Part shown: positions 1 through 64,000 of the stretch, one piece after another
Layout: each line of letters starts with the position of its first letter
Numbering within the stretch: position 1 is the stretch's first letter
DNA from: Tetramitus jugosus
Taxonomy: Eukaryota > Protista > Heterolobosea
Assembly (NCBI GenBank): GCA_937625935.1
Contig: OW569345.1
Span: 620,001 to 684,000, forward strand
Direction: 5' to 3'
Length of the DNA: 64,000 nucleotides
The notes under the pieces: generated by a model
Seen by the model: the letters and a program-made list of their open reading frames with translations, nothing else
Databases searched by the model: none
What the model was told of the DNA's origin: nothing
Made by a program: the position numbers and the translations under genes

Positions 1-122
1 CACAACAAGAACAGAATCACACTGTCGTCACTGCAACTACTACACCAACAACAACAATAGCAAGTGAGGAAAATGAGAATTTTTGTGACAAAAATGATGA
101 AAAACAAACAACAACAACTGCA

Positions 123-2720
123 ATGGCAGTCGTAGTAGTACCACTGGCAGACAATCATTCAGAAACAGAAACAACAATAGAAACAGAAGAAGAAGCAAAT
201 GCTGTTCCATTGCTGTCTTTTTCAGTACCTGCAATAGTGTCATCACCATCTTCATCATCTCCACTACTGTTTTCAGAAGCAGAAAAAATTTTGAAAATTC
301 AAGAAAATGTCATTGCCGAACTCAACTTGGAACAAATTCATGAAGATGATGATGATGATCATAGTGATGTCAGTAATGATAATGATAGTGACAGTGATGA
401 AACCAGTACGAGTAGTCATAGTGATGCCAACAATACAACAGTCATTGAAAGAACAAGTCATGGGAATCAAAGTTTGAACAACAATGATGAGGAGTCAAAT
501 AATAATGATGATGACGCTTCCACTGTATCTTCTCTTTTTGACAGTGACTCTGACAGTGACACCGATTTCGGCGAAAATATCGGAGAAAAAAAGCCAAATG
601 CAGCAACAAATCAGAACAGGAATGAAAACAAGGATAACAAGACAACGACGTCGTTAGATGAGGAGCAATTTGTGCAAGTGGTCAATCACAAGAATCCACT
701 CATTTCATCAGTGATCAAAATTCCAAAACTTCACTTGGGAGACATCATTGAAGAAACGATTCAAATTCTCAATAGCAAAGACACGATTGAAACCACCGTT
801 TACACGGATGGTAGTAGCAGCAATCTGAGCAATTTGAGTAATAGAAGCAATCGAAGCAATGGTAGTCGTCGTAGCTCGATCGTCTTACAGAATAGCAGTA
901 CGAGAGAAATGGCTTCACCATCGCCCTTTTCATTGCCTTCGTTGGAACGAATGTACAACAAGGAAATTTCGGCGTCGTCGACGTCATATCCTCATTACTA
1001 TCATTCGTCGACGGGCACGACAACGACAACTGCGACTGGAGCATTGAATTCCTTTCGCAGTGATCGTCCGTCTCTCACTCGAAAGATATTTACGATACCT
1101 GCATCGGTGATTGAGCCGTCATCTTCGTCATCGTCATTGTCGTTGTCATCGTCTTCATTGTTGAGTCATTCTGCTCATCATGACCACGCTGCTGTGACTC
1201 ATAACGATGATAGAGAAGCAGAAGAAGCAGCAGAAGAGGGATCATTGACACCTAGGCCATTATCATCATCCTTTTCTTCTCAGTTCAACAAGGGTTCATT
1301 CTCAATGTCATCATCGTCTTCATCCATGTCGCGGCACTCATCCTCATCGTCCATTTCATCACTATCATCCTCCATGTTTCTGCTGCACGATGATTTGAAC
1401 TCGTTTGATTTTTCGTTGAGTGACAAAACTCCAATGAACAGTGCAAGAACAGATACGAGTCGATGTAACTCTGCAAGGAACAGTGAATCGTTTGTGCATC
1501 CAACGAATTTGTTGAGTACGAGTGGTGGTGCAACGAGTTCGTTTTTGACCAGTGGTAGTTATCAGACACCATCTCTGTTGTCAAAGAAGAGGAGTCATGA
1601 GCGTATACAGAGCTTCCAGGCTCATCACCAATCAAAATCGTTGCCAAGCAGTAACAATACTTTGGCTACTGTTGGCAGTGCAATTATACAAGAGACAACT
1701 CCTGCCGCTACTAGTAAGGGTAAGGACTTGAGAAATGCGACGTACCAAGGAAACCACGATTCATTCACCGTGTCAGATTTGCGAATACGACCAAAAACAG
1801 TGAGTTATATGAACAATGATCCTTCTCTGCCTTCCATTGATTCACACAGTGCTCGCAAGAGTCTCTATTCTTCATACAAGATGAGCACCAATCATAATAA
1901 GCAGATGAGCGGTAATGTAGCTGTCAATGGTGATCATCAGCCATCACCCTCCATGTTCAGCATGAATTCTCCACAATTGTCATTGTCCAACAATAGTCGT
2001 TTCATGAAAGCTCATTCCATGCCTGAGCAAATGATCCACAGATTCAATCATGGACAAAAGAAAGACGACTCTCCATTGAAAGATCATATAGAGGATATAT
2101 ATCTGAAGAGTTATTCGAGTCCTGACATGATATCACACTTGTACAAGGGAATGGACCACGACACGGCAAATGATGCAGAGACTTTGTTGGCTCTGTCACA
2201 AACGCTGACGAATATGATCAGAAATGACAGTAATAGGCTTCTGCTGGCATCGGATCTACATGGAACCTCGCCTCTCAGAGACAGTCCACTTCCAGATTCA
2301 TACGAAGACACCGACTATAGTGTGACATCAACATCTTCCACATCTTCTACAATCAGCATCTCTAAGAATGTCTTGGACAATGTGGAACTAGCGGCACATT
2401 ATCTGGGATTGGCGTCCGATCAAATAACACAACAGAGGAAGAAGAATAGCGACTTGGTGAATACGTTGGCACAATATAAGCAAGAGAATCAACAATATCA
2501 AAGATTGAAAGAGCTCTATGCACGGTCGTGCGCTGAAAAACAAGAATCCGAAGCTCGACTAACACAGTTGCAAACACAGCTGACCACTGCCATGGAAGAG
2601 CAACAGAAGATTGAGAAATCAAATCGGGAACTAGCAAACGAGCTATCCAAATTGCGTACTGATATGCTCGAGTGCCAAAATCAAATGCAAAGCCAAAAGA
2701 AATGTTGTATTATAATGTAA
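123..2720 (+). CDS. Ser-rich disordered protein with C-terminal coiled coil and CaaX box
   Basis: 865-aa ORF; Ser/Asp/Asn low complexity; heptad-like Q/E/L/K region in the last ~110 aa; ends KKCCIIM*. Confidence 0.8.
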   Translation: MAVVVVPLADNHSETETTIETEEEANAVPLLSFSVPAIVSSPSSSSPLLFSEAEKILKIQENVIAELNLEQIHEDDDDDHSDVSNDNDSDSDETSTSSHSDANNTTVIERTSHGNQSLNNNDEESNNNDDDASTVSSLFDSDSDSDTDFGENIGEKKPNAATNQNRNENKDNKTTTSLDEEQFVQVVNHKNPLISSVIKIPKLHLGDIIEETIQILNSKDTIETTVYTDGSSSNLSNLSNRSNRSNGSRRSSIVLQNSSTREMASPSPFSLPSLERMYNKEISASSTSYPHYYHSSTGTTTTTATGALNSFRSDRPSLTRKIFTIPASVIEPSSSSSSLSLSSSSLLSHSAHHDHAAVTHNDDREAEEAAEEGSLTPRPLSSSFSSQFNKGSFSMSSSSSSMSRHSSSSSISSLSSSMFLLHDDLNSFDFSLSDKTPMNSARTDTSRCNSARNSESFVHPTNLLSTSGGATSSFLTSGSYQTPSLLSKKRSHERIQSFQAHHQSKSLPSSNNTLATVGSAIIQETTPAATSKGKDLRNATYQGNHDSFTVSDLRIRPKTVSYMNNDPSLPSIDSHSARKSLYSSYKMSTNHNKQMSGNVAVNGDHQPSPSMFSMNSPQLSLSNNSRFMKAHSMPEQMIHRFNHGQKKDDSPLKDHIEDIYLKSYSSPDMISHLYKGMDHDTANDAETLLALSQTLTNMIRNDSNRLLLASDLHGTSPLRDSPLPDSYEDTDYSVTSTSSTSSTISISKNVLDNVELAAHYLGLASDQITQQRKKNSDLVNTLAQYKQENQQYQRLKELYARSCAEKQESEARLTQLQTQLTTAMEEQQKIEKSNRELANELSKLRTDMLECQNQMQSQKKCCIIM

Positions 2721-2758
2721 AATAGTGAAATCACTTAACCAGCAACAACACATTGCTT

Positions 2759-3874
2759 TTATAATTTACTTGCCAACATGGGTCTCTCTTCGTTTGCTTC
2801 TTCACTCTTGTCCGAAGCCAGAGCAAAATTCGTTCTTCTGGTCCACGGTATATCGCTCTCATTGCTCAAATACAGTCTACTTCCGCGCAATATCAGATCG
2901 TTCATCATGTGTTGAAAGTAGTCCTCTGGCACGAATTCAAAATCTTCAAACACTGAATATCCAAACTCTAGCATAAACATTTTCACCAAATCTGAATCAA
3001 TATACTTTCTATTCTCCTTGGCTGCATCAATGGGCAGCTCTGGAACATCCAACACGAGCAACAACAAGTCAACACACGGTTCCTGCTCCTCACTCAATGG
3101 AGGTTGAATATAATCGAAATCAACCATTCGATAACCAATCCGTCTCATGATATTGTGTCGCTTGGAAGCGTCCATGACACCGTCATGAACTCCCCATGCA
3201 TTCGTCTCTGCAAAAAACACTGAAAAATCTCGTTCATGTCCATCCTTGTTCCGCCTTCGCTTCTCCTTACACAATCGTGCTTGCTCAAAGTACTCCAATT
3301 TGTTCTTGTCCGATTGAAACGTACCATTCAACAACTGAGTCTCCCACTCTTCCATTTCTCCATTTTGCCACCTCGATTTCTCCAACTGAGAATAATGATT
3401 GGCAATATTGGTCTTAATCTCATGAAACGCACTCAACGTCATGTACTTTCCCACTCCACTCTCCCTGTACAGTTCATTGACCATAAAGTAGGACAATAGA
3501 GCACAATTACTCAGCTTGTAGTACTCAAAAACGGTCGCCGCAATAATCCTTGGAATTCTAGGGTTTGTCTCCTCCTTGTACCTCATATCAAATGCAATGC
3601 AAATGTGCATGTCGGGCAATAATTTTTGAGATGGATTTTGTCGATTGTCAGGGTGCATATTACCGATCCATACTTCAATAGGGTCCAATTCGTCCTCGAT
3701 GGGAAAATACTTTTTCATGCAATTTTCATAGAAATGATGCAACAATTCTTCGTTCCATTCTTCTCTTAGATTAATGATGCGAACAAAGGAGGGAAGTGGT
3801 TCATTGAAGTGAACTGGTTTGAGTAGTGCGCCGCCGCTAGAGGACAACGTCTTCGAAGAGGATGTCATGCTCAT
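2759..3874 (-). CDS. GNAT-family N-acetyltransferase-like protein
   Basis: Motif A-like LLSYFMVNELYRESGVGKY and C-terminal RRIGYRMVDFDYIQPPL; first ATG at 3874. Confidence 0.7.
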   Translation of the reverse strand: MSMTSSSKTLSSSGGALLKPVHFNEPLPSFVRIINLREEWNEELLHHFYENCMKKYFPIEDELDPIEVWIGNMHPDNRQNPSQKLLPDMHICIAFDMRYKEETNPRIPRIIAATVFEYYKLSNCALLSYFMVNELYRESGVGKYMTLSAFHEIKTNIANHYSQLEKSRWQNGEMEEWETQLLNGTFQSDKNKLEYFEQARLCKEKRRRNKDGHERDFSVFFAETNAWGVHDGVMDASKRHNIMRRIGYRMVDFDYIQPPLSEEQEPCVDLLLLVLDVPELPIDAAKENRKYIDSDLVKMFMLEFGYSVFEDFEFVPEDYFQHMMNDLILRGSRLYLSNESDIPWTRRTNFALASDKSEEANEERPMLASKL

Positions 3875-3985
3875 GTGATCGATCACAGGTATGGTGGTAT
3901 GGTTGTGTTTTTTGTTGTGTGAAATTTTTTTTTGTTGGAAAGTCAGATTCGGGATAATTCACCTAAGTGGGCTTGCACTGACATG

Positions 3986-6232
3986 TTAGTGCTCGTGGTC
4001 AGAGAGGAGCCTGGCAGAGTCTCTGGTGGTCATCTCTCGGAACATTTTCTCCAATTCGAGTTTTCGTTCTTGGGAGAGCTCTCCTTCGGTGTCTTGGGTG
4101 GTGGGAGGAGACTGTGAGGAGTCTTGCGTTGTTGACGTTGGTCCCCTGAATGCTCGCTTCATTTCTTCTGCATTCTTCTTGTGGAATTCAAAACGTTTCT
4201 CATAGTAGTTCACCTTTTGTTCCTCTCGTTCAAAGAACTTTTTCATCATGGCCTCTTCGTCTTGAACTATCTTTGTTAAGTTTCGAGGTACTTCGAGAAT
4301 GTGTAACACACCTTGACTCGTTCCGACTGCAACATACTGACTATACTTGGTGTTCAACTTTAGAAACTCTATGCAGGTTAATTCAACATTTTGATACACT
4401 GAATGCTCGAGGCTAGGACTGTGGCTCTTGTCCAAAAAGTCCCAAGCTTCAAGAACACCATCTTGTCTTCCTGCAAATAATACACCTGGCCTTGTGGAAC
4501 TCCAAGTACCACTCGTGAGATAACAATCTCTAAAAGGAGAGGTCCATATTGGGCTCTTACAACCAGACTTCCATATGTGAATCTCATAAGTACTGATAGT
4601 CAGGATAATGTCTGGGAACTGTGGATGGGTTTCCACTGTGTGAACCATACTGAAGTGCTTTCTGAATACATTCTTGACGATGTTTGTGTTGTTGAATGTT
4701 TTGTATGATCCATGTTCATCATCCAACATTGCACTCTTCTTCTCAACAGGGCTGATGTCTGCATATACGAACTCTCCATCTTGGGTGCCAAGATACAGAC
4801 CTGTATCTGGTAAATACTGCATCGAACAACACGTTAGGGGTGCAGAGTTATCCAATGCCCAAACATTCCAAGCGTTTACAGGTATCCATTTGCCTCGTAG
4901 CCTCTCAGATTTCATTTTGATAGCCTTCTTACTTGGCAGAACAAATTCTTCGTTCTTGTCCCAAACGAGTAACTTACCATCGGAGGAGATAGTGAAGAAT
5001 TGATCTGTTGTCGGATGAGATATCAGATCTCCCGAATCGTTGAATACTTTGTTGTGAATCCAATGAATGGAATATACTGGACCATCATGCGATGCCTCTA
5101 TGAGCGATAACTGTCGATAAGGAAGTGTTTTGATTTGGGGTGGAACCTTTTCTTTGCCAGTCATATCTATCACTCTCTGCTCAGTTTTGTTTGCATCATC
5201 TAGATTCCATAAGATAATTTGTCCATTCACTAAACCACCGATTAAAAGCTTAGGATCCGTAGGATTAAATTCAATACACTGTACATCGCATGGCGCTTCC
5301 AGGACGACCTGCGGCCATATTGGGTCATTGAAATTCCAAACAATCACATAAGATGATTGGTGAAGTGTAAACAATTCTGGGTTCGATTTAGAGTCACCTC
5401 CATATCTTTTATCCACTGATCGTCCATCTACGCTCCCGAGTGCGACAATCCCTTTGGCTCTCGGTTGCCAATGAATTGAAGTAATTTTCTTCTTCTTCGT
5501 AAACTCTGAGTTTGATAACCCAGCATGTTCTCTGAGCTGAGAGTTCGTCTTTTTATCAACAAATGCATCATCTAGAAACAACTTAGAAAAGTCATCTTGG
5601 AATATTTGTATGTTGATATTCTGCTCCAGGGCTTCAGTCATTCTATGCAGAGATAATTGTTGGGTTACAAAATAATCAATGTCTAAAATTCATCACGAGT
5701 ACGGAAAAACTTACGGTTGTTCAACTTGTTTCAAAAAGTGAATCATATCCTCTTGCCCACCAAGTAAACAATGTTCAATTTGGTCTTCGCTCACGGATGA
5801 AGTCACCGAAACTTGTGTGGCACTGTTAATCGTTCTAAACCAAGGAGTTTGCATTCCATGATCCACTGTCTCAACTGTCCACTGAACTCCGAAGTCCCTC
5901 TCTTTCCGCATCTCTACGAACCTTGGATCCTTGAAGCTCGGTAAGAATCGAAAGGTGTCCATTGTATCGACCTTACGGCTCTGTAAGGGCTTCCCAAAGA
6001 ACTTTCTCTTCTTATAGAACTTAACATTGATCAGATAATCTCTGCTGTTTTTGATGCGCTCTGCTAATATTTCCTTCTCACTCCCGTAGCTCTTCCACTC
6101 CACGATTGGGGCGGGACTTAAACCTCCATCAACATCTGGAGAAGTTTCCTGCTTTGATTGTTCTATATCCTGCACATTATTTTCTTCCACCCTGGAATCA
6201 GGTCTTTTTGGGGTTGCATTCCTGTTGTTCAT
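3986..6232 (-). CDS. DNAI3: Axonemal dynein intermediate chain WDR63/IC140; 2 exons (6232-5715, 5642-3986)
   Basis: WD40 repeats, WSSTRPGVLFAGRQDGVLEAWDFLDKSHSP, FFEREEQKVNY; 72-bp GTAAGT...TAG intron 5643-5714 joins the two track ORFs in frame (VEQP/MTEALEQN). Confidence 0.88.
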
Positions 6233-6368
6233 GCTATGTCGTGCTGTTCTTCTCAACCCTCCACAACAGTAGATATCAAGAGCGGCAAAATTTCATTTTC
6301 CCGTTGCCGGCCGAAGAAAAGAGAAAAAATTGCATGTTCAGACCCCGAACACAACAAATCAAAAGCAC

Positions 6369-7358
6369 ATGACTTGCGCCATGGACGCCAATACGATCAT
6401 TTCGAATCACCTTTTCCCCCTTTTGCTTGCATTTTATCTTGGCTTCAGTGGATATCGTAAGAAATCTCTGGACTTGAGTGGTGCTCTGAGTGCAATGCTC
6501 GTTGGTTACTTTACACTGAGTTGTGGCCTGTTTGAAACTATTGTTCTCCTCTTCTTTTTCTATAGCTCGAGCAAACTGACAAAGTACAAGTCAGATATCA
6601 AGAAACTGAGAGAAGATGGATTCGTAGAGGGCGAAGGTCATCGTAACTGGGAACAAGTGCTTGCGAATGGAGGTTTTCCTACATTGTTGTGTCTGTTGAG
6701 TAAGATTTGGCTCAGTGCAACTCAAGTTGGATCAACTGGGGTGAATACATTGTTGTTTGATTGCATGATTCAATCTGTGAACAGTAATGTTCAAGTGTGG
6801 AGGGTATTCTTGTTGTGGGCATATGTGGGAACGTATTGTGCAAACTGTGCGGACACATGGTCGAGTGAAGTGGGAATATTGAGCACGGAGGAACCAAGGT
6901 TCATCTTGGCACCGTGGAGAAGAGTTCCATACGGAACGAACGGAGGAGTGAGTGGCAAGGGATTTAATGCAGCAATGATGTGTGGTCTCGTCTATGGTAC
7001 AATCACTGCATCCTATGTATTTGTTGAATTGATGTTGAAGCTGGTAGTGAAGGGTGATAGCTCCGTTCTGGATGTGTTGCATCATTATAGAATACCTGTT
7101 CTCTCAATTTTCTTCCTTACTGTGTTTGCCTCGATGTTTGGCACATTGTTTGATTCAGTGTTGGGTGCCTTGCTGGAGTACTCTGGATTTTCCAAGCGTA
7201 AGGACAAGATTGTAAAGGAATATGACGAGAGTGAAGACTTTAATGGAAACCTTGTGCACATATCTGGACTTAATGTGCTCAGTGGATGTGAAATTAATTA
7301 TCTGTCTGGGGTAGTAACCGGTCTATGTACCGGCTTGCTTGCCGTGTACATTTTATAA
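6369..7358 (+). CDS. TMEM19: TMEM19 / DUF92 membrane protein
   Basis: KKSLDLSGA, FFYSSSKLTK, RNWEQVLANG, ADTWSSEVG, VPYGTNGGVS, DSVLGALL; start ATG 6369 or 6381. Confidence 0.92.
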   Translation: MTCAMDANTIISNHLFPLLLAFYLGFSGYRKKSLDLSGALSAMLVGYFTLSCGLFETIVLLFFFYSSSKLTKYKSDIKKLREDGFVEGEGHRNWEQVLANGGFPTLLCLLSKIWLSATQVGSTGVNTLLFDCMIQSVNSNVQVWRVFLLWAYVGTYCANCADTWSSEVGILSTEEPRFILAPWRRVPYGTNGGVSGKGFNAAMMCGLVYGTITASYVFVELMLKLVVKGDSSVLDVLHHYRIPVLSIFFLTVFASMFGTLFDSVLGALLEYSGFSKRKDKIVKEYDESEDFNGNLVHISGLNVLSGCEINYLSGVVTGLCTGLLAVYIL

Positions 7359-7420
7359 CTATATTTATCGTTAGTAATTCTATATACATCTGATGGTAGA
7401 AGATTCATAGGCAGTGACAC

Positions 7421-8890
7421 CTAGAAGACGATCAACTCCGTCCTTTCTAATTCATCTCGTCCGAGTAATGTTGCTCCACAACAAAACCATCGCCTCAACA
7501 TTTCAAGGGAAACAAGTCTGCAGGAGTGTGTCCACAATCGAATTTCCCATATTGTATGAAGCACACTGAGGCATAGAATAACATATCCTTTTGTATAAAC
7601 TGTGTCCAGTAATATGTGGATTAGAACTGCACAGAGCCACAGTGTCGCAACCATGAGCCACTCTACTATGATCCATACAGTTACTGACTTGGGGAACTCG
7701 TATTTGACATAGATCGACAATAATAGAACAGTAAATAGGATTCCACACATCATGAAGATTGCATCGACAGGGCTGAGCCATAAGGACCAAGCGATGGGAA
7801 CTAGTTTGTCTAGCTTTATGCAAACCAATACCAACATTGCTTCAACTGTCAAGAAATCAACTGTGTAATATACCTTGAATATTTCCTCTAGGTTAAAGCC
7901 CTCGAAATCATTCAACAAACGAAGAAGATCCAAAAGATGAATGATCCATTCAACTCCAATCATTACGAATAATGGGATACAACTTCTCAAGAAGCTGTCC
8001 TTAAATGGTTCAACTTGCAATGCCTTGAGGTGAAAAAGCACTGCTCCTAGTAGAGAAAGAGATGCTGAAAGTGGTTTGAGAATGAGATTGATGATACCTA
8101 GTATTATCAATGATCCTTTGTTGTGGACTCCGGCTTTCGCCAAACAAACATGATGTACCTGTCTGCTGATTCTGATCCCATAAACGAGTGCAATATAGAG
8201 ATACACTATTGTAAATATAATATTCCAATTCGTGTGGTACGTGTCAGTTACGTTGAAAGCTATGAGAAGCACCGCGACGATAAACAACATGTTAATGACA
8301 AATCGACTGCAAAGTTCCAATAAGAGCGTCCTCTCAAAGCAGACGAGACTTCTTTGTAGATTAATCTGGGCCATCTCTAGAGAAGGCCATCTACTTCGAA
8401 GTGTGGCTAGATGGCTTACAATTGTCGAAAAGTTGGCTCTAACTGAATTTGGTTCTGTAATCCAGTGTTGGATGCTCTCGTGGACTAGAGGTGACTTATC
8501 CTTGATAATGGCTTGCTTTAAGTCGTCCATGGATCGTGAATTGAGATTCAAACCATGTTTCTGAGAGAGACTTCTCCTTACTGTTGTCAAGTTATTAGAT
8601 AAGTTTTTTACAGCAATATGGTTGCTGTCAAATAAGATTCCATTGTGGAAAAGAAAGCTCTTGGGCAATGTGGAGTTCTTGAATGTGAGCCACTGACTCT
8701 CCCAATATTCATCGTCCAATTCGATGATCTCATTTGTTTGCCTACTTATTAGTCTCCAAGTTAATCTATCGTTGAAGCTCAGGAAGCTTGCAACGTTTGA
8801 GAGTGTATCAGAAGGAAGGTCTAGTAAGTTGTTGCTATTGTTCATTGGTGTTGTTTTCTGAATGTTTTCTAAAGCATTCACAGAATTCAT
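7421..8890 (-). CDS. F-box protein with multi-pass Tmemb_185A-like membrane domain
   Basis: F-box LLDLPSDTLSNVASFLSFNDRLTWRLISR; about 7-8 hydrophobic segments including IKLDKLVPIAWSLWLSPV; start uncertain (8890 or 8845). Confidence 0.65.
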   Translation of the reverse strand: MNSVNALENIQKTTPMNNSNNLLDLPSDTLSNVASFLSFNDRLTWRLISRQTNEIIELDDEYWESQWLTFKNSTLPKSFLFHNGILFDSNHIAVKNLSNNLTTVRRSLSQKHGLNLNSRSMDDLKQAIIKDKSPLVHESIQHWITEPNSVRANFSTIVSHLATLRSRWPSLEMAQINLQRSLVCFERTLLLELCSRFVINMLFIVAVLLIAFNVTDTYHTNWNIIFTIVYLYIALVYGIRISRQVHHVCLAKAGVHNKGSLIILGIINLILKPLSASLSLLGAVLFHLKALQVEPFKDSFLRSCIPLFVMIGVEWIIHLLDLLRLLNDFEGFNLEEIFKVYYTVDFLTVEAMLVLVCIKLDKLVPIAWSLWLSPVDAIFMMCGILFTVLLLSIYVKYEFPKSVTVWIIVEWLMVATLWLCAVLIHILLDTVYTKGYVILCLSVLHTIWEIRLWTHSCRLVSLEMLRRWFCCGATLLGRDELERTELIVF

Positions 8891-9391
8891 TGCCGAGCTT
8901 TTAATTTCATCAGTTAAGCGGTTGGGGAGGTTAGAGTAGGTCAGAAAGGGTGTGTAACTACTAATGAGAACGCTCAAACATATGATATTAGAACTGAGAT
9001 TCAGCCAGAAGTATCTAGCGAGCAAGAGACCAATTCAGAGGATTATAACCTTCTGCTTGCCGTAGAGAAAGTGAACCGTCACTGGTTTGGAAGATTTACG
9101 GAGGAGTCATCAGATCTCGTGATTGAGCTCCATCAGATAGAATCTTCTCCGAACGGCGAAGGAGAAACCTCGACCTTTTTTGAAGGATGACGCAAAGTGT
9201 CCCAAAATCTCACTTTCCCAAAGAACTTGGTCGAGAACAGCCGAAAGATTAGCAACCTGTCATTCTTTTTTTGACCCATCAACACTGAACAACACAACCT
9301 CCACCATAAACAAACAAGAGTTAGCTGCTCACCACACTCCAACAACAGACAGAAACAAAAAATCGAAAAAAAGTAGCACATTTCAATTGGA

Positions 9392-12300
9392 ATGACCGCA
9401 TTGCATCCACATCCCCATGTCGAACAACACCAGCACCAACAAACATCGTCTACTTCTCCCAGCGTTGGTGAATCCACTGAGTCCTCCGCCAGTTACGTTG
9501 TTCCACCAAGGCGGAGATTAAGACCTCGCTCCACTTCATCTGCAATGCCCATCCTGTTGCCAACAACTTCTTCTTCATTCCTATCGTCATCACCACCATC
9601 TTCCACTGACACCTCCACCTCTACCTCTACCTCCACCCCCACCCCAGCATCATCAACAACACTTGCATCATCACCACCATCTTCATCATCAAAAAAATTT
9701 TTCTTGTCTCTCGAAATACCTCCCTCCTCCTCTTCATCAGCTTCTTCACCACGCATGACCCATTTTTCCTCCCATGCAAATGCTCTCAACAACAACCAAA
9801 ATCAACAATCTAATGTATATACTAACAACAACAACAACAACAAGAACTACAACAAAAACAATGCCGCATCAACTTTATCAGCACGAGCAACAACAACCAG
9901 AAGCAGTAACAGTAACAACAATATTAATAATAATAATGACAATATGAGACAACTAAGAACATTCTCATACATTTACAATGAAGTTTCCTATCGAATCACA
10001 GTTCCCATCAGTGCTGCTGCTATTGCTGCTACAGCTGCTCCTGACGTTACCAATTCTTCTTCACATGCTCAATCATCTTCAACATCTTCATCAACATCAA
10101 CATCAACATCAACAACATCAACAACATCAACATCGTATGCTTCAACAAAAGCTACAACTGCCAAACCAACAACAACAACATCAACAACAGCTCACAACAA
10201 TCATCATGATGCAAATCATGATAGCTTAGTGCCTGTTCCACAACTAGAAGTTTTCAACATTTATAGCAAAAAGTGGGAAATTGCAACATTGACCACCATT
10301 ACGACAAGTGTGAGAAAGAGACATAAGCGATCTGCGTCCATGGATGATTCTCAACAGTCATCATCATCATCATCAACACTCAATAATAATAATAGCAACA
10401 ACAATAGTGAAGCAACAGGTGAAGAAGAAATGAGTGTTTTTAAGAAGGCATTGTTAGCTTTTCAGAGAAATGGTGCGTCGTTTACGAAACCGTCGCTCTT
10501 GCAATCATCATCGACATCATCGACATCATCATCATCGTCGCTGTTGACTTCCGTGTCGCAAAAAAATAATCTCGAACAACACAAAAATAAGAGTCCCAAG
10601 AGTGGCGCATTAAGTCATCTCATTACAACGCACAATGAAAGCAAAGCGTTGAGTCGATTGAGGAACAATGATGCGAAAATGGTGTTGAATCAAATTCAAA
10701 AGCACGATATTCAACTACCACCAAAGATGATGCAAATTGAGCGAGATTTGCAACTAGAGTACGACGATGATCGTCACTTGTCATTTAGAAATTTACCAGA
10801 AGACACGATTCATTACATTTTAACGTTCATGGAAACATGTTTTGATCAGTATAGTCAATTTGAGTTGAGTGATCTGTATGGTCGATTTAACAGAACATGT
10901 ACACTGCGATTTTTGCATCCGAATATTGCATTGAACTCTAGTGTGAGGTATCTGTATGGGAAGAAGCCTGGTTTTCAGCGTGGTACCATTCGTACATTGA
11001 TGCGAAATGTGGTGCACTTGAAGTTTTATGGAACGAGAATGAACCGATTCCTGCTACAGTTCTTTGCCTCTCTAAAGAGTGATGGTATTGAGACACCGTT
11101 GCTTCAATCGATCAAGTTACCAATGCATTTCACGAGCACGAGTCTCTATACGCCCATCATTGGAACTCTCATTTCAAATGGATCCATATTGCCTGGTGCG
11201 ACAACGACAGCTGACGGATTACCGAATGCAGGTGTGGTGAACGCTGCGGTCACAATGGACGAACTGTTGAACTTGATACCGATTTATGAGTTTATGATCG
11301 AAAGTGACAAAAAAGCGAATACGGCCAGCAGTACGACGACCAGTGATTCATCGCAAGAGGAGGAAGTTAGTGCTAGCGATGAATCGATTCAAGCATCGAA
11401 GACTGGACAGGGTAGTGAATCATCATTGACTCCACTTACCTACAAGAGCCTTTTGACCAATATGCAACTTTTGTCATCCGGTGGCTCTATTCCTGGTTTC
11501 TTGAATGATTACTATAGTCATTTTGATAATATCACTGATTTGAGAATTCAACTAACGACAGGAGATGTGCTCACCATTCAAATGATACAATCCATAATGA
11601 AATCAGGCAATCTGCGCAGGTTTAGATTGGAGAGTTCGGTTGCGATTGATGCTCCTCCTGGCTTTTTCAAGTATTTGCTCACAAAATGCCATACAGAACA
11701 AACAGAATTTGGTGATGATACGCTATCAGAGGATCCTGATTTGCCTGATTATGATATGAGTCCTGTTCCAGTTCGTAGAACATCCTCATCGCTTCAAGTG
11801 CTTGAGTTAGACAATATCTATTTGATCGGAAGTGTTTTAGCTGGTATGGATGTGAACACAACACTCCAGTATCTCAGTATTCGTTATACATGTAATCCAA
11901 ATCACATGTTTTTACTCGGAAGAGGCGACGCTATTCTCATCAATCGCAATCGGTCCCTCAAGTATCTAACAGGAGATTTGTCCGTGACACCAGAGTTCCT
12001 CACCCAGTTCTCATCAAGATCACTCCAAGTCTTGCAGTTGTCTCCAAAGTTCGTACCGAATACAGTTGCTGGGCCAAAGGTCGCGACTACGAATCCTCCT
12101 GCACCACCTCCAACGAACATTATTGCCAACGGAACGGTCAGTGGTCTCATCAATGGACTACTGAATGGAAAAGGGCTCTTATACACTGCTCATGATCAAC
12201 GTATAGCTTTACCTCACCTTTTGAAATGTCCTTGCCTGACAGAGTTGTACATGCACTGCGATCAAATTGATTTCGGAGTCTCTGACAACTCTATCAACAA

Positions 12301-12655
12301 TAGATTGGAGGAATCAGTTCTCGCTCTGAAGAATCATCCTAATTTGAAGCGTATTGTCCTGTACACCCACAATGAAGCCTTTATTGGGAATGTGACTGTT
12401 CATGTTGAGAGTGGTAGTTGTAACACCAGTGCTCAAAGTACGTCCACTTCTGGTTCCAATGCCACGACATCAGCAACATTAACTACCAACAATGCCGGTC
12501 AATCACCGCAGCAGCAAAATCCCTTGTACATCAACACCAATGTTCAAAAGGTTCAAGTCATATGTGCACTGCTGAGAACTATGGTTCCAAGAGTTGAATT
12601 TTTATTGTACAATCCTCAAGACAACAATTCCCTCGCTCAGATGCAGTGGTGGTGA
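9392..12655 (+). CDS. Low-complexity N-terminus, F-box-like motif and degenerate LRR region
   Basis: 1087-aa ORF; SFRNLPEDTIHYILTFM F-box-like; LRR-like LQVLELDN, LQYLSIR, LKYL, LTELYM. Confidence 0.65.
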   Translation: MTALHPHPHVEQHQHQQTSSTSPSVGESTESSASYVVPPRRRLRPRSTSSAMPILLPTTSSSFLSSSPPSSTDTSTSTSTSTPTPASSTTLASSPPSSSSKKFFLSLEIPPSSSSSASSPRMTHFSSHANALNNNQNQQSNVYTNNNNNNKNYNKNNAASTLSARATTTRSSNSNNNINNNNDNMRQLRTFSYIYNEVSYRITVPISAAAIAATAAPDVTNSSSHAQSSSTSSSTSTSTSTTSTTSTSYASTKATTAKPTTTTSTTAHNNHHDANHDSLVPVPQLEVFNIYSKKWEIATLTTITTSVRKRHKRSASMDDSQQSSSSSSTLNNNNSNNNSEATGEEEMSVFKKALLAFQRNGASFTKPSLLQSSSTSSTSSSSSLLTSVSQKNNLEQHKNKSPKSGALSHLITTHNESKALSRLRNNDAKMVLNQIQKHDIQLPPKMMQIERDLQLEYDDDRHLSFRNLPEDTIHYILTFMETCFDQYSQFELSDLYGRFNRTCTLRFLHPNIALNSSVRYLYGKKPGFQRGTIRTLMRNVVHLKFYGTRMNRFLLQFFASLKSDGIETPLLQSIKLPMHFTSTSLYTPIIGTLISNGSILPGATTTADGLPNAGVVNAAVTMDELLNLIPIYEFMIESDKKANTASSTTTSDSSQEEEVSASDESIQASKTGQGSESSLTPLTYKSLLTNMQLLSSGGSIPGFLNDYYSHFDNITDLRIQLTTGDVLTIQMIQSIMKSGNLRRFRLESSVAIDAPPGFFKYLLTKCHTEQTEFGDDTLSEDPDLPDYDMSPVPVRRTSSSLQVLELDNIYLIGSVLAGMDVNTTLQYLSIRYTCNPNHMFLLGRGDAILINRNRSLKYLTGDLSVTPEFLTQFSSRSLQVLQLSPKFVPNTVAGPKVATTNPPAPPPTNIIANGTVSGLINGLLNGKGLLYTAHDQRIALPHLLKCPCLTELYMHCDQIDFGVSDNSINNRLEESVLALKNHPNLKRIVLYTHNEAFIGNVTVHVESGSCNTSAQSTSTSGSNATTSATLTTNNAGQSPQQQNPLYINTNVQKVQVICALLRTMVPRVEFLLYNPQDNNSLAQMQWW

Positions 12656-12713
12656 ACATTTTCAAGTTGCCGCCAGAATGTCAATTACGAGAAGAAACGA
12701 CAAAGAAAAAAAA

Positions 12714-13295
12714 ATGGAGCCTGGCTATGACGAGCAGGAAATACAGGTATGCTCACCATAGCAGTTTGTTGTTAAGCTCAACTCTTGAACAATAAAATAG
12801 TACTCAGCTCTCTAACCACAATAACACTCATTTTGATAGAGTCACTTCAATGTAGATGAAGTTCAAGAAACAGTTCTAAAAGTGATCAAGCAAACTCTGG
12901 GAAATGTGAGCTTCAATGCTGCTAAAGTTGATCAATGGACATCGACTATCATTGAAACGATTCTAAAGACTCTTCAGCCACAGAATAAACCATTCAAGTA
13001 CATCGGTATGTCACTCAATCTCCTTATCTCCTTTAACTACATTGAACAACTTTAATTCATTGAAAAATTGATCTAGTGACTGCTGTGATCATGCAACGAA
13101 CAGGAGCAGGACTCCATAGCTCGTGTGTGGCTCACTGGGATGCCGCGACAGATGGTAAGTGGCAATTCTTGTACTGTTATCAACTCCTCCTCTAAGTAAT
13201 ATTGTCCTCATCTTCTTTTTCTAGCATTTTGTTCTAAATCTTGGGAAAATGACACGTTGCAGTGTGTGGTGACCGTTTTTGCTCTGGGTATCTGA
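12714..13295 (+). CDS. DYNLT1: Dynein light chain Tctex-1; 4 exons (12714-12746, 12840-13005, 13077-13154, 13225-13295), 115 aa
   Basis: Hand-spliced across three GT-AG introns: ...FNVDEVQETVLKVIKQTLG...KVDQWTSTII...KPFKYIVTAVIMQRTGAGLHSSCVAHWDAATDAFCSKSWENDTLQCVVTVFALGI*. Confidence 0.93.
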
Positions 13296-13333
13296 CAGCT
13301 CATTGTATTCAATCCAAAATAAACACAAAACAT

Positions 13334-13415
13334 TGCATCCGGTGAGATTTGAACTCACGCATCCGGAGATATCCGAACTTGAGTCGGACGCCTTAGACCA
13401 CTCGGCCACGAATGC
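13334..13415 (-). tRNA. tRNA-Leu(CAA), 82 nt, no intron
   Basis: Minus strand GCATTCG...CGGATGC-A acceptor, TGGCCGAGTGGTCTAAGGC D arm, TCCGA-CT-CAA-GT-TCGGA anticodon arm, long variable arm, GTTCAAATC T loop, downstream TTTT. Confidence 0.97.
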
Positions 13416-13454
13416 TAGATATCGTTAAATCTTTAACAAAATATCCGAGCGCGG

Positions 13455-13469
13455 AGCGCCCGCTAGGGC
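13455..13469. repeat. 15-bp direct repeat, left copy (right copy 14067-14081)
   Basis: Exact match AGCGCCCGCTAGGGC at both positions. Confidence 0.95.
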
Positions 13470-13983
13470 GAGCTTGACACGCTTGAGGAAATCAAGCACA
13501 CACAAACATTCCAACGTGAGAATGTCTTCCAGTCAAGCAACCGCCTCGTCAAAAACACTTACCTTAAGTGGTGCGCACAAAGGATGCACATCCATGGTAT
13601 TACACTTAATAATGAAAGCAGCCACCGCAATTGTGACGATTGTAACATTGCCCGATATGTTCCAACAACTATTCTCAAGAAGCTGTTCAAGAGTGGAATC
13701 ACTAACAGAAGTCAGCTGATGGCTGGTGTGAGAGTCATGAGTTTGAAAGAGATCAAAAACAAGTTCCCTGGATGCAAGATTGGACCAAGGTCTCATGAGT
13801 TGTTGAAAATAATGGTGTCACAAATGAATGAATGCGAGTGTTCTCCGATGTTAGAGCCTAACTCCAGAGTCTCTGTAGTGCGGTGTGTCGAAACCCTTCA
13901 CCAATTGTACACCTCCTATAAGGAAGGAACAAAACAATGACGCCCTAGGGGCACCATTGTTAGAATTAAGAAGTAATGGAGGA

Positions 13984-14003
13984 GATAACGCTCGAGCGTT
14001 ATC
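13984..14003. repeat. Perfect 20-bp palindrome
   Basis: GATAACGCTC|GAGCGTTATC. Confidence 0.95.
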
Positions 14004-14081
14004 CATTGTAAATACCCAGAAAATAAAACAGAGCAACCAGTTGGTTGTATTTAAAAAAAAAAAAAAAGCGCCCGCTAGGGC

Positions 14082-14240
14082 TAAAGGTGAGTCGCGACAT
14101 TCGTGAACAGGAAGAGGAGGTGCCTTGACACCCTTCCTTATCTACAAACCATAGAAGACTAAGAGCATCATTGTGAGAAATGAAAGGAAACGGAGATAGA
14201 GCGTTATCCAGTATGGAGCAACCAATGGTTGTCTTAAAAG
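14082..14240 (+). mobile_element. Degenerate second copy of the 3' end of the same element
   Basis: Colinear with 13881-14056: RCLDTL vs RCVETL codons, GCATCATTGT vs GCACCATTGT, GGAGATA..GAGCGTTATCCA, GAGCAACCA(A/GT)TGGTTGT, TTAAAA. Confidence 0.6.
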
Positions 14241-14592
14241 ACCCCCGCGGTAGCATGGTCTGTGATCTCTGTCCTTCATACAAATGATAAGAAAGAAGAT
14301 ACGTGTTGTATTAAAATCGATCGTCAGGATTTTTCTGGCCCTCTCTTTGTACTTTGATTGATCAACATTGGCATGATAGATGTATTAGGAGTGATCTGCA
14401 GTACTAAGACATTAAACACTGGTAACAAATAGAATGATTGAGAAGGGCACTATCTCTTTGGCACATGATAGAATGTGGTGACTGGTGGGAGAACAGGTCG
14501 CGAAGAATTTTGCTTTGTGACAACATTTGTTTTTGGACCAAAGTTCTTTTGTTCAGATTGGACTCGAAGAAAAACAAAAGAACCACCACAAG

Positions 14593-15720
14593 ATGAACCT
14601 GGGAGACACGAAGACCACACAACCAATCACTAGTCGTCAGAAAGACCTACTACAAGAGACTGACAGTGACTACAAAGAAGAATATTTGACTCTGAATATT
14701 TTGGAGTTGCTGTCATGTGATCTTCAAATGTTCGTTCTAACATTCTTGAACATTTCAGATCTGTATCACATGTCTTTGAGTTGCCGACAAGGTTCATTGT
14801 TGGTATTGGGTCCTGAAGCAGATGAGTATGTCTGGAAGTCTATGGCCAGTCATCTTGGAGTAGGAAATGTAGATGATGGGTCGATTCGAGCTCTTATGCA
14901 GCAATGGAAAGAACATGCAAGTCATGGAAGTGGAACGGGTAATCAAATAGAAAGAGAAAACAATGGTTTTGAGTTTTCAGTTGTCAAGAGTCAAAGCATG
15001 GACACTGATGAAGTAGCTTTTGATGAAACAAGTTCGTTAGAGGGACATTTGACAGATAAAGGATTTATTGTCGACGAGCGTCCACCAAACATGTGGAGGT
15101 CATTGGTGTATTTGAACATGATCAAGTGGGATCCAGATAGTCGTACACCAGACTCAGATATTCAAATGCACAACGACAATAAGACCATACTATGTGTGGA
15201 GAGAGTCAAGTGGAATACGATTCGAGCGAACAAAAAACTTGAAATGGGGATGATTCATTGCTGGGAATACACTCTGGATGATCATGACAATGGAGATTTC
15301 AATACCCATCGAATATTCATTGGAATTGAGAGAAGTACTTATGCATTTACGATGGCGGGATTCACAAATCTTATTGGTATCGGAAGTGAAGGTATCAGTT
15401 ATAGTATTGGAGCTCATGCCATTCATAGAGACAAGTCGTATATACCTCATAGTAGATCTATACTGCATGAGAAGATGTTTAAGTTCAGTACAGGTGACAC
15501 AATTGCCATCAAGTTAGATTTGCAAAATTTGGACAGCTCTCAGACTGCATCCATGCATCTCTTCAAGAACGATGAGTACTTTCACACTATTGAGAACATA
15601 CCGACACAAGAAATTTTGTACTATCCTGCCATTTCAGTAGTGGGCCGTCAGAAGGTGTCCATTCGGATGAAACATTCATTCATGCTCAAGGTGCCAACAA
15701 CAACATTAACTCGCAAGTAA
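14593..15720 (+). CDS. F-box / SPRY (B30.2) domain protein
   Basis: F-box LELLSCDLQMFVLTFLNISDLYHMSLSCR..VWK; SPRY-like IHCWEY, IFIGI, FSTGDTIAIKLDL, LFKND, YYPAISV. Confidence 0.85.
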   Translation: MNLGDTKTTQPITSRQKDLLQETDSDYKEEYLTLNILELLSCDLQMFVLTFLNISDLYHMSLSCRQGSLLVLGPEADEYVWKSMASHLGVGNVDDGSIRALMQQWKEHASHGSGTGNQIERENNGFEFSVVKSQSMDTDEVAFDETSSLEGHLTDKGFIVDERPPNMWRSLVYLNMIKWDPDSRTPDSDIQMHNDNKTILCVERVKWNTIRANKKLEMGMIHCWEYTLDDHDNGDFNTHRIFIGIERSTYAFTMAGFTNLIGIGSEGISYSIGAHAIHRDKSYIPHSRSILHEKMFKFSTGDTIAIKLDLQNLDSSQTASMHLFKNDEYFHTIENIPTQEILYYPAISVVGRQKVSIRMKHSFMLKVPTTTLTRK

Positions 15721-16377
15721 AGGGTTTACTCGAGAGAATTTTACTCTGTTTTTTAGCATTTACTATTCAAAGTGATCAATCCTCACATCATTGTCAAGAA
15801 CGAAGTCAGGAAAATCATCTGATTGGTTTTGCTTTCTTACTGACCCGTCCACTTGGTGATCACCTGACTTTGAGCATCCTTGGTTGGAGGTTCGAAATTC
15901 TCTTTTTCCAACATTGTATTTTCAGCTCTGGTTGCCAAAGGAGATCAAGATCATTCACAAACAAACTGCACCTACTGCACAGATTTCAATCACATGAACA
16001 GCAGCCACACCCCATTAGCACGAGATGATTACCTTGTTCCGGAAGGAGGAACGTCCCGTTCGAGACACTTGTCTCGTATTTTCCGTCACCGTCACTCTTC
16101 CCCAGATACTCGTAGATTCACCTGGTCAAGCTCCGCCGACCTTCCAAAATCCAAACAGAATCCACTACTCCTTGAGCAACAAAAGGAATACCACCTGACT
16201 CACAACCATCAGCAACAACAACCACACTCGGCATCGTCGACTCCTTCTCCTGCTTCTTCGTTCATTTTTTCTCCGCCTGCTCCCCAACAACAACAAAATT
16301 TTTATCCATCCCCACCACCGCCTGCGCAACTTCACTATCATCACTACCACCAACAGAAGAATCATCGCAAGAAAAAA

Positions 16378-17109
16378 ATGGGTCATTTTCTGTCCAAGCT
16401 TTTCGGCAGCGCCGATCACAATGATCATCAAAACAACAATCAACAAACAAAAATTGCAAATCAACATGACCAAGCCATTCTGGACATTAAGATTACACGA
16501 GACAAAATCACAAAGTATCAAAAACAATTGGAAGTGCTCATGAACAGAGAACTCGAAATTGCCAAATCTCTGTTGGCGGAGAATAAACGCGATCGCGCCA
16601 AATTGGCTCTACAAAAACGGAAATATCAAGAACAGTTGTATCAAAAAGCAACGGCTCAGCTTTCCAATTTACAACAAATGGTTCAACAAATTGAGTTTGC
16701 TCAGATTGAATCACAAGTTGTGAATGGTATTCGAATGGGTAAGGATGCTCTCGTTGCCATACAAAAAGAAATTGGTAGCATTGAACAAGTGGAGCAACTC
16801 ATGGATGAGACAAGAGAGGCCATTGAGTATCACAATGAGATTTCTAGGGTGCTGTCAGAGAATTTGACACAAGAGGATCAAGAAGGTGTGGATGAAGAGT
16901 ATGCAAAGCTTGTTGATTTGGTTTCTTTGCAACAAGGAACAACTGCAACGGTAACGACAACAACTATAACAACAACAGCAGAGAAAACGGGAGAAGCTCT
17001 GGATCAAATTGTAGTTCCAGTTCATGTGCCAAAGCCACAGGAACAAGTCGAAGAAGAAGAAGAAGAAGAAGAAGAAGTATCAACAGACAGAGTCGCTGTT
17101 GCTCTGTAA
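16378..17109 (+). CDS. VPS20: ESCRT-III subunit Vps20/CHMP6
   Basis: Myristoylation-type start MGHFLSKLFG; DQAILDIKITRDKITKYQK, RDRAKLALQKRKYQEQL, IEFAQIESQVV, EQLMDETREAIEY; acidic tail. Confidence 0.92.
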   Translation: MGHFLSKLFGSADHNDHQNNNQQTKIANQHDQAILDIKITRDKITKYQKQLEVLMNRELEIAKSLLAENKRDRAKLALQKRKYQEQLYQKATAQLSNLQQMVQQIEFAQIESQVVNGIRMGKDALVAIQKEIGSIEQVEQLMDETREAIEYHNEISRVLSENLTQEDQEGVDEEYAKLVDLVSLQQGTTATVTTTTITTTAEKTGEALDQIVVPVHVPKPQEQVEEEEEEEEEVSTDRVAVAL

Positions 17110-17417
17110 TCTGTGAACGTTGTGTACATGTATAGATCAAACAGATGATAAATTATTTCTGATATCAGATAACTATTTGCTATCGATCAGTCTGACTAAA
17201 TATCCTTGCTGGGATTTTGTTGTTGACCTTTCAACGGTATTCTGCAGAAAATTCCCGGAGTGCACCCGGGCGTGGACAGGTGAGGTGACTCGTGGAATCA
17301 TCGACACACCCCCGCCTGCTCGGAACCACCATTCGCTAAAACATCCTTCACACATAACCAAACAAAAAATTCAGAACTCACAAACAGTATTAATATTCAA
17401 TAACAAACAAATTCAAT

Positions 17418-18913
17418 ATGATGACATATTCTAAAACACTGCGTACGGTGCTGCTTGCTCTCGTCGTTGTTCTTGCATTTTTCTTGCCTCAAATGACCAC
17501 TGCCGTGGATTATCCAGAGTGTGATGCCAACAAGTTTTCCAATGAAGTGAAACCGAATATCCTGATGGCCTCTACCAATGAACAATTCATTGGTTATACC
17601 GAAGTGAGAAAATTGGCTGAAGAACTTTTGATTAAACCCATTTTGAATCCTAGTGACTATGTTGGCTTGTTGGGATCCAAGAGAGGATTGCTGATTTATG
17701 GACCACCAGGAACAGGAAAGGTGAGTAGTCGTATGAATAGTTATATAAGCTATAACAATTGTTGTTATTTGTTGTTTTTTATGAAATTCATTAGAAATGT
17801 ACTGACTGTCTCTCCATGGTGTGGGAATGATGATAAAAGACTTTTATGGTTCAGACAATGGTGTCTCAGTTGAATAACTTGGGCTATGAAGTTTGGAAGA
17901 TTACCTACTCTGATCTTTGGAAGCAAGCTTTTGTTGGAGAGGGTCCTCAAAGATTGAATTGCTTGTTCGACCGTGCAGAGGCACAAAAGAACGTTGTGCT
18001 CTTGTTTGATGAGTCAGAGCTCATCTTCCGCTCCAGAGAAACCAAGACTGATGAATACTCGAGTCAATTGTTGACCATTGCGCTCAATCGTCTTCACAAG
18101 AATGCCAAATTCAAGGCAATTCTCATCACCAACTTCCCTGGTGATGTCGATTTTGCCATCCGTAGACGATTCGGAAATCAAGTGTGTATCCGATTGCCCG
18201 ACCCTGCTGAACTGAAGCAAATGTTCTGCTCCAAGCTTGAGAGTGATAACTGGTTCTTTGATTCCTCATTCGTCTATGATCAATCAGGTCTCAATAACAG
18301 ACTCCAACTGTTCTCTGGTGATGACATTCAGAGACTTGCCGAACGTATTGCTTTCACAAAAGCAATGGGTGCCACTCAATCCCCTGTCAGAACAAAGACT
18401 GCACCAATCAATCTCCCAGATATCGAAGCTGCGTTGACACAGGTGAGACCAACTTCTACTGCCACCGAGTTGGTTCAGTATGCTCTGTACAGTGCCAAGT
18501 ACTCCAACTTGTGCTTCCAAGAGTATTTGCCAAAGGACAGCAGAAAATTGGCTGAAGCTAAGGCCATTTTCGATGCTCAAGAGAACTTGTTAGGCATTTC
18601 CTCTGGAGCTTTGAAGCCATCTGATCTCATCGAGCTCAGAAAGACAGTAGACAATGTGTTTGCTGCTCAGAAAGCTGAAGACGCAAAAGCATTGACCCAT
18701 GTTACCGATTGCACACGACGCTTCTCAACAGGTGTAAACAAGACTGGAATTGCTATCGGTGTTGGTGTTGGTGTTATAGTGCTGGTTTTGGTTGCTTTTG
18801 TCTTGGGTGGTGCTGGCTTGTTCTTGTTTGTCAAGAAAGCCAAGGTTCCAGTCTCTTTGGCCACAGACGCCAGCTCTAACTATGTTCAAATGAAGGATAT
18901 CTCAACACACTAA
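17418..18913 (+). CDS. Vps4/katanin/spastin-clade AAA ATPase with signal peptide and C-terminal TM; 2 exons (17418-17720, 17840-18913), 458 aa
   Basis: Intron 17721-17839 (GTGAGT...AAG) restores Walker A GPPGTGK/T; Walker B VVLLFDE; sensor-1 ILITN; DFAIRRRF; FSGDDI; hydrophobic N-terminus and C-terminal TM followed by KKAK. Confidence 0.85.
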
Positions 18914-19081
18914 GTGTTGTGATCCATTCTTCCATTTATGCTTACAATAAAAGGTCATCATAACTATTTTTAGGTACTTTTTCCATGTGGTGAAGATCAA
19001 CAACAAAACAAGCACACAAAAAACAAGAACTTGAGAGTTGATCATCACCACCAAAAAACAACAATAGAGAAATAGAAAATA

Positions 19082-19393
19082 ATGAGAGTTTTTAAAGTTG
19101 ATTCCATATATGATGCCGAATTGAAAATATGGAGAGTCGATTCCAGATATGATGCCGATGTTGCCGTATTCATGGTGACTTCTCAATGGGACGATGAAGG
19201 AGAGTTGTTGTGGTATCACGTGCCAAGCAAATTTGATGAAGCTCTCAAGATTTACTTTGTGGACAGTCCTTATGACGCCGATATCAAGATTCAGTTCGTG
19301 CAATCCAAGTTTGACGTCGAATGGTTGAACGAAGAGAAGAAGAATTTGTTGGTGAACAATTCCAAGTCTGTTGAAGAGCAACTCAAGGAGTAA
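19082..19393 (+). CDS. DUF6150-like tandem-repeat protein (candidate 7_1 septoil-knot family)
   Basis: Six ~13-aa repeats of the type (K/R)hxxVDSxYDAD, ending WLNEEKKNLL. Confidence 0.75.
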   Translation: MRVFKVDSIYDAELKIWRVDSRYDADVAVFMVTSQWDDEGELLWYHVPSKFDEALKIYFVDSPYDADIKIQFVQSKFDVEWLNEEKKNLLVNNSKSVEEQLKE

Positions 19394-19617
19394 AAAACAA
19401 AACATACACAATGGTATTAAAAACAAAAACACACTTGTAATATGAGATTGAAATGATTTGTATTGTGGAGCTGTTGCGTTTGTTGTATTGAGATCAATGC
19501 AATTTTTTTTATTTTATCTATTTTCTGAGTGTCTTGTATGTGTGCAGTTAGTTGTTGCTGTCGAGTGTGGTAAATATATCTGTATCAGGGACTCCTAAAT
19601 ATGCCTGATGATTTATC

Positions 19618-21864
19618 TTAGGCATCTTTGATGGCACTCTTCAACTCTAACAAAATTTCCTTGAGAGAAATCTTTCCGTCATTGTTCTTATCCAATCGGG
19701 TAATAATCTCTTCAACAACATCGTCAGATGGCTTATCCTTCAACAGTTTCAAAGTTTCTCTCACTTCGTCAACAGAGATGACACCATCCTTGTCCTTATC
19801 CATCATATTCAAACTGTCACCAATCGCAGAGTCAACATGTTCAATATCTTCCTCCAACTTGCCAATCAATTCTCCAATCTTGCCTTGAATCTTGTTCAAT
19901 CTGTTTTGGTAGGCTTGTGGTTTGGTATCAGCGGTTGTCTCACCAATCAATTCAATATGGTCATTGATCAGAGCATCCAATTGTTCTCTCTCATTTCTGA
20001 GTGAGCTCTCGGAAGCAAGTGTAGCCAAGAGTTCGTTCAATGCTTGAATCTTTTGATGCTTCTCAGCTCTCTCGACAACATCTCTCTCTGATTCGTCTAC
20101 GGCAGCAGTTGTTGTGGTTGTTGTCGTTGTTGTAGCAGGAGCAACCTTGGAGGCAGCAGCGGCCACTGCAGGAGTAGCAGTTGTTCCCTTCTCTTTCCTG
20201 CTCTCCTCTTCTTCTTGAATCAACTTGTCCTGTCTCTTAACAGACTCCAACTTCTTCTCGTACACATTACCGGTGCTTCCAGGAGCTGATTGAAGTGCAA
20301 CCTCTCCTAGCACATCATCAGACAATGATCCCAGAGCCATCTTGATTGCATCAGATGATTTCACATCGACTTCGTTCGTGTATGTGAATGCACGAGACAA
20401 GAGCAACAGGGATGCTGGCACATTCTTGTTCAATGACAAATCAATCCAATCCTTCAACTGTTGTTGCATCTTCTCCTGAGATAGAACAACCTTCATGCCT
20501 CTGGCTTGACAAGCGTACATGAGTTCCTCGCGAGACAATGACTTGACACCTTCCCAGTAGATGAGTCTATCATCGGCCTTGAGTTGACGAATCTTTGTTC
20601 TCAGTCTAAATCTGAGATAAAAGTCAGATCCGTAGGGCGATATGCCCACCATTCGACACATGGCCATCAATTGCGCTCTAGACACATTGTCCAACGTAAT
20701 CTCATCAGAAAAAAGTTTGGCAAAACGGATAATGTCTTCGTTGCGCACAGGTTCTCCCTTACGAATCAAATTGACAAACTTTTGAAGTTCTTCGGCAGTG
20801 GCCACCGTTTCTGCTTGATCACTCTTCTTGAGCTCAAACGCCATCAATTCCACAGTGTCTTGCAAGAACTTTCCCAGTTCCAACTTGGCCTTGAACTCCC
20901 TTCTCAACTGCTCCTCCTTCTTGAGCTTGTCTTCGAACTGAGAGGGCAACATGTTGGGGAACAACTTGATAGCAACGGGCAACAACAATTCCATGAACGG
21001 AACAATCAAAAAGAAGGCAAACGGAACCAATCTAAAAATATCGGACGTGGTTCTCACCAAGTGATTCCTCTCACGTCTTGTCATGGTGTGACCCTTGAAG
21101 ATTTTGAGTGTGAGACGACAGGCAGACCGAATATCTGCCATCAACAGCTTAAATCCACTGTAATAGTGCTTCATTTCATGAACCACCTTCTTCTTGGCAA
21201 TGGCGTACCAGTCCTTGACAACCACTGGATTTTTTGCAAAGTCCCATGATCCTCTGGCCAATATCACAGTCATTCTCCATGTCCAACCAGGAATCTTTTG
21301 CATGAAAGCAATGGTTTTGAGCTTGAGTGCATCGATACGATCTTGAACAGTAGGTGGCTTCAACAGTTGAGCTGCTGTGCTCGATCTCTTGATCATTTTC
21401 TCCAATAGTTCATCTTGATTTTCACCACCAGCACTACCACTACTACTAGGGTTTGACACTGGTGGTGTGCCTGCAGCAGGAGCAGTAGTTGTAGTAGTAG
21501 TGGATGATGATGGTTTAGATGATGATGATGATGATTGCTGTTCAGAGTGAATAATGTTGATATGATACATGTTCATAGCACTGCTCCAAATGGTGTTTTT
21601 TGCTTGGAAACAACTATTGTGTAAATGATATTGTTTGTTGTGATTGTTGTTGTTCATGTGAGTACTCAAGTTTCTTCGATTTACAAATGGATTACTGTAA
21701 TTATTGTTGTTGTTGTTGTTCATGTGATTATTGTGAGTGTTGAATGCAAGGTATGATGATGTGACAGCAGCAGCAGTAGCAGTAGAAGATGAGGCAGTGA
21801 ATGATGAACTCGTACGAGCACCACATGTGGATGCTGCACTTCTCAGCAGAGATCTTTGCATCAT
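19618..21864 (-). CDS. LETM1: Mitochondrial LETM1/Mdm38 with C-terminal EF-hands
   Basis: HYYSGFKLL, TRRERNHLVRTTSDIFRLVPF..IVPFMELLLPVAIKLFPNMLPSQFE, ACQARGM; EF-hands DKDKDGVISVDE and DKNNDGKISLKE; Arg/Ser presequence. Confidence 0.96.
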   Translation of the reverse strand: MMQRSLLRSAASTCGARTSSSFTASSSTATAAAVTSSYLAFNTHNNHMNNNNNNNYSNPFVNRRNLSTHMNNNNHNKQYHLHNSCFQAKNTIWSSAMNMYHINIIHSEQQSSSSSSKPSSSTTTTTTAPAAGTPPVSNPSSSGSAGGENQDELLEKMIKRSSTAAQLLKPPTVQDRIDALKLKTIAFMQKIPGWTWRMTVILARGSWDFAKNPVVVKDWYAIAKKKVVHEMKHYYSGFKLLMADIRSACRLTLKIFKGHTMTRRERNHLVRTTSDIFRLVPFAFFLIVPFMELLLPVAIKLFPNMLPSQFEDKLKKEEQLRREFKAKLELGKFLQDTVELMAFELKKSDQAETVATAEELQKFVNLIRKGEPVRNEDIIRFAKLFSDEITLDNVSRAQLMAMCRMVGISPYGSDFYLRFRLRTKIRQLKADDRLIYWEGVKSLSREELMYACQARGMKVVLSQEKMQQQLKDWIDLSLNKNVPASLLLLSRAFTYTNEVDVKSSDAIKMALGSLSDDVLGEVALQSAPGSTGNVYEKKLESVKRQDKLIQEEEESRKEKGTTATPAVAAAASKVAPATTTTTTTTTAAVDESERDVVERAEKHQKIQALNELLATLASESSLRNEREQLDALINDHIELIGETTADTKPQAYQNRLNKIQGKIGELIGKLEEDIEHVDSAIGDSLNMMDKDKDGVISVDEVRETLKLLKDKPSDDVVEEIITRLDKNNDGKISLKEILLELKSAIKDA

Positions 21865-22370
21865 TTTTTTTTTCTAAGTTGTTTTTTTTGTGTAAAAAGT
21901 GTGAGAATTTGGTCTCTTTTTGTCGTTGTAGAGAAAAGGGTGTTTTGTGTTGGGTGATGGTAGGTGGGTAGGTGGGTGGATGATGATGCGTTGTTGTTGT
22001 TGTCTGTGTGGTGGGTGGCCAGCAGCGAAAAAAGGGATGTTTTTTGTTTTTTGGGTTTTTTTTTTATTTTTTTTCTGTTATTTGGTGATCTTTGTGCAAT
22101 GTTACTCCGACAGCCTAAACTTCATCCACAGTTGTTTCTCTGTGCTGGTGTTGTTTGAAGGGACAATAGGAGATTTGGTATTGTCTGTGTTCCATGGACA
22201 TGACTACCAGAGGTGGTTCGCAACTCTGAGTCTTTTACTTTGGCTGGTAGTTATGTGGGCAGATGGGGAGACGGGGGAACTCGGAGATTCAACCAAAGGT
22301 GAGATCTCAAAACGAGAGGGAAAAACAACGAGATCTAACTACTACCATCGCAACCAAAAAACATTGAATC

Positions 22371-23360
22371 ATGTCTGATCTATCACCGTGGGAAGAATTG
22401 ATATCGATCGTTGCTGCACGATTGTCTGTTTCAACTCTGGAAGGAGTCATTAACACTGTTCTCTTCTGTCCCTTGTCCAGAGCGAGAGTTATGCTTCAAA
22501 CGAGGAGAACTCCACCTCATGTCGGAAACTACAAGACAGAGGATCATTTGTCCATTGTTGATCCCTCGGAAGGAGATTTTCAAGTGTTGGGCGTGTGTGG
22601 CCGTACTGTGAGGAATCAAGGGCTCGCTGCCATGTGGAAGGGTTCACTCGCACAGATATTGAAAACCATAAAGTTGAGTATGGTGAATTTGGGAGTCATG
22701 GAAGTTTTGACTCTGTTGATTGAAAAGCTGTATGATTCACAACTCCGTGAAAAGGGAGGCCTCGATATGAATCCACTGGTGTTCATTGCCATGTTGGCTA
22801 CAGTGTCGAGTGCTGAGGCACTTGCAACAACTCCATTTAGAGCAGTGTTTACTCGATGTGCTGTTGACTCGGGAACCGTTCCAAAGTACAAAAACTCAAT
22901 TGACTGTGCGCTGAAAATGGTCAATGAACCAAGAGGATGGAGATCATTCTTCACTGGTGCTTCATGCTCGATATTTGGTTCCATTCTTCAAAAGAGTCTC
23001 TATGTACTCAGCTCGGTGTTGTTGGGCACTGCACTTGGAAAAGTACAGGCATCTCCATCATTCACCCTACAGGTGGTCAACATCTTCTCCTTGACCGTGC
23101 CCCATCTCATCATTTATCCCTTCGATACAGTACAGAGAAGAATGGTTGTGGACGAGGAGGAGAACCCAGACAAAGAACAGCCAGCTTTCATTGACAAGAT
23201 GTCCTCAATTGTTCAGACAGAAGGATTCTCCTCTCTCTATCGAGGATACCTGGTGAATCAGGCTGTTGTATTGGGCAAGAATTTCCTTTCATTGGCGATT
23301 CAGGAGTCCATTCTCTTTTACATCACCAAGAGATTGGTGACCGCAGAAGCAAACCTCTAA
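22371..23360 (+). CDS. Mitochondrial carrier family (SLC25) protein, divergent ADP/ATP-carrier-like
   Basis: Three carrier repeats: CPLSRARVMLQ..QGLAAMWKG, TPFRAVFTR..RGWRSFFTG, YPFDTVQRRM..EGFSSLYRG. Confidence 0.85.
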   Translation: MSDLSPWEELISIVAARLSVSTLEGVINTVLFCPLSRARVMLQTRRTPPHVGNYKTEDHLSIVDPSEGDFQVLGVCGRTVRNQGLAAMWKGSLAQILKTIKLSMVNLGVMEVLTLLIEKLYDSQLREKGGLDMNPLVFIAMLATVSSAEALATTPFRAVFTRCAVDSGTVPKYKNSIDCALKMVNEPRGWRSFFTGASCSIFGSILQKSLYVLSSVLLGTALGKVQASPSFTLQVVNIFSLTVPHLIIYPFDTVQRRMVVDEEENPDKEQPAFIDKMSSIVQTEGFSSLYRGYLVNQAVVLGKNFLSLAIQESILFYITKRLVTAEANL

Positions 23361-23448
23361 ATCCAGTAAATAAATTATCAGACGACTCTCATTGTATTAT
23401 TGAAAGTGCGTGAAAGTCCGGAACTCCCCGTTGGTCAAAAATGACGAG

Positions 23449-23961
23449 ATGAATCCCTGCATCCTGACCAAAGAAGCAAAAACCCAACAGAAAGCTATCA
23501 TGCAAGAAAGAAACCAGAGTAACAATCCAGTCGAAGCAGATCCATGCAAAAACTGTCCAAACAACCAATTGGCAAATGAACAAGCAAGTGAAGAGAAGAA
23601 AAAGGAACGGTCGCTCGTCATTCTGAACCAACAAGAAATGGAAGTCATGTACAACGATACGACAAAGGTGCCAACAAAGTCCAAAGTCGCCAGAGCTCAT
23701 CTCATGAGACGAGAGCTCGAAAAAAACAAGGAATATCTGTACTGCACGTGTGGTTACTCTGCTCTGAGCTGTCAACCATTTTGCGATGGTACATGCGAGA
23801 AGGGAGTGTCTCAGGATGGTCAACAAGTGATTCAAGGCTGGAAACCAATGAAGTTCAAGGTGACAGTCGATCAAAAATTTTGGGCCATGTGCGGATGCAA
23901 GAGAAACAAGTCTCAAGGACCAACATGTGACGGTTCTCACATTGACATTGAGGATTGGTAG
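23449..23961 (+). CDS. Double CDGSH iron-sulfur protein (CISD3/MiNT-like)
   Basis: YCTCGYS..QPFCDGTC and MCGCKR..GPTCDGSH; start uncertain. Confidence 0.85.
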   Translation: MNPCILTKEAKTQQKAIMQERNQSNNPVEADPCKNCPNNQLANEQASEEKKKERSLVILNQQEMEVMYNDTTKVPTKSKVARAHLMRRELEKNKEYLYCTCGYSALSCQPFCDGTCEKGVSQDGQQVIQGWKPMKFKVTVDQKFWAMCGCKRNKSQGPTCDGSHIDIEDW

Positions 23962-24223
23962 TGACTGTCTCTCTTCCATCAACCTTTTTCATACAGTGAA
24001 CCTTCAAGTTCGACCAAGTGTAACCTAAAAAAAGAAAAAGCTTTCTTCTGGCTTGTCGAAACAAAGACCTCCATCCTGGAACTTACTTTGAAGCACAACA
24101 ACAACACTGCGTGCACGCACATCCAACATAACATTCTTATCCATAAACACCTGTTTTTTTTTGACAACCAATTTGAACTTGCTTTTGGAACCCAGCAAAC
24201 AAAAAGCAAAACAATTTGAAAAT

Positions 24224-27200
24224 ATGCCCATCAAACCCAACTTTAACAACAGCAATCATGAGCACGATGATGATCAAACAGATCAATATGTGTTGCTTGT
24301 TTATACGACTGCCAAGAAACAACAACAACAAGCTACAATGACAAGCTTACAATCAGATGATAACGATAATGATGATTCTTCATCTGCTTCAACTGAAGTC
24401 ATTCAGCGATGGCGTGAATTTTCTCTTCCTATCCAAGCACACAGAGTTGAAGACTGGTGCGGCCTACAAAACTTGAGATACTATCGAATCACAACATCAA
24501 ACAATGACAGTAGAGCTTCTAGTGTCATGGCTGCATCTAGAAGTCTCATAAACAACAACAAGAACAACAAGGACAAGAATCAAAAAGCTCTGACAGTGTA
24601 TGACGATGTTGAAATTGGCGCCAAAAAATTGCGTCACGGTTGTAGCTACATGGTGTGTGGATTCACCTCGAGTAATAGTGGTGAGGATGATGGGAGGCAA
24701 AAGTTTCAGTTTTTTCCGTCTACTACGGGTTGGAATGATCCAGATAGTGATACTGATAGTGACCTTTCTATGGAGGATATGGATGGTTTTAACAGGTGGG
24801 CCAGCAGTATGAGCAATAATAACAATTACTTTTTCCAGGGGAGCAGTAGTGGTGGCCATAGCTTCTACAATGACACAATGATGGACCATGATGATGATGA
24901 TCGGGTACCAGGTCTCGAACCCATAGGCACGACTATGATGACTTATGGAAATCAGAGTAGCAGTAGCAGCACTGCTATTTATGAGTCGGATGATGAGAGT
25001 CAAAGGCAACGTGTAGGGCAATTGTTGCCCATGCAGTCACTGGGTGAAGAGAAACATTATAATGCATCGTCGTATTATGACGAAGATGATCAACAGTTGA
25101 CAAGTGATGATCAGTGGAACGCACGATCCTACTATTCCACGTATGAAGAATCACATGACAGTTATTTAGTGTCGGGAGGCACAAGTACGACTGGTGGAGG
25201 TGACAATGACGAAGAGGATCGCTATTCGACAATTGCATTGCAGTTCGTGATTCTGACCGAGGTCGATTACAATGAAGCAGTTGTGCTCACTTTTGGACAA
25301 ACGTTGGAACAAGCGTTGATTAATTACTATGATAGCTTGTTGATTGATTTTGACAGAGAGCATTGTATTGTCGATGATATGGGATCGTACGATCTTCTAG
25401 AACAGAGAGAGCACTGCACTTTGAACTATCAGTTGATATTGGCTGCTTCGGAAGGAAACACGGATCGTATCGAACTGTTGTTAACACTGTCGGAGCGAGC
25501 CATTAATCCAGCATATCAAACGATGGACGGTATGACAGCAATGATGTTTGCTGCGAAGAAGGGACATAAGTCCATTCTAGAAATGTTGTTGGCCAATCCT
25601 ACTGCTAAAACAACCATTGACTTGGCAGAAAAGGAACAGAATTGGACAGCATTACACTTTGCCGCTGGAACAAATCAAGAAGATTGTTTCCGATTGCTTG
25701 TAGAAAATGGTGCCAATGTTTGTGTGTTCGATAAAGATGGTTACAGTGTCTTGCATTTGGCTCTATGCAATAAGGCGACCGACATTGTAGATACTTGTCT
25801 TGAATTAGTGACAAAAGAGGACGATATGCGCAGCCTTAATAGACCGAACAACGAAGGATCTACTCCAGTTGTATTGGCCATTGTTCATCATCACTATTCC
25901 ACAGCAATAAGCATGATTAACAAATTAGAAGATTTAGATTTGAGTATACCTGATACGGATGGATACACACCGCTGATTCACGCTATCAAAGAGGAGGAGT
26001 TTGAATTGGTAAAGTGCATTCTAAATCATCCATCTGGTTTGGCCACAATTGACTATCGCTCAAGATCTGGTAAAACACCACTCATGTATGCTGCTTCAAT
26101 GGATCAACTGGATGTCATGGAAGAATTGTTGAGTCACGGTGCCGATATCGATTTGAGAGACATTGTGCGCGATTACAGCGCTGTTATGTTCGCTTTGGAT
26201 CACAGCAACCTCCAAGCTGCTCGATTACTGATTGCCAATGGTTGTGATGTGCGCTCAAAGTATGACGATATGACAGTTGCAGAGTTTTGCACAATTAATG
26301 GCTATATTGAAGTATTAGAGCAGTTGGTTGAAGCAGGGGTCGATATCAACATAGGTAGTAATGAGGAGAGCGGGGATGAAACTACTCACGTACAGGATAC
26401 TCTCTTGTTGGCAATTTCATCCAACGATGTAGATAAGATTCGACAACTTCTTCAATCCTCTCAAGTTGATGCTAACAAGAAGCATGAGATTACAGGAGAA
26501 ACTCCTTTGCATCGAGCGGCCGCAAATGGGAACCCTGAAATTATGACTCTCTTATTATCACTCTGTAGTGACATTAACATCCAGGATACTTTTGGCCGGA
26601 CCCCTCTTCACGTTGCGAGATATTGCAAACATTTAGCTGTCGCTGACGAGTTAACTCAAATGGGAGCTGATGAAACGATACGAGATTTGTCTGGAGTTTG
26701 TCCTTGTGCTATTTTCCCCACGACAGAGTGCATTTTAGTGGACCAGGCGAAGGTGACAAAGATTCAACACATTGGTCCAGCATCACCAATCGTACCGCAA
26801 GGCCAACTATATCAAGCAAGTTTTAACAACCAGATTGTAGAACTGACAGAGTACACGATCGCAACAAAAGAGGAGGCAATCGATACTTGCAGAAGACTAG
26901 TGCTCTTGCAGCAGCGTCTTCCAAAGCTTTACAATCATATTCTTCCATCCGCAGAAAAACAACAGAAAGCAGATGCTTCCATATATTCCCTATTCCCTCG
27001 CATTCATGGATTTTACTTCCATGAGAATACTGTAGGTATTATACAAGATTTGCCAACGATTGAGGCCATACCATTTGATATTCACTCCACAGAGGGTCGT
27101 AGTGTCTCATTAAAGATGGATCTGTCGATACAAGTTTGGAGCAACTTGGCTATCTTGCACAGCATCGGTCTTACTCATGGAAACATTAGAAAGAATAATG

Positions 27201-28576
27201 TACTCCGAACAAGCGATGGTTATGTTCTGTTCCGGAACTTTGCTTTACCATGCATTGCAGATCATTTTGGTCAATACAATACAATTGCTCCCGAAGTTGT
27301 CACCGGTGGATACAAGGCTATAAGCACAAAAGCTGATGTGTACAGTTGTGCCGTGATAATATTTGAAATGATAATGCAGCAGGAGTACAACAAAGATCGC
27401 ACATCCTACGATAATGACTCAGCTAAGAACCTTGTTCCTGAAAAAACTTGGCGATTAATTGGTCCTTATCTGAGACCTGATGTTGAAATCCGTAATCCTG
27501 ACGCTCGACACGCTCTGGAACTCTTCTTGGCTTACAAGGCCGATTTGATCAGCACCCCACTAAGTGATGATGCGGATGAGATTATGAAAGAGTTGCAGTA
27601 CATGAATGTACACAATACCTTGTCAACGAACAAATTCATTAGAACGAAGTGTGACGCATATTCCTTTAATGACCACAGAGAGAGACGCATATCATTTGAA
27701 GCAAACAATCAGATTTCAAAGTGTATAGCGAAGATTAAAGAAACGATAGAGGGTATTGTGCATCTTACTACCGAAGAGACAACCGCACTGCAAAACTTGG
27801 ATCAATTCCTATCAACGAATCCCTCTGATCCTTCAGCTGCTTCTCAGTTCACGAGTGAAGCAACCTATTCGTTGATTCACAAGCTGCTGACACAAATGCC
27901 CGATCAATTTATGGCACTGGACTTGTTCAGATTATTCGTTTTGAACTCGAAGATTCTTCCAACTGTGCTATCTGCCAAGCACGTACACATTGTGGATGAA
28001 CTTTTGAACAACGCAAGAGATAATTATGCCAACTTGTCTATGAACTCAAAGTTGATGTTAAATAGATTGTTGTGTAATATTTCTGCTGATGCGAGTGGAA
28101 GAGCTTACTTGTCTTCCACTTCTGAAAAGAGATCAATTATTGCTGGACTCATTGGTCGTGGGCTCATACTGAAAGGAGACAACGAGAAATCTGTCGGAGG
28201 TGTCCGTGTCACAGCAGCTGCCTTGGCACTGAATATGCGATTGGATATTCACAAGCCGGCTATTGATTGCGATAGTGTGTCCTTGCAGTTAAATGACGAC
28301 ACGAGAAAACTAGTGCTTGCCATTTTGTTTAGTCTCAAGGCTGCACAACCAGTATTTGCCGAAGACATCATTCATCGTCTCTCCGTAACCTTGTACTCTC
28401 TGCTCAAGCAGGATGACCTCATTCTGTCTCTTGTCTTGTCCAGGAAGGACTTTAAGGTGGAAGAACTGGAGTCTGTCATCTCTGCTCAGAGTGAAGCTCT
28501 TTCTCTTGCATTGAAGTCACTTCTTGCACTACCGTCAGCCCAGATCACCAAACCCAGTGTACTCGAGGATATTTGA
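24224..28576 (+). CDS. Ankyrin repeat - pseudokinase - PUL-like multidomain protein
   Basis: Ankyrin repeats (GMTAMMFAA, WTALHFAA, GKTPLMYAA, GETPLHRAA); kinase-like THGNIRKNNVL, IAPE, ADVYS; PUL-like ALDLFRLFVLN, MLNRLLCN. Confidence 0.8.
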   Translation: MPIKPNFNNSNHEHDDDQTDQYVLLVYTTAKKQQQQATMTSLQSDDNDNDDSSSASTEVIQRWREFSLPIQAHRVEDWCGLQNLRYYRITTSNNDSRASSVMAASRSLINNNKNNKDKNQKALTVYDDVEIGAKKLRHGCSYMVCGFTSSNSGEDDGRQKFQFFPSTTGWNDPDSDTDSDLSMEDMDGFNRWASSMSNNNNYFFQGSSSGGHSFYNDTMMDHDDDDRVPGLEPIGTTMMTYGNQSSSSSTAIYESDDESQRQRVGQLLPMQSLGEEKHYNASSYYDEDDQQLTSDDQWNARSYYSTYEESHDSYLVSGGTSTTGGGDNDEEDRYSTIALQFVILTEVDYNEAVVLTFGQTLEQALINYYDSLLIDFDREHCIVDDMGSYDLLEQREHCTLNYQLILAASEGNTDRIELLLTLSERAINPAYQTMDGMTAMMFAAKKGHKSILEMLLANPTAKTTIDLAEKEQNWTALHFAAGTNQEDCFRLLVENGANVCVFDKDGYSVLHLALCNKATDIVDTCLELVTKEDDMRSLNRPNNEGSTPVVLAIVHHHYSTAISMINKLEDLDLSIPDTDGYTPLIHAIKEEEFELVKCILNHPSGLATIDYRSRSGKTPLMYAASMDQLDVMEELLSHGADIDLRDIVRDYSAVMFALDHSNLQAARLLIANGCDVRSKYDDMTVAEFCTINGYIEVLEQLVEAGVDINIGSNEESGDETTHVQDTLLLAISSNDVDKIRQLLQSSQVDANKKHEITGETPLHRAAANGNPEIMTLLLSLCSDINIQDTFGRTPLHVARYCKHLAVADELTQMGADETIRDLSGVCPCAIFPTTECILVDQAKVTKIQHIGPASPIVPQGQLYQASFNNQIVELTEYTIATKEEAIDTCRRLVLLQQRLPKLYNHILPSAEKQQKADASIYSLFPRIHGFYFHENTVGIIQDLPTIEAIPFDIHSTEGRSVSLKMDLSIQVWSNLAILHSIGLTHGNIRKNNVLRTSDGYVLFRNFALPCIADHFGQYNTIAPEVVTGGYKAISTKADVYSCAVIIFEMIMQQEYNKDRTSYDNDSAKNLVPEKTWRLIGPYLRPDVEIRNPDARHALELFLAYKADLISTPLSDDADEIMKELQYMNVHNTLSTNKFIRTKCDAYSFNDHRERRISFEANNQISKCIAKIKETIEGIVHLTTEETTALQNLDQFLSTNPSDPSAASQFTSEATYSLIHKLLTQMPDQFMALDLFRLFVLNSKILPTVLSAKHVHIVDELLNNARDNYANLSMNSKLMLNRLLCNISADASGRAYLSSTSEKRSIIAGLIGRGLILKGDNEKSVGGVRVTAAALALNMRLDIHKPAIDCDSVSLQLNDDTRKLVLAILFSLKAAQPVFAEDIIHRLSVTLYSLLKQDDLILSLVLSRKDFKVEELESVISAQSEALSLALKSLLALPSAQITKPSVLEDI

Positions 28577-28895
28577 TAAGGTTGGACAATAAAAGAGAAC
28601 CTTACTGTGCAGCGAAATGTATAAAAATACAATAGTTGAACTCTTTTGACGTCATCGAACCCAACCACAGCCACAACAAATAGGATGAATCCTTTTTAAA
28701 AAAACCTCCTCCTTCCAAGAACCCAGTCGAACGAACCATACCCAACAGCTCTCTGAAATCAAACATCAACGACCCCCACTATCCCCTTCGTCCGAACACG
28801 GTCTGGCAGAAAAAAAGAAGCAGGAAAAAACAATCATCCAAAAATCAAAATCGATCAAAGAACAAAAACAACACAACAACAACAACCATAACAAA

Positions 28896-29754
28896 ATGAA
28901 CACAGGAAACAAAGTAGAAATCAAGGTCGTACTCGTCGGAAGTGTAGGCGTAGGAAAAACTTCGACGGTACTACGGTTCATCAAAGACAATTTCAAAGAA
29001 TATTTAGAGACGACGATTGGAGCGTCATACATGTCCAGAAATATGACTGTAGAGGATATGGTCATCAATTATAATGTCTGGGATACGGGTGCGTACATAC
29101 ATGTTTTACTTGACGTCAATCATAATGGCAAAAAAACGAAAAAGCTAAACCATTTCTTTATTTATGTATACATTTCATTGTTGAACAAATTGGCTACCAC
29201 CAACTGTTTTTGTTGCTGTTGCTGCTTGTCTGTGGAAAACGTATGTGTGTTACTTTTTTTTGGGGCGCTTCCCAGCTGGACAAGAAAAATTCCATTCTCT
29301 CGTTCCTCTGTACTTTAGAAAAGCAACGGCCGTTTTGGTCGTGTATGATTTATCAAGACAAAAGACGTATGAAGATGCAAAACAATGGGTGAAAGCTCTG
29401 AGAAATCACGCACCAGAAAATGCAATTATCGCACTTGCTGGCAATAAGCTCGATCTTGCTAATTTGAGAGACGTTGAAACTGAAGAGGCCAAACAGTATG
29501 CCAACGAAATTGGCGCCATTTTTAGAGAAACGTCGGCAAAGGACTCTACGGGCATTATTCAAATTTTTGAAGAGATTGGAAGGACTCATTTGAACAGAAT
29601 TGGCGAAAGCAGGAGAGCTGATCGTCGCGATGACAATCGTGGTCATGGCAATGTAGGTGTCAATACCGGTAGCCATGACGCAGATTCAGATGTGCCCAAC
29701 CTGAATGGAGGAAACAATGGAACGTCGCCACCGCCACGAAGAATCTGTTGTTAA
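28896..29754 (+). CDS. Rab GTPase, Rab5/Rab22 group; 2 exons (28896-29088, 29276-29754)
   Basis: GSVGVGKT, TTIGASY, spliced WDTAGQEKFHSL, GNKLD, ETSAK, C-terminal CC; intron 29089-29275 GTGCGT...CAG. Confidence 0.93.
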
Positions 29755-30202
29755 TACCAAGCTTTTGATGCTGCTGCTGCTGCTGTGTGATGTGACATTT
29801 GTGCGTCATTAAAAATATGGAAAGCTTTTGACTTGATTCGATGTCAGGGTAACAAATAATAATAATACTGCTGCTGCTGCTACGAATCGATCAGGTGAGC
29901 AAACAGAAGAATCTGATATGTGTGTAGCTATAGTATGATGATCAGGTGAGCGAACACGATTCAGGGAAACTGGGAGAGAAGTGTGCTGCCCTGAATCCCA
30001 TGGGATATTCGTTGTGTGCAAGTGATGTGTACAGCTGTCTCTGTATCAATTGCACTCAATCGTGTCGTACCTAACTAAATTGACAGATATTTATAAATAA
30101 AGAAAGCTCTCCAGATTGTTTGTCTGACAACAGCGCGCCATATTTTTCTACGGAAAATGGAGCAATTTGGAGCTCTAAACTCAATACCGAAGAACGAACA
30201 GA

Positions 30203-31264
30203 ATGAGCAACCATATCGATCCTTTAGATTCTGGAATAGGATCGTACAGCAACAATGGAGCTTCGTCTTCTACTCCCATGAGAAGAACGATCTCGAGTAG
30301 ACCTTCCAGTGCTGCCTCCTCGTCCAAGCAACACTCCACTATCCTTCAACAACAGCCATCCTCTTCGTCATTGAGACCACTGTCTTCTGCTTCATCCTCC
30401 CAACAACACTCGCTGTCATCTCATCAGCATCCATTGAGATCTCACAACTCCACAGCAATACGGCCTACCACTACTTCTTCTGCTTCCTATGCTCATTCTC
30501 AAGCTCTACCGCCACAACAACAGCAATCACAGCTCCAACAACAACAATTACCACCTTCTTCAGCACATGTCATTCAACCAACCAACTATTTTGTGGTTGT
30601 GGTCAATGGAATGATTTGTCATGCAGAGTATCCAGGATCAGGCAACCTCTGTTGCAATTACAAGTTCATCTATGGTCCAGACTGGGAAGTAGTGAGAGTA
30701 ACTGGGGAGAGTGCTTGTCTCATTAATGGTATGACTCAAGTCGCAGAGAGAGCACCTGGAACAAGACCCATATTCACCTGGAACTTCCCATTGGAGATTA
30801 CATTCAGAAGCACAAATCCATTTGGATGGCCAAAGCTGGTAGTCACTGTCTCACAACCCAATGGCAAAGGAAGTTTCCCTATTGTCGGGTATGGGTGGTG
30901 TCATGTTCCACTATCGGCCGGTCGATACAGCAATGTGATTCGATTGTTTAAGCCGAGACCATCCTCCATGATTCAGGGCATACTGGCTTCTATTACAGGC
31001 AAACAACCTGAAATCATCAATATAGCAACAGTATGCTCTGATGAAGGTCGAGAGGTCATGAGAACAGTGAGTGAGGGAGCGGTTAAGGTCACATTCGACA
31101 TTGTCACAAAGGATATGAACCAGTTCGGATTCGAAAAGCCAGAGGCAAGAAACTATCAGCACTCGCAGTTGCACATAGGGATGGCAGCCAATGCAGATCC
31201 AGATGTGCTAGCAGATGAATATTCGAGCTTGGTAGATCAAGTGGGAAGTCGGAAGTTGTCCTAA
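30203..31264 (+). CDS. B9D1: B9-C2 domain ciliary transition-zone protein B9D1 with Ser/Gln-rich N-extension
   Basis: YGPDW, TWNFPLEITFRSTNPFGWPKLVV, GYGWCHVP, EGREVMRT. Confidence 0.9.
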   Translation: MSNHIDPLDSGIGSYSNNGASSSTPMRRTISSRPSSAASSSKQHSTILQQQPSSSSLRPLSSASSSQQHSLSSHQHPLRSHNSTAIRPTTTSSASYAHSQALPPQQQQSQLQQQQLPPSSAHVIQPTNYFVVVVNGMICHAEYPGSGNLCCNYKFIYGPDWEVVRVTGESACLINGMTQVAERAPGTRPIFTWNFPLEITFRSTNPFGWPKLVVTVSQPNGKGSFPIVGYGWCHVPLSAGRYSNVIRLFKPRPSSMIQGILASITGKQPEIINIATVCSDEGREVMRTVSEGAVKVTFDIVTKDMNQFGFEKPEARNYQHSQLHIGMAANADPDVLADEYSSLVDQVGSRKLS

Positions 31265-31524
31265 ATAAACTGTCAACCTGGGGTGAACATTGAATGGTCT
31301 TCCAAAGTTGCACAGAAAAAGGAAAGGTTATGATTCTCTGTGCAACATGAGAAGATGAATCACGTTATTGAATTCGCAGATTGTCAATTTAGTTTGTTCG
31401 ATCTGGATTCTGGATCTTGAACTTCATTTTTAGTGTCGGGATGCGCCAACAAAAACAAAAAAACTCCCTTCACACACAACAAACAACAAAACTCGAAAAC
31501 AAAAAAAAAACCAACTCACACATC

Positions 31525-34500
31525 ATGTCCACCACAAACACTGAACCAACTGTTGATCAACAAGCATCACCAGTCGATGCTGCTGCCGACAAGAAACAAA
31601 AAAAGAAGAAGGCTCTTCAAACTCAACAACACTTTGTCAATGAGACACCATTGGGTCAAAAAAAGGACAGAACAAAGGAATTGGACAATGCATACTATCC
31701 AGCTTCCGTTGAGTCTGCATGGTATGACTATTGGGAGCAAAGTGGATACTTTAAGGCTGACAATGAAGATTCAACACGAGAAAAATTTGTTATTGTGATT
31801 CCACCACCTAATGTGACTGGAGCTTTGCATTTGGGTCACGCATTGACTGTTTCGATCCAAGATTGCTTGTGCAGATGGTATGTGGTGTGAACATTTTTCT
31901 ATACATTGTTTTTGTGTTGTCTCGCACACACATGTCTTGTCTCACGAGAGAGAAAAAGCTTTTTTTTTGTTTTACTGAAAAAAATAACGGTGATCGCTAA
32001 CATGTCTTGTTTTTTTCTCTCTGTTCACATAGGAAGAGAATGCAAGGTAAGAATGTCTTGTATTTGCCTGGTGTTGATCACGCTGGTATCGCTACACAAG
32101 TCGTTGTTGAAAAAATGCTTGATAAACAACAGGCGCACTTGGACAAGGACGATCGTGTCAATAGACATCACTTGGGTCGTGAGGCATTTGTCGAAAAGGT
32201 CTGGGAATGGAAGGATCAATATGGCAAGAGAATTAACAGTCAATTGAGAAGAACAGGTGCTTCACTCGATTGGTCAAGAGAGCGATTCACAATGGACGAA
32301 CAATTGTCAAAGGCTGTGAATGAGGCGTTTGTTCGCATGTACGAATCCGGTATCATCTACCGTGATACCAAGCTTGTCAATTGGTGTTGTCATTTGAAGA
32401 CTGCCATCTCCAATATCGAAGTGGACCACAAGGAATTTGATGCACCAGAGAGAATCAATGTCCCTGGTCACTATGAGAAGAAAAAGTATGACTTTGGTTA
32501 TATTTGGTCTTTTGCTTACAAGGTTGAGGACTCTGATCAGGAGATTGTTGTGTCTACGACACGTCCAGAAACAATGCTCGGTGATACTGCTGTTGCTGTT
32601 CACCCTGATGATGCAAGATACAAGGCCTTGCATGGCAAGTGTGTCATTCATCCATTCAACGGTCGCAGAATTCCAATCATTACGGATGCTGTTCTCGTTG
32701 ATCCTGCTTTCGGTACTGGTGCGGTCAAGATTACCCCTGCTCACGATCCAAACGATTACGAGTGTGGTAAGAGACACAAGCTTCCATTCATCAACATTTT
32801 CACTGATGATGGTAAGTTGAACGAAAATGGTGCTCCATTCGAAGGCATGTTGAGATATGATGCTCGTGAAGCTGTCATCAAGGGATTGGAAGAGAAGGGA
32901 TTGTTCAAGGGCAGAGAACCACACAAGCTTGCTATTGGTAAGTGCAGCAGATCTGGTGACATTATTGAACCAATGTTAAAGCCTCAATGGTACGTTGATT
33001 GCAAGGACGTTGCCAAGACTGCTGTTGAAAAGGTCAGAAACGGTGAACTAAAGATTCAACCGGAAAGAGAAAAGGACACATGGTACAAGTGGTTGGAAAA
33101 CATTCAAGATTGGTGTATTTCTAGACAATTGTGGTGGGGTCACAGAATACCTGCCTATTTGGCCTACGTTGTCGGTCAAGAGGCATCTGTTGACAGGAAT
33201 GCTACTGACTCGTGGATCGTTGCCAGAACTCGTGAAGAAGCAATGAAGAAGGCTATTGAGAAGTTGGGTGTCGCAGAAGACCAGATTGTCTTGGAACAAG
33301 ATGAGGATGTCTTGGATACTTGGTTCTCATCCGGTCTCTTCCCATTCTCAACCATGGGCTGGCCAAATGAAGATGCTGCTGATTTCAAGGCCTTCTATCC
33401 AAATCAATTGCTCGAAACTGGTGTTGATATCATCTTCTTCTGGGTTGCCAGAATGGTTATGATGGGATTGCAATTGACTGGTAAGCTGCCATTCGAGAAT
33501 GTTTTGCTCCATGCCTTGGTCAGAGACAAGGACGGCAAGAAGATGTCCAAGAGTTTGGGTAATGTCATTGATCCTATCGATGTCATCCAAGGTACCACAT
33601 TGGAGAACTTGCACAAGCAATTGTCCTCTGGTAACTTGAGCCCTCTCGAAATGGAGAGAGCAAGCAACTTGCAAAAGAAGCAATACCCAGAAGGTATTCC
33701 AGAGTGTGGTGTCGATGCTCTGAGATTCACCTTGTTGAACTTCTCTACCCCTGAGGGCAGAGATATCAACATGGATGTCATGCGTGTCTACGGTTACAGA
33801 ACATTCTGTAACAAACTGTTCAATGCTGTCAAGTTTGGTTTGGTCAACTTGGAAGGATTTGTCCCAACATTGGACGAAATTCCATCTGCTGATGACAAGA
33901 ATTTGAGCTTTGCTGACAGATGGATTCTCAGCAGACTGGACCAAGCCATCATTGATTGTGATTCTGCTCTGTCCGGTAACGACTTTAGCAAGTACACCAC
34001 TGCTTGCTACGACTTCTTCTTGAAGGAGGTTTGCGATGTCTACTTGGAAGCCATTAAGCCAGTCATGTACCTCGATCCAACTGCCAGCGAAGAAAACGCA
34101 ACCAGAAGAAGAGCTTCTCAACTCGTTCTGTTCACTGTTTTGGAAATTTCCTTGCGATTGATGCACCCTGCTATGCCATTCATTACTGAAGAACTGTGGC
34201 AGAGACTTCCTCACATTCCTCTCTTGCCAAAGAACAGAGAATCAATCATGATCAACCCATATCCAACTTCAACCGGATGGAAGAATCAACAAGTTGAAGA
34301 TGACATGAACTTTGTCAACGATGTCATTCACAAGATTAGATCCGCCAAGGCAAACAACAACTTGAACAACAAGCAAAAGCCAGATATTTACGCAAAGATT
34401 TCTGATGCTCACCTCGCTGAAGTTGTTTCCAACCAAGCCTCTGATATTGAACTCTTGTCCTTCTCAGGTAAGGTTCATGTCGTCACTCCAGATACTGCTG

Positions 34501-34802
34501 TTCCTGAGGGATGCTCTATGGAAGTTGTCAACGCACAATGTGAATTGCACATCAACCTGGAAGGTCTCATTGATTACACTGAGGAAATCTCCAAGCAACA
34601 AAAGTTGCGCGCAAAGTTGGACGGTGCGCTGTCTGGTCTGTTGAAGAAGATGACCATGCCTGCCTATCAGACCAAGGTCCCAGAGAAGGTCCGTAACGAC
34701 GATATCAAGAAGGCTGAACAATGGAAGTCAGAGTTGGAGAAGTTTGATCAAGCTATTGCTGCCATGCAAAAAATGCAAGCCAAATCCGAATCAGCCAACT
34801 AA
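31525..34802 (+). CDS. VARS1: Valyl-tRNA synthetase; 2 exons (31525-31877, 32033-34802)
   Basis: PPPNVTGALHLGH, DHAGIATQ, DWCISRQLWWGHRIP, DVLDTWFSS, KMSKS; intron GTATGT...GCTAAC...TAG restores RWKRMQG. Confidence 0.98.
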
Positions 34803-34911
34803 ATGTGTTTACAATAAAACAATTGAAACATAAATACGAAATTTTCATGAAAAATGACATGCCTAACTTTTATTTTCTGTACAGATCAAATGATATCAGA
34901 TCAAGCTGCAT

Positions 34912-36039
34912 CTACTGATACAATGATTGTTGATAGGATCCTTGTTGTTGCACGTTTGGTGAGAGAGATCTAGGTGGTCCAGGGTACATTCGCACAGGAG
35001 GCAATGTCTGCTGTTGTTGTGGTGGCATCATTTGATGTGGTGCAAGTGTTGCTTGCCTCATCATGGCAGGTGCTGCATGATGTTGTGGAGGGTAAGCTGG
35101 GATAGTGCTGGATTGGAGCACTGGTTGCTCTTCAATCTGCTGTTGCTGTTGTTGTTGTTCCAACAACATTCTTCTCTCCTTGTTTAGCTTATTCGCTCTG
35201 TAGGCAATCAAATGAATGAGCAAGCAGAATCCCCAAGCAGCCCACACAATCAAGAACCAAGGTGCCCCATGAAAGTGTCTATCATAGCAGTACACAACCA
35301 ACAGAATAAAGTTGATTGTAACATACACGATGAAATGAACAGAAAAGTGACTAAACAATGGTGAGAATGCCTTGTAGTTGGCATGGATCGCAAATAGACC
35401 CATCATGGTCACAACCGGAAAAACAGCCCAAGGATAGTCCCTTCCCGCCATAAAATTCATTACAATAAGCATCGCACTAGTCAAAAAAGAAACTGCGCCG
35501 TGAACCGCAAAAAGCTTTTGAGATTGGGACCATCCGACACTTGCGCCTTGACCATTATCAGCTGCACTCATAATGGAAGGATAACCCATCACAAAGACCA
35601 GTGCCCATGCCATACATGATGCATAAATAATGTGAAGGGGCCAGAAATAACGTCCAGGTGTTGTCAACAGCCACAAACAAGTACAGAACATGCTGAAACT
35701 ACCCAACATGAAACCAATTCTCAACAATGTCTTTGCCTTTGGATGATTAGACAGATACAGTTGATCTACAACTGCATTTTCAGTCTCATTAAAGTCATTG
35801 ATACGAACGGCTGTCGTAATGGTTTGCAAGAAGGGATTTTGTTGTGGAGGCAGTTGTTGTTGCAACTGTGGTTGTTGGATGGGTAGTTGTTGTTGCTGTT
35901 GTTGAGGTTGAGGTGGTTGTTGTTGTGGATAACCTAGAGAACTAGTGGCATAGGCTTGTTGTTGAGGTTGTTGGGGAATGGATGGGTAGACCTGAGGATG
36001 AAGGCCATTATCGAATGGGTTTGGATTTGGATGATTCAT
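34912..36039 (-). CDS. Membrane protein with three tandem 2TM-like hairpin units and Q/P-rich termini
   Basis: Recurring aromatic W-P/W-A motifs after TM pairs: RYFWPLH, YPWAVFP, APWFLIVWAAWG; FSVHFIVYVTIN. Confidence 0.65.
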   Translation of the reverse strand: MNHPNPNPFDNGLHPQVYPSIPQQPQQQAYATSSLGYPQQQPPQPQQQQQQLPIQQPQLQQQLPPQQNPFLQTITTAVRINDFNETENAVVDQLYLSNHPKAKTLLRIGFMLGSFSMFCTCLWLLTTPGRYFWPLHIIYASCMAWALVFVMGYPSIMSAADNGQGASVGWSQSQKLFAVHGAVSFLTSAMLIVMNFMAGRDYPWAVFPVVTMMGLFAIHANYKAFSPLFSHFSVHFIVYVTINFILLVVYCYDRHFHGAPWFLIVWAAWGFCLLIHLIAYRANKLNKERRMLLEQQQQQQQIEEQPVLQSSTIPAYPPQHHAAPAMMRQATLAPHQMMPPQQQQTLPPVRMYPGPPRSLSPNVQQQGSYQQSLYQ

Positions 36040-36129
36040 TGTTGTTCTAAAGGATGTTTGTTTGATTTTTTGGGTTTGCTTGAGGAAAAAAGTTGGGTGC
36101 TTTTTCAGAGCGAAGAAATCTTGTGCGCA

Positions 36130-36288
36130 ATGGGAGTTCCTTTTTGTTGCTCCAGTTCCGAAATTGACCCTCGTTCTCTACACATCGGACTTTTGCAAAA
36201 ACAGAACGACCAAGCCTTGGAAACAGTGGAGGATTGGATCAGGAGTATTCACAAGAGAATAAAAAGTGAAGCGAACAGCCTCTCTTAA
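36130..36288 (+). CDS. Possible 52-aa small protein with MG..CC lipidation-type start
   Basis: MGVPFCCSSSEIDPRSLHIGLLQKQNDQALETVEDWIRSIHKRIKSEANSLS*; divergent from the 34912-36039 gene. Confidence 0.35.
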   Translation: MGVPFCCSSSEIDPRSLHIGLLQKQNDQALETVEDWIRSIHKRIKSEANSLS

Positions 36289-36367
36289 TTGAATCCACAT
36301 TCCGCTTATATTAGAGAACGGATAAATTTTGAAATTCTTTATTTTTCAAAATTTTGACTAACATGTC

Positions 36368-36440
36368 CCTCTGATAGCTCAGATGGTAGAGCATGAGACT
36401 GTAGATCTTGTGGTCGCGTGTTCGAGTCACGCTCGGAGGA
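36368..36440 (+). tRNA. tRNA-Tyr(GTA), 73 nt, intronless
   Basis: CCTCTGA/TCGGAGG-A acceptor (C1-G72, A73), GCTC/GAGC D stem, TGAGA-CT-GTA-GA-TCTTG, GCGTG-TTCGAGT-CACGC, TTTT at 36444-36447. Confidence 0.95.
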
Positions 36441-36636
36441 ACCTTTTGCTTCCGTTGTGTCGTTGGAATCGGCTGTTATTCTGACTTTGGATTGTTTTCG
36501 ACATCACGCTGGAATTATTTTGAGTTCGTGACTTTTTGTTTTGACATCACACCAAAACCAAAACACACCAAAGCATCTCTATCTCACTTCACCAATATCC
36601 AACATCCAATAAGGTGGTCCACACAAGCGAGACAAC

Positions 36637-39600
36637 ATGAGTTTTCGTCCCTCTTCTTCATCAATGTCATCTCACAACAAACAACAACAAACAACACCAT
36701 CGACTCGAACCACTCAGGAATATGCAGAACACATGTCACAAATATCCAACTGTCTCCATTCCATTCTTCGATCAAAGTACTTCTCTCTGATCGAATCACA
36801 ATGTCATCAAAAATGGACACAACAGTTGAGACAGAGTTTGGCCAAGCAGGACATTCGAGTAGAGATTGATTTTGAGAGTTTTACACATCAACTCTTTCTG
36901 AAACAGTACTTGAATGTGGGTGATTTACTTCCCGCCATCCTACAAAACCGACTTTTGCAACAACAACAACGACAACGGTCAGAGAGTTTGACAGAGCGAT
37001 CACCTGTCAAGCGGAAAAATTTAAAGCAGACATTGCTCAGTGTGCGAAAAGCAGGGGTGAGATTGTCTTCGTCTCCATCGACACCTTCACAAATACACTT
37101 GTTGTTGAATAATCTCAATCTGAACAAGAATAACAACAACAACAACAAACAATGTGATGATAATTCACTTGATAGCAAAACCAAGAAAAAAATTGCAATT
37201 GAGCATAAAAATAAGCTAAAGAATGGTGGTGAAGTAGGAGATGATATTTTTGATATGGATATGGACGGAGATGAGACGGAAGAACAGACAGATAAGAGCA
37301 ACAACAACAACAGTAACAATGATCCTCCATTGTTTGTTGATCAAAACTGTGCCAAGCACAGAGATGAATTGGAGATGATTGTCATGAGAGATCAAACAAA
37401 TGGTATTAGAGCCATTGAAGTCATATTGAAAGAGTTGCCTCTCATTGTGGAGTCGATGATTGAAGAGCACTTGATTCAAACGGTGATCAAGTATAATGTT
37501 TACAAGCGATACTTGTACCATCATTTGAATTGTATGGTGTTCAGGTATGGAGATCAGGAGAATGGAAAGCAGGTGGGTCATTTGAGTGAGGATGGAACAC
37601 AAATGGTTCACTACTTGGATGTTGTGTTCAAATCGAACAGTAAGTTGCACTGGTTGAAGAGACCATGTGGTTTCATGGGTCAAGTGCACGGAAATCACTT
37701 GAAGTTTATGCACTATGATATTGGTCATCATTTGATACCTGATTTGTCCAATTGTATTAAGAGCGTCATGAGAAGCAACGTGTCTGTGCAAGTTGATTGG
37801 GATTCAATCACACAACAATCGAATGAAAAGGACATCTTGACCTGTTATCGTACTCTATATCATTCTCAGAGTGCGTTAGTAATACAGAGGATATCCAGAG
37901 CGTTCGATCATCTTAGTTCAGTTGAGAATGATGATTTGCTAGATGCGATTTCTAGCAGCGTTCACAAGATTATCATTCGACAATCCAGTCGGAGGCATCA
38001 CATGTTTAATGCCGATAGCAGAACCATTATTTTACATTTAGTGCTGCACAAACCACCCATGTCATGCTTTGATCCCTTAAAATCGTTGTATGAAGTCGAT
38101 GACTACAGTGCAATTATCAAGTATTGTGGATTGTATTCTGGTAATCGATTTCCTGTGGAGTTGCAGAGTTCTGCAGCTTGCTTACCCTGTCTGGTCGACA
38201 ACATATCACTGCCATTGAAAGACATTATTCAAAGACAATTATTGTGGATGCCAAACGTGGATGAACGAAAAGCATTTAAGAGTTGTCAACAATTCATTGA
38301 TAAGAAACTATTGATAGAAAAGGATCCAACACAAGAGTTCAAAAGAAGAACAAGTTTATTCTCATTCAACAAGTCTGACTCGATCCCTGCCTCTCAATCG
38401 GCATCAGCAATGAACACCACAGGAAAGCCTAGTGTCGAACAACCGCTCTGTGCATGGCACGTGGTCAAATTTAACTTGAACAACATGGCTCAGGAGAGAA
38501 TTTTGTTTTTGACTACACATGCCTACTATGTATTCCGATACGACTTTGCGAATGCCAAGTTGGACGAAGGTCATTTTAAAAGACATGATCTCTGCGATAT
38601 CAACTGCCTGGAAATTGGTGATGATGTTGTGAATATTTATACCCTGGAGTCACGTCGAAGGAGTATCTTCTTCAAATTTACTGGACGAGATTCAGACTGT
38701 TCTTCACCTGTCAACAATGGAATGGAGGACTGTACCGATGATTATATTGAGAATCATCCACGAATAAGAGTGCACAAAGAAGCGACTGACGAGAAGCAAC
38801 CAAATAGAGATGGTCTTTATTCGAATGTGTTTATGTTTATTGATCCTGCCAAATCCAAGTTAGTTGTGAAAGAAATTGCATGGATGATTTACGGTGCGTG
38901 TGTACTGAGAAAAGGTGAAAAGTGTACAAAACCTTTCGCCAACCCTGAGCTCACAAAACCAAAAACTACCTTAGGTTCATTATTTTATAATAAGCTAGGA
39001 ATGGGCATCACTTCTAATCTGGATGATTATTGGTCAGAATACAGAAACCCGTTGTATAACAAGACAACAGCCTTTAAGGAGGTAAGGATTAAAGCCGTCG
39101 AAAATAATTGTCTGGCTCAGATGGGTGAAACGGCGTCAACAGACGAGCTGTCTACGCTTGATGTTGAGGATGGAGAGACAACAGAGAGTGACACATGCGA
39201 TTTACAATCTTTGGACGACGAAGAGAAGAATAACAGGATAATGCAACGCTATCAAGTCGAACAACAGATCGATTCTGGTAATGAAGGCAGAATCTACTTG
39301 GCCAAAAACAATAGAAGCAATAAGAAGGTTGCCATCAAGGCCATGCCCTACATGGATGAACATCAAGCCAAAATCGATTATGAATTGTCACTTGTGAAGT
39401 TAATTCAGCACAACAATATTGTCAAGTTACATGAGACGTTTGTTTTGACATCTGACACATTGATAGGACAGGAAAAGAACATGTACATGGTGATGGAATA
39501 CAGCGAAACAAATCTCGAAAATGTCATCAAGATGATGAGTGAGAGAGGATCTTGCTCTCTTGATCAAAAGCTAGTTTGTTCTTGGCTTCTACAAATTGCT

Positions 39601-40158
39601 ACGGGGTTGGGTCACATGCACGCCCAAGGTATTATGCACCGAGATATTAAAACGCAGAATATTCTCTTGAATACTCATGATCCAAGGACAGACAAAGAAA
39701 TGTCACCTGGAAAATGGAAAGTGAAGGTGTGCGATTTCGGGTTGAGCACGCGGATTCAAGATGAACAGGACACAAATTCAAATGTTTTGTATGGTACTCC
39801 TCTGTACATGGCACCTGAGATTGCCACCTTTAAGAGTCACGATGCAAGCGCTGATGTTTGGTCCTTTGGTGTCATAGTCGTACAGCTGCTGATGCTAAAA
39901 CCAGTTGAACAAATGCCCAATATATTCGAGGGCTTATCCAAGAGATCTGGATTCGTGAGCAACATGTTGAAATCAACAGTATGTATATTTATTTGTTTGT
40001 TGGCATAAGAATCCTTGGACCATTTGAACTAACCTCCTTCCTAATGGCAAAAGTCTTATCACTCATCGCTCTTGAAGCTCGCAACTGAATGCTGTAGTCT
40101 GAACCCTCAGGTTCGCCCCTCCATGGAACAAGTTATAGCCGTCCTATCAAGTGTTTAG
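36637..40158 (+). CDS. hSac2-like domain plus Ser/Thr protein kinase; 2 exons (36637-39978, 40054-40158)
   Basis: QERILFLTTHAYYVFRYDF; VAIK, HRDIKTQN, DFG, GTPLYMAPE, DVWSFG; intron GTATGT...ACTAAC...AAG adds subdomain XI (CCSLNPQVRPSM). Confidence 0.85.
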
Positions 40159-40314
40159 GAATTTTTTACCGAAATTTTGATGATAAAATTCATCTTCTCA
40201 GAAACAACTGCTCATTTCTCCTAAAAGCAACTGTAGTCAAAAACGGTCAAAGGTTCATCACGGCTCTTGCTCCAACACAGATTACTTCAGTCGGCATTCA
40301 TTTGAAGAACAAAG

Positions 40315-40872
40315 ATGGACTTACCACCACTTCCTACAGTAGATATCATCCCATTCAATTTTTTCGATGGCCCCTCTGAAGACCCGAGTGTGCCTGTCGA
40401 ACCCAATTTTGATATTGCTACGAGAGACGACTTTGAGATTTTGAAAGAGAAGACAAACAAGTATATTGACAACTTGCACAACATTTTGGATGACATGTTT
40501 AGCAAGAATCCAAATGACTATGTTGTATATTATTCCTATTTGAAAGAGAAGGAAGAGAGAGACAAGAGAATGTCATCAACCTCGTCCAACATCACAGAAG
40601 ACAAAGTCGGAGGAAATCTGCCTACTTCTATCCTGTATCACAACGCACTCGAAAAGGCATCGGAGATCATTGAGGAGGTAGATCGCTCTCGACGTGATAA
40701 CCAACTCAGAATGGGTCTATTCCCAAAACCTGTGAGTAGCACCAAGAAATCTTCCACATCCAAGGTTCGTGTTGATCCTATTCTGTTCAGTAGCAAGTCA
40801 CCAGACTCTCGGCTATCGAATATGAGTCCTCCCACAACGAAAAATCATGACTCCAAGCTCAATGGAAAATGA
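40315..40872 (+). CDS. Hypothetical protein, 185 aa
   Basis: ATG-initiated ORF filling the gap between genes, protein-like composition, downstream AATAAA. Confidence 0.65.
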   Translation: MDLPPLPTVDIIPFNFFDGPSEDPSVPVEPNFDIATRDDFEILKEKTNKYIDNLHNILDDMFSKNPNDYVVYYSYLKEKEERDKRMSSTSSNITEDKVGGNLPTSILYHNALEKASEIIEEVDRSRRDNQLRMGLFPKPVSSTKKSSTSKVRVDPILFSSKSPDSRLSNMSPPTTKNHDSKLNGK

Positions 40873-40978
40873 GCGCACCACTGTAGATGATGAATGCCGG
40901 CAAAAGCACCGAATAAAATATACTTCGTTCTTCAGTCGATGAAAACCAAATCAACACCAACCAAAGTGCTTCAGAAGA

Positions 40979-43192
40979 ATGAGTTCTCAGAAATCAAGAC
41001 CTAAGAAGAAGTTAGTCATTGACTACGAAACCATGAGTGAGGAGGAAATGTTGATTGAATGCATCAAGTGTGACTCTGTAGACAACATTGATAAGTTGAT
41101 GGATGACTTCCCTACGTTTGATGTGAACTTCCCAATCTATGAGTACGAGCTGAATCCTCCTTCATCAGCCAACAAAAACAATAGAACTGTTGTAGAACCT
41201 CAAGAGGACGTTGTGTGCGCGACTCCTTTCACATTGGCGGTAAAGTTGGGTCATTTGGCAACAGTGAAATGCCTCTTGAAACACAATGCAGAATTGAATC
41301 CGAAGGGTATCAAAGGAGGAGATAGTGTTTTGCATTTGGCAGTTATCGGCAATGATATCGAAATGCTAAAGTTCTTGTTAGAAATTGAGATTGTGCATCC
41401 CACAAAGAAGGAGATAAGGAGAATAGTGGAGAGAAAAACAAAGAACGATGATGGTAAAACACCGATCCAACTGGCAATAGAGCAGTATAAACCGTTATTG
41501 GTGGACGTATTTCTCGATAAGGGAGTTACGTATGATTTCTCATCAAGGAATGAGCACAATCGCACATTAATTCACGAAGCTGCCTTTTCTGGAGATTTGA
41601 AGATGTTGAATTGTTTGATCCAGTTGGGTCAAGATCCTAGTCAGATTGATGATGTCACAGGTCAGACTGTACTCCATTATGCTGCCCTTGGACAGAAGAA
41701 GGATGTCTTTGAGTTCTTTATCAAGCGGAAAGTTGAACCATCGTTCGTCTCTTTCGAAGATCACAGCGGTCAATCTGCACTCAGTATTCTCCTCAACTTA
41801 GGAAACTTGGAGCTCGTTAAGCTATTGTTGACCAAAATGGAGGCCGATTTACATCAAATCTTTAAAAAAGATGGATTGTCGATCATGCATAGAGCTGCTC
41901 TCGAAAACAACAAGGATCTACTTGAAAAGCTCGTTTCGTTGAAAGCTAGAATATCTATTGTGGATCGGAACGGTAATACTCCTCTACATTCCGCCATATC
42001 AGCATCCTGTCTTGAAGCTACGAAATTTTTCGTGGACAAGAAAGCTGAGATTACAGTCGCGAACCATTATGGAAACACACCTCTTCATTATGCGGCATAC
42101 TTTGGAAAGGAAGATATATTAGGAATTCTATTGGGTAAACTGGAGAAGAAAGCTTCAGCACATATCCAAAACAACTGCATGAGAACTCCGTTGCACGAAG
42201 CAGCATCTATGGGTCACAGTGAAGTCGTTAAACCTCTAATTGCTAAAGGAGTGGACATTCACTCAGAAGATATCAATGGGATGACTGCATTGCAGATTTC
42301 TATCAATGCAAAACATATTCCATTTGCTATTGAATTAATCCGTAATGGAGCTGCAGTAGAAAGACCCTATCGGAGTACATTTGCCCAAGACGTTCGACGA
42401 GATTGCTTGTTTAAAGATGAATCTGATTCATCTTGTAATGAAAGAGAGAAGCAATACAACACTATTCTCCAACAATCAATATGTAATGGATATGAAGATT
42501 TAGTGGCGGAGATGTTACATGCTGGAGTAGATGTCGAAAGAACTGATCAGAGAGGATACTCACCACTTCATAATGCAGTTATAAATAATGAACTTAACAT
42601 CGTGAAATTACTAACTGGTAAAAATTCTATAGTGGACAAGAAAGACCTAGTCGATGGATACACGCCACTTATACTAGCAATTCAAGCATGTAACTTTGAT
42701 ATTTGTCAACACTTAGTAACAGATTGTCATGCCTCCTTGGACTATGCTGACAAATTAGGAAGAATTTGTCTTCATTATGCAGCACGGCAAGCAAATGTAG
42801 ATATCATCCAACTTCTCATTGAAGCAGGAGCGAACGCCAATCATGTGGATCATTCGAACCAGACTCCATTGTTCGAGGCATGTGCTAGCGACAATGCCTT
42901 TGCTGTCCAGAGTTTATTATCTCAACAGGCATCCTTTAGTCACACTAACGATAATGGCTATACTCCACTGCATGTGGCTGTTGAAAATGGTAGTGCTTCG
43001 TGCGTGAGCATCCTTCTACAGCAAGGTGCATCGATGAGTGTCAAGGACAACAGCGGGCGAACTCCTTTGATTGTGGCGTCTCATTCTGGGCAAACGTACT
43101 GTGGAAGATTGCTTGTCCAAGCTTGGAATCAACTCAAACAATCTGGTTCTGTTGTATCTTCGTGCCTTCGTCCAATACTCCGAGAAGAATAA
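40979..43192 (+). CDS. Ankyrin repeat protein
   Basis: Many GxTPLHxA repeats (GNTPLHSA, GNTPLHYAA, RTPLHEAA, GYSPLHNA, GYTPLHVA). Confidence 0.92.
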   Translation: MSSQKSRPKKKLVIDYETMSEEEMLIECIKCDSVDNIDKLMDDFPTFDVNFPIYEYELNPPSSANKNNRTVVEPQEDVVCATPFTLAVKLGHLATVKCLLKHNAELNPKGIKGGDSVLHLAVIGNDIEMLKFLLEIEIVHPTKKEIRRIVERKTKNDDGKTPIQLAIEQYKPLLVDVFLDKGVTYDFSSRNEHNRTLIHEAAFSGDLKMLNCLIQLGQDPSQIDDVTGQTVLHYAALGQKKDVFEFFIKRKVEPSFVSFEDHSGQSALSILLNLGNLELVKLLLTKMEADLHQIFKKDGLSIMHRAALENNKDLLEKLVSLKARISIVDRNGNTPLHSAISASCLEATKFFVDKKAEITVANHYGNTPLHYAAYFGKEDILGILLGKLEKKASAHIQNNCMRTPLHEAASMGHSEVVKPLIAKGVDIHSEDINGMTALQISINAKHIPFAIELIRNGAAVERPYRSTFAQDVRRDCLFKDESDSSCNEREKQYNTILQQSICNGYEDLVAEMLHAGVDVERTDQRGYSPLHNAVINNELNIVKLLTGKNSIVDKKDLVDGYTPLILAIQACNFDICQHLVTDCHASLDYADKLGRICLHYAARQANVDIIQLLIEAGANANHVDHSNQTPLFEACASDNAFAVQSLLSQQASFSHTNDNGYTPLHVAVENGSASCVSILLQQGASMSVKDNSGRTPLIVASHSGQTYCGRLLVQAWNQLKQSGSVVSSCLRPILREE

Positions 43193-43328
43193 ATCTCCGA
43201 GTTCATCATTTCGAGTCGCATTTCAGAATCCACCTGATGAGAGAAAAGAACCAAAAGACAAACACAATTTCTCAACCTCGTCAACTTAACAACATTCTCG
43301 ACAAACACCTTCTCTGAATTGAGTCGTC

Positions 43329-45326
43329 ATGGGATCCAAGAAACAAAAAGACAAGAGACGAGCTCAACAAGCTTCCAACGACAACGACCTCGGCAATGAT
43401 GATGAAGAAAAGAAGAGTGCAGCAAAAGCTTCGTCTGTCAGTCGACATGCTCGTGAGAAGAAGAAATCACATTCTGATCCCAGTCAAAATATGCACCGCG
43501 AGAACCATCAGACGTCTTCTGGCAACGGAATTGGAACAATCCATTCAAGAATGAAAGAATATGTTCCCCAGGAGGTCCATCAAGTTTCTCAGAGTGACAA
43601 TAGTGATGAATCTAGTGAGGCTACTGTTGCAACACCGGTTGTCATCACTGAACAAGATTTGAGTCATATGAAGACAGAGGGAATCACTGTGCTCAAGAAA
43701 CAATCGTTTGGTAAGCCTCATCCCGTTCAGCTTCGTGTGTCGTCTGATGAAACGCAGCTGATGATATCATCGGCCAAATCCGCAGCTACAGAAACTGACA
43801 AGCGAGGAAGCAAATCCAAAATAACCAATATCGCGCTGAAAACTGTAAAGCAGTTGTTAACGGATCAGCAAGAGCGCCAAATTTCGATTGTTTATACAGC
43901 GCAGGCCAATCCCTTGAATCTTATCCTTTCGTGTGACGACATTCAACATCAAAAACTAGCTCCTATGTTGTATTACTTGATTCATGGAAGGTTCAAGCCA
44001 TCGACTAAGCTCTCCACGGTCTCTGAGAACGACATGAGTGGAAAGTGTATTGCTGGTGTTCCTCAACGATTGTATATCGAATCACGTGATTCATTGGGTA
44101 GAACATTTGATATGCACAGTACGGATCGGGATCGTTGGATCGTTAAAATAGTGAATCGTGACAGCCACAAGGTTGTGCAGGTTGCCGATGAATTAGACTC
44201 AGAATCGTTTGTATTTACGATGACAACCACCGGATCCTATGAGGTACAAACTTGCCTGAGTGATAGCACGTTGGATTCGGATGAAATCATGAATGAAAGT
44301 ACACTAACTGTACTGGCAACTGACTTGGATCTCGAGCAGTGCTTTATTCAAACTGAAATCACCGAATTTTGTGCTGGATACACGCCCTACTTTTACATTA
44401 TTGGTCGAGACTTGTACGGTAATCTTCGAAGTGTTGATCCTAGTTACTTTACAGTGATACATAGAAATCCATTGCCGGCCGCCTCTCCGTTTACACTAAT
44501 CAAGGAATGCAACGGTCACTGTAAAGCTCTGACGATGATTGCCAAAGCAGGAAGCTACACCGCTGACGTGTACTCTACACATAACACATCCCTCTGTATA
44601 GGTTCTGTTACTCTGACTGTGGTCCCTTCGAGACTAATTGACTACTCAAAGTCGAGTCTAATTATCTTGCCAGGTGACTGCACGGTGGATGGAGAAATTG
44701 TATCAAAGAAATGGTTCAATGTACACTTGCACCTGTATGACACGTACGATAACTTCATCACTGATGCAGATAGATACGCTAGGCAATTTATAATCAGAGT
44801 CAGGAGTGACAACGACTCAGAAATCCGTGGTCACGACCTCTACTCTGCCACAGAAGTTGCACCGACCCACTTTCAGGTAAAGGTTCTGTGGGGTGGCTTG
44901 TGTTCTGTTTCAATACTACTTCGTGGAGACTTCGAAGACAATGAACTACTACGGACCAAAATATTAGTTCAATCAGCACCTGGTGAAGAACAAAAGAAGG
45001 AAGAATTCTTGCGGCGTCTGACTCTAGAGCAGAGATCCAGAATGGAGCAGAACATTGAATATGAGGTGTTTAGTTGGAGTTTCGGGAAGCGTCTTCCTTC
45101 ATTGCTCAACGAAGTCATATCTCGATTTGCACCTCATCTGGTTCACATGCGGACAGACTCGAGTACTGAACGAGAAAGAGTGTTGTCGGTGTACAAAAAG
45201 TTGATCATGTTCGTGCATCCGGATCGTATTCTGCATTCCCATGCTCCAGACTCGGAGGAAGTCCTTCGGTTGAACATTGTATTTAATGCCATACAACTTG
45301 CATATCAAAGATATAAAGGAAACTAG
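43329..45326 (+). CDS. PH-like, filamin-type Ig repeats and C-terminal auxilin-type J-domain protein
   Basis: CIAGVPQRLYIESRDSLG, FCAGYTPYFYIIGRDLYGN, HLYDTYDN (filamin-like); YKKLIMFVHPDRI...FNAIQLAYQRY (J-domain). Confidence 0.7.
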   Translation: MGSKKQKDKRRAQQASNDNDLGNDDEEKKSAAKASSVSRHAREKKKSHSDPSQNMHRENHQTSSGNGIGTIHSRMKEYVPQEVHQVSQSDNSDESSEATVATPVVITEQDLSHMKTEGITVLKKQSFGKPHPVQLRVSSDETQLMISSAKSAATETDKRGSKSKITNIALKTVKQLLTDQQERQISIVYTAQANPLNLILSCDDIQHQKLAPMLYYLIHGRFKPSTKLSTVSENDMSGKCIAGVPQRLYIESRDSLGRTFDMHSTDRDRWIVKIVNRDSHKVVQVADELDSESFVFTMTTTGSYEVQTCLSDSTLDSDEIMNESTLTVLATDLDLEQCFIQTEITEFCAGYTPYFYIIGRDLYGNLRSVDPSYFTVIHRNPLPAASPFTLIKECNGHCKALTMIAKAGSYTADVYSTHNTSLCIGSVTLTVVPSRLIDYSKSSLIILPGDCTVDGEIVSKKWFNVHLHLYDTYDNFITDADRYARQFIIRVRSDNDSEIRGHDLYSATEVAPTHFQVKVLWGGLCSVSILLRGDFEDNELLRTKILVQSAPGEEQKKEEFLRRLTLEQRSRMEQNIEYEVFSWSFGKRLPSLLNEVISRFAPHLVHMRTDSSTERERVLSVYKKLIMFVHPDRILHSHAPDSEEVLRLNIVFNAIQLAYQRYKGN

Positions 45327-45328
45327 AG

Positions 45329-47572
45329 TTATTTATGATCCTCGAGCCAAGCTCGAATCCGACTTTGCCCCATAGACATTGCCTTGTCCAAGTTTTTCTT
45401 TCCATTTTGCTCACAGATCGTATAGCGAGTTCCATATGTTTGCTTATTCGCTGCGTGTATTTCAGTGTTCCTATATGATGCATTCACAGGATCAAACTCA
45501 TACACGTACGTAATCCAGTTATCACTGAACCAGTTCTTAAACACTGAGGGGAAAAGGAAACCAAATATTTCATAATGAGTTCTGTGCACAAATGCCTGAG
45601 TAAATATCTTCTTGTTACGAAGATCCACAGGTCCTGTAACACCCAAGTTTGGATAGATTGAACTAGATGACAGAGTATTCACAAACTGATCAGACCACCC
45701 AGGTGTGACCAAGCGATTATCGTCGTTCATTTGATAAAAGTAATCGGCGCCATCGTCCATTGAATGTTGAAATAGAACATTCCAAACAAAGGGAACCCAT
45801 CCATGAGAATTCACACATCGAATCATATGGAAGTCAACAGAGTATTGATGAATCATCACTTTGACTCTCGCTAACAACTCTTCTCTGTTCCTTCCTACAT
45901 CATAGAATGAATCACCTTCATCATAGCCCAAATACAAAATATAGTGGTACTTGTCGTCTGGTGCACCTTTTCTTGGTACTGTCCTAAGGAATCCAGGCAA
46001 TAAAACGGTAATAACAGGATTGTTTCGTACTGTTGGACTCTTATTTCCCTTTGTAGTGCTTGGAAAGCCAACTGCAATGACCTTTCGACCGCCCTTATCG
46101 GGATTCACGATAGAATTCGATCTTTGATGAGTTCCTAAATGAGGTAGTTGTGACCTGGTGCTCAACAAATCATCTCTCATGATCACATCGCACTCCAAGT
46201 AATAGTCCAACTTCTCATCATACCGCCGCACAAACATTGAAATAATGCTGACATTCTCATCCGCTTTATGACACGTTACGGACTCTCGCTCCATCTCATT
46301 GTGGAAACCATCAAAAGGAGTAGTCTCAGTGCTATCCTTCTTCAATGAATTCAAAAACTTTAGCTCTTCTCTCGTGCAATACCTCTTTGAACACTCAATC
46401 AAATTCATTAAATAGTGTCGATGAGCAAAGCAATTCTTACGCATGAGAATCACAGGAGCACCAATCAAACAATTCTCATCCAATTGAGTCTCATCATTAT
46501 CAATAACCATATTCTTCACATAAAAGAACAATGATCCACCATGACTGTTCAAATACTCGTTCAATTCAGCGAGTGGCATGTGAGATGTCATCACTACACG
46601 CGTATCCAAGTAAAGAATATTGTCTGCACGATCGAGAGCATCATTCAACACGAGTGGCTTCCATTGTATCAATGATTTTTCATCCATTCCTAAATCTTCC
46701 TTTTTTTGCATGTCGTCGCCATCGCCGACATCATTGTTTTTTTCACCTTTGTCTCCTTCTTCACCTTCTCCTGCAAATTTATCCTCTTTTTTCCGAGCAC
46801 TATTCTTGCTCTGGACAAGTTCACTGCGAGTCGATGTCAAAAAATGAGATTCCATATCAATGAGCGTCACTCCTCTCCACAATTGTATTTCACTCTTCAT
46901 ATCAAGTGGTAACCTAAAACCATACATGATAATTTTGACTGATCCTTTGCTGAATCGATGAATACTGCCTACTAAGCGACGCATAGTGTGATGAATCAAG
47001 GGACTATTCACTAGAACAATGTGCAATTGATGATCACTCTTATACGCAAGTAGTGAAGATTGAGAATTTGGTGTCTCTTCATCGATATTCATATCATCTA
47101 TGCTACGATGGTTGTTATTGTTGTTGTTGTTGTTTCTTGTCTGATCAATAGCTTGATCATTATTCTTGTTTCCTTCTTGTTGTTGTTGTTCATTCCTAGT
47201 CAATTCTTCTTCATTTGCTTCTTGTTGTTCATTCTTGTTGTTCACGATGTGGTTATTGTTAACAATAATGGGTAATGCACCTGGAGTTGTCGTTGTCGTA
47301 GTAGAAGACAATATCGATGTAGCTGATGGTGGTTGTGGTTGTGGCTGTTGTAGGTTTTGATGATAATAGACGAATAAGCCATTGGAAACGACATAGAGCA
47401 CAAAAAAGACGAGAGCCAACAGAAAATATTTGGATCGTGTGAGTGAACTCATGCTAAATGAATGAGTAGAGCTTGATTGAGCAAAAAAGATGTTAGTATG
47501 TTGGTTGCTACCACTAGTAGTGCTATTGCTATGGGTAGCGCGATGATTCGGGTATTGATGTTGTGGAAGCAT
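45329..47572 (-). CDS. Type II membrane glycosyltransferase with two putative GT-A-like domains
   Basis: N-terminal signal anchor; WKPLVL..ILYLDT; LYLGYDEGD, ADYFYQMNDD, LGVTGP, TQAFVHRTH, FKNWFSDNWIT. Confidence 0.75.
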   Translation of the reverse strand: MLPQHQYPNHRATHSNSTTSGSNQHTNIFFAQSSSTHSFSMSSLTRSKYFLLALVFFVLYVVSNGLFVYYHQNLQQPQPQPPSATSILSSTTTTTTPGALPIIVNNNHIVNNKNEQQEANEEELTRNEQQQQEGNKNNDQAIDQTRNNNNNNNNHRSIDDMNIDEETPNSQSSLLAYKSDHQLHIVLVNSPLIHHTMRRLVGSIHRFSKGSVKIIMYGFRLPLDMKSEIQLWRGVTLIDMESHFLTSTRSELVQSKNSARKKEDKFAGEGEEGDKGEKNNDVGDGDDMQKKEDLGMDEKSLIQWKPLVLNDALDRADNILYLDTRVVMTSHMPLAELNEYLNSHGGSLFFYVKNMVIDNDETQLDENCLIGAPVILMRKNCFAHRHYLMNLIECSKRYCTREELKFLNSLKKDSTETTPFDGFHNEMERESVTCHKADENVSIISMFVRRYDEKLDYYLECDVIMRDDLLSTRSQLPHLGTHQRSNSIVNPDKGGRKVIAVGFPSTTKGNKSPTVRNNPVITVLLPGFLRTVPRKGAPDDKYHYILYLGYDEGDSFYDVGRNREELLARVKVMIHQYSVDFHMIRCVNSHGWVPFVWNVLFQHSMDDGADYFYQMNDDNRLVTPGWSDQFVNTLSSSSIYPNLGVTGPVDLRNKKIFTQAFVHRTHYEIFGFLFPSVFKNWFSDNWITYVYEFDPVNASYRNTEIHAANKQTYGTRYTICEQNGKKNLDKAMSMGQSRIRAWLEDHK

Positions 47573-47769
47573 TTTTTTTCACTCGTTGGTCTATCCACTT
47601 AGAGAAGATGTGTGAAGGGGTGGAATACTCGCACTATTTACCCAAAAATAGGCATCACTTCTCGGGTTGTATTCTTTGGCTGGGGTGGAAGGTTGATAAA
47701 GGATGGTTCTTGTAAAAAATTTAGCTGTTCAGCTGACCAACAAGTAAATAGAGCCAGACAGAGAGAACA

Positions 47770-48126
47770 ATGAGAAGATTTTTGTCCGTAGCTTCATGTA
47801 CACTTAATCGATCCAAGGATCAAAACAATCGAATTCGTTATTCGATGGTGACTGCTGTACGATTCAGTCACCATCATCAGGAACGTCCACTCGTTATGGA
47901 GGATCCTAATCCAGCTCTCCCCGATGCACAGAAAGCACGAGCACAACTCGCTGTGAACCTGACTCGGAATCGCAAACCAGATGTCGTTGAGGACTATGTA
48001 TCAAACGCTGAACTGGGCAAAGAAATGAAGCCTCTGACGGACAAGGATGAACTCACCCATGTCTATGATCGATATCCTCCTGATCACAATGAGGATGAAC
48101 ATGCACGTTCCCACAAACAACAATAA
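47770..48126 (+). CDS. Small hypothetical protein, possible mitochondrial presequence
   Basis: 118-aa ORF with Arg/Ser-rich N-terminus MRRFLSVAS...VRFSH. Confidence 0.55.
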   Translation: MRRFLSVASCTLNRSKDQNNRIRYSMVTAVRFSHHHQERPLVMEDPNPALPDAQKARAQLAVNLTRNRKPDVVEDYVSNAELGKEMKPLTDKDELTHVYDRYPPDHNEDEHARSHKQQ

Positions 48127-48296
48127 TAAAAACAACTGCTTAAACTAACTCTTCCCTGTTTTCTGCTCATTCTCAGAATTCGTTGTCAGAAAAATAATTC
48201 GTAGCTCGTGCAAAAAGTGAAAAACACTTTTATTATACAGGTTCCAATCAAGTAAGTTGATTAATCGATTGAATCACATATCCATCGTCACTTCAT

Positions 48297-48575
48297 TTAC
48301 TCAATAGCAACGTGATCAAGCAATTGATAACCACCAGTGTGTTGTTGAACAACAGTGACTCTTTGCTTGCTGGTGTTTTGACCGTGAGAAATCTCAAGAT
48401 CCAAAATGTACTTGATACCGTTGACAACTTGTGTAGCAGCGTTGAGCACTTGAACGAGTTGCAATGGGTGCATACTGTTGCTTCTTGCATTCAATTCATT
48501 CAGAGCAAATGTAGCAACTTGTTGAAATTCTTCGGAATTTGCGTTGTTTTGTTGAACTTGTCCTCCACAGAGCAT
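48297..48575 (-). CDS. Cystatin (no signal peptide), 92 aa
   Basis: N-terminal MLCGG, VATFALNELN, QVVNGIKY (QxVxG motif). Confidence 0.9.
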   Translation of the reverse strand: MLCGGQVQQNNANSEEFQQVATFALNELNARSNSMHPLQLVQVLNAATQVVNGIKYILDLEISHGQNTSKQRVTVVQQHTGGYQLLDHVAIE

Positions 48576-48790
48576 TGTTTGATCTTTTGTTGTGTTTGTT
48601 GTTGGTTGTTGTGTTGTTGCTTGGTTTGAATTCAAGGCTGGTTTGGTGGGAATTTTTGATCGTTATTTATATTCACACAGGAGGGCTTGTTGGTTGTCTC
48701 AGCAAGCGCGAGTTCCAGGGACACCAATACGTGTTGTGCAGGAATTGGAAGAACAGAAAACTTGGCTCTATCTTTCAGCAGTTTTTCCTC

Positions 48791-49852
48791 CTATCGTCTT
48801 CTGTACCGCTTGATAAATCTCTCAAAGTGAGCATTGTCGGAAGCTGTCACATGAGGTCTTTTTCCGTGAGTATTCTTTTGGTTGTTTGATTTCTGGCTGC
48901 TGTCATTATTCACATTGTCTCCATCGGACTCACCCAGATATTGCTTGATTTCTGCTTCCTCAGTTTCGTTTGTATGGTGCGTCTTCTGTCTAGTGGGAAC
49001 AATGATCTTCTTGCCCTCGGATGAACTGACTGTTGTATACTGTGATTTCTGGTGAGTTCTCCGAGCGCTCTTGGCTGCTTGCTCGGTCTGTTGCATGTTT
49101 TGAATCTTGTACTGCATTGGTAATTTAACTTCAAGAATGCTTCCTGTCATGAGCTGTTGCTTCTCAGCCATCCTTCTCTCATATTCTGCCACCTCGGCCG
49201 AAACTCCTTGATTCTCATCGTTATTGGCGCCTTCCTCTGCATTGGCACCACTAGATGATGAATCATCGACTGCTGTACTCGAACTACTACTTGGCACGGA
49301 TTCATCCTTGAACAGAGAGCGATTCGATCTATATTGTTCCGGTATATTATACAATTCCTTTATATCGATTGTTGGTATTGATTTCTTTACATTTTCATTT
49401 GTCCGCAACTGATCATTCGCCGTCGATCCTCCACCACTCCGGTCTGATAAATCAGAAACAGATGAAAACAATTTTTCCTTCTCCATACTTGTCATATAAC
49501 CTCTCTTCTTCATCTCCATTTCAACAAATTCCTCCATTTTCTTCTCAGTTTCAGATTTGGCTCGAGAAGCAAATTTACCATCGAGTAAAGTTTGTTGCGA
49601 TGATTGAGTCAATGTACTCGATAAGACGGGTTGTCCAGTTGCTTCACTAATCTGAACTCCCTTCCTCTGACTCATTCTCTGCTTAATTTTCGTCAATTCT
49701 ACAAGTTTTGAAACCATGGATGAGTGATCATGATCGTCTCCACTCTTATTATGCTCATCAGTGTCTTGATCTTGTTGTGGTTGATTGTCATTTGTACTGT
49801 CGGTCGTGGAATGGCGAATATTCTTCGCTCTGATACTTCGCTTCTTAATCAT
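48791..49852 (-). CDS. C9orf78: Tls1/C9orf78 (Hep_59) splicing factor homologue
   Basis: MEEFVEMEMKKR, ELYNIPE, ILEVKLPMQYKIQNMQQTE, ASDNAHFERF. Confidence 0.82.
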   Translation of the reverse strand: MIKKRSIRAKNIRHSTTDSTNDNQPQQDQDTDEHNKSGDDHDHSSMVSKLVELTKIKQRMSQRKGVQISEATGQPVLSSTLTQSSQQTLLDGKFASRAKSETEKKMEEFVEMEMKKRGYMTSMEKEKLFSSVSDLSDRSGGGSTANDQLRTNENVKKSIPTIDIKELYNIPEQYRSNRSLFKDESVPSSSSSTAVDDSSSSGANAEEGANNDENQGVSAEVAEYERRMAEKQQLMTGSILEVKLPMQYKIQNMQQTEQAAKSARRTHQKSQYTTVSSSEGKKIIVPTRQKTHHTNETEEAEIKQYLGESDGDNVNNDSSQKSNNQKNTHGKRPHVTASDNAHFERFIKRYRRR

Positions 49853-50079
49853 CGTGTTTTGTTTTCATGCAAACTTCACCAGGTTCAAATTCGTCTGGAG
49901 GAGTTTTGATTAGTCTGAATCGGAGAAAGTAAGATTTTTTTACAATACTCGTATTGTAAAATGAGATTTTTTGCGAGCATCCAACACAGCCGCGACAGTG
50001 ATTGGGATGCAACAGAAAATTTTCTTCATTTTTTCCACACAAAACAAAAAAACTCTATTTTATTATTATTATTGCAAAA

Positions 50080-52599
50080 ATGGGCTCTCTCTGGAGAAGT
50101 GAGGATATGGCATTGGTCCAAATGACCATGCAACGTGAGGCTGCTCATGATACTGTCGAATCATTGGGAGAGTTGGGACTTGTTGAATTCAAGGATCTCT
50201 CTTCTCATTTGAACGCCTTCCAAAGACAATACGCAGGTCAAGTCAAAAGATGCGAAGAATTGGAAAGAATTTTGAGATTTTTCGAAGAACAAATCTACAA
50301 GTCTGAATACTCAAAGACCATGAAGCTTGTCAAGCCTCGTGGTGATGAGGAAGCAGCTGATGAATCATTGGATGATTTGGAGGCAAAGTTTAATGACTAT
50401 GAGCAAGAATTGAGACAATTGCAAAGCAACTTGGAACAAATGATGACTGAGAAGAACAAGAGTGAAGAATTGTTGTACGTTATTAGATTGGGTGAACACT
50501 ATGACTCTGAGTCAAGCTACAGCACTGACTCTAGTGTTGATGCTCAGGCCAATTTGTTGGATGCTGATACCACTCTTAACATGAGACAAACTTCTGGATC
50601 TTTGAGCAACTTGACTGGTGTCATTGCCAGCGACAAGATTCCTGTTTTCTCCATGTTGGTTTTCCGTGCCACCAGAGGTAACTGTGTTCCTCGTTTTGCT
50701 GAAATTCAACAAGAGTTGTTCGATGCAAGAAGCAAGAAGAATATTAAGAAGTCTGTGTTCACCATCTACTTTGGTGCTAATAGAGCTCGTGATAAGATTA
50801 GAAAGATTTGCGAGTCTTTGAATGCTTCCATGCATGATATCCCTGAAGGTGATGTTAACATGATTACCAGAAATTTGGATCAAAGAATTGATGAGATTGA
50901 TGTGACCATCAACACCACCAAGGATCGTGCCAGAGGTATTTTGGGCGATATCTCTGCTTATTTGATTCAATGGAAGAGAAAGGTTGCAAAGGAGAAGGCA
51001 ATCTTCCACACTATGAACTTGTTCGACTACAAGATTCAAAATTCAGTGATTGCTGAGGGTTGGGTTCCAAAGAAGCACTTGGAATTGGTCAGAATGAAGA
51101 TGGATGAAGCAATCAGCTCCTCTGGTTCTCAAGTTCACAGTTTATGTGAAGAGTTGCACACTGATGAAGTTCCACCTACTTACTTTGAAGTCAACAAATT
51201 TACTGGTGCATTCCAGGATATCGTTAATGCATACGGTATTCCAAGATATAAGGAAATGAATCCTGGTGTGATGACAATCATCACTTTCCCATTCTTGTTC
51301 GCAGTTATGTTTGGTGACTTTGGTCATGGTATTATCCTCACATTGTTCAGTTTGTCAATGGTGTTGCTCGAGAAGAAGTTGAAGGCACCTGCTGAGGCTA
51401 GTGAATTGTTCGGTATGATCTATCACGGTAGATATGTTATGACACTCATGGGTCTCTTCTCTATCTATACTGGTTTGTTGTACAATGATTGCTTCGGTTT
51501 GGGTTTCAATTTGTTTAATTCTCAGATTAACGGATGGGGTGTTGATGAGTGGAATGCTTACTTTGCAAAGACTATTGAGAAGCCAAGAACTTACGTGTTT
51601 GGTGTTGATCCAGCATGGTTCGGTGCAACTAACAAGCTTCAATTCTACAACTCCATGAAGATGAAGATGTCTGTGGTGTATGGTGTTGGTCAAATGATGC
51701 TCGGTATTATTTTCTCTGCATTCAACCACGTCTACTTTGGCGACTACATTGATTTGTTTGTCGAATTTATCCCTGAAGTGCTCATTTTGATGTGCACTTT
51801 CGGTTACATGGATTTCTTGATCATCTACAAGTGGGCTCGTGACTGGAGATACAGAACACCTGGAACTGTTGTTCCTGGTGTCTTGGCTACCATGACTGAC
51901 TACTTCTTGCATCCTTGGGGATTGCAAGAAGAACCAATTTTGAACAGCGGCAAGGTTCAATTGATCATTCAATTGGTATGCTTGGGATTGGCTGCTGTCT
52001 CTGTTCCTGTTTTGTTGATTCCAAAGCCACTGTACGAGTACTTCCACCACAAGAAGACTCACGTTGACCACAAGAAGTATGACAGCTTTGAGGATGAACA
52101 TGACCATGAACACGAAGCCATTGATGTTCATGAGTCACACGCTCACGGAAGCGATGAGGAACAAGAGGGTCTCTCTGAACTCTTCATCAAGCAATTGATT
52201 CACACTATCGAATTCGCTTTGGGAGCTGTTTCTAACACTGCTTCCTATTTGAGATTGTGGGCTTTGTCATTGGCTCACGCTCAGTTGTCTGAAGTGTTCT
52301 GGAGTATGACAATGGAAGTTTTGCTCACTTTGTCGACTGAAGGCTCAACCATGGAGATGGTACACAAGGTCTTCATTAACTCTGGTATTGCATTCGTTCC
52401 TGTGTTTGCAATCTGGTTCGGTGCTACTGTTGGTGTTTTGCTCGGTATGGAAAGTTTGTCTGCATTCTTGCACGCTCTCCGTCTTCATTGGGTCGAATTC
52501 CAGAACAAGTTCTACAAGGGAGATGGTCATCTCTTTGCACCACTCAGCTATGCTGAAGTCTTGGCGGCTGCATCAAAGAAGCCAGAGATTGAAGAGTAA
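50080..52599 (+). CDS. V-type H+-ATPase V0 subunit a
   Basis: MGSLWRSEDM, ITFPFLFAVMFGDFGHG, NSMKMKMS, HTIEFALGAVSNTASYLRLWALSLAH, SAFLHALRLHWVEFQNKFY. Confidence 0.98.
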   Translation: MGSLWRSEDMALVQMTMQREAAHDTVESLGELGLVEFKDLSSHLNAFQRQYAGQVKRCEELERILRFFEEQIYKSEYSKTMKLVKPRGDEEAADESLDDLEAKFNDYEQELRQLQSNLEQMMTEKNKSEELLYVIRLGEHYDSESSYSTDSSVDAQANLLDADTTLNMRQTSGSLSNLTGVIASDKIPVFSMLVFRATRGNCVPRFAEIQQELFDARSKKNIKKSVFTIYFGANRARDKIRKICESLNASMHDIPEGDVNMITRNLDQRIDEIDVTINTTKDRARGILGDISAYLIQWKRKVAKEKAIFHTMNLFDYKIQNSVIAEGWVPKKHLELVRMKMDEAISSSGSQVHSLCEELHTDEVPPTYFEVNKFTGAFQDIVNAYGIPRYKEMNPGVMTIITFPFLFAVMFGDFGHGIILTLFSLSMVLLEKKLKAPAEASELFGMIYHGRYVMTLMGLFSIYTGLLYNDCFGLGFNLFNSQINGWGVDEWNAYFAKTIEKPRTYVFGVDPAWFGATNKLQFYNSMKMKMSVVYGVGQMMLGIIFSAFNHVYFGDYIDLFVEFIPEVLILMCTFGYMDFLIIYKWARDWRYRTPGTVVPGVLATMTDYFLHPWGLQEEPILNSGKVQLIIQLVCLGLAAVSVPVLLIPKPLYEYFHHKKTHVDHKKYDSFEDEHDHEHEAIDVHESHAHGSDEEQEGLSELFIKQLIHTIEFALGAVSNTASYLRLWALSLAHAQLSEVFWSMTMEVLLTLSTEGSTMEMVHKVFINSGIAFVPVFAIWFGATVGVLLGMESLSAFLHALRLHWVEFQNKFYKGDGHLFAPLSYAEVLAAASKKPEIEE

Positions 52600-52909
52600 G
52601 AACTCGTCGATATCAAATAAATATTTTGTATTCAATCCATCAACTATGAGAAGTTTCACACACTCTTTACATGTTCATGCGTTGCAGTTCCCAATGCCGG
52701 CAACTCCTCAAGATATCTCGGTGCAGAAATGTCAAACCCTGGGGGTGAAGGGGAATTTCTATGTTAGAAGCAATCCACCCTGACAGCGGAAGCTTTCACA
52801 ATTTATTTGGACTGTACTGATTTTGACTGCTGCTTGATTTCTTGCTTCACAAAACAAATCAAAACACTTCTCTGTAACAACAACACAAACAAGGTAGTTA
52901 ATACTTACG

Positions 52910-54448
52910 ATGCATATTCAATTCAATAGCCACCCAACACACCAAGCCCACCATACCATCCAAAATGGAGAGTACTTTATCAAGAACAAGTCCACTGGCT
53001 TAGCTCTCGATGCCAACACTGGTGCCTATCAACAGCACTCCCCTGCTCATCCTCGTGCCTTCATGTACAGCCACAACCCATCTGCCCCTAACCACAAGTG
53101 GGTTCTGGAGAGACAATCCAACGGTGCCTTCATTCTCAAGACTCGTTATCACTCTGGTCGAGAAATGGCTCTCGACGGTAACACCAATGTTCCTCAATCA
53201 GGTCAGCACCCAGCTCCGTTCCTGTACACTGCCACACCTCATGCACCAAACCATCAATGGTGGTTGAAGCCTACTGGTGATGGCATCTCGTATCTCATTG
53301 TCAATGCTGCCAACGGATTGGCCCTCGACGGCAACACATCTGGCAACCAACAGCACAGCTTCCAACATGCTTCTCCATTCTTGTATGCTGAGACTCCACA
53401 CGCTCCAAACCATCACTGGATTATTGAGAGAGTGCCTGCACCTGCACTGGCCGAAGGAAAGTACCTCATTGTGAACAAGCAAACTCAACAGGCTTTGGAC
53501 TTTAATCATGGAGCTGCCATGCAATTGTCCCATGCTCACCCTAGAGTGTTCACCTATGCACCTACTCCATCTGCACCTAATCATCAATGGACAGTGAGAA
53601 ACACTGGTGTACCAGGTGAGTACTTTTTAACGACTGACAATGGAATGGCACTCGATGGTAACGCCAACGTACCAAACGTGTCACCAAGTCATCCAATGCC
53701 TTTCCTCTACCCATTGACTCCAAGTGCTCCAAATCACAAGTGGAGAATCCAACCAGTGCCACACCAATTCAACACATTCTTCATTGTCAATGTTGCCAAC
53801 AATATGGCGTTGGACGGAAATGTAGGTGGTGCTCCTCAGCACATTCACAGCCACCCATCTCCATTCATGTGGGCCAAGACTGACCACGCTCCAAACCATC
53901 ACTGGGAGTTTAGATTTGCAGGATCTGTTGCACCATCAACCAATAACACTATTGGTTCATTGATTGGTGGTTTGATTGATGTGAGTGCACAATGGATTGG
54001 TCAACAACAAGCACCTTATCCAACTCAACCAATTCAACCTGTTGTTCACCATCATCAACCACCACATCACCACCAACCTCACCACCACCACCAACCACAT
54101 ATTCATCATCAACCACATATTCATCACCAACCACATCATCCACAACCAGTGATTGTCAGTGGCGGTGTTGCCATGGATGAAGGTGCATTCAATGGTTTGT
54201 TGAATTCTATCAAGAAGGGTTCCTTCGAATCTGATAGAACTAGCATCATTAGCTCTGCTGCAGCTTACAACCACTTCTCATGCAACCAATTGGTGAGAAT
54301 CATTCAAGTATTGAGCTTTGCTGGTGAGAGAGAAAATGCTTGCAGACTCATTATTCCAAGAATTGTTGACAAGCACAACTCCCATGTTGTTTTGTCTGGC
54401 TTGACCTTCAGCAGTGAGAAGGAGAAGGTGAGCGCAATGTTCCGTTAA
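52910..54448 (+). CDS. Tandem ricin-B-like beta-trefoil protein with His/Pro/Gln linker and DUF4476-like C-terminus
   Basis: Six ~50-aa repeats (Y/F)xIxN..ALD(G)N..HP..F(L/M)(Y/W)..APNHxW; C-terminal AMDEGAFNGLLNSIKKGSFESDR..FSCNQL..IVD..LTFSSEK. Confidence 0.8.
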   Translation: MHIQFNSHPTHQAHHTIQNGEYFIKNKSTGLALDANTGAYQQHSPAHPRAFMYSHNPSAPNHKWVLERQSNGAFILKTRYHSGREMALDGNTNVPQSGQHPAPFLYTATPHAPNHQWWLKPTGDGISYLIVNAANGLALDGNTSGNQQHSFQHASPFLYAETPHAPNHHWIIERVPAPALAEGKYLIVNKQTQQALDFNHGAAMQLSHAHPRVFTYAPTPSAPNHQWTVRNTGVPGEYFLTTDNGMALDGNANVPNVSPSHPMPFLYPLTPSAPNHKWRIQPVPHQFNTFFIVNVANNMALDGNVGGAPQHIHSHPSPFMWAKTDHAPNHHWEFRFAGSVAPSTNNTIGSLIGGLIDVSAQWIGQQQAPYPTQPIQPVVHHHQPPHHHQPHHHHQPHIHHQPHIHHQPHHPQPVIVSGGVAMDEGAFNGLLNSIKKGSFESDRTSIISSAAAYNHFSCNQLVRIIQVLSFAGERENACRLIIPRIVDKHNSHVVLSGLTFSSEKEKVSAMFR

Positions 54449-54477
54449 ATTCTCAATGGCCCATTGATAAATCAATT

Positions 54478-57004
54478 TTATTTTAAACTATTCTTACAGT
54501 CCACTTTCTTAGTTCGTTGAGAACCACCAATTGAATGCCGCCTCGAAGAAGAGTGAGTCGCATTAGAACTCATAGTGTGAGTAGCGGTTGCGGATGATGG
54601 TCTTTGGGAGAACAAAGCGCAACTCGGTTTCTTCTTCCGCAACTTCTTCGGACGATTGGAAGACCTTGCCATTTGTTGGAGGGCTAAGTCGATATCATGA
54701 ACTTCTTTGGTTACTTTGTTCATAACTCTGAGTTGTTGCACTGGCTGAAGAACTGTACTGGAAGGAGTGTCTGAAACTCTGCCAGCTTCTCGTTTCTTCC
54801 GAGTTAGCATGCTACCTTCCAATGCTCCTTGTATTAATGTAGCTTGTGGTTGGTGGTCATAATTCTCCTTGTCTTGTTCGTACGCAATTCGTTGTTTCTC
54901 GTACCGTTCTTGCAGTTCTTTGTACTCTTTCAATTGCTTGGCTAGAATATGTCCATAATGGTCTGCACTACCGACATTGGTTGTTGGTGGAGAGGATACG
55001 ATAGATGAAGGAGCACTACTGGTGGCTTGAGAGATCTGATCATTTGGTGTTTCCACTTGGTTGATTCTGTATTCTAATTGCTCTGTGATAGATTGACTAT
55101 CCTCGGGAGGTAGATTAACATCTGTTTCTCTGTTCTCCTTCTTCTTTTTTAACTTAAGTAGATAGTTTTGTAGTTCATTTTGTCGAACTGATTGTCGATA
55201 ATATTTTTCCTTGACTGACCTATACTTTCTTGAAAGATGGTTCATTCCTTCTTTTGATTTCTCTAGTTCGATCCAAAACTTTTTCTCAACTTCTGATATT
55301 GAATCTTGAGAATTCTTAGTCTTAGCTGTCAGTACATCTACTTCGTATCGAAGTGAGTTTCGTTCTTCAGCTATCTTTTTGAATGCTTCATCTAGAGTCT
55401 TGTTCGTTTCATTGGCAATTTGAAGCTTATGTGTTAATTCAGTTATGTTCTGTTGTAGAGAATTTACTAGCTCATTACATTCTGAACCTTTCATAGAAAC
55501 ATGGCTTTCTGCGAGTTGTTTTTTAAGATTATCGTTCTGAACTTTCATTTGAACCGAGAGCTTCTTCACTTCGAATTCCAACTTTTCTCGGAGAGTGTTA
55601 TTCTCTCGGGTTTTTTGTTCGATAGAAGATAGAAGTTGAGCTACTTCTCCAGATAGTTGGGATTCCCTGTTCTTCTTGTTCTCATATTTTTTAGTAGTCT
55701 CGGCGAGTGATAGTTTGAGAGCAGTTACGAGTTCTGTCATACTTTGAAGGGAGATAATGAGATCCTTCTTCTCCTTTTCGTGTTGGGTTACTAGTTTTTC
55801 TTTCTGGTCCTCACTGTCCCTTAACCGAAGAGTAAAACTCTTCATTTGTTGATCAAATGACGATTTGTAATCATTCTCTGTCACAGAGGAGCTCGATATT
55901 TGGGCTTGTAGTTGAGATATCACTCTTTTGAATTCTTCTCTTTCAAACTGTCTCGACATGTGGTCAGATCTCAGTTGTTCTTCGAGTTCCCTGACTACTG
56001 TCTCGAGTTCCCTCTTCAAACCAACATACACCGATTCATTATCATGAATTTGTTTTGTGAGAGAAGTAATCTGATTCTTGTATTCTTGAACCGTCGTTTG
56101 ATTGTCTACATCTACTGTACCCATTTGTTCTTTCATCTTCTGGTTGTTTACTTTCTCTTGTTGAATAACTCGTTTCATTTCAGCATTATTCTTTTCCAAA
56201 TTGTTGCATTCCTCTTTTGTGTGTTCAAATATTATCGTCAGATCGCTTCTCAATTCCTCAAGAGTTTTAAAGTAGGAAGTGCCAAGAATTTCAGATGGAC
56301 TCTGATTCTGAGCTACTTGTCGAAGAGACGAGACTAGCTCATCAAGATCAGTCGTTTTCAATAGACACACAAGGGATCGAAGTTCGTTTTCCATCAAATA
56401 CACTGCTCTTGTGTTGTCTTTGGACAACTAAACGAGTGTCAGTAATCAATAAAATTTGTAAAAGAAGATAGTTTCAATTACAAACCTGTGATTTTAACTT
56501 GCATTCCCTGTCGTTAAATTCGTGAATTAATCGATCAATCTGTGTGCTGTGCTTTTTTTGCATGGCCTTGTAAGCATTGCTCCATGAAACAACTTCTTCC
56601 TTCAGACCTTCAATCGTAGCTCGAAGTTGAATCGCTTCACCACTGTACCAACTCGTAAGTAGGTTTCTTTGAATTAACAACTGCAAAAAACAAGAAGAGA
56701 TACATACGTGGGAGATATCGTTATATCGAAATGATTCGTATTGTTACTGGATAAGATCGAGGAGTGAGTATCACTCTGAGTCATACCGTAAAGTTGTGTG
56801 AGTCAACTTTTTCTTTTAACAAAATGAATTGATATCAGATCTTATACTCACATTGTCATTCAGGAAAGAGTGGCTAGTGTGACCACTGGAATTCGTCTCT
56901 GCGGACACAGTGTCAGGTTTGGTCGGAAGATTTGAACTATTGGAAGATCCCCTCGTGATGTTGGTGGTGATATTTCCTCTAACAGTTTGATTTCTTCCTT
57001 CCAT
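54478..57004 (-). CDS. Multi-exon coiled-coil protein
   Basis: Long E/K/Q/L heptad ORF joined to the 56486-56680 region via 58-bp intron 56428-56485 (GTTTGT...TACTGAC...TAG); 5' exon structure uncertain. Confidence 0.6.
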
Positions 57005-57130
57005 TGTTGTTGTGGAGTTAATTTTCTTCTCTTGACGAACAACAATATATCGTAGATTGGCGCGAATATTCTGGCGGGAAAGCTCTTGACTTTGTTCAAA
57101 ACCTAAATGGTGAGAAAATAGAACCGATCT

Positions 57131-60100
57131 TTATTGTTCGTTACTTTGAACCACCTTCATTTCAATTCTTGTATCATTATTCATTTCATCATGCGCAGTT
57201 TTGGCCTTGCTCTTGGCCAATGTTGGACGTCCACATAGCATGAATGCCAGGAATGCACCAACCAACATGAGAAGCAACAAGACAATGGCAAGTGGAATTC
57301 CAAGACCTAGACCCACACCGAGGCCAATGGCAGTGGCACGAGAATTGGTCTTTACAGAGTTGGGAGAATCTGGCGAAGGAGGTAAAGAGATTAACTTGTC
57401 ATATGTGACCATGACAAATGATGGTTCATCTCTGGTTGAAACTGTACAGGAACAGGTCACATTGTGAGAAGATGCTCGGACAAGGACACATACATTGTCA
57501 TCTTGCATCCACATTCTACTCACATTGTCAAAGTATGTACAACGAGGTTCAAATTGTTCCTGTTCTTGTAACATGGTTCTTCTGACAACAGGTATTGAAG
57601 CCGGGATGGTAATCCTCACATTATTGATATGAGCTTTCTCAAGTGTGGTGTAAAGTTGAGCAGAAACAGCAACTGCAGAAACAATTGTTGAGTTGATAGA
57701 CTCTTGATAAGAGGAAAGAATGGAGGGAATGTGAGCTGTGGAGAGGATCTTGGAGAGCACAAATATATCTTCATCGTTCTTCTTCCATTGGTCAAGAGAT
57801 ACCGTATCAGAGGAGGATATACCTATTTGATCATTGCCTTGCATTGGAATGGAAGCCAAGAATTTGGTTTGAATCAACAAATCACTTGAGAACATTGAAG
57901 AGAACAATCTAACATCATTGAATCCTCCATAAATCTCATTGGAGTTCAATTCTAAGCCATGAGCAACAAGGGTTTGAATTTCATCCAATAGCGAAACAGA
58001 GATAGAAGCAGGATTGGTGAAGACTAATTGATTGAGCATCTGAACAACATTCTGAACAATGTTGCTAAACTTGATCTGACGAGGTGGAGAGGATGACATG
58101 GCATTGATCATCATTTTCTTACATTCAGCAACTGTTATTTGTGTCATTGACATGAGAGATGCGATGGTCTCTTGTGTCAACATGTTGACCTCATTCTGTG
58201 ATGGTGTATACTTCAATGAATTTGAACTCAATTGCTCAAATAATGATAGATCAACTCCTTGTTCCTTTACAATATCTCTAAAGAGTGATTCTGTGACTGT
58301 TACCATTCTTTCAATCATTGCACTTTGGTTATTCGAAGAAGAAGACACTCTTCTTAATTTTGGTTGATCGTTTCTCAAGACATGAACGACAATGTCACTC
58401 AGAATCATCCAATTTCTGAGTCCATGATATCCATGATTATTGACCAGATCGAATTCATTCACTACATCAGACACTCTGTCGATGAGCAACGCATCTGGTT
58501 TAGAAACTGTGATCCTTTCTACTGTTTGTGATTGAGCACCAAATCTGTCTCTCACAGTTAAGATAAGTGAAAAGTTTCCTGCAGGTAATTTCGTTTTGAG
58601 AGAAGGTTCAACACTTGCACTAAAATGGAACAATGAGTCATTGAACTCATCGGAATTCAAAGTCCATTGATATGTAAGTGGTTCATCTGAATCAATCCAT
58701 CCAGTTGCCAAAAATTCAAACTCAGTGTCCAAAGCAACTCCGCTCTTGGGTTCCACTTTAATTATTCCCGAATGTGGTGCGGTGTTAACACTGAATCTAG
58801 TGATGGAAGAACCAGTTCTATTCTGTGAATCTGTGCATCTGACTTCTAGAGCATATGTTTCACCTGGAATCAGACCAGAGGAATAGAGAGACAAACTGTT
58901 CTTCATCATGTTTCTCACCATGCTTGTACTAATGATCGAATCATTGAGCAACCAGTGACAAGTGTATGATGTCTGTGCTTGAGTTCGAATTGTGAATGAA
59001 ATTGTAGGTGAGGCTTCTTTGGAGATGTAGAACCCTGGTGTTGAGGTGAATGCTACAAGTGGGATAAGGGAACTAGTTGCCTGAACAATGATACAATCAC
59101 TATCAGATCTTGATGCAACATTGAATGCGACACAGAAGTTGTACGAGTTAGATTCAGTCATTGCCCTTGGAGGAATTGTCACAATAGCACTATTGACAGA
59201 ATTTAGAGCATTAAGTATAGAAGGAGGGCATTGACTACCAATGGAGCTCATACTACACTCCCATGAATAAACTGGTCGAATAGAGAGTCTCTCCGGATCA
59301 AAACATGAAGCTTTGAGGAGCATTGGAGAGTCAAATGCTACACTTCGATCACCACCCTCAATTGAAGCAACCAAATCTCTCATCATTACCTGAACAACCA
59401 CAGTTTGAGTGAGGACTAAGGTACTCTGCGATGTTGTCACTTTAAACTCAAATTCATAACTTCCAACTGATTGGAATGCGTTTGGTTCGAAAATCAAATC
59501 AGGCCCAGACACTCTTCCCTTAGCAGACAGACCAGATAATTGATTCCATGAATATTCCAAAGTTGATCTTTTGTCAACTGGTAAACAAGAGTCAAATTGA
59601 GCATATCCATTCAAAGCAAAGCTTTGAGCGATAAAAGTCTTTTGCGCAGATGGTCCCCCAATATTAATGAACAAGTCAGTCAAAATGTCATGGGATCTTT
59701 GTCGTCCAAAAGTAATTGGTTGTGATGGAACACCACTTTGAGTTGTTACAATTAATTGGAATTGAATGATCTGTCCTCTTTCCATCATTCTTGCTGGAAT
59801 AGTTGCTATAGACACTGTTTGGTTAGCTAAAATCATATTGATCTGAGTTGTGTTGGGACCCACAGCTTTCCAGCTGTACAACAATGGTTCATTTCCATTG
59901 TGTGAGTATGAAAGAGATCCATTCAGAACCAAATCGCTACAATAGGTAAAACTCTGATTGACGGGCATGATAGCCACAGGTCTCAAATGTTCGCATTGGA
60001 CACCAAAATAATCAGTTTCACAAGCACATGAATCTGGTGCTCTGCATTCTCCATTTCCAGAGCATGTGGATGAATTATCTGCAGGGATCTGGAAGCATCT

Positions 60101-63087
60101 AGGAATAGAGCAATCGATACCAGAGAATTGATTGGAACAATGACATTGATTAACATCAAAGCATGAACCGTGACCAGAGCATACTTGAGAACTATTATGG
60201 TTCACAGAGAAACAATCAAATTGATCACACTTCACACCATAATATCCATCAAAGCAAGTACATTTGTCAAAGTCAATACACGAGCCATGACTTGAACAAA
60301 CCTTGGAGCTGTTGTACTTTTCATCAAAGCAATAGAATTGTTCACAATTTCTTCCGTAAAATCCATGTGAGCAGGAGCAATTGTTGAAATCAATGCATGA
60401 ACCATGGCTTGAACAGACACTCGCATTGTTTTTGCTCACAGAAAGACAGTTAAACTGCTCACATCTACTACCATAATATCCATCGGCACAATGACAAGTA
60501 CATGAACCATGGCTAGAGCAAATCTGAGAATTAGTATGAGAAACATTGAAACAATCATAGTGTTCACAATTTGACCCATAATAAGGAGCAGAGCACGAGC
60601 AATTATCGACATCTAGACACAAACCATGACTAGAGCAAACATTGGAACTGTTGAAGTTCATGAAGAAGCAATCAAATTTCTCACAGTTACTTCCATAGTA
60701 TCTACCGGAGCAAGTGCAGTTATTACCTCCAACACAACTGCCTCTACGAGAACATACCGACGCATTCTGAGGCAAAATCCCGGCACAAGTGAACTGGTCA
60801 CAATGTTTACCATAGTATCCATCATTACAATGATTAATAAGAACCATGGTATTTTCACCTCCAGTAAAAATTTGTAAAACCTCGTTTTGACCAGGGGTTG
60901 GAATCAAAACAGGTGAATTCCTTAATATTTCTGTTCCATCACCAAGTGAACACTTTCTATTTATTCCCCATGCATACACTTTTCCTTCTGAATCGAGAGC
61001 CACTGAGTGGTACTTGCCGGCCGCAATCTGTACTATCGTCTGGTTTTGAAGCATACTCACTGCCGTTGGAATGTATAGAGAAAGAATATTACCATGTCCT
61101 AGTTGTCCATACCCATTTCCCCAGGTGTATACCTCTCCTTCGTTAGTCAATGCAATAACATGACTTGCTCCTGCGTCGATTTGGATCACAGTTTTGTTCA
61201 CAAGAGTTTCATTCGTATCTACATTGATAGGTTCAACCAATATACCTGTGTAAAATCCCAGTTGACCATTTACATTATATCCCCATCCATAAATCTTTCC
61301 CTCATCGCTGAGTGCCAATGAGAATGCATCACCTACAGCAATTTGAATGATTTTCTTGTTTTCGATGAGGGCACCACTAACACGAGTAGGAACACGGGGC
61401 CAAATTACACCCCAGTGAAACAACTCTGACTTGTCAGTGAGTGCCAATGTATGGTACGATCCAGCATCCACTTGAGTAATAATACTTCCATTCAATGGGC
61501 TCATATCCAATAGAACTGGCTTTTCTCTGGTAAGAGTTGTTCCATCACCCAGTTGGCCGAATAGATTACTACCAAATGCGAGCAATGATCCATCATCAGT
61601 CAGTGCTATTGTGAAATATTCTCCAGTGGTTACTTGAATGATGGTTTGATTCGTCTCCACTCTAGTTGATTGTTCTGCAAGAAATGTTTGTTCTGAACCA
61701 AGAATGTAACCATAATTTTTAAACATACTGAGCGAGCCTCCCCATACATAGAGTCCTCCTTTTGTACTAACCATTGAATGTGTATTCACGTCAATGGATG
61801 TAATGGCGAGTGACTTGTCTTTATGGTTTTCTTGCCATTTCATTAATTGGAGTTTGGTTCTATCGTCATTTTGTCCCAATTGCCCCAATTCATCATTGCC
61901 CCAAGAGTAAAGGAATCCTTCAGAGTCTTTAACTATAGTGATGGAAGCACCACAGGAAACTTCAACAATCTGCTTTCCACTCAATGGTCCATTCATGTCA
62001 ACTTCAATCGGTAGTATCTGCTGTGTATCATACCCACCGTAGTTTAGTTGTCCTGCACTACTTGCTCCCCACGCAAACAACTTTCCGTCACTGGAAACTG
62101 CAACTGTGAAGTCTCGACCGACCGAGACTGCAATCATTGTCTTTCCACGTAGTACACCACCGGTATAAACGGGCCTGGGGACATTGGAAAATTGAAGAGT
62201 TCCTTCACCGAGACTTCCATACGAGTTTGAACCCCATGAAACCACTTCACCATCACTAGTGATTGCCACAACTTGTTGTTCACCAGTAGATAATTTGGTA
62301 ATGTTCTTGTTCCTCAGAAATCCGTTTACGTTGACAGCAACTGGATCAGCTCGAGTAGTGGTTGTACCATCGCCCAATTGCCCTCTAGCATTAATACCCC
62401 AAGAATACGCTCTTCCTTCATCGGTCAACACAACGACTAGACTAATCCACACATGAATTTGAGTTACAAACTTTCCCACGAGAGCTCCTCCAATCTCTTT
62501 TGGAGCAACGTTTCCTCCCCATTGATACACCTTCCATTCGAACCCAAAGCATAGGAGAGTGAGGAACCAGCAGCTACTCGAACAATAAATGTTTCGTTGA
62601 GAGGAGCGACTGTCATATCAACAAGGACAGGAACTTGACGGAAAGTTGTTGTCCCATCTCCAAGCTGTCGTTGGGAATTTAGACCCCAAGCATACACTTG
62701 ACCTTCACTAGTTACTACCAATGCATGGTAGCTTCCAATAGCCCCATGCACTACCTTTTGTCCAACGAGTAATCCTTTGACTTGTGTTGGAGTATAGATG
62801 TTTGTGTTGGCATCCACACCCAGACCCAAATTTCTATACAAATTGCTTCCCCAAACAAACACTCTCCCATCTTCAGTCACAACCATAGAACCAGAGGTGG
62901 GACCAGAAGAAATATGAAGAGTAGTGTTAGCAATTTCACTGATATCCACTGGCCTTGCTGGTTTGGTTTGTGGCAACAGAGGACCACTGAAGTAAAGACC
63001 AGCAAACTTCACTCCTTGTTGTAAGGTCAAGTCACTGAGAACTATGACACACAATAAAAAAAACAATGCGTACAAGATTACTTTCAT
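57131..63087 (-). CDS. Type I surface protein: signal peptide, RCC1 repeats, EGF repeats, REJ/PKD, GPS-like motif, single TM; apparent 1-nt frameshift near 62532
   Basis: RCC1 VYAWGxNxxGQLGDG; EGF CSSHGxC..CxCxxGYYGxxC; REJ-like VASIEGGD, P(K)SGVALDTEFEF..GW.D; GPS-like CTYFD..W..C..VTCSC; TM AIGLGVGLGLG. Confidence 0.85.
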
Positions 63088-63783
63088 AAGTATATATCTT
63101 TGATTGATTAGTTTGATTCAATTACTTACACTTCTCCCTAGACGAGTTAATCGCATTTAAACCTAGTTGGAACTTCATGTTCCGGAAAGATCAAACTACA
63201 ACCGACACAAAATAACAAAATCCGCTAATATTCGTATTGTTCTATCTTCATGTTCTTGTGTTGTTCCATCGCATAAGCCGAAATGGATAAAGGATATCCT
63301 CGGGTGGAGACTTTTAGGGATCCTATAAAACACGACTTCCTTTTTTGTTAAAAAATGATTGCGACTCGTGACGTTTATCGGAGAGTATTCACACTTGAAA
63401 CTTCGAAAGAATTATTCTTCAAACTTGAACAAACAACATGCAAGGTATCGTCAAAATTAAATTGTTTCATTTAGCAAACAAAATGTGGTAGAAAGTGAGT
63501 CAGAGACTCTAACTAATTCTTCTCACCATTCCAAGGTTAATTACGGTGATCATTGTTGAATACGATACAGACCAGGAGACAGGGTTTTAACTGCTGTGAA
63601 CCGAAGCAGTACATGGTGATGATACCAGGTGTGGTGGCAGGTCGTCGAATCGTGCTTTTGCGTATCAGTGTTGATCTTGAAGGTTCATCTTGGTTCAACT
63701 TGTTTGTATTTTTTCCGGTCAAAAGTCCACAATCTTCCAGAAAAAGAAAGAAACTCAGCAAGTCGATTCTCTTGTCATCAATA

Positions 63784-64000
63784 ATGTCATCCATGATTGA
63801 TGCTTATGTGGCTGTCTCTGAGGCAATGGAAAATATCGAAAGACGTGCTGCCAGAAAGAATGCAAAACTTTGGCAAGTCCAAGCACTGGCACCTTTCTCA
63901 ACTGAACTGTCTCGAATCCAAGCTCCAGTTATCATTGGAGGAAGTGTGCAACAATTGGAATACGACATGTATGGATTAAGATCTCAAAGACTGATGGTGG
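63784..64000 (+). CDS. 5' part of a gene running off the window
   Basis: Frame open to the window end: MSSMIDAYVAVSEAMENIERRAARKNAKLWQ...; also open upstream to ATG 63613. Confidence 0.45.
   Translation, partial: MSSMIDAYVAVSEAMENIERRAARKNAKLWQVQALAPFSTELSRIQAPVIIGGSVQQLEYDMYGLRSQRLMV

Follow-up and report, generated by a model that had tools for sequence, protein, structure and literature searches.

A two-exon gene on the forward strand of Tetramitus jugosus contig OW569345.1 encodes a 458-residue protein in which a complete AAA motor stands between a predicted cleavable signal peptide and a C-terminal transmembrane (TM) segment. The gene lies at positions 17418-18913 of the window, by which we mean the whole 64,000-nucleotide stretch of DNA that was analyzed. 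Its features, numbered by position in the window, are as follows.

17379..17417, + strand: 5' UTR of at least 39 nt without an upstream ATG; the cDNA contig L032 begins 39 nt ahead of the ATG
17418..17720, + strand: exon 1 coding sequence, 101 aa by translation, ending in the Walker A motif GPPGTGK and equal to residues 1-101 of the L032 open reading frame (ORF)
17418..17504, + strand: predicted cleavable signal peptide, 29 aa, with K6 and R9 in the n-region, a 14-residue h-region and a cleavage site between TTA and V
17508..17522, + strand: DYPEC, the first family-conserved Cys, at the start of the mature protein (alignment A1); the homologous segment of family member P0002 has pLDDT 88-94
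17700..17720, + strand: Walker A GPPGTGK, the last T of the motif being the first codon of exon 2
17721..17839, + strand: phase-0 intron, 119 nt, GTGAGT..AAAG (GT..AG), right behind the Walker A Lys codon
17840..18913, + strand: exon 2 coding sequence, 357 aa by translation plus stop; Pfam AAA E of 6.5e-13
17930..17944, + strand: pore loop 1, FVGEG; an aromatic (Y, F or W) is retained in every family member covering the site
17993..18013, + strand: Walker B VVLLFDE; in alignment A3, E58 is invariant and D57 nearly so (90% or more)
18119..18172, + strand: second region of homology (SRH), from sensor-1 to the arginine fingers; T97, N98, R109 and R110 are invariant in A3
18119-18133, + strand: sensor-1, ILITN (exon 2 translation)
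18149-18172, + strand: arginine fingers, DFAIRRRF (exon 2 translation)
18308..18514, + strand: lid (LFSGDD...) and C-terminal helix, ending in the family-conserved SN-x-C (AF2 models)
18419-18514, + strand: helix DIEAAL...YSNLC, site of the subthreshold Vps4_C matches
18527..18736, + strand: helical stalk of about 70 aa from AAA module to membrane, with a membrane-proximal Cys; low-confidence AF2 helices at exon 2 residues 232-251 and 260-297
18737..18745, + strand: NKT, the sole N-x-S/T sequon
18746..18832, + strand: 29-residue TM segment, rich in Gly at its start; Kyte-Doolittle maximum of 3.13 in 19-residue windows; AF2 helix at 301-324
18833..18910, + strand: predicted cytosolic tail, 26 aa, disordered in AF2, without a KKxx or HDEL ending
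18833-18844, + strand: KKAK, a basic stretch adjoining the membrane
18881-18892, + strand: YVQM, a YxxPhi motif in the predicted cytosolic tail
18914..18955 (approximate end), + strand: 3' UTR; RNA contigs end at 18916-18955, the contig from an oligo-dT library at 18955

Transcripts confirmed this gene model. In contigs from four RNA runs belonging to independent studies, precisely these 119 nt, bounded by GT and AG, are spliced out. The intron is likewise missing from L032, a natural full-length spliced cDNA contig; its ORF is 458 aa long, and 6 of these residues differ from those of the window protein. The first codon of exon 2 (17840-17842) supplies the T that completes the Walker A motif GPPGTGKT. 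The RNA contigs are continuous from 17406-17460 to about 18916-18955, and neither the contigs of the four runs nor L032 contained a joint to an upstream exon or an alternative 5' exon. A preliminary description of this locus had proposed the same spliced model and intron, to be checked by RNA sequencing, and had named transcripts with a different 5' exon as grounds for refutation. The model held, with the intron skipped exactly in all four runs and no such exon in the transcripts; all of the sequence features that the description listed are present where it placed them. Environmental variants, counted by script across both exons, comprised 26 synonymous and 7 nonsynonymous changes over 312 and 1062 sites (pN/pS ∼0.08). 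The gene is thus real, expressed, and under strong purifying selection. Homology searches were run per exon, and full-length analyses were based on L032. A Vps20-like gene upstream forms a separate transcript, and this arrangement is not kept in locus L019.

The protein belongs to a small, unnamed family known from protist metagenomes and metatranscriptomes, with about seven clusters among 1.8 billion representatives, and every known N-terminus in the family resembles a cleavable signal peptide. The family was found by exhaustive HMMER search; a word-indexed protein search with exon 2 matched only itself. No annotated homologue of known function was found in the searches, so that many such homologues, which would have counted against the preliminary description, were not met. 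The family is expressed in soils. Some of its members are soluble, and several have a signal-peptide-like N-terminus but no C-terminal TM segment; among the soluble ones is P0002, with ∼330 residues not counting its signal peptide. We searched for a downstream TM exon in loci L020 and L021 and found none. A feature search of the ESM Atlas returned only generic AAA clusters, all with scores below 0.9. Another locus, L034, is related at 29% identity; the candidate L036 proved to be a false positive, a bacterial methyltransferase.

The classic-clade AAA motor of the spliced protein is complete, with both Walker motifs, the aromatic of the pore loop, sensor-1, and the trans-acting arginines. Pfam AAA (PF00004) matched the L032 ORF with 77.5 bits (cutoff, 21.2; E = 1.7e-21), covering positions 1-130 of the 131-position profile, and exon 2 alone with 49.7 bits (E = 6.5e-13). 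In our alignments, the motor motifs are invariant throughout the family and among cytosolic relatives, and the pore loop reads F-V-G in the window protein and Y-V-G, W-N-G, or W-S-G in homologues. The SRH of the window protein and its family is without the two-residue insertion of p97 and the proteasome ATPases (HMMER alignments to p97; alignments A1 and A2). An SRH lacking an insertion before the second arginine (RRF type, not R-P-G-R-F-D) is a marker of the meiotic clade. The Vps4_C profile matched the same place in window exon 2 and in homologues P0002 and P0162 at 12.2 to 15.1 bits, under its cutoff of 21.3. Only about 65 residues separate the predicted cleavage site from Walker A; Pfam searches (E up to 0.1-1) gave no match to an MIT domain (PF04212), and no N-terminal substrate-recognition domain was found by Pfam search. 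The motifs proposed at the outset (Walker A, Walker B, pore loop, sensor-1, and a triple arginine) were all found, and the claimed absence of an MIT domain held in Pfam; the claimed Vps4_C-like helix is present with a score below the Pfam cutoff.

Where does this motor belong among AAA proteins? An AF2 model of P0002 (pLDDT 87.5) aligned in VIA-align to spastin (6p07_B; Z = 25.5), katanin (6b5c; 25.1), FIGL1 (4l15; 25.0), and Vps4 (6bmf_B; 24.9), over ∼275 to 286 residues each with an rmsd of ∼3 Å. Helix 306-319 of the model is covered by the alignments to spastin, katanin, and FIGL1, which extend to residue 323. The best Foldseek matches were katanin and FIGNL1, and Msp1/ATAD1 were among the structural neighbors. 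In a maximum-likelihood (ML) tree, the family was monophyletic (100/100) and lay outside the meiotic clade, its stem measuring 2.4 substitutions per site; grouping the two together was not rejected by the AU test (delta lnL, 2.0; p = 0.45). A placement with Vps4, katanin, and spastin is therefore compatible with the fold and the SRH motif type and is neither shown nor rejected by phylogeny. The Vps4/katanin-clade assignment of the preliminary description, for which it had proposed an AAA phylogeny as a check, accordingly held in part: fold and motifs fit it, and in the tree the family lies apart from the clade at the end of a very long branch, although the AU test does not reject the grouping. 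Such a branch makes it possible that the activity of the family has changed. A complex prediction with three copies of residues 30-335 scored 0.22 against a mark of 0.32 and is not evidence either way. The intron lies at the same codon in eight of nine classic AAA paralogues of this genome, and this shared position favors a native paralogue over a bacterial origin. A bacterial origin was also rejected on the proteins themselves: those of Marinobacter and Betaproteobacteria, with 4-6 tandem AAA domains, scored high only through their summed domains and form a separate clade.

On which side of the membrane does the motor lie? Topology was judged by von Heijne's -3/-1 rule and the positive-inside rule, applied by eye and script, and the signal-peptide region was measured by hydropathy and h-region length (script). 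At the predicted site, TTA is followed by V, with small residues at -3 and -1 and an acidic flank behind. A signal-peptide-like layout was present in all 7 of the 7 distinct homologue N-termini, whose sequences are unrelated to one another: the n-region is basic or neutral, the h-region has 10 to 18 residues (10 to 14 in six), small residues occupy -3 and -1, and there is no basic C-flank. This genome's ER-luminal calreticulin has a matching N-terminal layout. Homologues P0002 and P0152 have an identical mature protein behind two unrelated signal peptides, and in the AF2 model of P0002, residues 1-26 are detached and of low confidence, with the fold starting at about residue 27. An uncleaved N-terminal anchor like that of Msp1, which would have refuted the preliminary description by placing the AAA domain in the cytosol, is not indicated by h-region length or by the placement of basic residues, although both are heuristics only.

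At the other end of the protein, the stalk region (18527..18736) had no match outside the family in HMMER searches. The NKT sequon behind it is probably not usable, because it adjoins the TM segment; homologues P0005 and P0003 are rich in sequons. Homologue P0005 ends with a TM segment, KFKKE, and GYQHL, with KFKKENDGYQHL behind its TM segment, and thus has the same type I layout, for which a homologue search had been suggested as a check. Only these two members, the window protein and P0005, show a TM segment followed by a basic stretch and a YxxPhi tail. Both flanks of the window protein's TM segment are basic, with RR and K before it and KKAK after it. The TM segment of the neighboring surface protein at 57131 has a similar G-x-G-rich start and then basic residues. 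The predicted ectodomain, from the cleavage site to the TM segment, contains six Cys and the single sequon. Four of the Cys are family conserved and missing from cytosolic relatives; complete mature family sequences have 4 or 6 Cys, the lid Cys and the stalk Cys co-occurring or both being absent. Compared with the genome's cytosolic AAA paralogues, neither sequons (0.78 versus 0.56 per 100 aa) nor Cys (1.48 versus 1.34 per 100 aa) are enriched, and we regard these densities as neutral as a topology test. The even Cys counts and conserved Cys are only an indirect hint of an exoplasmic side, in the absence of disulfide, glycan, or protease-protection data. The remaining claims of the preliminary description were the basic n-region and h-region ending in TTA, the C-terminal NKT, TM segment, KKAK, and YVQM, the six ectodomain Cys, and the likeness to the TM segment at 57131, and all of them held. 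Its luminal or extracellular topology is supported in silico by sequence heuristics only, without a predictor or an experiment.

We judge it the best available reading, at a probability of roughly 0.6, that this 458-aa protein is a type I membrane protein with its entire AAA module on the exoplasmic side, in the secretory or endocytic lumen or at the cell surface. In this reading, the signal peptide would be cut after TTA, and the mature protein would form a ring, like its spastin/katanin/Vps4-type relatives; no oligomer has been shown. The C-terminal helical stalks would hang this ring from the membrane, and a ring hung in this way would therefore turn its N-terminal substrate-entry face to the lumen and its exit face to the membrane. 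Luminal ATP would drive the pulling on, or unfolding of, luminal or surface proteins, although substrates have not been identified. Because HDEL and KKxx are absent and the predicted cytosolic tail carries a YxxPhi motif, the protein is expected to exit the ER, and it may shuttle from the plasma membrane to endosomes, lysosomes, or phagosomes and back. Those members of the family that lack a TM segment would be soluble luminal or secreted versions. The early inference of a membrane-tethered unfoldase or ecto-ATPase in the secretory/endosomal lumen or at the cell surface is thus supported, its function remaining inferred. Several points stand against this reading. The topology rests on classical rules only, sequons and Cys are not enriched, the sole sequon adjoins the membrane, basic residues flank both sides of the TM segment, and the TM segment with its tail is found in two members only. 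ATP is scarce beyond the ER/Golgi lumen, and acidic compartments are possibly unsuited to an AAA motor.

Could the motor instead be cytosolic, with the protein anchored at both termini? Combined with a C-terminal tail anchor, an N-out anchor that is not cleaved, like that of Msp1/ATAD1, would then make it an extractor of membrane proteins. The Msp1/ATAD1 structural neighbors, the basic residues on both flanks of the C-terminal TM segment, and the lack of sequon and Cys enrichment speak for this arrangement. We nevertheless consider it very unlikely. The h-regions of six of the seven N-termini have 10 to 14 residues and are therefore too short to span a bilayer; basic residues precede the h-region and none follow it, with small residues at -3 and -1 in all seven. 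Several homologues have the same N-terminus and entirely lack a C-terminal TM segment, and the 26-aa tail behind the TM segment carries a YxxPhi motif, which is meaningful only in the cytosol. The possibility that the two exons belong to separate transcripts, one for the signal peptide and one for the AAA module, or that the gene is decaying and nonfunctional, is all but excluded. We found no evidence supporting it, and it was already refuted by the transcripts and variant counts: the contigs of four RNA runs and the full-length cDNA contig join the exons in frame, and pN/pS is ∼0.08. Moreover, both exons matched the same paralogue, and the family is conserved.

Two further alternatives accept an exoplasmic motor and differ in its place or its work. 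A luminal motor of the ER or nuclear envelope, filling the torsin role in a torsin-less organism and retained by a partner without a canonical signal, would be served equally well by the signal-peptide evidence. The genome has no Torsin (PF06309) match, and the ER lumen is the exoplasmic compartment for which an ATP supply is well established. This explanation appears unlikely to us, however, since the window protein has no HDEL ending, whereas the genome's calreticulin ends in HDEL; a C-terminal KKxx is absent as well, retrieval signals are also absent from the soluble members, both TM-bearing members carry YxxPhi, and the arginine fingers and pore-loop aromatic are kept, unlike in torsins. 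The protein could also be an exoplasmic ecto-ATPase or a nucleotide-dependent switch or scaffold that hydrolyzes or senses extracellular or luminal ATP without threading. The long branch with its family-specific changes and the absence of an N-terminal substrate-recognition domain fit this idea. Against it, an aromatic (Y, F, or W) and then G-E stand in the pore loop of every member that covers the site, neither trans-acting arginine varies, and the fold can be aligned along its whole length with relatives that thread substrates; we give it little credence.

The closest likeness to a known system is to spastin, katanin p60, and FIGL1, which share the single AAA module, with a common fold that extends from the N-terminal helix through the extra C-terminal one, a V-G-E-G-type pore loop, and an "RRR-hydrophobic" SRH without the two-residue insertion. 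FIGL1 was the best single-domain PDB sequence match (124.9 bits). In contrast to these proteins, the window protein has no MIT or microtubule-binding N-domain, and its family has a signal peptide, four family-specific Cys, and, in some members, a C-terminal TM segment; identity is only 20 to 24%, and the ML tree does not nest the family in their clade. With Vps4 it shares the AIRRRF motif and a weakly Vps4_C-like C-terminal helix, and Vps4-like proteins were the nearest single-domain matches of the family profile (E ∼1e-33). It differs from Vps4, which this genome encodes at C48, in lacking an MIT domain and in its predicted side of the membrane, which is the opposite one. Msp1/ATAD1 resemble it as membrane-anchored, single-module classic AAA proteins and structural neighbors. 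In Msp1, however, a long N-terminal anchor stays uncleaved and the motor is cytosolic with its entry face toward the membrane; here the N-terminus is apparently cleavable, the protein is anchored C-terminally, and an exoplasmic motor is predicted. No clear Msp1 orthologue was retrieved from this genome; the candidate C37 is a proteasome Rpt-like subunit.

Torsins are the textbook luminal precedent, being signal-peptide-bearing AAA+ proteins that act in the ER and nuclear-envelope lumen (PMC4358337, PMC6646356). They belong to another AAA+ lineage, and a Pfam search with PF06309 gave no match in our protein, just as none was found in the genome. Torsins depend on an external activator, LAP1, which has a conserved arginine (PMC4358337), and substrate threading is probably absent from them (PMC6646356), whereas the present family keeps its own arginine fingers and pore-loop aromatic. 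FtsH/Yme1-type AAA proteases and HSP101 of the Plasmodium PTEX are AAA(+) motors at or beyond a membrane. The FtsH type has N-terminal anchors and a protease domain, and HSP101, an AAA+ protein of the ClpB type, forms a double ring; neither is known to be a single-module spastin-like AAA protein with a signal peptide and a C-terminal anchor.

To our knowledge, no characterized classic-clade AAA motor (Vps4, katanin, spastin, fidgetin, Msp1, p97, NSF, or the proteasomal ATPases) is found outside the cytosol, the nucleus, or the matrix/intermembrane-space side of organelles. In the secretory pathway, torsins are the accepted luminal AAA+ proteins, and we did not find a luminal classic AAA precedent in the literature searched. 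What is new here is a spastin/Vps4-like motor with a secretion signal and a C-terminal anchor, unlike its known relatives, which we infer probably works in secretory or digestive compartments or at the cell surface and not in the cytosol. A bolder reading, toward which the evidence does not yet tip the balance, is that the family represents an unrecognized eukaryotic group of spastin/Vps4-like unfoldases of the classic AAA type that work exoplasmically. These may be ATP-driven hexamers in the endosomes, lysosomes, or phagosomes or on the surface of phagotrophic protists. Tethered by C-terminal stalks, with the entry pore toward the lumen, such rings would take apart luminal proteins or those of prey. 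If this is true, ATP-driven protein unfolding also takes place in the endomembrane lumen or outside the cell. What, then, is the source of ATP, are the substrates prey proteins in the phagosome or luminal aggregates, and how does a ring tethered by its exit face work? Soluble members of ∼330 residues, such as P0002, are suited to biochemistry.

The gene for the window protein consists of two exons separated by a short intron:

17418-17720, + strand: exon 1, encoding 101 residues, the last of which are GPPGTGK
17721-17839, + strand: intron of 119 nt, with GTGAGT at its 5' end and AAAG at its 3' end
17840-18913, + strand: exon 2, in which the first codon (Thr) completes Walker A and 357 codons are followed by the stop

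Exon 2 encodes the pore-loop FVGEG, Walker B VVLLFDE, sensor-1 ILITN, DFAIRRRF, and a C-terminal helix, and it closes with an NKT sequon, a 29-residue hydrophobic segment, KKAK, and YVQM. From the predicted cleavage site to the transmembrane segment (TM), there are six cysteines. Homology searches were performed with each exon separately, and full-length analyses were performed with L032, a natural spliced cDNA contig; the two exons were combined solely for counting synonymous and non-synonymous sites. The Pfam AAA model (PF00004) matched exon 2 alone at an E value of 6.5e-13 and the natural ORF of L032 at 1.7e-21, in the latter case with the entire model covered. Pfam found no MIT domain on exon 2.

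Is this intron removed in natural transcripts? Contigs of four RNA runs from four studies (three metatranscriptomes, of which two were from soil and one was an oligo-dT library, and one presumed RNA run of a named organism) skipped exactly 119 nt with GT..AG ends. These contigs were unbroken from 17406-17460 through 18916-18955, and no joint to another 5' exon was present in them. L032 (1419 nt), found by a metagenome scan with a family alignment, is a natural spliced mRNA in which a 39-nt leader without ATG precedes a 458-aa ORF; compared to the window, exon 1 is identical and exon 2 differs at 6 positions, all of them conservative. A genomic contig from a related strain (L012) showed 97% overall identity, and the run search returned 20 rows of gene-bearing runs from 15 studies, with soil metatranscriptomes numerous. 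Variants in the four RNA runs comprised 26 synonymous (312 sites) and 7 non-synonymous changes (1062 sites), a pN/pS of ~0.08; the non-synonymous replacements were conservative and were placed in the lid loop, the TM, and the tail. The spliced RNA contigs, L032, and the low pN/pS together show that the gene is real, polyadenylated, and under purifying selection. The preliminary description had proposed this gene model, the motifs, the six ectodomain cysteines, and the absence of MIT, and all of these held; the splice that it wanted checked by RNA-seq was confirmed by four runs, and the alternative 5' exon that would have refuted it was not seen.

A word-indexed protein search returned no relatives of the window protein beyond the protein itself. 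When 1.84 billion representatives were searched exhaustively with HMMER, 1933 AAA proteins were recovered at E ≤0.001, with only 7, including the query, at E ≤1e-30. Genuine family members besides the query are P0002 (43% identity), P0003, P0004, P0005, P0006, and P0016, with cluster mates P0151, P0152, P0153, P0154, and P0162. None has a protein name, and their sources are JGI, ENA, Logan, and one NCBI WGS contig. On the basis of the GC contents of the three family contigs measured (26%, 50%, and 55%), several different organisms hold the family. A family profile scored its members at E values of 1e-169 to 1e-72, with a sharp gap to outsiders, which were double-ring Cdc48-type proteins at E values no better than 1e-59 and then single-module Vps4-like proteins at ~1e-33. 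The P0003 gene (L019:1150-2571), from the organism with 26% GC, is intronless and carries a ~130-aa N/E-rich low-complexity insert between the post-pore-loop-1 helix and Walker B.

We compared seven distinct family N-termini, namely, those of the window protein, P0002, P0152, P0162, P0003, and P0016 and the first exon of P0006/P0154. No sequence is common to these N-termini. All have 0 to 2 basic and no acidic residues ahead of the h-region, uninterrupted hydrophobic runs of 14, 11, 12, 10, 14, 18, and 11 residues, small residues at -3/-1 thereafter (TTA, SNA, VSG, SYA, SLA, TFA, and VMA), and a neutral or acidic stretch after that site. Character kept without sequence conservation is the behavior of signal peptides, and the family N-termini are probably cleavable signal peptides, although this is inferred from sequence alone. 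P0002 and P0152 (94% identity overall) represent one mature protein with two unrelated leaders, which may reflect a choice between first exons or a very recent gene duplication in one environmental organism. In an AlphaFold2 (AF2) model of P0002 (pLDDT, 87.5; pTM, 0.83), residues 1 to 26 form a helix that is detached and of low confidence. Confident folding begins at about residue 27, which is also the starting point of the structural alignments with spastin, FIGL1, and katanin.

One rival explanation is that the N-terminus of the window protein is an Msp1-type N-out anchor. Such an anchor, however, needs a longer span, with basic residues on its opposite side, and we consider it unlikely. Host calreticulin, a control from the same genome that ends in HDEL, shows the same layout as the family: an n-region MVSQSK (6 residues, one Lys), an h-region of ~16 residues, and a VAA|E site. 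The luminal or extracellular topology claimed in the preliminary description is thus supported by the N-terminal layout, seen in all seven N-termini, and by the TM and tail. The exoplasmic placement of the AAA module remains the main weakness of the finding, as no evidence other than sequence underlies it. Two observations count against a luminal reading: the density of sequons and cysteines in the window protein is not above that of host cytosolic AAA paralogues, and its sole sequon adjoins the TM.

Alignments revealed four cysteines that are conserved family-wide and missing from cytosolic relatives:

Cysteine 1: just past the cleavage site (DYPEC)
Cysteine 2: helix following pore loop 1 (QRL-x-C)
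Cysteine 3: strand 5 (Q-F-C-x-R-L-P)
Cysteine 4: after the C-terminal helix (S-N-x-C)

Complete mature sequences contain four cysteines in P0002, P0162, and P0003 and six in the window protein. The two extra residues, in the lid helix and the membrane-proximal stalk, are both present in the window protein, P0005, and P0154 and both missing from the P0002 group, P0003, and P0016. This pattern is the one expected of disulfides, but no Cys-Cys distances are available.

At the other end of the window protein, the 29-residue TM is followed by KKAK and a 26-residue tail containing YVQM. P0005 ends similarly, with a TM and then KFKKENDGYQHL, which comprises basic residues and a YxxPhi motif with a Gly just before it; a Gly in this position is typical of lysosomal targeting signals. 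P0002 ends without a TM and is complete and soluble (its contig extends 170 nt beyond the stop), and P0162 and P0003 also have no C-terminal TM. The expectation of homologues with the same signal peptide-AAA-TM layout was therefore met in part, by signal-like N-termini in all seven cases and a matching TM and tail in P0005, with some members soluble. HDEL/KDEL and KKxx endings are absent from all family members. Without such ER retrieval signals, and with the tyrosine motif, the protein would be expected in post-ER compartments, in this case those of a bacterivorous amoeba: the plasma membrane and the system of endosomes, lysosomes, and phagosomes.

All motor residues are intact and conserved (P-loop, Walker B Glu, sensor-1, two trans arginines, and pore-loop aromatic), which makes an ATP-dependent ring gripping polypeptides the simplest expectation. 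The window protein would form such a ring; this is inferred, with no oligomer evidence and a trimer prediction that gave no verdict. AF2 of exon 2 returned an AAA module with pLDDT of ~85 to 94, two long low-confidence helices (232 to 251 and 260 to 297), a TM helix (301 to 324), and a disordered tail. Relatives take up substrate through the N-terminal face. If six C-terminal stalks tether the ring, its entry side would therefore be luminal, with the exit side next to the membrane, the opposite of Msp1 and FtsH. In the full-text literature searched, no classic AAA bearing a signal peptide was described from the lumen of the secretory pathway; the luminal AAA+ literature recovered was on torsins, and the Torsin model PF06309 had no match anywhere in the 26-Mb host assembly. 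The motor type is known, but the family, its predicted compartment, and its anchoring geometry are all new.

By model-based structural alignment, the window protein is a classic-clade AAA. The best one-domain matches were spastin (6p07_B; Z, 25.5; rmsd, 3.1; 286 aligned), katanin (6b5c; 25.1), FIGL1 (4l15; 25.0), and Vps4 (6bmf_B; 24.9), with alignments spanning residues ~27 to 323 of the P0002 model, the extra C-terminal helix included. Domains of p97, Drg1, and VAT lay <1 Z unit from the best matches, which is a tie. FIGL1 was the best single-domain PDB sequence match, and the SRH lacks the two-residue insertion carried by p97 and proteasome ATPases. Vps4_C matches recurred at the expected place, below the Pfam cut-off. 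In a maximum-likelihood tree (53 domains, LG+C20), the family was monophyletic (100/100) on a stem of 2.4 substitutions/site and attached outside the meiotic clade; an AU test of the family with the meiotic clade gave a P value of 0.45. These data leave a Vps4/katanin/spastin affinity plausible but undemonstrated, so that the Vps4/katanin-clade label held in part: fold and motifs fit, and the tree and AU test neither show nor reject it. That the protein is Vps4 itself is excluded because MIT is missing and the genome holds its own Vps4.

The host genome (26.35 Mb in 56 contigs; window GC, ~41%) contains no close paralogue; the best match for both exons, on contig C11, has 28% identity. The phase-0 intron, which interrupts Walker A immediately downstream of its Lys codon (GPPGTGK|gt), occurs at the same place in the Walker A regions of 8 of the genome's 9 other classic AAA genes (L022, L023, L026, L027, L028, L029, L008, and L010), which we take to be two Vps4-like, two katanin-like, two spastin/fidgetin-like, one Pex-like, and one ATAD2-like; except for Vps4, these names are labels from motifs without tests. 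In the C11 paralogue it is offset by one codon. The position may be an old one retained across AAA subfamilies, and sharing it argues that the window gene is a native eukaryotic paralogue rather than a recent bacterial import. A bacterial origin was rejected: the bacterial proteins next in the HMMER list carry 4 to 6 tandem AAA domains, owe their high rank to summed scores, and fall into a clade apart from the family. These giants (P0007 to P0013, e.g., Marinobacter azerbaijanicus WP_285388223.1, 1815 aa) have 4 to 6 tandem classic AAA domains per chain and group in a tight, separate clade. Host Cdc48 has its nearest named full-coverage proteins in Naegleria fowleri and Willaertia magna (80% identity each) and is 89 to 94% identical to unnamed environmental sequences, in keeping with a probable heterolobosean.

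Neighboring genes were also inspected. A surface-type protein (57131-57700, - strand) ends in a TM that opens with similar Gly-x-Gly-rich residues and continues as a long hydrophobic span, followed by a short basic cytosolic tail, so the likeness to its TM that had been remarked on held; this large neighbor has RCC1-like repeats in its N-terminal part. Upstream of the AAA gene, at a distance of 270 nt, is a Snf7/Vps20-like ORF (15880-17109, + strand) whose N-terminus is extended by a long His/Gln/Pro-rich stretch; it is transcribed separately, and this gene arrangement is absent around P0003 in L019. Downstream, a small repeat ORF (19082-19393, + strand; region 19065-19393) was covered by RNA contigs from ~19065 in three of the four runs, with none in X4 and depths of 14 to 101 in X1 to X3.
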